From the NCBI RefSeq assembly GCF_000143415.4, contig NW_003314314.1, forward strand, positions 811,771 through 875,770: 64,000 nt of DNA, given 5' to 3'. The notes under the pieces were generated by a model. The model made no database searches and was not told where the DNA came from. It saw only the letters and a program-made list of their open reading frames with translations. Below, piece after piece: positions 1 to 64,000 of the stretch. How positions within the stretch are numbered: the first letter of the stretch is position 1; each line of letters starts with the position of its first letter. This DNA is from Selaginella moellendorffii (taxonomy: Eukaryota > Plantae > Lycopodiophyta). Made by a program: the position numbers and the translations under genes.

Positions 1-266
1 CTTGGAACAGTCCTAGAGCATCCACCATCCCAATGCTAAAACTAACACGTAAAATAGAGCCAAACAGAGTTTGGCACTATTTCAGCATACTAATGGCCTA
101 ACGTAAGGATATAAATACTCCACCAACTAGCATGGTATAGAATTTAGGCTTAGACCCAAGCCAGACGCAAAACAAAGACAAGCACACAAGTGGGAGCTAA
201 ATTATGTTTCAAATTGGTCTGCCATGCCCAATCTACCCACTATCCCTACTATACATTTGGAACCCC
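1..266 (-). mobile_element. Fragment of the ~1.1-kb LTR family ('LTR-B') also present at 56268-57381 and 60268-61382; truncated by the window edge
   Basis: Colinear match to ~56540-56805 (e.g. ttggaacagtcctagag ... ctacccactatccctactatacatttggaacccc). Confidence 0.8.
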
Positions 267-1699
267 TTATAGCTCGCCAATCGATGTCACAATCACATTC
301 CATATCAACAAGAGATGGTAGAACATCAAGAATAGGACAAATTGTATAATCATATCCCATAGAAGTTGAAAATAGCAACACACCAAAGATGGGTGCAACA
401 CTAATATGATCACACTCTATACCACCAAAAGTTCAATTCAATAGAGTAGCATTAACAGCCTTAAGTGATATACTCCTTGATCGATGACAACATGATATGG
501 TAGAAGAAGAGAATGCCATGAAAATTAAAAAAATAAGTAAATCTAAACACAATGATAGCTAGAATTCTAGATCTTGAAAAATTTAATACAGATCTAGATC
601 TAAAAGAAAATGAAGAAATAAGAACAAAAAACACAATCCCAAACACTAGAATAGAGCATTATGCCTTTTAGGGATAAATTGCAATATTGTTCATCTCCAC
701 TAATATAAGTGCTCAAGATATAAAAAATAATATATTAATTAGAGCATACACATATACAAGAACAATTCTAAATGGATGGTCCATATGTTATAATATTATA
801 ATGGGTATTACCTAGCTCTCAACAAAACCCTGTGATGCAGGATCCAACCTCATCACCACCAATTCATCTTGTCTTGATCTTTCAAACTTGTAGATCACCC
901 GAGAGTAGAATGTCTGAGACATCCTCTCGAGTTTCCTGGCACAGGCATCTGTCTACTATGATTCTAATCGCTAGGTCGCATAGAACACGCACCTCTTCTT
1001 AGCAATATAAAGCTCTGACGACGTTCTTGGACTGCCCTGAGGCACTGCTTTCGGTCAGCTTGTCGTCCATAAACTTGATATCAATACTAGCAGCGATCCA
1101 TTCTTGAAGTTGTTTGGCCATTGTCATCTCATCCTGCTAGAAAACTCGTGAGATTCCAAAACTAGACAAATAATTCTCCAACCTTGAAGCTCGGCCCTGG
1201 TGGAAATCCTTGCTGGTCGCAGCCAACAAAATGTGAGATCAGTAAACAAAGAAATGAACCAGACCAGAACTAAGAAAAAACCTCTCACCTTTGAGCTCGA
1301 CCAAAGCTCTGTGAAGTGTTCTGTACAGTGTATTAGAGAACGTAGTACTCCGCCTCTAGATAAACTGGTGGAGGAACGAAGAATTCTAGCAGCCGGGACG
1401 AAATCCAGAAAAAGCGCAAGCTCCTACGACAATCGTGGGATGCAGAGGTCCCAGTCGGATCATAGATAGCGTTGGTCGACACACAGATATTCTTTTCTAA
1501 AATAGTCTTTCCGAGAAAACCTGCAATTTATCGAGCTCACTTTCCCGTGTCCAAAAAAGTTTAAACGCACACGCACACACACAAAGAGATAAAACCGAAG
1601 TTCCACGAAAAAATCTTTGGAGAAATTAAAAAAACACCAAAAACGGCCAATACTGACTTGGAGTGACCATGTAGAACTCAACACTGTCAGCTCCAAACT

Positions 1700-2830
1700 T
1701 CTGCATCACTTTGAGTTGGACGAGATGGAAAACCTACCTTTCATTCTGTGTACATCCAGTGTCAATGGGATTCTCTAGCGCATGGTATCCAGAATTCTTC
1801 GACTTCGCCAGGTTGAGCAAGGCATGGTATCTGGACGACCTGAAAGTGGATCAAATGCCGGACACAACCTTTCTTCACAAGCTGAGCCACCCTTGCCTGC
1901 AAACACCTCACGAATCTTGATCTTCCGATGACAGGTCCTATGTCTGCCTGAAATGTTCTCTCACCACTCCAGTCTTCAGATCTTCAAAGCCGTGTCTCTG
2001 GCACGTAATGCCCATGCAGTTTCCTGAAGATCAGCCGCCTCTGGCCGTCTTGTAACCGGAGACACGTACTAGAGACACTGATGTACTGGAGGCACTCGTG
2101 TGAAACATCCTGTATAGTAGCTCCTCAGTATCATGTCTCCCACCCAATTGGTGATGGACTCCAAGGTTCCAGTGACGGAAGACTTCTCTCGGATTGCCTC
2201 CCTAGTGCCAGTACCTGTGTCTTGAGGCCTCCAGATCTTTGTCCGGGAGGACTTCTTTCTGGAGAGGGCTCAGCTCATTGCTCAACCACACAGGGAGATA
2301 GAAAGTCCTGCATTTTGTGTCCTTTCGGTAGTCCTTGTAGTTTTCTCTCGTTGGGCTGCTTACCAAGAGTGCCTTGCTGATGAAAAGAGGGACGTTTTTC
2401 AGCTCCACGTCTGCCAAGAAACATATATCCGGATCTACCTCAAGTTCCACTTCCATATACGTCCTGAAAGTCTTGCAAGACTCTGTAGCTTCCATTACCA
2501 TCCGGCAGGAAGTAATAGAGAGATCCCCCTCTGGTCAGCAGCAGTACCTTCTGCTTTTCCTTGAACAGCAGCGCCAGAACGTAGAGGAGGAAACCAGGTT
2601 CCCAAGCACCCAAGCAGCCTGTCTTCCCTCACACCGGGAAAGGCTCCACCTTGAGCTTCCACATGTCCCTGAAGCATTCTTGCTCGATGATCTTTGAGTC
2701 TTGCGAATCCTGAATGGACTCAATAGTTGGATTGTCATCCAAGTCAAGCATCTGTAGTACCTTGGAGTCCCACGCGTTCAACAAGATGCAGCATCCAATC
2801 GATCATCCGTTTCTTTCCGCGGAAGTGGAG
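1700..2830 (-). pseudogene. Decayed Crinkler/RHS-type (CR) P-loop NTPase + restriction-endonuclease-fold effector gene
   Basis: Motifs stitched across frameshifts: IIEQECFRDMW, AWVLGN(P)G..FLLYVLALL (eroded Walker A), CFLADVE (Walker B region), ALLVSSPTRENYKDY, FYLPVWLSNEL, RYWH*GGNPREVF, FWIP...PID...FHLVQLKV; stops and frameshifts throughout. Confidence 0.6.
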
Positions 2831-3008
2831 ATCGAACTCTGGGGGCAGAAGGAAACAACCACAATTCCTAACATGAAACTTTACATAAACTGAAGGAAAA
2901 GTTGAATTATTTTTATTCAAATATAAAAAATAAAATAAAAATTATATAGTAATAGTATGTCTTGTGATTTTTAAACAGGAATAACAAAACATTTTCGTTT
3001 TGTTAATT

Positions 3009-3965
3009 TTATAACACTCTTTTGATCTGCTCTATGAATTCCTTAGCAATGAGAGTGTATGTGTGCTCTGTGGGATGTATCATATCCCAAAAGACATAAT
3101 CACTTGGATTCTTGCACAGACCGCTCAATGTATTTTTATGTGAGAGGCAATTAGGGCAACAACCTCCTGCGTTCTTGAATCCAAATTGGATTGGGTTCTC
3201 CACAAAAGATTTAATTGGTGAGTAACCATCTACGAATGCACTTCTCATCCCTGGTAATCTTTCTTCTGCCCTTAGAACAATCCCCCGAGCCTGTGTGTTG
3301 AATTGCTCTACCAAATTATTGATTTCATTCACGCAATTTCCTCCTGAAGTAACAATAGGTGAGCATCCTAGCGGCCCAACACTTGAATAGATGATCTTCC
3401 TAAAACCATATTCGTAAAGTTGTTGCAAACCTTTCTCTAATGACAGCAACATCCCTTCCAAGTCCACATCCATAATGTTTTGAAGATTTGCTGCGATATC
3501 ATTTCCACCAGAAGAGATCACAACAACAAAGTCATTGAGATTCTTCTTGGAGATCTTCATGGAGAATTCCCTGAGTTGTTTTAGCTGCTCACTAAATGAC
3601 ACGACACCCCAGTCCGAATGAGTCGAGTCGAATAATCCACTACCATCAGATGCAAAGTTGATACTAGGAAAAACTTGGCTCTCAGCTTTCAAACCCAGGA
3701 ATGGCTTGGAAAAGGGCAAACCCAAGGCCTTGTTTATCAGATCTGGGATGATGAATCCATCACTGCACCTCCCAGATGGTTTGGTATACCGTGTTTCCCC
3801 ATACGGAACAAAGTCACAACGCGAAACTGAGTTTTTCATGTATTTGTTAGTTCCTACATCAAAGATTGAATCTCCCATATAGATGGTCCTAAGCTGAGGA
3901 ATTGACCTTCCAAACACGCACGCGCAGAGAGCCAAGATCGCAAGCACGAACACTAAAATCCTCAT
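3009..3965 (-). CDS. GDSL esterase/lipase, secreted, single exon
   Basis: 318-aa ORF; signal peptide; YMGDSIFDVG (block I), GRCSDG, INFASDGSG, SSGGND, FWDMIHPT (catalytic DxxH). Confidence 0.93.
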   Translation of the reverse strand: MRILVFVLAILALCACVFGRSIPQLRTIYMGDSIFDVGTNKYMKNSVSRCDFVPYGETRYTKPSGRCSDGFIIPDLINKALGLPFSKPFLGLKAESQVFPSINFASDGSGLFDSTHSDWGVVSFSEQLKQLREFSMKISKKNLNDFVVVISSGGNDIAANLQNIMDVDLEGMLLSLEKGLQQLYEYGFRKIIYSSVGPLGCSPIVTSGGNCVNEINNLVEQFNTQARGIVLRAEERLPGMRSAFVDGYSPIKSFVENPIQFGFKNAGGCCPNCLSHKNTLSGLCKNPSDYVFWDMIHPTEHTYTLIAKEFIEQIKRVL

Positions 3966-4176
3966 CTCGCCAAAAACCTTTGTGGCAAAACCTATGCATA
4001 AACTTGTTTATATAGAAGAGGGAAAAGGAAAAGGTTACTGCTAACTAAACTCGAAAACCTAAATTTTAAATGGTAAAGATAAAAGGTTCTATCTTTTTCT
4101 TTTTTATCTAATTGAGCTCCAGAAGGATGTTAATGATGATCATTTGAACTCCACAAAGGTCCATTCTTAGGAATTG

Positions 4177-6516
4177 TTACGCTGTAGTTTCTCTTAATCT
4201 CGCGGCACACCTCATTTCGAGTTCCTTCGTCATCTCCCATCTCTCCCTCGTCAAGCTTCGTTCGCCATAGCTCAAGGATAACAGGCGAGCCATTGTTAAC
4301 CATCTACGCACAAAGAGAAACAAGGATTTTGTTACTCTCGACTCGGAGTAAGGAGCGCTATACCTGTGAAACGTTTCAGATCCTACAGTTCTATCCTTCT
4401 GGCGTGCGGCCACAAGATCTTCCTCCAGAATCTGGCAGCCAACAGTTAGAACTCGGGAAGGAGAAAGACACTGGAGAAAAGAATACCTTCTGCATTGAAG
4501 GCTCGATAACGTGGTCGGCCTCCCGCGCACTGCTCAAATAAATACGCCATTTCGACAAGTCCGATGCTTCTGCATGGATACGTGCCGCTTCCGCGCTGCA
4601 CCTTAAAGGTACGAGCGCATCAGCTGGTAAAATCCTCGATTTGCCGCAAGAAACCACCAACACGGGCAAATCTGTCGGCATTTCCATCTGATAATACTGG
4701 AAATCGTAGTCGACCTTTTGAAACGAACGAAAACATCAGCATACCACGTAAGAGATGAGCAAGACAAGACTTACTTTCTGAGACTCCATGACGCTCTTCA
4801 AGCTCTGCAAATTCTTGACACCGGTTTCGTTCAGCCTTCCTGTGTTTAAAGCAGTCTCGTCTAACGTAAGATGCGTGCCGCTTGCTAGTTGTAAACCACC
4901 GGTAACCAATCTATACGTGAAACTATAGCAAGTGAGACCGGAATGAAAAGAGAAAATGAAAGAAGCGTACCGATTGGTGGCATAATCTTTTCGTGGAGCG
5001 ATCAGACAGGAGTTCAAGTCCTGGAGTGACAGCGGCACTACTTGTGAACAGGGAAGAAGTACTGATATCGCGTGCCCGACTGCAGAGGCAACGAGTGATG
5101 CGGAACCATCGGCACCAGCTTGACACCCGCTAAAGTTGAGAGAAAACTTCCCAACAGCCAAGGGCTCTACACGGCTATAAACCTGAGCATCACAGTCAGA
5201 ATAACACCAAGTAAAAAACGACGAGAATTGTGCATACCTTTGACAGAAGATGCAAGAGTAAATATTCCGCGGCGAGTCTGTCCTCACCGAGAACAGATTG
5301 TAATTTACAAAGAAGAGATTCCCTCACGGAGCATATATCCGCCAAAGCACCCGGCTGACTAGGAATACTGTAAGCTGAAAGTTTTCTCATGGTAATACAG
5401 TGAAGTCGAGGAACCTTGAGATATCAAAGTCAGAGAGGTAATGGAAATGAGCTTCTTACCGTGCTGGACGGTAACTGCAAGGAGGTGTCATCTTCCATCA
5501 AGGATTCAGCCAGCGCTGATGAATCAGAAGCCGAGCTAGAAACCAGTTCCGATTCTTTCCATACGATACCAACAAACTCTGCGATGTCATTCAACTTCAA
5601 GTCCGCATCGTTTCCATCGTAAATCTGGCAGAAAAAAAGGCAGTGGTTAAGTCTCAGAAAAAAAAAAACGGAATTCTCGACTTTGACGAGGCACGAGTTC
5701 TGCTCTTTCGTTGGAGAGTCACAGTCCATGCTCTGCAAAAAGAAAAATATGGTAAGAATATCCATTTAAACGCATAAAAAGCTTTCACCTCCACAGTCGC
5801 TGGAACATCCTCCCGTTTGCGCTTCAAGCTCTGGCTAGTTGCATCCGGTTGTACAGCATTTGAATGCCATCTATTTTTCATCCATTGATTTTCACCAGGA
5901 ATCTACAAACACTCGAAGAAAAGTTGAAAACCCTGAGAAAGTGAAAACTTACTGGAACGCAATAAAGCAGCCGTCGATCCCAGATTTGCTGCTCGGTATC
6001 TTGCGGAACTGGGCTGTCGGTGTACTTGTTTGTTTGCCAAGTATTGCAATCCTGTAACATAAATCACGATAGAGGACCTTGAAAAACAAAAAACTCAAGA
6101 GAAAGAGCAATACCTTGTAAGCGCCAACATAGTATTCCACATCGAACATATCTTGGATCTGTAAGAAACATAGATAAAAAGTTTGCAAACAAATTTTTTC
6201 GGAAAAATGTACCATTCCCCGGAAGCGAACCAGCGACCCAGAAGGAATAGAATCACGCGCCAAATCGCCAATGTGAGGAACCTAGCAGCGGCATTCAATT
6301 CCAGCCCGGCTAAGAAGTAAAAAGAAGAAAGCAAACCTGAGCAATGGCGCCTTCTTCGTACAAAAACTTGTCGAAGACTCCCTTGACGCCCCAGTCGCCC
6401 CCCGAGAGCTCCAAAGTTGCGGCTGGAGCAGGAGAAGCGGCCATGGCTGCAATGGAGAAGAGGCCTCGCACGGCGCCCAGTGGATTCCGCAGCAAATCCA
6501 CCGCCGGCGCGACCAT
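4177..6516 (-). CDS. ETG1: Mini-chromosome maintenance complex-binding protein (MCM-BP / ETG1), multi-exon
   Basis: Exon peptides MVAPAVDLLRNPLGAVRGLF, GSLVRFRGM/IQDMFDVEYYVG, RRLLYCVPV, IYDGNDADLKLNDIAEFVGI, GEDRLAAEYLLLHLLS, PRKDYATNR/LVTGGLQLASGTHLTLDET, RWLTMARLLSLSYG; GT-AG introns. Confidence 0.9.
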
Positions 6517-6540
6517 CGCTCCCGCCCTTAGGTTAAGAAA

Positions 6541-6548
6541 TTTCCCGC
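6541..6548 (+). promoter_or_regulatory. Canonical E2F site (TTTCCCGC) ~25 bp upstream of the MCM-BP start codon
   Basis: Exact TTTCCCGC; the Arabidopsis orthologue ETG1 is an established E2F target. Confidence 0.65.
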
Positions 6549-6669
6549 CATAGGTTATGAAATCTATATTGAGTAGAATATACCAAAAGACTTTTAGGTG
6601 CAAAGTCAATGCATATTCTACCATTTTATATATGAATATATGCTAACATCGTAGCATTAATTTATAACG

Positions 6670-8207
6670 CTATTCAGTCAACTGGAGAGTGGTGTACGCA
6701 CTTTCGTGGAGCCTGGGAGTGATCCTGGCTTTGAGAGTGTGTGCCATGAAGTTTACAATACCCATAGCTTCACCCATGGGCTGATCTTTCGGACTGCCAG
6801 GAAACTCCCACTCGAATCCATGAAGAAGATTGGAAAGAACAAGCTGGACGTTCCTAAGACCCAGAGCAAGCCCTGGGCAAGACCGCTTTCCAGATCCGAA
6901 TGGAAGTAGCTCAAAGTCTTGGCCGTTGACACCGATGTTGCTGCCAATGAATCTCTGAGGTTGGAACTCCAGAGGATCACTCCAGACTTGAGGGTCTCTT
7001 CCAATTGCGTAGACGTTCACAAGCAGCGTTGTGTTCTTGGGGATGTCATAGCCAGCAACTTTCTGGGCCTCAATGGATGCGTGTGGTACGAGCAAAGAAA
7101 TGGGAGGGTGGAGACGAAAGCTTTCCTTGATGATGGCATTCAAAACCTCGAGCTTGGATATGTCTCCCTCTTCGACCATGCGTGTGCGTCCAACAACACT
7201 CTCAATCTCTTGCTGAGCTTTGACCATCCAATCTGGATGATGAAGAAGTTCCGCTAGAGTCCATTCGGTCACTGTGGATGATGTTTCAGATCCACCAAGC
7301 AATAGATCCTATCAAGATCACAAAAGAATCAAGCAAGTTCCACGGAGAAAACCAAACTTACCATGAGCACAGCTCTGAGATTGACCACATCGTTTCCAAT
7401 GTGATTCTTTGTGATCTCCACGAAATCGGGAACCTCGCCCGGGTGTTGCTCGTCCAAAACCTTTTGCAAGAAGCCATTCATCTTATCCCCGGCCATCTTT
7501 GCACGGCGGGCGACCAAGTCGAGCCAGCTCAAGTAGGGGAAATAGTCAGTGATCGAGAATGCTGCTGCCACCTCGAGGTTCTCATCAATCATCGCTATGA
7601 AATTCGAGGCCTCCTTCGCAATGGCGGGATCGCCCGAGGCCTTGGATCCAAAGTAAATCTTCTTCATCAGGATGCGAGTCATAACGTTGAAGCTGAGCGC
7701 CCTCAAATGTGATCTCACTTCCACAACTTGGCCAGCATTAGAAGCTCTCAAGAACTCGCGACTGAGCTCCCACAGCTCGTCCCGGATGATGTGCGTGTTC
7801 ATGCTCACCCTCTTAGCCGTGAAGAGCTCCGTGGCGCAGAGCTTCCTCAGCTTCTTCCAGTAGTCTCCATACGGCGAGAAAGATAAGCTCTTGCAATTCA
7901 CGACAATGCAGGCCACATTGTTTCGAGGCCTATACGCGAATTCCGTGTCGTTGTTCTTGAGAAACTCCTTGGCCATTGCTGGACTGGCGACCACGAACAC
8001 AGGGACGGATCCCAGGCGTAAGTGGAAGAGCGGGCCAAATTTCTTGGAGAGCTGCTGGAGTGAGATGTGTGGGAGCCTGCCCAGGAGATGGAAGTGGCCG
8101 ATGAGTGGCAATCCCCTTGGGCCCGGCGGAAGATTGAGAGATTTGCTGGAGAGCCATTGCTTGAGAATGAAAGCTGTGATGAGGAAGAGCACGACTGCCC
8201 AGAGCAT
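6670..8207 (-). CDS. Cytochrome P450, CYP71 clan; 2 exons (7362-8207, 6670-7308)
   Basis: TM anchor + LPPGPRGLPLIG, WKKLRK, I-helix LLGGSETSS, KESFR, PQRF, heme FGSGKRSCPG; single A-type intron. Confidence 0.92.
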
Positions 8208-9597
8208 TGCTACTTTCTGCCCCTCAATTGTTGAAGCCCTCCTTTTGTATACCGCTGGCAAAGTATCTTCGTTAACTTCCTTTCCAATGTTGAATAGCAA
8301 GCATCGATCAAAATTCACGTGATCGATCTTTGAAAATCTTTAACTCTTTAAACCAGTTTCAAGGCAGCCTTGAGACTTGATTGGCGCTCTAGTCACATCC
8401 AGTATGTACTCACACATTGCCCAAGGCAGGCCTGCCATTGTTTACAGAGCGTTAGAGAGCACCAGAAAACCTTGCAGTTAGCAAACTCGAACCAAATCCA
8501 TTGTAAGTTGAGGTACCCCGGCCGAGTTCGTCAATAATTATTAGAGAAGTCTCAGTTTCAGATTTTAATATCGCCGAGGTTTCGAGCACGATGGCAGAAC
8601 AGAAAGCCATCAAGATATTCACACCAATCTAAATAAAATAAACGTTTGATCTGGCACAAAATCAAATCGCTGGCCCACTGCCTGTGTCATCTGGAAACTC
8701 TCAAAAAATTAACCTTGATAACTTGACATCGGCAGTTCACTTGTAAGAGACCGTGCGTGTTAGTGTACCTTCTAACTTTGTGTTTATGTTCTTTTTTTTT
8801 TTGTAGCCACTTGATTTTAGCAAGCTTCCAGTGATAATAGGCCTTACTTAGCTTACAGCCAGATCCACAAAGCTTAACAAGACATCCAGTTCCGTTTGCC
8901 ACACCATTGCGGACGTATAAAATCACCAACATAGAAGAATCGACGAGCATACCTGTGAAACCTGAGCCTCTTAACAAGATCCCTTCGAGTGTTGGTGTAA
9001 TTTTCTGTCAGGTTCCCATATCTTTTGCTAAGCCTTCAAAGCCTGGAAGTCGTGGGCTTTATCCTGTCGAGTTTCCAAGGTGATGTATTGCACTGCAAGT
9101 TTCTTGCGAACTTTAGGCTCCTAAATCAAGAATCGCAAGTCCATCATTTGGCATCATATGACAGCAGCTTAAAAATCATCAAAGCTGACTGTTTGGAGGA
9201 AGAGATCCGTGCATAAACAAGCCGTGAACGATTTGGATCTTCCTGCTGATACGTCTCTGAAGCTGGACAAAATGACGCAGTGGGGGAACGTATTCATTTA
9301 TTTTGTCTCTTTATATAGATAAGATTAGAACCATCCATAAGTAATTAATCCTAATAATTAATTACTAGGATAAATAATATGGTTGTGCGTCTCTACTGCT
9401 TTCAGAGCATGCATCGACTGGGTCCGGGTTCCCGAGCTCGAGCACGGGGTCAGGTGCCTAAGCTCCGGGTCTTGGGGTGTCTGAGCTCGATTAGAATTTG
9501 ACAAAGAAATCTAGCAAAAATTTCATCATGCAATTCTAAATTGATTTATCAGATTCATAGTTTCTGAACACCTTGTTTACTATAAGTGCTATGATCA

Positions 9598-11251
9598 TTG
9601 GTACACGGCGCAGCTGAAAAAGGGGGCATTCAGGGGCCTCCATCCCGATTCATGGTAGGCCAAATAGCTGAAATCCAGAACACGAGGAGCGCCATCAAGG
9701 ATCACGACATGGAAAGTTTCAGCCACGACATTTTCCATCGGGTACATCCTGCGTTGCTCAAATGGCGGAAGCAATATGGTATGTTCTTGTCATCTCTGAT
9801 GAATATCAAAGCTTCGTTCCTGATGAGCATGGTCCAGGGAGAAGATTTGTGCTCTGGTGGGGAACTGAGCCAAGGATATCGGTCTCGAGATCGTAAGGGA
9901 GGTTTTGTCTAAGAAGTTTTCTCAGTTTGATAAATCGGAGGCCGGGCTGCGGTTGGCGAACTTGTTCCTTGATCGTGGATTAGTTTCTGTTACTGGAGAG
10001 GAATGGAGTCATGACCGCCGACTCGTAGCACCGGCATTCTTTCATGAACGTATTAAAGTGGGTATTCATACTATTATCTTCTCATGAAATCTGGCTGATA
10101 AGTGTTTCTGATTCTCCTGTACACAGCAAATGACCGGTGCAATCGCAGGGTGCGCATCTCGCATGCTTGATCAATGTGAAGCTAGAATCCCGAGATTGAA
10201 ATCTCTGGAGAGGTGCGTAAGCTCACAGGAGACGTTATCTCCCATACAGCATTTGGAACTAGCTATCTCAAAGGGAAGAGAGTTTTCGAGATATTGTCTA
10301 AGAAAATCCCAGAGCTACTGCCCAAACTCGTCAGCTTTTCCTGGATTCCAGGCTTCAGGTATGCTGGGATCTCTGCTATCATCTATTGAACTGAATCATA
10401 ATCACTTGCTTACAGGTTTCTCCCACTTCCAATCAACCTCCGACTGTGGAAGCTTCATCAGGAGTTGGATTCTCTGATCACTGGGATCATAGACGAGCGT
10501 CGGAACTCAGTGAAGTCAGGGGAAAGCAATACATACGGGAATGACTTACTCGGACTGATGCTGAAGGAGTGTGACAGCAGCAGTAATTTCACAAGCAGGG
10601 ATCTGATAGAGGAATGCAAGACGTTCTACCTTGCGGGCCATGAGACCACAGCCACCTTACTAACCTGGACTTTGATGCTACTGGGAGGCTATCCTGAATG
10701 GCAAGAACGCGCCCGTGCTGAGGTACACGAAGTATGTGTGAGATTCCTGATGGCGAGAGTGTCAGCAGGCTCAAGCTCGTAAGTCAATCAATATCTCCTA
10801 ATTCCAAAACTTAACATCTTGATTCTTGAACAGGTGGGAATGATCCTTTACGAAACTCTGCGGCTGTATCCACCAGCAATTGAGGTGATCAGGGAGTGTG
10901 TGGAGGAGTCTTGGCTGCAAGATTTACACGTTCCAAAAGGAGTATCTGTGTCGTTTCCAATCACTGGATTGCATCAGGATAAGGAGCTCTGGGGAGAAGA
11001 TGCAGGCCAATTCAATCCGGATCGCTTCAAAGATGGGTTCTCAAGCGCGTGCAAGCATCCAAATGCTTTCATGCCGTTTTCGTTTGGGCAGCGGGTGTGC
11101 GTGGGCCAGCCGTTTGCGATGATCGAAGCCAAAGTCATTCTGGCTATGATACTACAGTGTTCCGGCTTCACCGAACTACCACCATAATCCTGCGATGAAG
11201 TTTGGCTTGAAGCCTATCCATGGAGTGCCGCTTGTACTCAGTAAAATGTGA
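9598..11251 (+). pseudogene. CYP72-clan cytochrome P450 pseudogene
   Basis: GIQGPPSRFMVG, FYLAGHETTA, YETLRLYPP, FNPDRF, FSFGQRVCVG; no N-terminal TM helix; frameshifts near 9890, 10185, 10740 and 11165. Confidence 0.85.
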
Positions 11252-12269
11252 TGCATGTTCGTGGCATTAGACGTTCATAAAAGTTATGTTTGTTGAACTA
11301 CTCCGAGTTCTTGAACCAAACTGGTTGATAAATCATTTGCTCTTTCATAGTACCTCAGAAACGTTTAGAACAATCGCGAGGGAGCCCGAGGTTCCAAGAG
11401 AGGTTTCTGCATCTTTTCATCCACCACCGAGTGAACTCGGCTTCTTGAACGATCCAGAGCGAGACGCGGTTTGGTGTCAAGGGGCGAGGCGATCAGGATT
11501 TAAGAGTTAGGAGGACGGGTTCTAGATGGGTTGATCTCGCACTTCGAGCAGCGAGAATCTCGTCCAAAACGCCATGCCAGATTGGCTATTAGTGAAGTGT
11601 AAAAGTAAACCGGCAAAGATTTTGTTTAACATTGAGTCATGCAATAAAAACAATAACATCAACAGTGGTATTGCTGGAAACGAGATAGAGGGCCACCAGG
11701 GAGCACATGGTACTTTCTCAGTGAGAAGAAGGATGTCCTCCCTCTGAGCCATTGCAGCTTTTGGATCCCAATCGAGCTGGATGGTATTTCTTCCATTGTT
11801 TTTTAGTTCTAGGTTTTCATCCAGGGAGGAAGGCATCCTATTTCGTGGGGAGATGCTAGATGGACCATTTTGCAAGAGTGGTGGCAAAGTAGCTCGAGAT
11901 GCCCTGGTTTTAGTGTGCACGAATGTCTTTCGTTTCTCATACTGGCATTATGTAATTACTTGGGAGCCTCTAAGTAAATTCTCAGATTATTGGTATTGGG
12001 AGGGAAGCACTAACAGGAGTTTCATGCACTCTCACGGAGAAGGAAGATGGAGGAAGGCAAGAAGGCAGAAGAAGAGCTGATGAAGCATTACCTTGTCAAG
12101 GTAAATCTTTTCTTGCATCACAGGGATACTGCTGAATGAAATGGAGAGAGCCTCAAGGCTATATCATGGCTTGCGAATGAAGATGAACCAATTCCACAAA
12201 ACGTGTGAGGCCATGAAACAATGTCCAACTCGAGTGGAATGAATCACTGTTGATAGGGTCATAGATGAA

Positions 12270-12760
12270 AAGTTTGAAAGACATCTTCCTAACAGATTTA
12301 CCATCAAAGCTACCAACTAATTGTGAGGTTGATTATTAAATTGAGATTGTTTCAAGTTCTAAGCCGGTTTTATATTGTTTGAACATCAAGGAGAAGCAAT
12401 TCATAAAAGTTCTTGATAAAGTCATATTTAACTAAGTAAGTCATATTTTAGAGTGTTAGTCCTTTTTGTTATGAAAAAAGATGGTACTATGAATGATTAT
12501 CATGGTCTCTACAAACTTACAATAAAAAACAATTATCAATTGCCTCATATTGATGACATATTTGATGAAATTTTAAAGGTTAAGTATTTTATACAACTTG
12601 ATTTGCAACCAAGTATCATTAGATATGGGTGGCAGATCAAGATCTAAAGAAGACAACCTTTAGGACTTATTATGGATCCTATGAATTCATGATTATATAT
12701 CATTATAGAAAAGATTTATTTGTTGTTCTATATATCAACAATGTTCTAATATTTAGTGAA
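12270..12760 (+). mobile_element. Degenerate Ty3/gypsy reverse transcriptase fragment
   Basis: VLFVMKKDGT, DYHGLYKLTIKNNYQLPHIDDIFD, KTTFRTYYGSYEF, FVVLYINNVLIFS (eroded YxDD). Confidence 0.85.
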
Positions 12761-12990
12761 ATGTGTGTCATTCCTTATTTTGCATTCAAATTGGGTCTAA
12801 ACTTAAGTTCCATGTTAAGTCAGTGGGGTATCTGCTTGTTTGCACTAAATCATTGGTATATTAAAATTGTGTTAAACTTTGTTTGACACTATTTTGTGTA
12901 TTAGAGCTGGATATAAGGAGCTGATGTTTGTAAAGGTGAGACCTTTATTTTGGAGTGCAATAGACTAATTTTAAATTCATATGCATTACA
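12760..12990 (+). mobile_element. Partial LTR ('LTR-A' family, 3' part)
   Basis: Similar to ~53455-53672 (cattggtatat..aaaattgtgttaaac..tgtttgacac) and ends ...aattcatatgcattaca. Confidence 0.6.
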
Positions 12991-13879
12991 TAGCAGCATT
13001 TGATGCCATATTCAAACTCAAGCACTAAGATCAAGCATAAGCCAGGCTCAAGCTCTAGTTGTGATAGATTTATTGATAAGTTGGGGCTTAGGCAAAGGAT
13101 TGCTGGGTGTGTTAGCTAAAAATAATTGCCATTATTATTAATAACAGTAATAACCAATCTAACAATTCTAGTATAGTATATAAATCTTGACAATATATTA
13201 GCCTTACAACTTTTTCTTACTAGTGGACACCTAAGAAATGCTTATAGAGGATTGCAAGCAATAATACAAGGATCTATAACTTTGCTAATTGTCCCCTAGA
13301 GCATGGCACCTCCTTATCTATTTTTGCTTTTTTCTTTTCTAGCTTCTAATGGTCAAGGCTATGGTTATGCAGTATAGCTATAACTAAGATTTCTGATTCT
13401 AAAAAATGTTATGCCTTATAAATCTAAATATAGTTTGTATTAATGATAAGCTTGATTATAAATAAAATTATGCTAAATTTTTATAAGCATTTAATGTAAA
13501 TAGTATTTTAACAGAATTTATCAGTTATATCAGTTTTGAAAAAGCTATAAGAGGAAAAACAAAACTTAAACACATCTATAATTATTATATTTATAAAAAC
13601 TAATCAGTATAATTATTATATTTAATGATATTTACTTTCAAGCAGTGCATTGTATCTTCCGAGATGTTCCACAAGCATCCACTCTCTCAATGAAACTATA
13701 TACTATTCCTTGATGGTGGATGCACTTTCATAACTTTCAAAAGCATCTTTGATGATGGAGAGAAAACACTTATCTAAATTCCACACTAACAACTCCATAA
13801 CTTCCCTTAGTAAAGGATCATCACTATCATCTATTCAAATTTAAACAAACATCACCCTCAACCTCCATCACTTAAACCC

Positions 13880-14700
13880 AAAATATTTAATGTTCCTTCT
13901 TAATTGTTATTGCAGTTAGGAACATAATATCCTAATCCCTCAAAAAATACTTTACAATTGAAAAGATATATTAAGTTGACCTTCTTACCACAATGTGATA
14001 TGACTTTATCTAGCACTATATATCCTTTGAATATACTTATTGAACAAATCTATACCAAACATTATCTAAAAGTTTGGTATCTTTAACACTACCAAGTATA
14101 ATCTTTCTTTCCACTTAGATATATCTTTATTTGTATATCATTTATAAATTTCTTAATTATTTGCCTATCTTTTGAAAATTAAAAGTGTATAAACAATATT
14201 TGCTCAACTTTTAATTCTAACAACTTAATTAAGTCTTTGGATATCATGCTATATGCAATTTTTATATCAATCATCACTTAGACTCAGTATCTAAAGACAA
14301 AGTCTATAAGATACATTAATGGATTAGTGATTGCATAAATCTTGAAGAGAATAATTCACTTTTTCTTCTTTATAGTCTCCATTAACCAATTTATGAACCC
14401 CTTTAACCTCACCAACACTATCTTCCTTTATGACATTAATGTGAAATTTTACCTTATGCTTGTTGAGACATTCTAAAAACCTATTTCTTGCCTTTCCATA
14501 GTGGAAGCAATAACCTACACTATTTATTTTGCTAGGAGTAAATTTTATAAATTGTTGTTACTTGAACCTATTAGAAGGAAGAAGAAAGGGCCTATGACTA
14601 AATGAAGTAGCTAATAGATACTAACCACCACTTTTATTAATCATTCTTTATGACACTTTGGAGCAAAACTTTCCTTCCACACCTTAGTGGTGGAAGGTAG
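13880..14700 (-). mobile_element. Heavily transition-mutated gag/protease remnant of the same gypsy family as 54744-57960
   Basis: Reverse complement aligns by eye with ~55800-56267 + 57387-57780 and lacks the solo-LTR insertion. Confidence 0.7.
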
Positions 14701-15849
14701 GGATTAAACCTTGACCTAGTGGTGGTATTGGCAAATATTACCATGATCAAAGGATTTGGTGGGAATTAACAAAAGGATATTAGGGGATGGTGTTCCTTAT
14801 ATCTTAAGGCAATTTAAAGATGGTAAAGAGTGATTAATAACCATTTATAAATAAATGATATAATCTTAGAGAAATAAAATTATAGTATGAGTGGTTTTTG
14901 ACTCTTAATAAGACAATAAGAATGAATATGGTTCTAATGCAAGAGGCTTTAGGTGTTGGAAGTGGGATTCAAATACATAAAGTATTTGGACCCAATATGA
15001 AGTCTTGAAGCCTTTAGGGTGTTAATAAGTACCCCAAGTTAGGATGAAGACCTATAGAAATTGTAAATGAAATTCCTTTAAGTTGTTGAAAGTGTAATTA
15101 AAAGATTAAAGTAGAATGAAAAATTTTGTTGTTTACATACTATACATGTGAAATCAAACTTTATAGTGTAATTGGTGATAACCATAAACTTGCTCATATA
15201 CAATTGTAAAATAATCATCATATTTTGATATAAAAATATTATACAAAGATAAAGCTATAAGTTTAGGCTAATATATAGAGAATATAGGAAAGAAAAGGTA
15301 ATAGGAAGGAAATTTTTTTCTATGTTCTGTTTAAGTAGTTGCAGAGGGTATTACAAATTATTAGTTTATTGCATCACTATAGTAGTCAAAAGAATGAAAG
15401 AATGCCAGAAATAACAAAAAATATAATTCTAGATATTATCAATAACATTTATTTCTCTAATAGAAAATTTTAAGCTTATTTTGAAAAGAATGTTTTAAGC
15501 TGGATTGTAAATATCTATAGTAGTATTTATAGATTTTTACCATAAAAATTCTAAATTATATAAAAATAAAACTAATCTTTTCAGGGAGTAAAAATCTTTT
15601 ATATTTAATTTAGATATAGTCTTAAACCATAGAATTCAGAATATCCATTGGAGGCAATGGCTCTCTCTGTGTACATAGATAAAAATATGAGTGCTTAAAT
15701 TCTTGAAGAGTATGATAACATATAGAGAAAACTAAAATGAAAAAAAATAAAGTGATTATAATTTATTTTATTTTATATAATGATAAAAAGAATGTGTACA
15801 CAAACTTGTTACTATTTTGTTTTTTCTTAAGCACTCGGGTGGTAGTGAA

Positions 15850-16090
15850 TATATCTAAAATATGCTTGGATATTCTAGGATATTCTATCATTTAAAGGTT
15901 ATTATTTAATCTTGTATTAATAATTTATAAACTTTCCTAAACACTTCCTAGTATATTTTAATTTTACCATCTAATGGTTCATATGCAATATTAATCTTGT
16001 GTTTATAAATTATAAACATCCATTTGATCAAATTAATTAATAAATAGAAATAATGCTACTATTAAGTAAACCAAGTGTTGATGCATGCAA
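15850..16090 (+). mobile_element. AT-rich non-autonomous Helitron-like repeat, copy 1
   Basis: Shares tatgcttggatattctaggatatt...ttaatcttgtgtttataaattataaac...ccaagtgttg with copies at 16.8, 31.1 and 47.8-48.1 kb. Confidence 0.6.
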
Positions 16091-16095
16091 TAAAA

Positions 16096-17548
16096 GAATG
16101 GGAGGGTGGAAATGAAATTTTCTTGATGATTGCATTCAAACCCTCAACCTTGGATATGTCTCCCTCTTTGGTATGTCCAATAGTAGATCCTATCAAGAAT
16201 CAAGTAAGTTCCATAGAGAAAACCATCATAGTTACAAGTTAACGTAAAGCACCACGAGCAGAGGTTTTCAAGGTTGACTGCATTGTTTCCAATGTGAGAC
16301 TGATCTCCATGAAATAAAGAACCTTACCGGTCATCCAAAACCTTCATGTTATCCCCACAGCAACCAAGTCAGGATAAATAGGTTGTGATCAAGAACGCCA
16401 CTCCCTCGTCAAGGATTTCATCAATCATCGTTATGAAATTCGAGGTCTCCTTTGCAATGGCAAGATCACCTGAGGCCTTGGACAGTGTGGTCTCACTCTC
16501 AGCCTTGGAAGCTCTGAAGAGCTCACGACTCCCACAGCTCGTCCGGATGATCTGCATGTTCATACTCACCCTCTTGGCCGTGAAGAGCTCAGTTGTGCAA
16601 AGCTTCCTCACCTTCTTCCAGTAGGCGAGAAAGACATGCTCCTGTAATTCATGACAATAGAGACCACATAGGCAAATTCCATGCTTGAGAAACTCCTTAG
16701 CGATGGCTAAAGTGGAGACCATGAATAGAGCGATGGATCCCACACTACTACATCAGAGTGGGGGGTGGACAATCCCACCCCTGCTGTTGTCTAGCGCCTT
16801 TAGGTTTTTGGTTTGGTTATTATTCAATTAGATTAATCTTGTATTTATAATTTATAAATATGTTTATAATTTATAAACTTTATTAAACCCTTTTTAGTAT
16901 ATTCTTTTTTATTTTATCATCATGGTTGATATGAAATAAGATTAATTTTGTGTTTATAAATTTTCTTATAATTATAAACCATTTGATATAAGTAAGAATA
17001 ACACAGCAAACCAAGTGTTGCCACATGCAACACATAACAATTTTTTAAGTTATTGCTTTTAAGTTGGTTTATACAATTTAATTTTCTGTCATTAAGCTTG
17101 TTATTATTTTTCATTGATAAGTGTTATTAGTAGTCATTATTTGTGACTATCAACTTAAAAAATATTAAACTTTAACTTTAAATCTCATTTATAATAGTTA
17201 TAAGCCAAAAAAATTATCATTATTATGTTTAGTTGACTAAATGTCTGTGATCGTCTCCTGCTTCTCATCTGGCTGGAACTTCACTTAGTAGTGCCAAGCA
17301 TAAGTGACGGAGGGGTCCAAATTTCTACGAGAGCTACTGATGTGTGATGTGTGGGATGGGAGCAACAATGGATGGGCAAAAGATGATATGTTTGATATAT
17401 CACATTGAATATACAACCAAAGGTTAAGGGTTGTGACGCCTACTTGTTGGAAGGTGGCAAGACATGTCATCTGGATCTCATGATGAGAAGAGCATATCAC
17501 CTTGACATCGGATGCCCAGGAGATGGAAGTTGGCCGTTGCTTGCTTGA
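16096..17548 (-). pseudogene. Deleted, interrupted duplicate of the CYP71-clan gene at 6670-8207
   Basis: 16096-16742 matches ~7098-8014 including the intron, with many small deletions (YWKKVRKLCTTELFTAKRVSMN); 17515-17548 matches ~8080-8165; interrupted by a repeat insertion. Confidence 0.85.
16743..17040 (+). mobile_element. Helitron-like repeat, copy 2, inserted in the P450 pseudogene
   Basis: Same AT-rich core; subterminal hairpin GTGTTGC-cacat-GCAACAC at ~17015-17033. Confidence 0.55.
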
Positions 17549-17719
17549 ATGTCTAAACCTTCTTTCAATTTTACATGTACAGGCATTGACCCCAAGGACA
17601 ACGAGAACTAGTATCTACCAGCACCTAAATGACATTTTATAGCCGAACGGTGTCTAAAGAAATATTCGAAGCTATGAGATGTTGTCTAAGGAAAAAAGAA
17701 TCACAAATATGTATATACA

Positions 17720-19989
17720 TTACCAATTGCGGTCATGAGGTTCTGGATAATCCAAACCAAGCTTCTCAAAAATCTCCCGCTCTGTCTCACAAGGAATGGA
17801 TTCCGTACTTGCTTTAGACTGCAAAGACATAAGGTTAGAGCAAGATAAAAGAGAAAGAACAACCATACATCTTTCTTCTTGCTTTCGCGTATGAAGAGTC
17901 CTTGATCGCTCAGCTTGTATCCAAACTTTACCCGAGCCAAAAATCGAATCCTGCTCGACAGTGTTTCAGTTAACAAAGCATGGAAATGGTATCAAACGAT
18001 GGAACTTACTTTCTGTTGAGAACATCGTTCCCAGTAAAGGCGAGTAGTGCAAAAGCGTACACATGCCTTGGATAAACCTGAACGAGCACGACATAGCATC
18101 GGAGAAACAAAGCGAAAGCTTACTTTTATGTCTATTCTTCGATAAGCTTTGCATTGAAAGTGAAAAATCCCCATAAACATATCGGGTTGAGTACCTCCCT
18201 GTTCGAATCACATGAAGCACACTAAAGAAAAGAAAAAGCTGAGTTTACCTTTCGAGCATTTGCATCGACGCGAAGACCATCTACGATAAACTCGATTCTG
18301 CGCAGTTCTTGGACGAGTCTCGCCAGAAGATCCTGATGGCTGCATAGCAAATGTGAGTGAGAGGAGTGTGTAAAACATGGCAAACTCGTAAACCTGGAAC
18401 CATCGGGATGAGTGATTAGAATATCAACGTCGCCACAAGTAGGCTTGCCTCTTCGATAAGAACCTGCTGCATTTACCCAAGCCTACAAGAATGACGCACT
18501 GGTAAGCAAGAGGAGAAATGTGTAAAAGCTTACCCCTGGAGCAAGAGTTTCAACAACACCTCGCACGAACTTCTCGGTGTCCACCACTTCGTCTCGAGGG
18601 ATTCGCAAATTAATATCGTCATAATACTTGACGCCCATGCGCTGCATAGAAGTCAGGGACGAGTAATTCTCCAGGTCTTTGACAGTGCGAAATCCTTTCT
18701 TATACAGCTCTCGTGCCTGAATTGCTCCGATACCCCACACTGAGCCAAGAACTTGTATTTCGCCAACCTGAACATCATCATCATCCAGCTTCACCACAAG
18801 TAAGAAATGTCGGAAGAAAAACCTGCGCTTTCAGATTGTCAAGCTTTTGAAGTTGTCCAGTTCCCAGAATCTCCTTCACCATTTTTACAAGGGATTTTCC
18901 CACCCCATACATTTCTCTAATCTGCTCGACACTCGTCACTTTGTATGGCAAACTTCGCAGCTTATTCACAGTCTACAAAGCCAAGATTTAGTACAACTAG
19001 AAAAGCAAGAGTATCCATTACCTTTCTGTATATCAGGGATCTCCACTGGTCTCCCAAAACGTCCTCGTAGAGGTGCCACATCTCAGCCAGCGGATTCGTC
19101 AAATGCTCGTTGAGATTTGGATTCTCTTGCTTGCCGTAGAAGGTCTGCTTCCGCCTTAACTTCTCCTTGAAGTTCATGTTTTCATCCTCGTCCGAGCTCG
19201 CATCCTCCTCTTCGACAGGCTCCTCTTGATCGTCCGCAGCAACGGAAGTTCCAGCGGTTATAGTTGCGTTTTCTTCTGTCCTGACGAGAAAGCTTGTGCC
19301 ATCTTGTGTCCTGTCCAGAAACGAAGAGCTTTCTCTCGAAGTTGATGTGATCTCCGAGATGGTCTTATGCTCCTCTCCAGGATTTGTGACATCCGGAGTT
19401 TGGAGCTGGCAAGTCCTCGCTAGATCTTGCTGTTCTAAAGCGGCCGTAGCAACAATGGTTGTCTCAGGCTCGCGTAGAACAACAGACGATTGATAGCTTT
19501 CGGTGGAGACGAGAATTCCTTCTGTCAAACATGTTTGAAGCCAATCATATGGAAGAAACAACTGAAAAATAAGAAAACAAAGGAGAGTCTTGAGAATGAA
19601 TGAAGAAAGAAGAACAAAGTGTTCTTACCTTGGCGAGATTTTCAGCGTCTGGAAGCCCATCCAGAGCTTTCCTATCGACAGCCAGGACATAATTCAAGTC
19701 TCGTGACACTCGCTTCTTGTTTGGATCGGCAATCGTCCCCCCCAGGCTCTCAAATCTCTTCTTCCAAATCTACCAGCACCCCGCGGGGTTTATCTCAGCG
19801 CACAGCGATCCTACATACCTGCAGCCTCGTGCCATTCACTCCGCGCTCCACAAACAGGGCACAAATTCCCCAGAAAATCCCTTCCTTCTTCTCTTCCCCC
19901 TTGGGCCGGCGCTTGGAATTCCCATTCGCATCGCATTCTTTGATAGAATTCGCGCGCTTCCTTGTCGGATTTCTCCTCTCCTCGCTCAT
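17720..19989 (-). CDS. POLL: DNA polymerase lambda (X family), multi-exon
   Basis: N-terminal BRCT-like exons; HhH GVGKS and [15 protein letters not shown]; [22 protein letters not shown]; FTGNDVLNR; C-terminus [20 protein letters not shown]. Confidence 0.92.
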
Positions 19990-20063
19990 CCTAGCTCTAG
20001 AACCCTAGGGCTTTGCAGTGACAGCTTGAAGGCGAAGATAGATTCCATTTCGTAAGATTTTCA

Positions 20064-20162
20064 CCGCGAAAATCGTGACCGTCAGATCTACTTTAAATTA
20101 CAACCGTTGGAATTTGTATATCCACGAAAATCATGACCGTTGGATTCTAGAATCGTTGGATC
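20064..20162 (-). promoter_or_regulatory. Pol lambda upstream region: E2F-like TTTCGCGG plus repeated CCAACGG (MSA-like) motifs
   Basis: ccgcgaaa at 20064-20071; accgttgg at 20103 and 20136; related variants nearby. Confidence 0.4.
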
Positions 20163-20172
20163 AAAACTTGTT

Positions 20173-22083
20173 CTAATACAAATAACTGGTGCTTGACAAG
20201 TTCTTCAAGTTTTCGAGCTCTTTGCCTTGCGCAATGCCTGGATCAATATGACAAACCTGAAGCAGCAAGAAAAATCATTCCAGCGAAACACATACGCACA
20301 CAAAAACACCGAAGAGAACAGTATGTACCTGATAAGCTGCTCTCTTGAGCGTATGAACTCCACGTTTTATAAGCTTTTGCCATCCAGTTTTCGCTCGTAA
20401 AGCTTTCACGAGTTCTTCTGTCCGCTGCCAAAGGACGTATCATCAACGAAACAGCAAAGCATAGCAAAGTTACCTGTGATGGATCAAGAACTAAAAGGAA
20501 CGCTTCTTCCGGCCCGCCTAGCTTCCTTCTTCTTTGAATCCCCACAATTGTCCTAGAATGCCCCTGATGCTGAAAGTAAAGAGGCCTGCCAGAGAAAAGT
20601 TTAAATGAGCACAGAGAAAACTCTCATCAAAGAACACGCAAAGAAATACTCACGGTCGTCTGGAGATGATAACCAGCGGCTGGCGATTCTCTACATGGTC
20701 CCTGTCCTCCTCGGTGTAATAGTTCCACACCCAGTCCACAAGCCGCTGGTGATTATAATCCTCGAAGTCACCACCACAAGCCTTCGGCGATGGCTTTTCA
20801 ATCCTCTCAAACTCATGCGACCGTCCTGGCTGATTTTTAAAGCACACGAAGCAGAGATCACAATCCTGTTGCTTGCTGCTCGAGAACCTCGGACCACGAA
20901 TCGGATACATCCCGCAAGAATCACAGTGAGCGTTCCAGTGCTGAACTATACCTCTCTCGGAGTCGTTTTGCTGCCTTGCCCCGGGTCTCTTCGCAACCCT
21001 CTTCGATGGAACTTTACCACCGGTCGTTCTCGTCAGTGCCTTGAAGTCGACGATTCTAGCACGAACTCCAAACAGTCTCAGCAGCGCAGCGCACTCTGTC
21101 GTTCCAATCCATTTCTGCGAACCGTATATGGCACCGTTGAAGTGCTCGGCTCCATCCGAGTCGAATCCTTTCGACCAGGCGATCTCGAGCCACTGCTGCA
21201 GAGCTGCTATCGTCGGCACAAACCCGGCTCCTCCAAACAAAGCTTTCCTGTAGGCTTCATCTCTCGCGAGGAGATGAGAGCTAAGCATCTGTATGTTCCG
21301 CCACCCGCAGCCCCATCCCAGATCATGGCTAGTGCTCTGATAATGATCGATGAAACTCGTAAGTGCGTAGGCCGAGGGCCTTTGCTGCTCGGCCACCACG
21401 CACTTGCGGAGAAGATCGACGAAGCCTTCTTCAACCGGAACAAAACTATCTCTTTCCTGCGAAGCTATGACTGCCGGAACCTCCCACGGACAACCATCTC
21501 GAGAGCTGGATGGACGAGCAGCAACGAACTGTTCCTGCTGTTGCTGCTGCTGCTGGCTACTGCTACCGGTATCTAGAGGATTTCCGACGAGCTGCCAGAG
21601 TCGAAAGTTTCAATCAAAACTGGCCAGAAAACTGGAAAAACAATTCGACTCACGAACAGTGCTCTTCTCACTCTTGGCACTCTCTCTTTCCGAGCAAAGT
21701 TACCTCAAAGTGTACCGACTGACGAGCATTCAAGGAAAACAATGAGCTCTCCCATTCTACCACACTATTAAACAAGCGGTCCTAAAACACTGGAAACGTT
21801 AGCGAGAGAAAAGAAAAAAAAAATGTAGAGGAGAACACAAAGAAAAACAAAAAAATGCGGGAGACAAGGACGCACTCACTTGCGCTCGGGCAAACTCCTC
21901 GTCCCTCTCGATCTGCTCCTGATCCAGGTGCTCATTAACATGCCTGATACCCCAAAAATCGAATGAACGCCTACAACCGAAGCTAACTCGCGAGATCTTG
22001 GGATCTACTAGATCCCAAAAGCCCTGCGCTTACCGATCGAGATCGCCATCGTCCACCGCGCACCCGCAAACGGGGCAGTCCAT
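20173..22083 (-). CDS. ZUP1: ZUP1/ZUFSP-type C78 ubiquitin peptidase with N-terminal zinc finger and an inserted ZZ zinc finger
   Basis: MDCPVCG..HVNEHLD; DLGWGCGWRNIQML (catalytic Cys); KWIGTTEC; PLYFQHQGHSRTIVG; LLVLDP; insert HCDSCGMYPIRGPRFSSSKQQDCDLCFVCF. Confidence 0.88.
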
Positions 22084-22248
22084 CGCTTCCCGCCCGCCGA
22101 GAGCCCTAAACCCATTTCAAACCAGATGGCGATTCATAGTTCCTACCGTACAAAATGTAACGTTTGCCGTACATAAGTTTTCAAAGATAAGAATATCCCA
22201 CGAATAATCATGTCGTACAACCCATCTCCTACGAACAATCATGCCGTA

Positions 22249-23775
22249 CTACCGCCCAACAGATGGAGAGCGCATCAAGCGCGGGCTCTCGGGCGGCAAG
22301 CTTCCCTCCCTGCTGTTCCTCACCGCGTTCCTGGCCATCCTCGGCGTCCCCGGCGTCGTGCTCGCGCCATAGCTCGCCCGCAGCTTGGCATCCACCGACG
22401 CGCACGTCCTCGCGATGGTTTTGTTGACAAGCCGCTGCGCCGCGTCGGAGAAGTAGCCCCTGCCCGGGCTCCCCATGGCCGCCCCTCGAGCTGGCGATGG
22501 AGTGCTGTAAGGAGCGTGCCGGATCTTCGTCCTCTCGCGGATGTTCCTCGACGCCTCCCTCGAGAGGCTGTGAGCTCGAGTGTCCCGGACTGGCGGCGCT
22601 GGGATCTTGAAGTGAGGACCATCGCCGCTGCCACCAATCCCGACCGGAGTATCCTCCATCTCCAGCCTCAGTGGAGTCCCCTCGATCTCTCCCCAAGTCA
22701 CGAACGGCGAGGAGTCCACTCCTGGAGCTGGCGATGGCGTCGAGACGTAGCTGTATCCCGCCGTCCCGGCCTTGGGCGGAGGCTTGGCGTTGTCTCCGAG
22801 CTGTGGGGTCTTGCGGAGCTCCTCGAGATCATACCTCCTCCGCGTGGCCGAGTCGAGCGGCGTGGAAGATCCGTGGTGAGCAGGAGTGTAGAGCATCGAG
22901 AAGGACTCCTCCTCCGGGAGTTTCGCGTCGAAGATCTTCTCGTGGAAGCGAGTACTACGCAGGTTGACGGACTTTGGCGGACCGTGGAGGCGTTCTTCCT
23001 TCTCGGCCTCGGTGAGCGGAGCGTCGTCCCTTTGAGTCGAATCATACATTAGTAAGTTCTTGGGCGTGTAGCTCCAGGTATCCAGAGTGCTGATCGGCTG
23101 GTTGGAAGTTCCATAGCCATCGGTCTGTCGATCCTTGTCGGTCAGCTGGAGCGGCTGCGACGACGACGAGATCGCCAAGAACTTAAACTTCTCCTCCCGC
23201 CTCCTGTTCACCTTCTCGATGATCTTGGAGAAGCTCTCGTTGTCCTCGCTCGTGTACCGCCGCATGAACTCGTCCAGAGACACCGAGGTGTTGATCACCG
23301 TCCCCTGCTCGTCCACCAAGCTCGAAGACGAAGATGGAGCTCCAGCAGTCGTGGATGGAGTAGCAAACCCTGGCGTTGGCATCACCGACCCTGGAGTAGC
23401 GAAAGTTCCTGTGTGGAACAAGGGCGTTCCATCCTTGCCGGACGGCCCAATCCCCCGTAGCCTCTGGATGATATTGAGCTGGGCCTCGCGCATCAGCACC
23501 GGATCCCCGCTCCTCACCGCCTCGAGCCACTCGAGCTTGTTCTGGAGCTTGGGGATGTCCGGGAAGAAATCCCGCTCCACGATCCTCTCGATCGCGGCGA
23601 CGTATGTGTCCTCGTCCAGCACTGCGTGAGAACTCTTCCTGGGCTTCCCTGGCGGCGGCGGCCCCATGATCGCCCTACCGGATGTCGTCGCCACGACTCC
23701 ATCCAAGCTCTGGACGCTCGGCGATGGAGAGGGGGGCACGATGAGCCGCGGCGAGTGCCCTGGAGACGCTAGCAT
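22249..23775 (-). CDS. ESS2: Splicing factor ESS2/DGCR14 (Es2) homologue, single exon
   Basis: 508-aa ORF; VLDEDTYVAAIERIVERDFFPDIPKL, SLDEFMRRYTSEDNESF, SPFVTWGEIEGTPLRL. Confidence 0.93.
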   Translation of the reverse strand: MLASPGHSPRLIVPPSPSPSVQSLDGVVATTSGRAIMGPPPPGKPRKSSHAVLDEDTYVAAIERIVERDFFPDIPKLQNKLEWLEAVRSGDPVLMREAQLNIIQRLRGIGPSGKDGTPLFHTGTFATPGSVMPTPGFATPSTTAGAPSSSSSLVDEQGTVINTSVSLDEFMRRYTSEDNESFSKIIEKVNRRREEKFKFLAISSSSQPLQLTDKDRQTDGYGTSNQPISTLDTWSYTPKNLLMYDSTQRDDAPLTEAEKEERLHGPPKSVNLRSTRFHEKIFDAKLPEEESFSMLYTPAHHGSSTPLDSATRRRYDLEELRKTPQLGDNAKPPPKAGTAGYSYVSTPSPAPGVDSSPFVTWGEIEGTPLRLEMEDTPVGIGGSGDGPHFKIPAPPVRDTRAHSLSREASRNIRERTKIRHAPYSTPSPARGAAMGSPGRGYFSDAAQRLVNKTIARTCASVDAKLRASYGASTTPGTPRMARNAVRNSREGSLPPESPRLMRSPSVGR

Positions 23776-24307
23776 TCTTCCTATCGATCGACCCTAGTTA
23801 CCTGTTGTAGGCAAGAACCCTAAAATCAGAAACCCCAAACTTTAGGGCTCTAGATATTTAAGTGGACAAAAGGCATCGCGCCTTTACCTCTTGGAATTTA
23901 AGGAATCATTGTACCCTAATTTAACATTAAACAAAAAGTGTAAGCTGTAGTACGGCGTGATTATTCGTAGTATATCCGTTGCTTTTTTGTTGTACGGTCT
24001 TGTGTTCGTAAGAAACAAATTTCTTCGCTAAAAGCTCTAGAAATCACATGTTGCCGCAAGATGGAGCTCTTGAGTGAAGCTACATACAACTAAAAGCGTG
24101 ACGACCCTCGATCGATCAACGAGTCTCTCGCACGCCAATGACAACATCATCTCTCCAAGATTGGAATGGACATCCCAACGCACGACCCGCTCGTCTCGTC
24201 CACGCCACACCACCAGCGATGGCGGCTTCCAGTCTCAGGCGGAGGGTCTATAAAGCTCCCGGCTCTAAACCAGCGAAGAAATCCAGATCCAGCTCCAGAG
24301 AGATCTC

Positions 24308-24955
24308 ATGGCGGCTCCGGCAACCAGTGGAAGTTCCAGCCTCCTCATCGCTCCTCCTAAAGCGGAAGATCGCCAAGAACACGTAGACGAAGATGTCAAG
24401 GAGTTTGACGACTTGATCTCTAGATCTCTCGCTAGCGCGCTCCGCGGATCGGCCGACCTCGCCAACATGCTTCCAACAGGCACGCTGCTTCTCTTCCAGA
24501 CCTTGGATCCGATCCTCCGGCGAGCTGGGAGCTGCCAGGACAAGACTTTGAGTGCCGCCTTCCTCATCGTTTGCAGCGTTGTGTGCTTCGTCCTCTCATT
24601 CACGGATAGCTTCGAGGCGCCCAATGGGAAAGTCTACTATGGATTCGCGACCTTCCGCGGGATGTGGACTCCGCAGATCGAGCAGCCGTGCCCTGGCGTG
24701 GATCTCTCCAAGTTTAGGATCACTGCTGGTGATTTCGTCCATGCCTTTCTCACGGTTTATGTGTTCCTCACGACCAGTGCCTTCTCCACCGATGTTGCGA
24801 GTTGCTTCTTCAAGGTTCCGGACGAGGTTGTGAGAGCCGCGCCTTCCATCACGGCCTTCCTCGTGAGTAGTGTGTTCTTGTTATTCCCAACAACGAGACA
24901 TGGAATTGGATTTCCTGTGAAGCCTCCAAAGACTACCGCATCCTCCAAAGCATGA
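24308..24955 (+). CDS. DMP (DUF679) membrane protein, copy 1
   Basis: LANMLPTGTLLLFQ, SFTDSF, GKVYYGFATFRG, DFVHAF, FPTTRHGIGFP; TATAAA at ~24249. Confidence 0.92.
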   Translation: MAAPATSGSSSLLIAPPKAEDRQEHVDEDVKEFDDLISRSLASALRGSADLANMLPTGTLLLFQTLDPILRRAGSCQDKTLSAAFLIVCSVVCFVLSFTDSFEAPNGKVYYGFATFRGMWTPQIEQPCPGVDLSKFRITAGDFVHAFLTVYVFLTTSAFSTDVASCFFKVPDEVVRAAPSITAFLVSSVFLLFPTTRHGIGFPVKPPKTTASSKA

Positions 24956-25849
24956 CCTTTAGCTGCATTGGAAAGTTCACTCTTATCTAAGATATTTGTT
25001 TCTTGAGAGTCAATCCCATGATTATATTGATTCAGATATCAAAATAAAATATTCTTGTATTAGATAATTGTTTTATTTACTATGATTCTTCTGTTTTTTC
25101 TAAACTTTTTCTAATCTAGACTGCATAGACCTCCAAAGCATGATCGTCACTTAGATTAAAAGTCCACGAGCGATTATTTGTTTCTATATTTTGATTGTGA
25201 AAGAGTTCAAATTGATTTGAAGGTGAAATAGTATGAATTTGTTTGATATCCACCTTTAATATGGTTTAAACCTTTTGCATGATCTTAGTTAATGACTAAT
25301 CAAATCTCGAGGTTTGTGTTCGAATATCAGGGCTGCCAGTTTCACGAGAGGAACTTCCCCAAAAGCCAAGAAAAAAGAGCTTCTTTCCTTCTGATTACAG
25401 GCAAAGTCCAGCCTATAACGCACGACTCCGGAGCTCGATACGCAACGCAAAAACTGTGGAGAAAACGTGCAGGCAAATTCTTTCCTTGCTTTTGGGCTTT
25501 TTGGCTTCCTCTCTTCAAGTTTACTCAAGGGACTCTCGTTTTGCTCCTATCGATCTTGTCACTTCCTGGGCAGAGATTACAAATACCAGGAACATGTGAT
25601 CTCTTTTTGGGAGTAATCTCGTTATCTACAAAAAATTTCTCATCTCGATCAGGTGAGCACGCTATTCGATCATTCGATGGTCTTTTCGTGAGTTTCTCGG
25701 GATCAAATTTCTCTTCTTCTGTTCTTTCAATGGTCTCGTTTCTTGATTCCATCATTAGCTAGCGGGCTCCTCAAAGATCAAAGTGTGTTCCAATTGGGTC
25801 TTTCGGGACAACGCCATTCTTTAGGAGAATCAAACATCCAAGATCATCC

Positions 25850-26557
25850 ATGGACAATGCCGGGGTGACGCAGAGGCTCCTCCCAACCAGCGGAGCCCCG
25901 ACTTCCTCGTCGTCTCCACCGGACGATCACGATCACGCCATCGACGACGAGAAGCTCAGCGACGACATCAAGGAATTCCAGAACTTGATCTCGAGAACGC
26001 TCACCACCGCCCTCCACGGCTCCGCAAATCTGGCAAACATGCTCCCAACAGGCACCGTCCTCTTCTTCCAGATGCTCGACCCAATCCTCTTCCGCGCCGG
26101 ATCCTGCGAGAACAAGCTCCTGAGCGCGATCTTCCTCCTCGTCTGCGCGATCCTCTGCTTCACGCTCTCCTTCACGGACAGTTTCCAGGCCCCGAATGGG
26201 AAGGTCTACTACGGCCTCGCAACATTCCGAGGCCTGTGGACTCCCCAGATCCAATGCACCATCAATCTCTCCCAGTACCGGATCAGGTTCTCGGACTTCG
26301 TCCACGCATTGCTCGCGGTGTTTGCGTTCATGACCACCACCACCTTTTCCACCGACGTTGTCAGCTGCTTTGTCAAGGTGCCCGACTCGTTCGTCGGATC
26401 GGCCCCGGCGCTCTCGGGCTTCCTCGTCAGTGCCGTGTTCTTGTACTTCCCCACGAACAGACACGGGGTGGGATTTCCACTCACACCGCCGGAAACTTCT
26501 CCTCCTCCTCCTCCTTCAACGGAGACCGGTTCTTCTACCGCAAATAAAACTGTTTGA
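25850..26557 (+). CDS. DMP (DUF679) membrane protein, copy 2 (tandem paralogue)
   Basis: LANMLPTGTVLFFQ, SFTDSF, GKVYYGLATFRG, FPTNRHGVGFP. Confidence 0.92.
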   Translation: MDNAGVTQRLLPTSGAPTSSSSPPDDHDHAIDDEKLSDDIKEFQNLISRTLTTALHGSANLANMLPTGTVLFFQMLDPILFRAGSCENKLLSAIFLLVCAILCFTLSFTDSFQAPNGKVYYGLATFRGLWTPQIQCTINLSQYRIRFSDFVHALLAVFAFMTTTTFSTDVVSCFVKVPDSFVGSAPALSGFLVSAVFLYFPTNRHGVGFPLTPPETSPPPPPSTETGSSTANKTV

Positions 26558-27763
26558 AACAGTGCAAGCTTGGAAATCTGGACAGAATTCTTAGAATTTC
26601 CATCAAAGTTCCTGGTATTTGGGATTTTCTTGTGTGATACCGATCTATTTCTCCTTTTTCTTTTGTGTTGTGTAGTCTCATGGAATGAAGGTGAGCGTCC
26701 TATATATTGTTTCGGCAAATCTCAGTGTCGGTTTGGAATGATCCGCACGAAAAGGTCCAGTGTATAGTCATAGAAACTCCATGCGACACTGTGGAAAAGC
26801 CGTAACATTTCTGAAGTTTTTGCCAGGGATCTCCAGTAGATCTTGTCCACATGGCTACTGCTGGATTTACTGGAATTCGTGCTCTATGGGAAAGGAGGAG
26901 ATTGGATGGCGCCTCACACCATACCTGGAGATGCCTGACGGAAACCTTGGGGAAGCTCTAAATGTACAGCCCTTTGTTATCAGCTGAATCCATCATTGAC
27001 CTTCTTTAGCCCGATTGTCCCACAAATCTTTCAGTGTATTTTCATGGATCTCTTGCTCGATTGTCCTTCATATATCACATGTTATTGGATAGCTAGTTGA
27101 ATTATACTGCCAGAAGCAGGTCAAATGCTGCAGAAAGGTGACAATTGATGTTAACAATTAGGTAAGAGAAGGTTAAGGATGGATTATGTACGTGAGGTTT
27201 CAGCTGGTAGTGGAGACGGACATTGACAAGAACTTTCAGAGCTTCATCCTGGACATCTAGCCGCAGGAGCAGCATTCTCAGTTGTAGAAGCAGGGCTGAC
27301 GGTTTTTTGCCGGTAACAGTCTCATTGGTGTTGTGATCTGGATTACATCAAAGGTAAAGTCGTTCAAAGCTTTAGGAGAACACATGTTGCTCATATCTTG
27401 TCTAGACTGAAAGTCGCTTCCAAAATCTTGTAACTCAACTTGGGTCCAAACAAAGAAAAGGATGGGATTTGGAACGAAGGATTCTCGCTGTTTAAAATGG
27501 CCAAAACTATAGCGTGACCTTTCCCCATGTTGATCAAATAGTGAAGAACTCCAAGAATCTATCTATATGTTGTTTTTTGAGAGTCTCGTGGTGCCCACCT
27601 TGAAGCGTGAGACTGATGGATGCAAAAATGCAATTTGGATTATCCATGCCGTGTCTTATTCGTCTCCTTTCCTAGCAACAGTAAATATCAAGAGAGTTTG
27701 CGATGACAGAACTTTCTCAACTATGTCATAGTTTCAGGCTTGGGAAAACTCAGAGTTCCTGGC

Positions 27764-28018
27764 AAGATGAGATGAACGCTTTTGCTTGTTTAAATGAGAA
27801 TTTGTTCCATGTAAACTCCTTCCACTCAGCCTACTCGGGATCCAGCTCCAGCAGCTCAGATCAAACAGCTCCATAATCGGCATCGCTTCGGCATCACCCA
27901 CATGAATATCCTGAACATCATCGGCCGCCTCCCCAGCTCTAGCAGCACGATCCAAAGCTATAAACGTCTGACTCCCGTGTTAGTGGCCCGAGACGGTTTC
28001 TTCCGGTGAGACGGAGCC
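27764..28018 (-). pseudogene. Deleted duplicate of the 3' end (kinase C-lobe + downstream DNA) of the LRR-RLK at 34192-37680
   Basis: ~27833-28018 matches ~34370-34580 (agcagcacgatcc..aaagct.taaacgtc.gactc..ggcccgagacggt); agatgagatgaac..ttttgcttgtttaaa.tgagaattt is shared with 33980-34020 and 28325-28366. Confidence 0.8.
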
Positions 28019-28463
28019 AATTAATAATAATTTTCAATTCTACTATAATAGACGACATCGATCTGCCACTGCTCCTGAAAGAGAGCAGTTTTTGCGTTTT
28101 CAACTATTCTTGATTGAATTTTACACAAGTAAAACTGAAAAGGAAAGGGTGGAGACCATCCTGCATTATTTGGATAATATAGCTCCTAACATTTTCAAGA
28201 AAACCAAAAATTAAAAGAGAAAATTGTAGTACATTTATCTTATCTTCAGATTGGATTTTGGGAGGACAGAACTTTCTTAAATATGTCATAGTTTCAGGGT
28301 TTGGGAAAACTCAAAATTCCTAACAAGATGAGATGAACGCTTTTGCTTGTTTAAAATGAGAATTTCAACATAAGTCCATGTTGATGACCCCGCAGCAGCT
28401 TATCCCAGACTTGATATGGACTTCTTATGGATTTATGAAGACCTTATGTAGCCCACAGAAATC

Positions 28464-28862
28464 TTATGAAGATCTTTTTGAATTCATGTACTTGAGAAAA
28501 TGATCATCCCTGCTAGTCACCAAGTTGATAACTATGCAGGAGCCTAACCCAGACTTGATACCAACAGAAGACAGGTAGCCACTAGAAGATTCCGGCAGCT
28601 CAAAGTTGATGACATGCACGACCTGGAGGATATCTACGTTGATCACCAGCACCTTGAACTGTCCATCTAGAAAATCGCAATTGATGTTCCCAACGACTCC
28701 GTGATCCATGCTGTTGTGGGTGGCACAGACGCTGCGCTCCCTTTGACGAAGCTCCCTGAATAATTCATCTACAGTTCTTGAGCTGTTGCATGCCACAGCA
28801 ATCTGTCCTACGGAGCCTCTCCCATAGACTGCACAACACTTCAGCTTTGTCCTTGTCCTCAA
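28464..28862 (-). pseudogene. Degenerate DEAD-box (eIF4A/DDX6-like) helicase C-terminal domain fragment
   Basis: QIAVACNSSRTVDEL, CATHNSMD, FLDGQFKVLV, VVHVINFELPESSSGYL, VINLVT; motifs V and VI eroded. Confidence 0.7.
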
Positions 28863-29399
28863 CTGTAAGGTAGAATAGTCATGAAAGGCATCAGACCGTC
28901 CTATATACTGCTGGTGTGGAGTTGGGGACGTGCAGGTTCAAGAATGGGAAGCAGCTCATCACAAAGGTTTGTGGTGGCAGTGAGGTACTCACAAAGTCCT
29001 TGGTGTTGCCATTACTGGAGGAAGAGAGGGAGGGGTAGCTCAAAAATTGAGGAGTGGTTCTTTGTCCCGTTGTTGTTTGTATGTGGAGGACGGTTTCAAT
29101 GTCTTTGGCGCATAAATAATAGATCTGGTCCTCCCAGGGTAACTTGCATCCCTCCCAATTACCAGCTTCTGAGTGCAGGTGATGTTGTCCTGTTTGATAG
29201 CATGCCAGGATTCTGTAGTGGTGTTGTCCCAAAGATCAGTAGATAACAATACCGATAAGCCGTTACAGGTTGATGGCCATGCTGGAATTTTGGTGAGTAG
29301 TGCATATGAGATTGAGGATGTATTGTATTGTGTTTTTCCGCACTTGGAGTTCAATGAGGAGCAAGCCAATTAGGATCCCAATTGCCACTTTGTTGCAAC

Positions 29400-30000
29400 C
29401 AAATGCAATATTCAGGAACCAACCACGTTATTCGTGGTAGTTCAGGGCCCCAAACCTCCCCAGCATATGTGAGGATAGTGATCACTTTTGTGTGGTAATA
29501 CTGTCTACATTCATCCTATCCAAAAATGCCAGCTTGCTTAAGGTCATTCTGGAGTGAGTAATATGCTCTTGTGGCTGCTTGGATGTGTTCTATTGTCTCG
29601 ACCTTCCAGAGATTCTTTTGGCAGACTATATACCCAAGGTAATTATAATTTTCTACTTTGACCAGAAAGTGATGTTGGTAATGAAGGTCATTGTCCTCAC
29701 TTCTGTGTTGCAGATGGCCAAATACCATAACTTGTGTTTTCGTAGTAGTGCAGCAGAAGGTTGCAAGCAAGTCTCACACCTGCAAGAGGTGCCTCACACC
29801 TAGAACTGTTAACACTAGGCTTCCGAAAGACAACAAGACCTCAACCTAGACCTAGACAGTTCTGGTTTGCATCTCCTAAGGTGTTGAAGCAGTGCATTGA
29901 AGCCATAGTGCAGTTCTTTGCAGTGAACACCAATCTGAGCTCAGTGACATCAATTGCCATTAATTAAAGGGATGACACCAGAGGATCAAAATTCCGAGGT
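29400..30000 (-). mobile_element. Degenerate non-LTR (LINE) reverse transcriptase fragment
   Basis: TKTQVMVFG...VKVENYNYLGYIV...HIQAATRAYYSL, typical of the LINE RT C-terminus. Confidence 0.6.
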
Positions 30001-30141
30001 ATATCAGAGGGACTAGGACACAAATGCCTTCAGAAGCACCTGCTTTGTCATTTTTTATGGCGACAATAAGGTCGCTAGCAGTGGTCTCCCCCCCCCCCCC
30101 CCCCCCGGGTGGTGGCCCCTCTGGGCTTCTGCAAAGAAAAA

Positions 30142-30444
30142 GATGTTGTAAAGCTTGGGGACCCCCAAGTATAGATATTAACAATGGGAGTAGGGGATTT
30201 GACAACCCCAGTTGAAACATAGGAATTTAGAAAGAGCTTGGAATATCTTCTGCTTGATGTTGTCTCTTGGATTGCCATATTTGCCAAAAGACTCTAGCAT
30301 GATAAAGCCAAGCAATATTGACTGAATCCCTAATACATAATCATTAGTTGACATGGACTTATATGTCCAGATATGGATTATAAATTAACATGCCTCATTG
30401 AGTTATTGAGGTCATTGTAATCTTGATCAAGTTATTTTCCTTTT
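30142..30444 (+). repeat. Dispersed direct repeat; partner copy with internal deletion at ~31523-31674
   Basis: atgttgtaaag...atagatattaacaatg...gaaacataggaatttag..agagcttggaatatc and cattgagttattgaggtcattgtaatcttgatcaagttattttccttt occur at both sites. Confidence 0.75.
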
Positions 30445-31069
30445 GTATTAGTCCCTTTGGGACATTAGGAGATGTACATATATGTTCATTAAACGCAAAT
30501 TAACCTCTTAGATCACTTGGACTATAGTGATGAGCTCAATCAATTGGAGTGTAGAAGCAAAACATTTCTTTGTGTCTTTGTGGTTTTTTGGCCGTGAGCA
30601 GTCATGATCTACTGCCTCCTAGATCAAGACACTAACTTCCATGAATTGGCAACTAGTACCATCCACTTGTCCACTGCATCACAGATCTTGCTGCTACTCC
30701 TTCTGAACAATGCAAGCAGTGACAGCAGCCACACAAGCAACAGGTGTACCCACTAGAAATAAGTTCATATGTAGCAACTGGGAGTTCATCTATTGCCATG
30801 AACCCTAAGACCAGCTTCAAGAAATATAACAAAAAATAATAATGCCTTTTTTGTGAGTGTTTGGGATATATACTGTATTTACCTTATGATATTATATATG
30901 TAAATATATTTACAGAACACTTCAAATTGTAACATAGATATGGATAAATTAGAATTTAGAAATAAATGATTGATAATTATTTTTTGAATTTTACTTCAAC
31001 GTGATAATTTGATAAATCACATGATTTCAAACTTAATTTATATGATGTTTTTTGGTTTTCTTGGGATGG

Positions 31070-31370
31070 TACCTAGAATATGCTTGGATATTCTAGGATA
31101 TTTTACCATCTAACGGTTGTTATTCATTTAGATTAATCTTGTAATTATAATTTATAAACATGTTTATAATTTATAAAATTTCTTAAACATTTTCTAGTAT
31201 ACTATTTTTAGTATACCATTTAAATGGTTGATATGCAATAAGATTAATCTTGTGTTTATAAATTATAAACATGTTTATAATAATAAACTTTTATTTAATC
31301 AATTAGATTAATAAGTAAGAATAACACTACTTTTAAGCACACCAAGTGTTGTTACATGCAATGTGTAACA
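31070..31370 (+). mobile_element. Helitron-like repeat, copy 3 (best preserved)
   Basis: tatgcttggatattctaggatattttaccatctaacggttgttatt... ending accaagtgttgttacatgcaa. Confidence 0.6.
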
Positions 31371-31699
31371 AAATTTTTTTATTTTTATTTATTATAGCAT
31401 TATAAATAACATGTATAAATAGGAATTGTTAGTTGAAGCTTATGTTTTAAATTTTGTTTGGGACATCATATTAGAAACAGGGAAGCTCTCAGATCCAAGT
31501 AACGAGCTTCTGCAATGATAAGTATGTTGTAAAGTTGGTGACCCAGATGTATAGATATTAACAATGTGAGTAGTGTATTTGACAACCCAAGCTGAAACAT
31601 AGGAATTTAGATAGAGCTTGGAATATCATTGAGTTATTGAGGTCATTGTAATCTTGATCAAGTTATTTTCCTTTAAATTCTTCTTAAATTTCATTAAGG

Positions 31700-32520
31700 T
31701 TGTTTTTATTAATCATGCTTTAATACATTACATTCCTCTACATGACGCTTTATTATATTACAGAATGGTGGATTGTAAGCTATAGTGGATTTTTACATCT
31801 CCAAAGCCTCACACTTCTTTTGCTGCTTTTACAAATGTTTCAAAATATCAAAGTTTACACTGATATACATTGGTAATGCTACTTGGCTTGATATCACATA
31901 TATTACTAATTCCTTGGGGCAATATCTCATAGCTCCATAAATTATTTATTGGGAGGTAGAAAAATGAGTTCTTTAATATCTTAATGGCACTATAATCATG
32001 GACTCGTTTTATGACATTAATAGCTTACACTAATTCAGATTGGGTTAGTATAATAATAACTTTCATCAATCTACAAGTGGCTTTTATTTTCATATAAATT
32101 CTGGTGTTGTCTATTGATTTCCTAAGCATGAACAACGCTAGCAATATCTTCTACAGAAGTAGAATATATTACAGCTAGTCTAACCACTTGAGAAGTCATA
32201 TGGTTTCATAAATTATTTATTAACTTGGGACATCCTCTCACTACCCATGTCCTTATATTGTGATAATCAATATACTATTTCTTTAGCCAAATATCCAGCT
32301 CTTTACTTCAAGTCTAAGTATATTGATACTATATTCAATTTGAAGTACCAAAGAGAAATGTCATTATAGCATCACATTGTCTTCTATACTTCAGTAAAGA
32401 GTGAGATCTTTTGGATGTTCAATTGTTTGTTGTCCCTTGATAAAATTACTCTCCACACTTTATTACTACAAAAGATATGGTAGTTGATATATTTTATAAA
32501 GGGCCTTTTGTGTAACGAAT
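31700..32520 (+). mobile_element. Degenerate Ty1/copia RT-RNase H fragment
   Basis: LYCDNQYTISLAKYPALYFKSKYIDT (copia CDNQSA...KHID) at ~32253-32330; downstream DMVVDIF.KGL-like motif. Confidence 0.75.
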
Positions 32521-32629
32521 GTGATTATGGAATGAAATTTGAATATATTATTATCATGATCCTTGGGAGATAAATAGGGATAAAATAACTATTAAGGGTT
32601 TTTTCATCAAATAAATTTTTTTTTTCCAA

Positions 32630-33695
32630 TTGGCTTAAAGACCATGTCATTAAATATTCAGTCAAGATAATATGTTAAAGTTGATGTTTCCCTTAAGATT
32701 ATATATTAGAGATTCAATTAAAATAACATGAGTAAAGCCATAATTGTTGAGATTGAGCTAGTGCACTTTGATACTTGGGTTTATATTGTTTTCAACCATT
32801 CTGTTTTTGTCCAGATGACTATATCATTACCTTTGTGTCATATTACCACAATTGATCTTGTTATGACACAAATTTTTTGGGGTGGATATGACAACCCCTG
32901 TACAGTTGAAGTGATTGCTGGTGATCACATCTTTGGGACATGTTTGTTTTCATTAGCTCTCCTAAATATCATCATCCTTTCTCTAAAGAGAGGATTTTAA
33001 CTCCACAAATTGATGTTTTTGAAGGATTGCTTATGGGTGGTATTGCATCTATTTTTGAGATTCAACGTTTGGCTTTGTTCCAATATGTTGGTGGTTATGA
33101 GAGTTTTCCAAATTCTTTCATATTTCTTATTTGAATTTTTTGGATCATGTAACTTTTGAAGGGGCCAAAGTATCCTCGATTTTGATGATCAAGATGATCC
33201 AAATAGTTTGGCCCACTCAAGATCTAGGATATTCAAATCAAAGATGTGAAAGAATTTGGAAAATTCCATCAGCCACCACAAAATCCAAAGATATTGGAAT
33301 GAAACAAAATGCCAATCTCAAAACCAGATGCAATGCCACCAGTAAGCAATCCTTCGACATCATCAATTCCTAGAGGCATAATCCTCTTTTTAGAGAAAGA
33401 ATGATAATGTTCAAGAGAGCCACAATGAAAACAAATGTGTCTCAAGGTGCAAGCACTAGCAGTCACTTCAACTAGGCACGGTTGTCCCAAAAATTTGCGC
33501 CAAATCAACCATGGTAGTACAACTAACATCTATGATCTTAGCCATTATGGCTTTGGGTATAAGCTCTTTATCAATGTTCCAAGCTTGTGGTTTTTGGAAA
33601 AAGCTCAATCCATGTTTGAGAAAATCAACAAACCAACATTGTATCATGGACCACTCTGCTTCAAGCATATACCCAATAGGGTCTTTGAGCCACTT
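32630..33695. repeat. Diverged inverted repeat: ~32630-33137 versus ~33230-33695
   Basis: gaaggattgctta..ggtgg.attgcatct and ttttccaaattctttca.at match the reverse complement of the right arm. Confidence 0.7.
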
Positions 33696-33980
33696 TGACT
33701 TGATCCCTGAAAGGACATGGGAAGCACGAGGAAGAAAAATTGATGCCAACAAGAGATATGGTAGCTTGGAATGGAATGATCCAAACTTCGGGCAACTCGG
33801 GCAAGCCAAGCGGATGTTTGACGCCATGCCCGAGAGGAATGTCGTCTCTTGGACTTCCAAACTCTACGCTTACTTTCAAGGTGCGTCCACCGTGTACAAT
33901 TCCATGCCTGAGAGGAACTTGCTCGCTGGGAACTCGCTCATCTCGGCCTATGGACAAAGCGGCAACTTAGAAACCGGCCA
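33550..33980 (+). pseudogene. PPR protein fragments
   Basis: NIVSWTTLLQAYTQ; GQLGQAKRMFDAMPERNVVSWT; MPERNLLAGNSLISAYGQSGNLE; frameshifted. Confidence 0.8.
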
Positions 33981-34191
33981 GATGAGATGAACACTTTTTG
34001 CTTGTTTAAAATGAGAATTTGCCATGCTTAAATCCTTTGGCCCAAGTCAGATGTTTTACAAAAGAGATTTGATCAACTCCACTGGTTAGTGCTACCTCTA
34101 GAAAAGAAAAGAAAAAAAATCAATCAAAGTCACTTGAATCTTCCTTGTTCTTCATTGCTGTTTCTGTTGCCTGCTTGATCAGATCGATCCA

Positions 34192-37100
34192 TCAAACTGG
34201 CGACGTATGCGAAGTTGGATCCGACGAAGAAGTGGGAATCTCCGGGCCGACTCTACACCCCTCGAGCATAAACACCACCTCCGTCATGGCCGGCCTGTCA
34301 ATAGGATCCGGAGCAGTGCACAGCAGCGCCACCTTGACGGCCAGCAAAAACTCCTCCCACTCGGCCGACTCTGGATCCAACTCCAGCAAGCTCGGATCAA
34401 ACAGCTCCGAGATCGGCCCACTCTGGAGCTGCCGCTTCACCCACTTGACGATATCCTCGTCCTGCGTGAACATCACCGGCCGCCTCCCCGTTAGCAGCTC
34501 CAGCAGCACGATCCCAAAGCTGTAAACGTCCGACTCGCGCGTCAGCTGGCCCGAGACGGTTGCTTCCGGCGAGACGTAGCCGAGCGATCCCAGCGGCGTG
34601 GTCGAAGAAGTGGAGGGATCCATCGGAGTCACCGCCATGGCCTCGAGGCCAAAGTCCGAGAGGTGTGCCTCAAAGTCGGCGTCGAAGAGGACGTTGCTGG
34701 GCTTGACGTCGCCGTGGACGATGGGAGGCTCCTGCGTGTGGAGGAAGGAGAGGCCCCGAGCTACGCCCAGCGCGATCAAGTGCCGCATCGGCCAGTTGAG
34801 GACGTGACCGTCTTGGTGCGACGCCTCCTGGAGCAGCGCCGCCAGGTTCCCGTTTGGCATGTAGTCGTAGACGAGGAGCTTGACGTCGCCGCGGATGTAG
34901 TAGCCGCGCAGCACCGCCAAGTTCTTGTGTTTAACCCGGCCAACTTTCTCGGCCTCGCTCCGGAACAGGCTCTCCTCGATCACGCCGTCTGGGAGCCGGC
35001 GGATCGAGAGCACCGTCCCGTCTTGGAGGCAGGCCTTGAAGACGATCCCGTAGCGCGTCCTGCTCAGGACGTGCTCCTCGTCGAACTGGCCGGTTGCTTC
35101 CAGGACGCCCGAGTATGGGATCGGGCTGTAGAACATGACCAGCTTCTCCTCCGGCTCGGACAGCTCTAGAGGCCGAGGTGCCGCGGAGCGTTTCTTGGCG
35201 AGGAGAAGTATCGCGAAGAAGCAGACGACAGTGGCGAGTACCAGGCACAGCACCCCGACTCCCACTGCTATTCCGATCACCGCCTGCTTGCTCAGCCTCA
35301 GCATCTTTCGCCTCCTCGGGCAGTCCTGAAGCGGGGCTCCACACAGCGATGGATTCCCGGCGAAGGAACTCGAGCCGAACTGACTTCCAAGTTCTCCAGG
35401 GATGACGCCTTCCAAGCTGTTCCCAGAGACGTTGAACACTCTGAGGCGAGTGAGGTTTCCGAGTGACTGTGGGATCTTGCCGGTGAGATTGTTGCCGGAG
35501 AGATCCAGTTCTTGTAGCTGGTTGAGCATGCCAAGGAGAGAAGGTATGCCACCCGCCAGTGAGTTGTCCTCCAGGTGTAGAAACTCCAAGTTCCTGAGCA
35601 GGCCTAGCTCGGGAGGAATCGCCCCGCTAAGTTGGTTACTTCCAGCGTCGAGGCTGCGAAGATCTTTGCATCCGACGACCTCTGCTGGCATGGACCCCGC
35701 GATCTTGTTACCATGCACGTCCAGCTTCTGGAGCTTCGACAGTCTGCCGAGCTCAGGCGGCAAGCTTCCTCGCACGCTCGAGTTCCGGAGCTCTATAGAA
35801 ACCAGGTTGCTGCAGTTGCCGATTTCTGGAGGGATATCACTCGATAGCAAGTTGTTGGACATCGAAAACGACGTGAGCTGCGCCAGGGAGCCAATGCTGG
35901 ATGGGATCTGCCCGCTGAAAGTGTTCCCGCTCACGTTGAGCAGCCGCAGACTCGCCAGATCACCAATTTTGGATGTAACCGAGCCGTTAAGAAAGTTGTT
36001 CGACAGATCCAGCGACTGAAGCCGCGTGAAACCTGTCAGGCTTTGAGGAATGCCACCGGTAAGCTGCTGGTTGCTAAGATCAAGCACCACCAGCGCCGGA
36101 AACTGGCCCCGAACGAATCCTATACTTCCAGAGAGGTTGTTCCGGCTGAAGTCAAGAGCTTGGACCCTGCCCAGCGGCAGGCCCGGTGGTATACTTCCCG
36201 AGAAACCATTCCTGCTGAGGTTGACCACCTGAAGACTAGAGGACTGTAGCAGCGACGCTGGAAGTTGGCCGCTAAGATTGTTGGCAGCAACAGAAAAGTT
36301 CGTGAGCTGCCTCAACGAACTAAACTGCACGGAAAGCTCACCCGAAAGTTGGTTCTCGTCGAGCAGCATAACGTTGATAGAGGCGAGATTACCGAACTCG
36401 GATGGAACGGGTCCGGTCAAGTTGTTGCGAGAGAGCGAAAGATGCTGGAGCTGCTGGAGCTGGCCGAGCTGGGCGGGAAGAGACGATGATAACTGGTTTG
36501 ATTGAAGATCGATGCGTTGGAGGTTCCTACATTGGCCAAGCCCAGAAGGAATAGATCCGGATAAGCCATTGAACGAGAGATTGAGCTGCTTCAGTTGGAA
36601 CAAGTTTCCAAACGAAACAGGAATGGAACCTGTAGTTTGAAATAAAAGACAAGCTTTTAGCACTGGAAGCAAACAAGGAGACGAAAAAAGAAAGAAAGAA
36701 AAAAAAAAAAAAAACTCGTTCTCGTACCAGTAATGTTGTTGTTGGCGATCTCGAGTACTTGCACATTGGAGAGGTTGCCGAGACCTTCCGGAAGAAATCC
36801 TCCAAGCCTGTTGTTCGAGGCAGCAAAGGTCTGGAGATTTTTCAAGCGACCCAGCTGCGATGGGAGCTGGCCAGAGAGTGCATTGTTCCCGAGGATCAGC
36901 GAGAACAAGCTGCTGCAGTTGGAGAGAGCCGCAGGGACAGTGTCGCTGAGATCGTTGGAGCCCAGCACGAGACTAGCCAAGAAGAGGAGCTTGCCGAGAG
37001 TGTCTGGGATGCTCCCACTCAATCTGTTCTGCGAGACATCGAGCGAAGATAGTGACGAGCAATTCCCGAGCTGCGAAGGAATCACACCTGTGAGCTGGTT

Positions 37101-37680
37101 GTTTGACAGGTTGAGCACCCGGAGGCTGCTCAATCCGCCAAAGAGGGGTGGAATGCCTCCGCCCAGAAGATTGGAGGACAAGTCCAGAACCATGAGACCC
37201 TGTAAGCTGCCAATGCCGGCTGGAATCGGCCCAGAGAAGAGATTTCTACCCAGAACCAGGCTCCGGAGATTCACGAGGTTGCCTATCGATGCTGGGATGG
37301 TGCCGTTGAATCGATTCGAGTGGAGGCTCAATCGCCGCAGGCCCACGAGATTGCCGATCTCATCTACACGGCAAGAGTGGATGAAATCTCTGGGAAGAAC
37401 GAGACACGAAAATAGAAAGATTACCTGAGATTGCTCCTCGCAGCTCCAGGCCAGGGAGGCGGAGCTCCACGACTCGGTTGTTCAAGCAAGAAATCCCACG
37501 CCAGGAGCACGGCGCGGTGGTGGAGTTGATCCATTGAGCCAGCGCTCCCTCCGGATCATTCAGATTGCTCTTGAAGGCGATGAGAGCCGCAATATCGCTC
37601 TGAGCCGATCCTCCCTGCGCCGCCACGAGCTCGCCGCAAAACCCCCAAACCAAGAACGCGAGCAGCAGCAGCGGCGCCAT
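34192..37680 (-). CDS. LRR receptor-like kinase of the At4g36180/MUSTACHES-like type; 3 exons (37425-37680, 36728-37363, 34192-36629)
   Basis: Signal peptide, LRRNT (PCSWRGISC), >20 plant LRRs, GNPSLCG, TM, kinase with LSIRRL in place of VAVK and HGDVKPSN (non-RD). Confidence 0.93.
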
Positions 37681-39840
37681 CGCCTCGGATGATCTTGCGA
37701 CGACGCTCATCCCGCAAGATTCGTGCGCGCCGCCTTCCTTCTCCTCATCCCGAAATATCGCGCGGCGACCCGGATTTTCGAGCCGCCATTCCCTGCCCTC
37801 ACGAGCGCTGCGAAGATCACACTACCCTAGCTCGCCGCAGCCGAATCAAGAAGGCGGCAGCGCTCTCTCGGGGGAGCTCGCTCATCGATCAGACAAGATC
37901 ACGAATGCTCGTCCGCTAGCGCGCAGCGCCATGGATTGAATCGATCGCTGCCCGGATTCTCGCCTCGCCGCGCACTCCTATTCCCCGCCCCTGGCCGTTG
38001 TTTTCTTGCACTGACGAACGAGAGCTACGAGTAGAGGGCACAATATACGCATATTCCAGCGTATACGTTACTGCCACAAGCAAACAGACGCGTCAGTTAA
38101 TTTAACCCCGCTCAGTTAGAATTTGACTCGCGCCTTCGTTCGCGCCTGATTTTACTGCGATGCTTTCGCCATAACGTCACGTCCTCCTACCCATAGACCC
38201 TAAAATTTAATCGCCACATTGGCGCCAACTTTGGCATTATCTAGATTGGTGCATTCTAGAAACCATGGAAAATACCTTTGAGCCTTTACGAATTATTTGA
38301 TCAATCGAGAACATCCATGGATCGCGATGTATCATGCGACGTTTGCCCCACCTCACAAAGATTCCTTAAAGATGTTTTTGTCCCAAAAGAGCCCCTGGGT
38401 TTGATTGGATTGGAGGAGGAGAGCGAGCGATCCAAATTCCTTGCAAAGGTTTTTGGCGAGAGAGAGCGATAAGGTATAGTAGCAACACGAATGGGAGCAA
38501 GCTACGTGACACGACTCGGACGGCCAGGATGGAGCCCACAATCCGACGGACGGATGCGCGCCATGTGGGCAGCCTGTCGGGTGTAAGATCGAACGGCCAG
38601 GGGTGGCAGGGACCCTCGATCCGCGGGTTTTCCGGCCGTTGGTCGCGCTTCCCAGATTCCGGAATCCAGGACGCCAAGAGCGCTTTCAAATGCGGTAGAA
38701 TCCAGCCCCCGTCTATTTCACTGCCAGAGACCTCTTCTATCGCTCTTGCTTATGACACTGCGAAGAACACAGCGAGGCACTGGAGTGGTAACTTTGATGA
38801 TCAGTGGTACCTGGTAAGGAGAACTGGCTTGGTTCAGTCTGCCCGTCCCTCTTCAATTCATATAAAACTTATCCTTCCCGCGAAAAACGAGTATAAAAAT
38901 CGCTGCTGGAAGCTTGTCTGCGTAGGAATGGAAAGAAAACTGCGAAGAACTCTAAACTCTATTGCTTTGCGGGAAAAGTACCTACCAGCCTGGGCTGCGT
39001 CGTTTTCGTGCCTGCTTCCACTCTTGGCTGGAAAACACAAAGATATTAAAACCAGCCACGATCAAGCGGAAGAAAGATAGAAAAGCATGGAAGCTCACCT
39101 GATTGATATTGATACCGAGTAGCCATTACTGCTGGGAGACTGAGAAGCAGAGTTTGTTACGCTGGAGCAAACGGTGTCTGCGTTTCCTGTTCTTCATCCC
39201 AAAGTCGTGACGTATAAGTCCACTGTGTATAGACGAGCCTTTCAAAAATCCTCCCGAGTCCGTATCTTACTCGCTTTGATCCGCCGGGTTCTTTCCAACT
39301 TTGGAAAACATTTCGCTGCCAAGTTCTTTGGTACTTCACGGGCTCTCCAGAGTCGATATAGTTATATACTTCGAGGAAGAGGACGTGTGTGTTCTTGGCG
39401 AATCCAGCGCATGGCGAACCATAGCTAGAGTTCTTTTTCAGTGTGTCGTTGCGGAGCTTCATAAAAACGAGCTTGTCACCATGTGTATGAGTGACACCTT
39501 CAATCATGGAAAGGAAAAATATGCTGAGGGAACGAAGTTGAAAATAGAGGAAGCACTGACCTTGTTTTGTCTGGAATGACTTCATTGCTACGTGGCCCTT
39601 TCAGCAGTGTTCCTTCGTCCAGTTCTAGCATACTACCTGTATTGAATACGACTGCCATCCAAATGCTGTTTGTTGATTTGGCATGAGCAGTGCCTCCTTG
39701 GCATTACCCGTGCCAGACAGTAGCATAGCTCAGCAGGAAGCAGCACGTCGTAAACTTATGATGAATTTCTTCGAAGTAACAGCAAGCGATCCTAGAACAA
39801 CCAGCCAAAACATGTCAATAAATCAATCTTACAAGGGCAT

Positions 39841-43281
<3,441 letters not shown>

Positions 43282-43316
43282 AGACGCCGCTGCTCCCCTA
43301 AAACCCTAGTTCTTGC

Positions 43317-43324
43317 TTTCCCGC
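43317..43324 (+). promoter_or_regulatory. Canonical E2F site (TTTCCCGC) ~35 bp upstream of the MCM4 ATG; telobox AAACCCTA at ~43301
   Basis: Exact motif matches. Confidence 0.65.
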
Positions 43325-43379
43325 GCTCTCCAGCTGAAGATGTATTTGTAGCTTAAATATTTAAATTAGTAACAACTAA

Positions 43380-43453
43380 GCTGGAGTAGCTCAGCCGGAC
43401 AGAGCGTGTGGCTGTTAACCACAAGGTCGGAGGTTCGAACCCTCCCTCTAGCG
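43380..43453 (+). tRNA. tRNA-Asn (GTT)
   Basis: GCTGGAG acceptor / CTCTAGC, anticodon arm TGTGG-CTGTTAA-CCACA, T-loop GGTTCGAAC. Confidence 0.93.
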
Positions 43454-43565
43454 TATATTTATACTTGTAATTTATACAAAATATCTAGGGGTCAAGGGTT
43501 CGAAGCCTGGGAATGGCTTTTCGAACTTTAGGGTTTTGCCTAGCTATGGTGTTGTGAGGCTCGTC

Positions 43566-45450
43566 ATGTCGACGCTGTCACTTCGTTGCAGCGTGTTTTC
43601 GGAGCCATCGTCTTCCTCCACTCGCCAAAAGAGGGCTATTTCTTGTGCGTCTTGTTCCAGCTCCGAGAATTCACAATGCAGGGATAGACGAAGCACGCTT
43701 GGAGGGCGTGTAGGAGTAGGATTTAGAGCTGGGAAAGGCGTAGGTGAGCAGCGATGGCTTTTTGCGGGGAGAAGAATCAAAGCGAGGCCGCTGCTTTGTC
43801 GAAATTCTTACCAAAGTAGCAGGACTGCGGCGACCCCATCGGATTATTATCAAGTTCTCGGGGTCAGTAGGAACGCTAGCAAGCAGGAAATCAAAACTTC
43901 TTACAGGAAACTCGCTCGAGAGGTATGATTTTCCTCCTATGCATTTCACAAGCTTGCATTTTGATAGCTTTGTTGTTTTTCAGTTTCATCCAGACGTAAA
44001 CAAGGAGTCCAATGCGGAAGAAAAGTTCAAGGAGATCACTGCTGCGTACGAGGTAAGAATTGGTCTTTGCATTTCTTTCCATTCGACGAAGATCATTCCC
44101 ATGTAGGTGCTCTCGGATGATGAAAAAAGAGCCATTTACGATCAATTTGGTGAAGATGGTCTAAAGGGAGGAGGTCCAACTTTCACGGTAAGACACAAAC
44201 ATTTCGATTGATAGAGATGATCTAGAGTTTGTTTGTGTGTGCAGGATAGTCCATTCGATATTTTTGACTCGTTTTTTGGAGGTCGAAGCGGATTTGGAAG
44301 GCGCAGAGGCACTGATAATTGGTCTGGAGTTCAAGGAAACGATCTCAGGTATGATCCAACTTGCAAAAAGCTCTTCTGTCGTTTTTCTCTTTTGGATTTT
44401 ATTCTTTTTATCGTGACAATGTGTGTGTGTCTCTTCTGCAGCTACGATCTGAGCCTTGACTTCAAAGAAGCGGTTTTTGGAGTGGAAAAACAGTTTGACA
44501 TATGGCATTTGGAAAGCTGCGAGGCATGTAGCGGAACTGGCGCCAGAAGTAAGAGCAGAAAGAAATGCCGAGTCTGTGGAGGAATGGGTGAAGTTATGCG
44601 AACACAAGAAACAGCCTTTGGGATGTTCTCACAGGTTAGCGATTCGTCGATAACGTTTGTTTTGTTGGCTCACATTGTTTTTCTCTCTCTCAGGTGTCTA
44701 CTTGTACAAACTGTGGTGGCGAGGGTGAAGTGATTTCCGATCACTGCAGAAAATGTGGAGGCAAAGGAGGTATTCGAGCGAAAAAAACGATCAAACTAAG
44801 TGTTCCATGTGGAGTTGACAGCGGGAGCACTCTCCGTGTTGCTGGTGGAGGAGATGCTGGAGAAAGAGGGTGAGCTTAAATCTTGTGCTTGTTCTATATA
44901 GTTTCTTTGTGACTGACTGTGCCCTCTCTCAGTGGTCCATCTGGGGATCTCTACGTCAATCTTAAAATCAGAGACATGCCTGGAATTCGAAGAGACGGCA
45001 TCAGTCTTTACTCCGAGATCTCTGTGAGCTATACGGAATGTATACTCGGGACAACGAAAAAGGTATGTTTCGCTGTTCTCTCGTATCTTAGTCGCATAAA
45101 ACACAACTCTAACAGGTGAAAACGCTGGAAGGATTCTCGGATCTTCGTATTCCTGCGGGAACTCAACCAGGGGCATGTATAACCCTTCCGAAGATTGGTG
45201 TTCCAAGGCTTCGAAAGCCATCCCTTCGAGGGGATCACATTTTCTCCGTCAAAGTTTTACTTCCAACCAAAGTCAGGTGGGACTTTAGCAAAACTTTCTT
45301 CCTTGTTCTTCTTCGTAAATCCTTATCTTTTTCTTCTTCTACAGTGCCGCTGAGAAAGAACTCGTGGAAGAACTGGCTCGTCTCGAGAAAGGCGCTCAAT
45401 CCAGGCAAAGAAAATCCCAAAACTCCAAGACTGAAGCTAGTACGTGGTGA
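43566..45450 (+). CDS. Type I DnaJ/Hsp40 chaperone, probably plastid-targeted, multi-exon
   Basis: Transit-peptide-like N-terminus; DYYQVLGV, FHPDVNK (HPD), CEACSGTG / CRVCGGMG / CTNCGGEG / CRKCGGKG zinc repeats, GDLYV, IPAGTQPG. Confidence 0.92.
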
Positions 45451-45899
45451 TCAAACACATGGTTTGTCTATAAAACGTTGACAAGTGTAAGCGTGTGTCC
45501 ATCCCCCATGTGAAAGCCAACAGTGGAGATTGAATCGAGTTCTACCATCCTATCCACTGAAAGAGCTGTGTAAGGATTCCTTTGTTCGTCTGGCAATGGC
45601 TCTGACGAAACAATCTTGGTACTTTTGGCTACATTCCTGATGTCCTTATTAGAAGTTTTTAGTGCCTTAGAAAAAATAACATGTTAACAATATATAAGGC
45701 ATAGCTTCATCGAATCTTAGGCATTGAGGAGACATGGTTGTTGGAAAAGTTTTGTGGATGTTGCTCTCAGCCAATGGGAGAGCCTCACACCTTGGGTCTT
45801 CGGTTAGAGAAGAATTTAACACACGTCCAGTTGAGTTTAAAGGTGAACTTTGTGGGCCGCTAGATAGCGCCATCTGATGGGGTGGGTTATAGGATGAGA

Positions 45900-46680
45900 G
45901 GATAGTTGAAGCTGCTGGCGAGCTATTGGAAGACTTGAAGGATTGGTACATCGAGATGCCTCTTGTGGCTATAAAGGTTTCCCATTGTGTCATATTCAAC
46001 ACGTTCAACCACAGGAAGGTGAATGAAGATTGGGTTCAACAGTTGATGCAGTCCATGCTCAAGAATCCACAAAGTCCCGGATATTGGTGTTGTAATACAT
46101 ATAAAAAAAATGGAGGGCAATGCAATCCACATTACTCACTCGTTTCAAAGATGAGTACTCGGAGCGCTCCAACGTGAAGTTTCTCATAGTCTCCAGGCAA
46201 CACTTGTGCCTTGTGATGCATAAAATCTAGAAAGATCCTAACGTGCCATAGAGTATCAAGGACAAATTTTGTTTCTGCATCAACTTCTCTGGAGGTCATC
46301 ACAATATCGCCAACAAAAAGGAGTGGTTTGAGTCTTACATCTGGGAGATGCTTGAACACACTTGTTTCCATTGGAAGAAGTTGGATTGTCCAAGGAAGCT
46401 CGGCACTGGAAAAGCAAAGGGGGTTGCTTTTGTGGTTAGTCCAATCATGTAACAGGAGATCTCCTGTACCAAATTCCTTTTTATTGCAGGACTTTGAGGA
46501 GATTGTAAAGAAAACCTTGAAAAAAGATTGCAATCTCATATACATCTTGCTACAGTGTACCACCCTTGGTTCAATATAATCAAGGATTATGAAAGTGGAA
46601 ACCTCTTCAACATACTTGGGAAGCAAGATGGGTAAAAGGTTGAGCTTGCACTGAATGCTCTTTCAAGATCTTCTCTTCAA
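45900..46680 (+). pseudogene. Degenerate ORF with a possible ParB/Srx-like fold, immediately upstream of an LTR
   Basis: FNHRKVNEDWVQQLMQSM..PDIGVVI..KFLIVSRQHLC stitched across frameshifts; weak resemblance only. Confidence 0.3.
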
Positions 46681-46716
46681 TTAAGGGCTGAAAAGTATTT
46701 TTGGAAGGGTTTTAAA

Positions 46717-47177
46717 TGTATAATAGGGATATATAATTTAATTTCTTACTGGGCATGTTTATCTTTGTTTTGAGTTTGACTTGGGTCTAAACCCATTTAT
46801 AAAATAGTGTTAAATTCCATTTGGCTATATTGTTTTTGCCATTTAAATGCTGGAAACTCTAATATTTATCCTATGTTATTTTGTACTTTTATTCCTTTGC
46901 TCATTGGTTGTATGTTGAGAGTTAGCTAACCTTGAAACTCAGATCCCACTTTATTGCTTGTGGCACATATATTGAAGAGTTAGGTTTCACACTTTGGTTA
47001 TATTATGATGATTTATTATACATTATAAAATCAGTACCATGTGTGCTGCATTTAGTATTATAGGAATAGTCTCAGCAGATACTATCTAATACGGGGAGGG
47101 GATTTTGAGTGCATATTGAATCTTTGTTTTGTAGTGCAATAAAATTGTACTTCAATTCCAAATTCATATGTGCTATA
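46717..47177 (+). mobile_element. Degenerate LTR-A-like LTR
   Basis: Preceded by a purine tract (ggaaggg); 3' end tgtagtgcaata..ttccaaattcatatgtgctata resembles the ends at 53672 and 54743. Confidence 0.5.
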
Positions 47178-47260
47178 TGAATCTATTTCTCATTTTTATG
47201 TTTTTGAATTGATTATAAATTTCCATTAGCAATATCTATGCAAACTAAATCTTACACCAC

Positions 47261-47433
47261 TTAAGTTGCCTATTAGTGCTTAGTATTAAAAGGGGGATGA
47301 TGTCATATATTTATCATCTTTTGGTATTTTTTGAAGTGTTTTTAATTTAAGTTGCCTATTAGTGCTTAGTATTGAAAGGGGGGATGATGTCATATATTTA
47401 TCATCTTTTGGTATTTTTTGAAGTGTTTTTAAT
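47261..47433 (+). repeat. Two-copy ~87-bp tandem repeat containing a PPT-LTR junction (AAAGGGGGATGA-TGTCA)
   Basis: ttaagttgcctattagtgcttagtatt.aaaggggg..atgatgtcatatatttatcatcttttggtattttttgaagtgtttttaat x2. Confidence 0.85.
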
Positions 47434-47803
47434 TGAAACATTTGTTGATGGGATTTGAACTCAAGAATTATTATGCATATGCATGAACAAAATTAGGTTT
47501 TTGGATTAGTTTGAGATTGGGCAAGATTAGTTTCTAGAGATCCAAAACTTTGTATTTAAGGTATTCAACAGAAATTCATTTTTTATTTTTTATCTTTAAT
47601 ATTTTATTGGTTGTTTATTGTTTTACCTTCTCTTGATAACAAGCTCCTAACACAAATAACTTATATAATATTTGAAAATAGCAACAACTTTTGATTCAAT
47701 GAAAATATGTGAGATAAATATTATCTATATTTTCTTAAGCATAAAGACTTGTTGTAGTATAAGTCATTTAAATTGCAATAATAATCTTATACAAATAAAT
47801 ATA

Positions 47804-48120
47804 CTAGTCATTGCATAGCAATGCTTGGTTTTCTTAAGTTAATAGTAGTGTTATTCTTTTTATTAATCCAATTGATCAAATGAAAGTTTATAATTATTAA
47901 CATACTTATAATTTATAACACAAGATTAATCTTATTCATTAGATGGTAGAATAAACTAGAATGTACTAAAAAAAATTTATGAAAGTTTATAAATTATAAA
48001 CTTGTTTATAAATAAAAAATTAATCTAATAAATAACAACCGTTAGTTGATAAAATATCCCAAAATATCAAAGTATATTCTAAATTTATTCTTTACCATCT
48101 AAGTCTTTTTACATTCTGGA
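47804..48120 (-). mobile_element. Helitron-like repeat, copy 4, with canonical 3' end
   Basis: Reverse complement ends CCAAG-CATTGC-tat-GCAATG-a-CTAG|T (hairpin + CTAG before T). Confidence 0.65.
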
Positions 48121-48943
48121 ACATGGGAAGGATGATTATTGGATTCTTGGATAGCAGCATCTGGCAATCCAAAAGCTTTGGAGATCATGGTATGAGCAGA
48201 ATCCTCAGCAGATGGAATGCAATCTGTGAGGCAAGCGCTTCAACTCTTCCAATTGCAACAGGCAAGTCCCGAGCAGTATATTGTTCGAAGGATGTAGTCT
48301 CCTAGACTGTGTGGCAAACGTATCCGCTGGGAATCTCAAGCTATATCTGTTGACTCTGATGCCGCAGTGGGATGAAATCGCCTGGACGATCAGGCTACGG
48401 GCATCTGGATCGAGCAGGGTTTATGGCGGCTTCGCAAGTTCTCAATTTCTGGCCGACCATGTTCGGCTTGCGACATCACTATCCCTTGACTATCAAGGGT
48501 GTGGATCACCATCACCAGGAGGAGACAAGAGCAAGGAGCTTCTGCAGGCAATTCCGGTGTACAAGAAGATCCCACATCGTCGACTGCATCGACAATGGGT
48601 GGCCGGATGGTCACAAGCTGCTGCCTTATGATCCTTACCAGAAGGCTGGACAGATTTCAGTGACAGGTAGGTGAGACGAATGAGTTGGGGAAGTTTCTTG
48701 TTTTGCCGAGGATCCGTTCAACGCTCTTCGTGCTGGTTTCTCTCGCGGGCTGCTATGAGTGCCGCTATGGATTCAGCTGGCTACATTCTCCTGGCCAACA
48801 TGTACATGGAAGGGTAGGTCAGGTCGATGTTGTTGCCCCTCCGTCCGTGGAACGCGATTCTCAGAGCAAATGCCGAGTGTTATTTTCTGGACATGAATAA
48901 AGGTCTTTATATCTTAACAAATTTATTTTAAAATCTTTTTGTC

Positions 48944-50690
48944 TTAGAAGTTCCGCCTTGGCTTGAGTATGACAGGCATGCCATGCTTTGGGATCAGGGG
49001 TCCTGTAATGACTGGGTGGTGCCGGTAATTTGGAGACAATTTAACCTCGAATCTCTGAAAGATGTTAGCAATGATTACTTTGCACTGCACCTCAGAGAAG
49101 GCCCTTCCAATGCAGGTTCGAACTCCATAGGCAAATGGCATGAACGCCATGGGATGCTTGGCTGCAGTTGCTGTACCATTCTTGAAGCGGGATGGGTTGA
49201 ATTCATTTACATCATCTCCCCACAGATCTGGGTCATGATGCAGCGCAACAACATTAACGCTCACCCCCAGTCCTTTGGGAATGGACACGTCCCCCACCAT
49301 AGTGTCTTTAATGCACAATCTTGTGATGAGCGGCATTGTGGGATACAGCCTCAATGTCTCGCGCAGAATCATCTCAATCTGCACAAACAAGAACCATACA
49401 GCAAGCTTAGTTATGTGGATCAAAGGACAAATCCGATTAACTGGTTACCGTGGTTAGCTTGCTGACATCTTTGGGACTAACAAATCCTCCATCCAGAACG
49501 TGGTCAACTTCTTGTCTTGCCTTTTCTTGCCAACTGGGATGGAGAGCCAGCATCAACATTGTGAATGAGAGAAGTGGGGCCAAGCTGATAAACCCTGTAG
49601 CATAGAGTGTTTTCAACTCCGCAACAATCACGTCTTCTCTAACATCTGGATTATCCAAAAGTTTCCCAATAAAATCAACGTTATTGCCTTCTGTTGTCTT
49701 CTTTCTTCGCTCTCTCACTTGCTTACGAACAAGGTCATTTAGCTGTTTCCGTACTTTCCACCGCTCAACGTTTATACCGAAGGGGATTGGCCTGCACCAC
49801 AATATCTTCCGTAAGTCAGTACAGTTGATATGCTTTTTCCTTAAGCCACCTGTACCTGGCAAATGGTAACCAGCTCCAGGTCTCTTGGTCATCTTGCAGC
49901 TTGAGCAATGTGATGTTATACTTTGAGAATGTTCTGAAAGTCATTGTTTTCCAACCCCAGTGTTGTCCTTGCTACAACATCCACATTCAAGCACATGAAC
50001 TCAACTTGAACATCTAGCTCCCTCTCCATGTCTCCACTCTCCTTCACAAAGGCTTCCCATTTTGCCATGACTTGGCTTGTTGCATTGTTCACAGTTTCAA
50101 CCATTGCGTGTGCAATAGAGTTCAGTCAACCTTAAACTTTGACCTTGTTAATACAGTATCACCTTGACTTCGTCAATGTAGCTACAATTTGTCTCTGCCT
50201 GGCCCAAGCTTCTCCATCTGCATGGAAGAGGCCCTTATGAAAGATATCATCAGAAAAGACCTTGATGAAGTGGGACTTGATGAAATCCTTGTGCTTCTTC
50301 ATAAACAGATCCCATATCATCTTGGGCTCTGAGATCACAATCCGGGGCTCCCGCAGCCACCAGTTCAAGTGTACGTTCCCTGAAAGTCAAAGTGAATTTA
50401 AAAGTACACTAATAATGTTGTGAAGTTAAATTGAAGCCCACCATAGAATTTGATGTTCTGTGCAGAACATGAGGCAGAATATCGTGGCTGATCTCCTTCA
50501 TGTCAGGCTTCCCATACAAAACATCAAAGATGGGATTCGGAGGATTGGGTGAGCCTCGTATGCCTTGCTTCTCCATCACTGGACGGAGGGCACTGGCCAG
50601 CCAATAGTAGCGCATGAAGAAGCTGCACACCATCCATAGAACAGACAATGCAAGCACGAGTGCGACAAGAAGAACCGAGATGACATCCAT
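48944..50690 (-). pseudogene. CYP72-clan cytochrome P450 pseudogene
   Basis: TM anchor, QGIRG, WARQRQ, RETLRLYP, FNPSRF, FAYGVRTCIG; frameshifts near 50460, 50180 and 49920. Confidence 0.85.
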
Positions 50691-51553
50691 TATTGGTGAG
50701 GCAGAGCTGAGACGAGGGCCGTAGAGAATTTATACACCAGCAAGTATTCACAGAGCTGCCCGTGAGACGACCTTGAAATCACGAACCTAAGATCTTTGTG
50801 CTTGACAAGACTACTCAAGGCGGAATGACTACAGGTTGTGAAGTCTTTTACAGGTAGTGTTCCTAGGCACCAAAAGACCATTACGGAACGACACGCTCAG
50901 AGTGACAATAAGAGCGGTGCATGCGTGTCGACCCAACAGCTACATATATATTGCATGGGAGACCTTACACACATAGGAGTAGAATCTCCTTAAAGAAACA
51001 TCCTTCCTGGTTGAAGACTGTCAGGAACGTTTGTTGAAGAGATGACCCGATTGAATCAGTAGGGACTGTTTTCATGCAGCACCTGTCTAAAAATAACACG
51101 CCATGCACTTCACCCCCACCTCGATCGATCACTCACTTTATTACGGACCAACGAGGTGGTCTAAATGGACGACCCAAACACTATGATGGACGTTCTCAGT
51201 GGTGTTCACTCTCGCATCATACACCACCAAGTATTCACAGAGCTGCCCACGAGACCAGCCAGGCATAGAGATTGAGACCTTAAAAGCACGAGCCTAGACC
51301 CGCCCCGACAGAATCGATGGGCCTGGGGTCGACCCGGACGAATCCTATTAACATGGGAGGATCCCCCTCCAAAGCTCAGCTAAATCTTCTTGCGCCTTTT
51401 TTATTTGACCTTCCAAGTTTTGGATTCGTTTGGCCTTCAAGAAACATTCCAGGAACATCCTTCAAAGACTGTCTGGCGGGGGGAGAACGTTAATGACCCA
51501 ATTTTTCAGGTCTTATAAATAGAAATGTTGGGAGTAAACACCAGAAGTGAGGG

Positions 51554-52107
51554 ATGATGGCTCAGTTGCGAGGGATGATGGTTTGTGTCACTGGAGCATC
51601 GGGTTTCGTTGGATCCTGGATTGTCAAATACCTCCTTGACAAAGGCTATACTGTACGTGGAGCAGTCCGAGATCCAGAGGATTTGCGCAAGGTGGAACAC
51701 CTCAAAAATCTCAAGGGGGCCAACCAGACGTAAAAGCTGATTTGCTCGACAATAGCCTAGTTTGCCAAGTTGTGATCCACACGGCATGCCCCTGTCCAGA
51801 GGCGAATTTCCGAATCATTAATCCGCAGACCGAGCTGATCGAGCCTTCAGTGAAAGGCACACTCAACGTCCTGAAAGCCAGCTTCAGTTCTGGAGTTTCC
51901 ACTGTTGTGATGACGTCCTATGTATTTGGATCCAACTCGGCCTCTGGAGCAGACAGTGGATGAATCATGCTGGAGCGATGTGGAGTACGTTGTCCAGATC
52001 AAGGAGTGGTACTGCCTGGCGAAGACTCTTGCTGAAAAATCCGCATGGGAGTTCGCTGCTGCTCAAGGCAATGGTATCAAACTGATTGTGATCAACCCAG
52101 CAGTCGT
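51554..52107 (+). pseudogene. Cinnamoyl-CoA reductase/DFR-like (extended SDR) 5' fragment, intronless, frameshifted
   Basis: [80 protein letters not shown]. Confidence 0.88.
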
Positions 52108-52754
52108 GGCTGGATTGCTACAAGGGGTTTGCAAGCATCAAAACTCTGGTCGATGTTGGTGGCGGCAATGGAGCATTGCTGTGTGACATTCGAACTCGCT
52201 ATCCGCATATCAAAGGCATAAATTTCGATCAGCCCCATGTTGTTTCTCAGGGAATTGCATCTGAAGGTATCCTCTCACAGATTTTTCATGCTCGATCATT
52301 CAAGCACTCTTTGTTTACTTCTTCCAGGAGTGGAGCATGCTGGTGGCGACATGTTTGGATCAATTCCCCAAGGAGATTCAATCATGTTGAAGGTAAAGGA
52401 TCCAGAGTCAAATTCTCCTTGCCAATCTGGTGTTTCATTCCTTTCTAGTGGATTCTCCACAATTGGAACGACGAACAGTGCCTGAAGATTCTGCAAAACT
52501 GCTACAAATCCCTTCCTGCTCAGGGAGGGAAAGTCATTGTCGTGGAAGTTTTACTACCTTCTGAAGCTTATCAAGCTGCCAGTGAGTTTGAGCTGCGAAT
52601 TGGACTGCTCCTAGATCTTGTCATGATGGTTAATTTCAACGGCAAGGAGCGGACCTTTGAAGAGTACCAGGCGCTCGCCGAACAAGCTGGTTTCAACAAA
52701 GTGCATCTTGTCAACGTCTCCAATGGACTAGCAATTCTGGAGTTTCACAAGTAG
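52108..52754 (+). pseudogene. Plant O-methyltransferase (COMT-like) 3' half with introns, fused to the CCR fragment
   Basis: LDCYKGFASIKTLVDVGGGNG, GINFDQPHVV, GVEHAGGDMF, WILHNWNDEQCLKIL, NGKERT. Confidence 0.88.
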
Positions 52755-53194
52755 CAAAACAGGTCACTTTTGGCTGTCACCGTAACACAATGAAATTGTT
52801 TTTATTCATTTATATATGCCCACCATGAAACATGAAATCAAAAGATTTAGAAATGCCATTTTGAAGAAAATTGCCAGTGTAGTCCATGTCTTCCCAAATC
52901 CATATAGAAGACAAGAGAACTGTACAGTCGTGATTATCACGTTCAAGCACCATTAAATTTAAGCTGTGTTTAAGCTCAAATTTATTCTAGTGGGAGAATA
53001 TACTTTAGGATGGTTTTGCTCTGCTCAACAATTTATGTGCCAGTCAGTATTGGAAAGCAGCATTCATTCATATTCTGTTTACATGGCCTCATGGCACCCC
53101 CCAAGAAGATGTGACCAAGGGATTTAAATAAGCTGCATAAATGATTGTCTCCATAGTCCTAGAGTCACCCACTTAGTCTCTTGTGCTTTCAGAG

Positions 53195-54140
53195 TGTAGT
53201 GTGTGTGTAGTGGTCACAAGTGTATACATCATGTCTATTAGAAGGGCTTGGGCTTCTATTTTTAATAAAATTCACACAATTGCATTGCCCATTTTGTATT
53301 GCCAAGGATGACATGAAGGTTAGAGCCCTTCTTGGATTTGGTTTTGTCAATCTTAAACTCATTCTAAGACTCATTATTAGACTTAGTTTCATCTTATTCA
53401 AACTCTTTATTGTTTTGATTGTGATTTCAAAATCCTAAGCCTTGTAAGCCTTAAGTCTAAACGCAAGTTCTATGTTGCTCTAGTCGGTGAGGTACCTTCC
53501 TCCTCACCTTAAGCCATTGGTATATCAAAATTGTGTTAAACACTGTTTGACACCATTTTTCATACAAGTGTTAGATACAGGAAATTGGTGTTCGTAGGAT
53601 TAAGAGTGTATGGGACCCTTATTTCATAATACAATAGGCTTGGAATTTGGTTTCAAATTCAAGTGTGCTACATTTGGTATCAGAGGAATTGTCATAGCAA
53701 TTCCTATTCAGCTTATGTCGGATTTTTTGACTCAAGTTGCATATGCAAAGACTTTTCTAGTAGATTCGAAGCGACATGTGTAGGATTCATTGGATTGCAC
53801 CATTCGGTAAACATGTTATATGCATGTTCAGTTATTAAAAAAGGCATACATGTAACTGGCAAGATGGTGAAAAGGAACCGTATTGATGACATTGAAACCT
53901 TTAGACGAAAGAATCAAGAGGAAGAAGCTCTTGTTAGAGATGCTATGGAAGAGGTTAAGGGTGAGTCAGAAGAAGAAGAGCCTTATGCTGTAGCACTACA
54001 ACATATAACTTAAGACATTGAGATTGAAAATTTGTGAAAAGAAGTTCATAAATTGAAGAAGGAGAACAAAAAGAAGAAGAACGAAGCTGAGGCAGTTAAA
54101 CCAGCTAAACTTAACATCCCTTGGTATAACAAGACTTGAT
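53195..54140 (+). mobile_element. Gypsy 5' end: LTR-A (to 53672), tRNA-iMet PBS (53675-53685) and leader/gag start
   Basis: ...gtgtgctaca-tt-TGGTATCAGAG; downstream DNA is duplicated at 54744-55175; left boundary approximate. Confidence 0.75.
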
Positions 54141-54214
54141 CATAGGACCCTTTAAATCCCAAGCCTTGGGTGCAACACTTGCTTCGGGATGTTGTGGCAA
54201 AACACTGTCCTTAG

Positions 54215-54691
54215 ATTGCGAATTTGGATACGGGATGAACACCATTGTGTTCAAGCCGATCTCTACATTCTGTAGATATGCCAAATGAGCAAATCTAGAT
54301 ATTTTCCATAAATAGCATTTGGGACCGAAATGAAACTAACACAAAGGGCATGATAGTGAGGGTGTTTGGTAGACACAGTAAGCTATTATTCAGCGATAAT
54401 GAGGGACTAGTCTCAATATGCAAGGGTTCTTGTCACTAGCCAGTGCAAGATATAACGAGACGGGAACTCCTTACCGGGCTAAGTATGCTTAGCTAATAAC
54501 ACATAGGAATCCCGTCCTTATACTTGTCTAGTCTAAGTACACTCGAAATGCCCAGTTAACTCCATTAGCACAAGAGGGGTTACCAAAGGGATCCAACTGT
54601 ACCACCTCCTGCTATTATGGTAGTAAGGAAAGAGTGTCCATAAGGACTAGCCGACAAGTATCTTTTGATACCCGAAGTCACATTCATGACA
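54215..54691 (-). mobile_element. 5' portion of LTR-B
   Basis: Matches ~56913-57381 and ~60913-61382 up to the terminus. Confidence 0.8.
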
Positions 54692-54695
54692 CTAA

Positions 54696-57600
54696 TGTAG
54701 CGCAACAGACTTGGAGTTCGGCTCCAAATTCATGTGCGCTACATTTGGTATCAGAGGAATTGTTTCAGCGATTCCTATCCAACTTTTGTCAGATTTTCTG
54801 ACTTAAGTTGCATACGCAGAGACTTTTCTAGTAGATCTGAAGTGACTTGTGTAGGATTAATTGGATTGCACCATTCAGTAAGAACATTGTAAGTATGTTC
54901 AGTTATTGATAGAGATATGCATGCAGTTAGCGGGATGGTGAAAAGGAACCATACTGATGACACTGAAACCTCTAGAGGGGTGAATCGAGAGGAGGAAACT
55001 CCTACTAGAGATGCTACAAAAGAGGCTGAGGCCGAGTCAAAAGAGGAAGAGCTAGATGCTGCGGTGTTGCAGCGTATGGCTTAGGAAGTCAAGATCGAGA
55101 ATTTGCGAAGGGAGATTCACAAATTGAAAAAGGAGAATAAGAAGAGGAAGAAAGAAGCTGAAGTAGCTAAACTAGCAAAGCCTAAGCAATAAAACTCCTC
55201 TTCAAGTTCTGAGGACGATGAAGTTCTACAACCGCCCCCAGTTACACAAGTTTCAAAGTTCAAGCCTCCAAAACCACCCAATTTTAGAGGCATGTGGGAC
55301 TATCAGGTTTTGGAAGACTGGGTCTACGATATGGAAAACTATTTCATAGCGGCAGACGTAGATGATCATAAGAAAGTTGTGTGCGCGCAATCCTTTCTCA
55401 CCGATCATGCCAAAACTTAGTGGCGCCAAGTGTGTGTTGAAAAAGGGCAGACTAGAAGTTGGACCAAGATGCATTCTCATATCTGTAAGGAATACTTGCC
55501 AGATGATCTTGGTCTAAGACATCGCGTGGAGCTGCGGCGGTTAAAGCAGTGAAGGGATCTCATGCATTACGTTAATGTGCTTGCTTAAAAGAGCATTATG
55601 ATTGCAAATATGAGTGATGAAGATGCTTAGAGTTATTTTCTGGAGGGTTTAAGTTCACTTTTTTGCAATAAGATTTTGAAATTTAAGCTGAAGACATACC
55701 TGGAGTGTAAGGAGGCAGCACAGCAAGTTGCCTTTATTCACTCGCTCATGGAACAATATCAACAACCATATGCTGGTAACTCGGATAAAAATAAAAATTC
55801 TAGGAATAAACAAGGTGACTGGAAACAGAGGGTGGAAGGCAGGTTCTGCCCTGGAGGCTCACAAGCAACAGTTAACAAAAGTGGTGGTGGTTGGAGACCA
55901 CCAACAGCTTCTTTTGGTCCTAGGCTCTCTGTTCCTCCTCTTGGTGGGTACAAGTAGCAACAACTTGCAAAATTTGCTCCTAGCAATATAGGTAGTGTGG
56001 GTCATTGCTTCCATTGTGGAGAGTTAGGACATAGGTCTTCGGAATATCCCAATAAGCATAAGACAAGGTCCTGTGTTAATGTCATGAGGGAAGGCGGTGG
56101 TGGTGAAGCTGAAAGGGTTGATAAGTTGGTCAATGTAGACTATAAGGAAGAAGAGGTGAGTACTTTCGTTGCTTTCTTCAAGTTTTTCTCACAGTCAATG
56201 CAAACACTAATCCATTGATGTATCTGGTAGGCTTTGTCCGTGGACACCGAATCCGAGTGATCATTGATGTAGTGCACGTGGTTTTGACCCTTTATCCTAT
56301 AGTGATTTACTATAGGATAACACCACGAAGCGGAACCTAAACCCTCTTTATGCCATGTGATAGATGCCACGTGTCCATGCCACATGTCTATAGGAACCCG
56401 AGGTTCAAGGCCTTGGGCCATTGAATGAAGGAACGGTGCCAAACTCCCAAGTGTGGAGCCAAGGAGCAATAGAACCGAACCATGGAGCAACTCCTGAGCA
56501 TAAAGCCCAAGGAGCAAAGGGACAGGAGCTTGGAACGACTTGGAACAGTCCTAGAGTAACTAGCATCCCAATGCTAGGACCAGCATGCAAAATGGAGCCA
56601 AATAGAGTCTAGTGCTATTTCGGCATATCGGTGGCCTAACGCGAGAACATGGGTACTTCACTAGCTAGCATGGAATGGAACTTAGGTTTAGAGCCAAGCC
56701 GGACGCAGAACAAGGATAGGCACGCAAGCAGGAGTTAAACTATGCCTCAGGTTGGTCAGCCATGCCCGACCTACCCACTATCCCTACTATACATTTGGAA
56801 CCCCCCCACAGCCCCCCCCTTGAGGAACACACGCTTTGGGCTTTCACCCCAAGCCTCCCTTAGTACCAAGAGTTAGTCTCTGGGACAAGCTCGAAACTTA
56901 CTAAATATGGAATGTCCCTAGATTGCGAATTTGGACACGGGACGAACACCATTGTGTTCAGAACGATCTCTACATTCCGTAGATATGCCAAATGAGCAAA
57001 TCTGGACACTTTCCATAAATAGCATTTGAGACCGAAATGAAACTAACACAAAGGGCATAATAGCGAGGGTGTTTGGCAAACACGGTAAGCTATCATCCAG
57101 CGATATTGAGGGACCAATCTCAATACATGAGGGTTCCAGTGCAAGACAGAGCAAAAAAGAACTAAGAGCCAGGCCGAGTATGCTTAGCTAGAAACACATA
57201 GGAGTTCCTACCTTATGTCCATCTGGCTAAGTACATAGGACAGTAAACTAACACTTGAACAAGAGGGGCTGATAAAGGGAACCAGCAATACCGACCTCCT
57301 GCCATCGTGGCAGTAAGGTAAGAGTGTCTGTAAGGATTAACCGACAGATAACTTTCGATACCCAAAGTCACATTCGCGACAATTGACACAGGAGCTATGC
57401 ACAGTGTGATATCCGAAAACTTAGTTAAGTTGTTAGGATTGAATGTTGAGCAAATGTTGCCTATGCACTTCTAGTTTGCAGAAGGTGGGCAAGTAGCCAG
57501 AAAGTTTGTGAGTGATGTTCCAATAAAAATATCCAAGTGGAAAGAAAGAGTGGATTTGGTAGTGTTGATGATACCAAATTTTCAAATGGTGTTTGATATA

Positions 57601-57960
57601 GACTTCTTTAACAAATATATAAAAGGGATTTATAGTGTTGGACAAAGTTGTATCACATTTAAGTCAGAAGGACATCCTGATGTATCTTTTTAATTGCAAA
57701 AGCACTCCTTAAAGGATTGGGATGCAAAGTTCCTGACTGCGAGAGCCGCTCAAAAAGCAGCTAAGAAGGGATGTTGGACCAACGCAAAGCTTCACTTCTT
57801 AGTTTGGGATGAACTTATATTCTATAAACAAGAAAGATTGTATCTTCCCTCTAAGGATTTGTAGCAATTGTTTTTGCAGGAACATCATGATGTTCCAGAA
57901 GCAGGACATGGTGGAAAGCGGAAAACTCTAGCTTCATTGATAAAAGGATGTTTTTCAAAT
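54696..57960 (+). mobile_element. Degenerate Ty3/gypsy element: 48-bp LTR end, PBS, gag with CCHC knuckle, protease (interrupted), integrase zinc-finger start
   Basis: PBS TGGTATCAGAG at 54746; CFHCGELGHRSSEY; IRVIID|TGAMHSVIS; QEHHDVPEAGHGGKRKT. Confidence 0.85.
56268..57381 (-). mobile_element. Solo LTR-B (1114 bp) with perfect 5-bp TSD ATTGA
   Basis: TG...CA termini; ATTGA at 56263-56267 and 57382-57386. Confidence 0.92.
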
Positions 57961-60150
57961 GCCAATGGAATGTACTCTAGTCTACATTGATTGTAGTAGT
58001 AAGATTGCCTACTTTATAACACCTTTTTTTTTCATCTATGCAATCATATCCTTGTGTGTAGGCATCTTTACTACATTTAGAGGTTCCTTAATTGGACACT
58101 CAATCTCCTCCATCTCATAATAGTAGTAATTTTGTGAATATTAGTGATAAAGAAGTCAAATTCAGTAAACTCTTTAAGCTCATTCAAGAGTTTGTTGGAT
58201 AGCTTCATGAATAAAATATAATTTATCATTCTAGATAATGCACCAACCACTTTATTATCACCTCCATGCTTGTATTAAATCTTAACAAACATCTTTTGTA
58301 GGAACTCACAGCATACAACTCCTTATCTTAAATAGGTTAATTCTACTATGTAGCATTAAACTTGTGGCTTATGTATGTGAGAAGATGCCCAACTTGAAAC
58401 AATACAACCCCAATAGCAATGTCACTCACATCTCACCACAAAAGGCTTTTTAGGATAAAAAATCTTTAATAGACACAAATGCTGAAATACCATTTGACAC
58501 TCTTCATCCCAATTATGAATAGTAATATGTTTTGATGTGTTCTGAAGAACATTGGTCAAGAGAACTAACTACCTTATGTGTGCATTTCATCAACTCTAAA
58601 GTATTAATCAATGGAGTATCACTATTTTTTGTCCATCTCTATCACAGTGCCATCAACATCAATACTTAGAATATTGTGCTCCCAATCAATCCCTAGCTTT
58701 CTATTATAAAACCATTCCTTCCTAAAAATAACATTTGGATTCATTATTTGGAATGACAGATGGTTGAGATTCCTTTGAATAGTCAAAAGAACACTTAGAG
58801 CCCATTTATAGTAAACATAAGTGCTTTATTTGCCATAACTACTTTATAGATTACTAAGTTCTTTTCTACAAGTTTCTTCACTATGTTAGTACTTAAAAAG
58901 TTGTGTATAAGTTGTGTACAAGTTGGATTGAAAAGAATACTAAATGCACCAGCTTAAATATCCCCTTAAGGGGCTTTCACAAATTGATTGTACATAGAAC
59001 TATTGAGCTCTAGAGAGTTGATACAAACTCAAGACTTTGGTTCTTGAACTTTTGCCATAGAACCACAACAAATGCATAAGCCATTTCCACAATAGATTAC
59101 ACAACATTTATGTTATGATCCAGTGCAAAACAACAAAAATCTAATCTCCCTAAATTACATTACACCTCTTCTTGAAGTTCTTCACCACCTAATCACCCCC
59201 AAGTTAGCTTCATTAAGGGTAAATTATGTATTTTACCCTAACATGCCTTGATATACCCTTAAGCTTCCCTTTGACCAATGTTGACTATGTGGTCAAAGTT
59301 AGCACCTAACAATTATCTTTGATCCCTTCACAAGAGGACAATATTCATTTTGATGTCCAACCTTGTGGCAACTAAAACAATCATTTTTTACCTCTCTTTT
59401 TCTTATTAATCTAAACAAAACTTTTTAGCCTCATTGCCATCTTTATTATTCGATTGTTTCTTCCTTGAATATGAAGTATTGGTTGGCTAGTCATGATTTT
59501 GACTACCATAGACCATCCTATTGACTAAAGTTGACCAAGTTGACTAATGTCACTAGGCTTAAATCTTTTCAATCCGCTAAATTTAAATATTTAAGGAAAC
59601 ATAAGTGTTTGTGAGACTAATGCAAAGATCACAAAGATAAAGTCCAAAGATAAAGTCCCCTACCTAATCTTTAGCAATTAGTTCATGAGATCAACTTTTT
59701 CAAACTTTTTGACAACTAAAGTGAGAAAAACCTTTTCCAAGAAGTCAACTTTATATTAGCTTTAATGTGGTTCTTCTACCATGAAGAAGTATGATCTATA
59801 AGCTTTATCATAAAAAAATCAATCTTTATTTTGTCTTCAGAAAGGTTATGAGATTAATAGGGTTCTTATGATTCCAATTAATAATCAATCTCCTGGCTGT
59901 CACAAACATTTAGTGATGACTTCCATTCCACAATACTATAATCCTTAGCATGATTGATGTAACAATGATAATCACAAACACAAGATTGATTCAAATTAAG
60001 GGTCAATGCAAAATATGAAATCCTTAATAATATTAATGGAATTCTTAATGTCACTCTCAACCTAGTGATTTAGCATTCTTGTTACATGATAATATCATTA
60101 AAAGTTTCCTCCTACTACTTTAATACTAATGAAACTAACAAGGAGTGAAT
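57960..60150 (-). mobile_element. Second, older gypsy remnant (gag knuckle, RNase H) in opposite orientation
   Basis: CFSCHKVGHQNEYC at ~59340-59380; DVSDIAIGVVLFQVGH...DKELYAV at ~58305-58432; eroded PBS near 60118-60129. Confidence 0.7.
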
Positions 60151-60267
60151 TGTAGCGCACCTTATCTCTCTCCCCTTAAGCCAACTGGAAAAGGTGATAA
60201 GAGAGCCCTTAGTGGCTATTTTATCCCCATTTATCCCCCAAGGTTCCAAGGATTCTTTAATACCAAA

Positions 60268-61382
60268 TGTAGTGCACATGGTTTTTACCCTTTATCCTAT
60301 AGTGATTTACTATAGAATAACACCACAAAGCGGAACATAAACCCTCTTTATGCTATGTGACATATGCCACGTGTCCACAGAACAGTGGTGTGGAACCCAT
60401 GGTTTAGGGCCTTGGGCCACTGAACGAAGGAACAGTGCCAAACTCGTAAGCATGGCGCCAAGGAGCAACGGAACCGGATCACGGAGCAACTCCCAAGCAT
60501 ACAGTCCAAGGAGCAAAGGGACAGGAGCCTGGAGTGACTTGGAACAATCCTAGAGTAACTAGCATCCTAATACCAGGACTAACACGCAAAACGGAGCCAA
60601 ATGGAGTCTGGCACTATTTCGGCATACTGGTGGCCTAATGCAAAGATATGGGTACTCCACCAGCTAGCATGGAATGGAACTTGGGCTTAGACCCAAGTTG
60701 GACACAGAACAAGGACAGGCACGCAAGTGGGAGCTAGATTGTGCCTCAGGTTGGTCGGCCATACCCGACCTACCCACTATCCCTACTATACATTTGAAAC
60801 CCCCCATAGCCTTCCCCCTTGAGGAACACACGCTTTGGGCTTTCACCCCAAGCCTACCCTTAGTACCAAGAGTTAGTCTCTAGGACAAGCTCGAAACTTA
60901 CTAAATATGGAATGTCTCTAGATTACAAATTTGGACATGGAACGAACACCATTGTGTTCAGGACAATCTTTACATTTCGTAGATATGCCAAATGAGCAAA
61001 TCTAGACACTTTCCATAAATAGCATTTAAGACCGAAATGAGACTAACACTAAGGGCATGATAGCAAGGGTGTTTGGCAGACACAATAAGCTATCATTTAG
61101 CAATATTGAGGGATCAATTTCAATATGCAAGGGTTCTTGTCACTAGCCAGTGCAAGATATAACGAGACGGGAACTCCTTACCGGGCTAAGTATGTTTAGC
61201 TAATAACATGTAGGAATTCCGTCCTTATATTCATCCAGTTTAAGTACACTCAAAATGCTCAGTTAACTCCACTAGCACAAAAGGGATTGATAAAGGGTCT
61301 AGCAATACTGACCTCTTGCCATCGTGGCAGTAATGTAAAAGTGTCCGTAAGGACTGGTCAACAGATAACTACATTTGTGACA
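60268..61382 (-). mobile_element. Full LTR-B followed by eroded PBS (60255-60265)
   Basis: Colinear with 56268-57381; minus strand ...gtgcactaca-tt-tggtattaaag. Confidence 0.85.
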
Positions 61383-61386
61383 CTAC

Positions 61387-62193
61387 TGTAGTGCACCTTA
61401 TCTCTCTCCTCTTAAGCTAACTAGAAAAGGGGCAATTGCTTAATGAAAGAGCCTTTAGTGGTTATTTTATCCCCATTTATCCCCCAAGGTTCCAAGGATC
61501 CACGGTGATAGTATATCCAAATCTCATCCCATGATCACAATGATAATATATCCAAATCTCATCCCATGATCACATGCACTACACTCACCCCCTTTCAGAA
61601 ATGTTAATGTCCTCATTGACTATTGACTAACAACCCCTACTGAGCCAAGGGGAATCAACACCTCCATTTCCACACTCAATCTACCAATCTTTCCATTTAT
61701 CCCCCAAGGTTCCAAGGATCCACGGTAACATCAGAGATGTTAATGTCCTCATTGACTATTGACTAACAACCCTTACTGAGCCAATTTACCAATCCTTCCA
61801 TTGTGTAGACCAGCTATTCCACCAAACTAGTCATCCACCCGTACTGTAGTCTCACGGTGGATACCTTCGTCCGTGGATACTCCACACAAGAGGAAGGACG
61901 CACGCATGGATGCCCAATACATACGATTTCAAATTTAGGGGTAGGAATATACTTTGCTCAAGGGTATATTATATTTTAAGTAGCCACTAATCAATGGGAA
62001 TCAAACCCATGCCATTTGCTTCGATACCAACTGTAGCACACTTTATCTCTTTCCCCTTAAGCCAACTAAAAAAAGGGCAATTACTTGATGAGAGAGCCCT
62101 TAGTAGTTATTTTATCTCTATTTATCCCCCAAGGTTCCAAGGATCCACGGTGACAATATATCCAAATTTCATCTCATGATCACATGCGCTACA
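61387..62193 (-). mobile_element. TRIM (terminal-repeat retrotransposon in miniature): LTRs 62052-62193 and 61387-61583, PBS, PPT, non-coding interior
   Basis: Short LTRs with TGTAG.GCA...TG..CTACA termini; minus-strand PBS gt-TGGTATCGAAG at 62039-62051; PPT GAAAGGGGGTGAG at 61584-61596; a third partial LTR at 60151-60255. Confidence 0.85.
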
Positions 62194-62339
62194 TGAACTG
62201 TGGCTGTGGTTAGTTCAAAAATTCATTTAACATTCCATATAAACAATATTTACACTTTAGTAATATTGTGGATCAATCCATCATCTAAATCCCAGAGATT
62301 AATGTTGGGAAGGTTAATCTAACTAATGTTTTTACTCAA

Positions 62340-62480
62340 AGATTAATGAAAATATGCTATAAGACAACTCAAGAGTTATTAGTTCAATGGAATGATCATT
62401 CCATGAATGAAGCTATATGGGAAATTAAAGATGACATGAAAAGAGTGTGTCTAAGTTTTGGTTATAACTTAGATGACATT
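62340..62480 (+). mobile_element. Chromodomain of chromovirus-type gypsy integrase (degenerate)
   Basis: QELLVQWNDHSMNEAIWE (cf. YLVKW...EATWE). Confidence 0.7.
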
Positions 62481-62756
62481 TATAAAGAAAGGGCCATATT
62501 GCTATATGATTTGTCTTTTATTTCTATGACCATATTATCATGAGAGAAAGTTATATTGCTTTTTTTTCTTTCATAGCTATTTTTCATGACTTTGATATTG
62601 CCATTTGCACATTTTAATTCCATGGCTGTATTATATTAAACTCTTTTCATGTGAGGTTTATTTAACTTCTCAAGGCTGCCATTCATAGCTAATTCATAAT
62701 GAGCCACAAGAATATGCTAAGAATATTCCAGAATTTAGGGCTGGGAGATGTTGGCT

Positions 62757-63165
62757 TTGAGATCTCTATGAGCTATATATGGAGTATATACTTAAGACTA
62801 CATAAAAGGTATGTTTCACCGTTCTATCTATTTTATTGTATCTTAGGCACATAAAACATAACTCAGAAGTTTCAGATCTTGATATCCCTCAGGGGCTTCA
62901 ACTAAGGGTGTGTATAACTGTACTGAAGATTGGTGTTACAAGGCTTCCAAAACCATCAGTTCAAGGGGATCACATTTTTCCATCAAAGTTTCCTCCCAAC
63001 CAAAGTCAAAGTGGGACTTCAGCAAAACCTTTTCTTTTTTGCTTCTTCTTCTACAGTGATGCCAAGAAAGAATTCGTGGAACATCTGGCTCATCTAGAGA
63101 AAGGCACTCAATCCAGGCAAGAAAAATCCCAAAACTCTAAGAGTGAAGCTACATACATGTTTTGA
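62757..63165 (+). pseudogene. Degenerate duplicate of the DnaJ 3' exons/introns
   Basis: Matches ~45013-45450; similarity continues to ~63305 versus ~45572. Confidence 0.88.
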
Positions 63166-63355
63166 TTATAAAATCAAGTTTGTTTTTACAACCAAGTATT
63201 TGACGTGTAAGCGCGTGTCCCTCCCCCGTGTGACGACAACCCCACGGTGGAGATTGAATCGCGCACGGGAGTTCTCCATCCTAGCCGTCGAAAGCGCTGT
63301 GTAAAAGCACTCTTATTTCCTCTCTGGCGTTCTAGGGTCTTTATCTCGTCTAGTG

Positions 63356-63763
63356 ATGGCTCTGGAGTGGGGAGCTCTGGCTCTCGTCGTCGCCGCCGAA
63401 GGAATCTTGCTACTCTTCGCGACATTCCCAGGATCTCACAAATTTGTCAAGGGAATCGTCGCCGTCCTGCGCAGCGCGCTCCAGCCGCTACTTTCGATCG
63501 TCCCCTTCGCGCTCTTCTTGCTCCTGGATCTGTACTGGAAGTATGAGAATCACCCGCGTTGCGAGGGGCCGTCGTGCACTATCGTGGAGCGCGAGCACCA
63601 CGCCAAATCCCAGATGAAGAGCCAGCGAAATCTCCTCCTCGTCATCGCCGCGCTCTTCCTCTATTGGGTCCTCTACCGCGTCACCGCCATGCTCGTCCGC
63701 ATCGATCACCTCCAGCGCAAGACGAAGATCCAGAAGGATGGAGACGACGAGGACTCGGATTGA
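63356..63763 (+). CDS. BAP29/BAP31-like ER membrane protein, single exon
   Basis: MALEWGALALVVAAEGILLL, LQPLLSIVPFALFLLLDLYWKYE, KSQRNLLL; three TM helices. Confidence 0.85.
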   Translation: MALEWGALALVVAAEGILLLFATFPGSHKFVKGIVAVLRSALQPLLSIVPFALFLLLDLYWKYENHPRCEGPSCTIVEREHHAKSQMKSQRNLLLVIAALFLYWVLYRVTAMLVRIDHLQRKTKIQKDGDDEDSD

Positions 63764-64000
63764 AAGAGCAATGCTTCCTCTTTTTTTGTGTTTAAAGTGT
63801 AATCCATGAAATTTCTTCCAAGAACCCTAAAGCTCCAAGTAGTAGCGCCAAGCCATGGCGGTAGGGTTTTAGCGCTCGTAGATAGGTGCGATCGAAGCGC
63901 CGGGCAAGCACCGGGGCTGGGTGGAGTATCGCCATGGCTGGAATGTGAGAGATTCCAGCTCTTTTTTCGTGTCGCAATGGTGATAGAGTACGTCTACGAG

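Follow-up and report, generated by a model that had tools for sequence, protein, structure and literature searches.

A 2-kb insertion that is present in one haplotype of Selaginella moellendorffii and absent from the other raises the question of how a TRIM element and an LTR from a second retrotransposon family came to be fused in one unit. A sequence-only reading of the window, by which we mean the whole 64,000-nt stretch of DNA analyzed, had proposed that cDNAs of the two families were joined end to end before integration, with a strong-stop-like intermediate captured between them. Here, we read the anatomy of the unit on the minus strand, cross-checked it by repeats, BLAST, and alignment, and compared the locus with its allelic counterpart, L002, from a public assembly of the same species. 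Motifs are given on the minus strand unless stated otherwise.

Anatomy of the insertion

The unit runs from a TRIM LTR (LTR1) through GT, a PBS, an interior, a PPT, and a second TRIM LTR (LTR2) to the tetranucleotide GTAG, which is followed by a complete 1115-bp LTR of family B (LTR-B), TT, a 12-nt PBS, and the 103-bp 3' part of a TRIM LTR (LTR3) (Table 1). The earlier reading had this order exact to the base, and the TGAAT/TGAAC flanks that it gave for a 2-kb unit hold as well; only the extent needed a trivial correction, the unit between the duplications spanning positions 60151 to 62193 (2043 bp).

Table 1. Features of the composite insertion and of related family B sequences (window positions, except for the element in L001)
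Feature	Position	Strand	Remarks
TSD copy adjoining LTR1, GTTCA (TGAAC on plus)	62194..62198	−	One ATTCA at the empty site in L002
TRIM 5' LTR (LTR1), 162 bp, TGTAGCGCA...GTGTGCTACA	62032..62193	−	
GT spacer (62031-62030) and TRIM PBS TGGTATCGAAGC (62029-62018)	62018..62031	−	PBS of the initiator-Met tRNA type
TRIM interior, ending in PPT GAAAGGGGGTGAG (61596-61584)	61584..62017	−	
TRIM LTR2, complete, 197 bp, ending ...GGTGCACTACA	61387..61583	−	35-bp internal tandem duplication
Junction GTAG, 4 nt	61383..61386	−	Read as GT from the TRIM U5-PBS spacer and AG, the dinucleotide preceding LTR-B in B elements
Complete family B LTR, 1115 bp, TGTCAC...CACTACA, ending CATGTGCACTACA	60268..61382	−	83-87% identity to other LTR-B copies
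TT spacer (60267-60266) and B-family PBS TGGTATTAAAGA (60265-60254)	60254..60267	−	
LTR3, 3' 103 bp of TRIM LTR, ending ...GCGCTACA	60151..60253	−	10-bp deletion; exact LTR terminus
TSD copy adjoining LTR3, ATTCA (TGAAT on plus)	60146..60150	−	
Second junction, ...TGCGCTACA TT AG TGTCATG...	54692..54695	−	Outside the composite, 6.7 kb away
Solo LTR-B	56268-57381		TCAAT at either side
LTR-B element in L001	2213-18446 of L001		ACTAT at either side

The TRIM portion has the features of its class: short LTRs with TG...CA termini and terminal inverted repeats (TGTAG(C/T)GCA...GTG(C/T)(A/G)CTACA), GT and the PBS after the 5' LTR, the PPT before LTR2, and a short, noncoding interior of 448 bp, without ORFs of note. 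Within this interior, a 39-bp LTR fragment (61730-61692) is enclosed by a duplication with 136-bp spacing.

LTR-B is the LTR of a Ty3/gypsy-type retrotransposon family of S. moellendorffii; the family termini follow from the solo LTR in the window and the element in L001, both of which have perfect duplications. In the composite these termini are intact, and a 17-bp internal deletion lies near the LTR start. The PBS that follows equals TGGTATCAGAGG after C>T/G>A decay; the leader in three other copies (L001, L003, and L004) reads CTACA TT TGGTATCAGAGG, also given as CTACA TT TGGTATCAGAGGAT..., and LTR3 meets the B PBS at a common, ancestral GGAT. An LTR-B start 5 nt earlier, with TGTAG as in the H-type LTR, would place GTAG inside the LTR and was rejected because the two perfectly duplicated B copies start at TG. 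LTR-end-like motifs upstream of two L001 copies were likewise set aside, one of them being integrase coding sequence (...FHSTI). A protein search with the ORF spanning the LTR-B start returned no matches, and a Pfam search of the degenerate ORFs returned almost nothing.

A single target site, empty in the other haplotype

L002 is allelic to the composite locus, with CDS that are 98.8% identical, and joins both flanks directly, with a single ATTCA (TGAAT on the plus strand). Given these contiguous flanks and the lone ATTCA, the 5-bp duplication is real rather than a product of chance. It brackets LTR1 through LTR3 (GTTCA/ATTCA), and the insert terminates on both sides precisely at a TRIM LTR end. 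Inner target-site duplications are absent, both around the TRIM portion from LTR1 to LTR2 alone (GTTCA versus GTAGT) and around LTR-B (AGTAG versus TTTGG), and these mismatches led us to reject ordinary sequential nesting in which each element brought its own duplication.

The left flank, on the minus strand, consists of the tail of a short LTR, a PBS, and gag from a Ty3/gypsy "P" element (colinear with P0002), and the right flank is a P-type integrase C terminus on the plus strand. Noncontiguous flanks and a chance duplication were at first inferred from these opposed pieces, an explanation that was dropped because L002 shows the junction of the P pieces to be older and present in both haplotypes. 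A tblastx comparison against the neighboring gag gave a zinc knuckle as the sole match. The insertion point lies within ~1 nt of the older junction of the two P-element fragments, which L002 has as well.

The GTAG junction

The GT of GTAG is the same dinucleotide that separates LTR1 from the TRIM PBS, as the earlier reading had noted. The AG is the dinucleotide found before the LTR in family B, where the PPT ends in AG in 2/2 copies that keep an interior, both in L001 (...GGGGGGAGAG/TG and ...AAAAGGGTGAGAG/TG); these two PPTs (...GAGAG/TG) have >40 bp of upstream interior in common. Before five LTR-B starts that are flanked by host DNA, the dinucleotides are AT, AT, AT, TG, and TG (AG in 0/5), and in two of the five copies perfect duplications fix the LTR start at TG. 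To obtain AG from TRIM's own TG (GTTG to GTAG) would require a transversion, and all 40 LTR-LTR differences are transitions. GTAG thereby has the CA-NN-NN-TG pattern of a 2-LTR circle junction, its pairs being the TRIM U5-PBS spacer and the B pre-U3 dinucleotide.

The PPT ends, the empty site, and the inner duplications, the three points on which the earlier reading could by its own terms have failed, all came out in its favor. Two untrimmed cDNA ends are therefore the best-fitting reading of GTAG, and to that extent the proposed end-joining of cDNAs is supported. The junction does not carry the proposed timing: GT is also bases 1 and 2 of the target duplication GTTCA, so that the sequence would be identical if the chromosome had broken later, 2 nt beyond LTR2.

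The second junction (motif CTACA-TT-AG-TGTCA at 54687-54700) sits between a 48-bp LTR remnant (54696-54743) and an LTR-B 5' fragment (54691-54206), and its TT is the spacer of B and H. The window has 2 occurrences of the motif CTACA-NN-AG-TGTCA, against none in 100 shuffles and none in 102 kb of other loci. Four fetched loci contained no further copies of the TRIM or of the junction, and no further composite was found in the window or in the 102 kb of fetched loci.

Divergence among the LTRs

Pairwise differences among LTR1, LTR2, and LTR3 range from 8.7 to 13.6% in the alignment, with LTR2 and LTR3 the closest pair (8.7% versus 10.7% and 13.6%, a difference that is not significant). Flanking TE DNA differs by ~9% between the haplotypes; LTR divergence is thus of an order similar to that between the haplotypes, and dating cannot separate a preformed mosaic from in-place change. 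An older age for LTR3, suggested by BLAST identities, was discarded because in the alignment all pairs fall in the same range and differ by transitions throughout, which gives no discrimination. The private-mutation load of the composite LTR-B (4.0% against other copies) was uninformative.

Formation of the composite

The origin that we favor, to which we would give not quite an even chance, is a chimeric cDNA concatemer, in which untrimmed cDNA termini were joined end to end, a strong-stop-like piece of B became enclosed by TRIM pieces, and the whole was integrated by its two TRIM ends. We infer that the joined molecules were cDNAs and that their joining preceded integration. A complete linear TRIM cDNA, in a particle or in the nucleus ahead of integration, would have kept its untrimmed right end (...CTACA-GT). 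A blunt join would have linked this end to the left end, likewise untrimmed (AG-TGTC...), of a B plus-strand strong-stop-like molecule composed of the LTR, TT, and ~11 PBS bases. At the short GGAT microhomology, the 3' end of this B piece would have been linked to the 3' portion of a further TRIM LTR. The joins could be the work either of the host's end-joining machinery or of reverse transcriptase jumping end to end between templates. At its two extremities the concatemer would then have carried the start of a TRIM U3 and the end of a TRIM U5, and integrase may have trimmed and inserted both TRIM ends, giving the 5-bp duplication.

The limits of the B segment match plus-strand strong-stop DNA at both ends, as its left limit lies 2 nt ahead of the LTR TG, where the PPT ends, and its right limit falls within the PBS. 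The strong-stop-like intermediate of the earlier reading is supported by these limits but not by the bases beyond them: only 11 PBS bases are unambiguously B derived, and the ancestral GGAT that follows agrees with the leader of B itself and with the TRIM LTR rather than with the tRNA-iMet copy (GCC...) of true plus-strand strong-stop DNA. In plants, such DNA would be expected to end after 12 nt, with the modified position 64 as the stop. The modification itself is documented (PMC11301382). Against the chimeric concatemer, the composite is a single locus, and the scheme requires two joins as well as an integrase complex on ends from different molecules. The near coincidence of the insertion point with the older junction of P-element fragments also counts against it. 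It predicts a genome-wide excess of LTR end/LTR start pairs at exactly 4 nt.

The same bases might instead have been put together on the chromosome. It is unlikely, in our estimate, though deserving of serious consideration, that the chromosome was later severed 2 nt beyond LTR2 of a canonical TRIM with the duplication GTTCA, and that captured B cDNA and a copied LTR half and flank closed the break. In such a repair, ...CTACA-GT would be ligated to the AG-TGTC...PBS of the B cDNA, the 3' end of that fragment would act as a primer at GGAT in the sister-chromatid TRIM LTR, and the 3' part of the LTR plus flank would be copied before re-annealing, so that ~110 bp, including the apparent second TSD copy, is duplicated. 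The sequence predicted is identical, with GT as the first two bases of GTTCA and GGAT as the microhomology of the right join; the closeness of LTR2 and LTR3 points the same way, short of significance, and yeast offers a precedent in replication intermediates with cDNA-only extra bases captured at breaks (PMC11372161). No intermediate allele is known, however, and the break must fall exactly 2 nt from the LTR end. At 54692-54695, too, an LTR terminus is separated from AG-LTR-B by exactly 2 nt; cDNA ends predict this spacing, which break repair must put down to a coincidence that happened again.

A history made up entirely of in-place events appears improbable. Unequal crossing-over would have produced a three-LTR TRIM tandem, B would have inserted normally a few bases beyond LTR2, and a microhomology deletion would have run from the B PBS to mid-LTR3, with the junction bases left to chance. 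Such a history is in keeping with the duplication and LTR fragment already inside the TRIM interior, with the frequency of nested insertions and microhomology deletions at the locus, and with GGAT at the right join. Yet integrase removes AG, so the AG here must be chance target sequence (probability 1 in 16, or else GTTG altered by a T>A transversion, with transversions at 0/40 LTR differences). Moreover, B must land exactly 4 nt past the LTR end, the deletion must start 0 to 3 nt from the PBS end, CTACA-NN-AG-TGTCA must arise again at 54687-54700, and the second TRIM interior and B's own duplication must leave no trace. We rate slightly lower still an older composite master elsewhere, with TRIM LTRs and an odd interior (LTR2-GTAG-LTR-B-PBS...), that retrotransposed canonically into this site as a non-autonomous element and then lost the 5' half of its 3' LTR in a small deletion. 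The true 5-bp duplication, the TRIM termini, the empty allele, and a right join at deletion-typical microhomology would all follow. LTR1 should then resemble LTR3 most, leaving LTR2 as the outlier, whereas it is LTR2 and LTR3 that are closest (a weak contrast); no plus-strand primer site was seen upstream of LTR3, and the window and the 102 kb of fetched loci contain no other copies.

Implications and comparison with known systems

If the chimeric concatemer is the correct origin, the locus is a naturally fixed, haplotype-polymorphic insertion that keeps replication intermediates with untrimmed ends, and it would provide sequence-level evidence, beyond yeast and retroviruses, for two extra bases per end on plant Ty3/gypsy-type linear cDNA. 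Non-autonomous TRIM cDNA and the cDNA of a larger element would come together and be linked either ahead of integration or during it, which would provide a concrete mechanism for the origin of composite retroelements. More tentatively, and with considerable doubt, particles that co-package TRIM RNA and larger Ty3/gypsy RNA may regularly make inter-family cDNA concatemers at untrimmed termini, which are then fixed by integrase or end joining. If so, the locus would be a natural fossil of exact in vivo linear cDNA ends (2 extra nt per side) and of a strong-stop intermediate, and such concatemers would be a route to new composite non-autonomous elements, with the second junction as a further product. 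Were break repair correct, the locus would still be a natural plant case of cDNA capture at a chromosomal break.

The composite is akin to known kinds of product, namely, 2-LTR junctions, cDNA capture at breaks, and template-switch complexes. The 2-LTR circle junction results from host end-joining of untrimmed linear cDNA ends and is present in plant eccDNA (PMC9324142). As in the composite, an LTR end and an LTR start lie exactly 4 nt apart, the left pair being the U5-PBS spacer and the right pair the bases before U3; in a circle, however, both LTRs come from one element and the junction is extrachromosomal, whereas the composite joins different families on a chromosome, inside a unit with a 5-bp duplication. 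In yeast, Ty1 cDNA and replication intermediates are captured at double-strand breaks, with the 3' LTR as a hotspot and extra nucleotides on 40/56 cDNA-capture inserts (PMC11372161 and earlier work cited there). LTR fragments with cDNA-only bases are fixed in the genome by end joining in such events, and the composite dinucleotides fit. Capture at a break would be expected to leave random outer breakpoints. Those captures are experimental, at induced breaks, and lack duplications, whereas the composite is a natural lycophyte allele of two families, whose outer termini are exact LTR ends and whose 5-bp duplication break repair reproduces only by copying LTR2 and flank.

Three-LTR complex insertions that arise via aberrant template switching and insert as one unit (Sabot and Schulman 2007, PMC1950507) likewise have more than two LTRs of one family, a flanking 5-bp duplication, and a single inferred integration. 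They have two complete interiors, similar outer LTRs, and canonical PPT-LTR-PBS joints and involve one family. The composite, in contrast, shows the duplication and a third LTR with a single TRIM core; its second "interior" is a foreign LTR plus PBS, at its joint 4 nt separate an LTR end from an LTR start, and its outer LTR3 is partial.

TRIM, B, and H have in common the U5 terminus GTGC(A/G)CTACA and a tRNA-iMet PBS, which makes it plausible that one protein set handles all of them.

Anatomy and insertion site of the composite

We read positions 59900 to 62500 on the minus strand and combined this with repeat finding, BLAST, and alignments, which recovered, to the base, the order of parts proposed in the sequence-only reading: a terminal-repeat retrotransposon in miniature (TRIM), a foreign LTR (LTR-B), and part of a third TRIM LTR. 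The outer ends of this 2043-bp insert are exact TRIM LTR termini. Within the TRIM interior (61595-61784), the element's own 3' part is duplicated and encloses a 39-bp TRIM LTR fragment. Both joins carry short microhomologies, and the duplication looks like a product of template switching by reverse transcriptase.

Parts of the composite, in minus-strand order, and other LTR-B copies in the window
Feature	Position	Strand
Target duplication copy GTTCA	62198-62194	minus
TRIM LTR1	62193-62032	minus
GT, then TRIM PBS TGGTATCGAAGC	62031-62018	minus
TRIM interior, then PPT GAAAGGGGGTGAG	PPT 61596-61584	minus
TRIM LTR2	61583-61387	minus
Junction GTAG	61386-61383	minus
LTR-B, TGTCAC...CACTACA	61382-60268	minus
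TT	60267-60266	minus
PBS TGGTATTAAAGA after LTR-B	60265-60254	minus
3' 103 bp of TRIM LTR	60253-60151	minus
Target duplication copy ATTCA	60150-60146	minus
Solo LTR-B, perfect TCAAT duplication	56268-57381	
LTR-B 5' fragment	54206-54691	
LTR-B inner piece	1-273	

The immediate left flank is the last ~21 nt of the short LTR of a P element (the Ty3/gypsy type encoding polyprotein P0002), followed by its PBS, and P0002 is colinear with minus-strand positions 59997-58167; on the right, the flanking sequence encodes, in the plus strand, a P-type integrase C-terminus. This mismatch suggested that the flanks did not belong to a single target and that chance had produced the 4/5 duplication, a view ruled out by the allelic locus of the other haplotype (L002), reached through the neighbouring Bap31-like gene (63356-63760). 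There the flanks abut (...CCCACA ATTCA CTCCTTG...), with one ATTCA and no insert, so the predicted empty site with a single TGAAT (plus strand) exists. The insert is thus specific to one haplotype and flanked by a genuine 5-bp duplication, and the P/P junction is older and common to both haplotypes.

In both haplotypes, the two sides of that older junction are a plus-strand P-type integrase C-terminus and the final ~21 nt of a minus-strand P-type LTR; the insertion site (60146-60150 / 62194-62204; L002 8937-8944) lies within ~1 nt of this junction, a coincidence that weakens the case for the chimeric reading. Nearby lie two degenerate Ty3/gypsy remnants that face one another, one with an H-type protease and integrase zinc-finger region (57355-57987, plus strand) and one with P-type gag-protease-RNase H from which the reverse transcriptase is deleted (58080-60130, minus strand). 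In the records, an exact match to the window's Bap31-like protein occurs only at L002, which lies on a different scaffold and is not identical to the window; the window haplotype's own copy is either unannotated or absent from that protein collection.

Between the window (52109-64000) and L002, coding sequence is 98.8% identical (1.2% different) and transposable-element flanks are ~91% identical (~9% different), with transitions making up ~85% of the latter differences. Together with the differences among the three TRIM LTRs, all transitions in the alignment (40/40), this suggests strong deamination-type decay of transposable elements. The TRIM LTR divergences (8.7-13.6%) match the haplotype divergence of transposable-element DNA and do not date the events.

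LTR-B and the GTAG junction

LTR-B is a genuine family. To the left of the composite, a degenerate RNase H fragment (58080-58274, minus strand) matched the 1039-aa Selaginella moellendorffii Ty3/gypsy polyprotein P0002, whose locus L001 (GCA_000143415.2) holds several LTR-B copies; additional copies occur at two further loci, L003 and L004. One full B element (L001 2213-18446) has ACTAT on each side, which fixes the B LTR as TGT...CTACA.

The P0002 element itself (L001 9676-18040; ~125-bp LTRs, PBS T+TGGTATTGGAG) is nested within the B element's 3' LTR, where the LTR-B coordinates overlap by 5 bp. At L001 24623-24840, P 3' UTR and PPT lead into a P LTR, with PBS and gag behind it, a tandem-like arrangement. 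A ~700-bp LTR at L003 14877-15579 starts B-like (TATCGTGAATGTGAC...) and is H-like over its last ~220 bp; both the B and the H LTR family are mosaics built from shared modules.

GTAG had been read as untrimmed cDNA ends of two families. LTR-B PPTs do end in AG (...GGGGGGAGAG|TG and ...AAAAGGGTGAGAG|TG, in two L001 copies sharing >40 bp of upstream interior), and AG is no flank feature, as five host-flanked LTR-B starts are preceded by AT, AT, AT, TG, and TG. Separate inner duplications were looked for and are absent (GTTCA versus GTAGT for the TRIM; AGTAG versus TTTGG for LTR-B). All three findings that could have overturned the sequence-only reading (PPT end, empty site, and inner duplications) left it standing. 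The alternative, an origin of GTAG from the TRIM's own GTTG, needs a transversion, a rare change in a mutation regime where all the LTR differences are transitions.

Origin of the composite

We consider it probable that GTAG joins two untrimmed cDNA ends, a feature common to three of the four models weighed here. The best of the four, tentative and based on one locus, is integration of a chimeric TRIM/B cDNA concatemer as one unit: either host end joining or reverse transcriptase, through end-to-end template jumping, would connect the untrimmed TRIM and B ends bluntly, another stretch of TRIM LTR would be added at a microhomology, and the two TRIM ends would mediate integration. The PPT ending, the empty site, and the lack of inner duplications support this chimeric interpretation in part, but later break repair with cDNA capture, which we regard as rather unlikely, would yield exactly the same sequence. 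In that model a canonical TRIM would be followed by a later break 2 nt past LTR2, since the duplication GTTCA likewise begins with GT; ligation of an untrimmed B cDNA end would follow, and after priming at the shared GGAT, the 3' part of the LTR and the flank would be copied from the sister chromatid. Tandem TRIM formation, ordinary B insertion, and then deletion would not make GTAG a join of untrimmed cDNA ends and appears improbable; copying of an older composite master, which would preserve that join, is the least probable of the four.

The sequence after LTR-B weakens a strong-stop identity of the B piece. Three further B copies read TT TGGTATCAGAGGAT(A/G)AGTC, so just 11 PBS bases come unambiguously from B; the bases beyond fit B leader or TRIM LTR and not the tRNA copy that a true strong-stop DNA would carry. 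In plants, a modification at position 64 of the initiator tRNA would be expected to act as the strong-stop block. The modification itself is documented (PMC11301382).

Related structures are known: 2-LTR circle junctions in plant eccDNA (PMC9324142), Ty1 cDNA captured at breaks with cDNA-only bases (PMC11372161), and template-switch complexes with duplications (PMC1950507). The composite differs from each in being heterologous and chromosomal with a duplication, and in having a foreign LTR and PBS where a second interior would otherwise stand.

A second junction

A like junction (...GCGCTACA TT AG TGTCATG..., 54687-54700) adjoins another LTR-B and lends the untrimmed-end reading further support, its TT being the spacer found in both the B and H families. 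The 14-nt junction motif occurs twice in the window, in none of 100 shuffles, and nowhere in 102 kb of other loci. Read on the minus strand, 54206-54757 contains in turn reverse-complement PBS, AA, a 48-bp LTR remnant (54743-54696), TT, AG, and the 5' 486 bp of LTR-B; since TT TGGTATCAGAGG and a gag come after the remnant when the plus strand is read, this may be a head-to-head join of two U3 ends. The junction lies within a 3.7-kb stretch (54209-57947) that stands where L002 (4279-6640) has 2.4 kb of unrelated sequence; its borders lack a duplication and its outer ends are truncated. The stretch comprises the LTR-B fragment, a 5'-deleted H-type element (gag, protease, and integrase N-terminus), and the solo LTR-B, and resembles cDNA pieces captured at a break.
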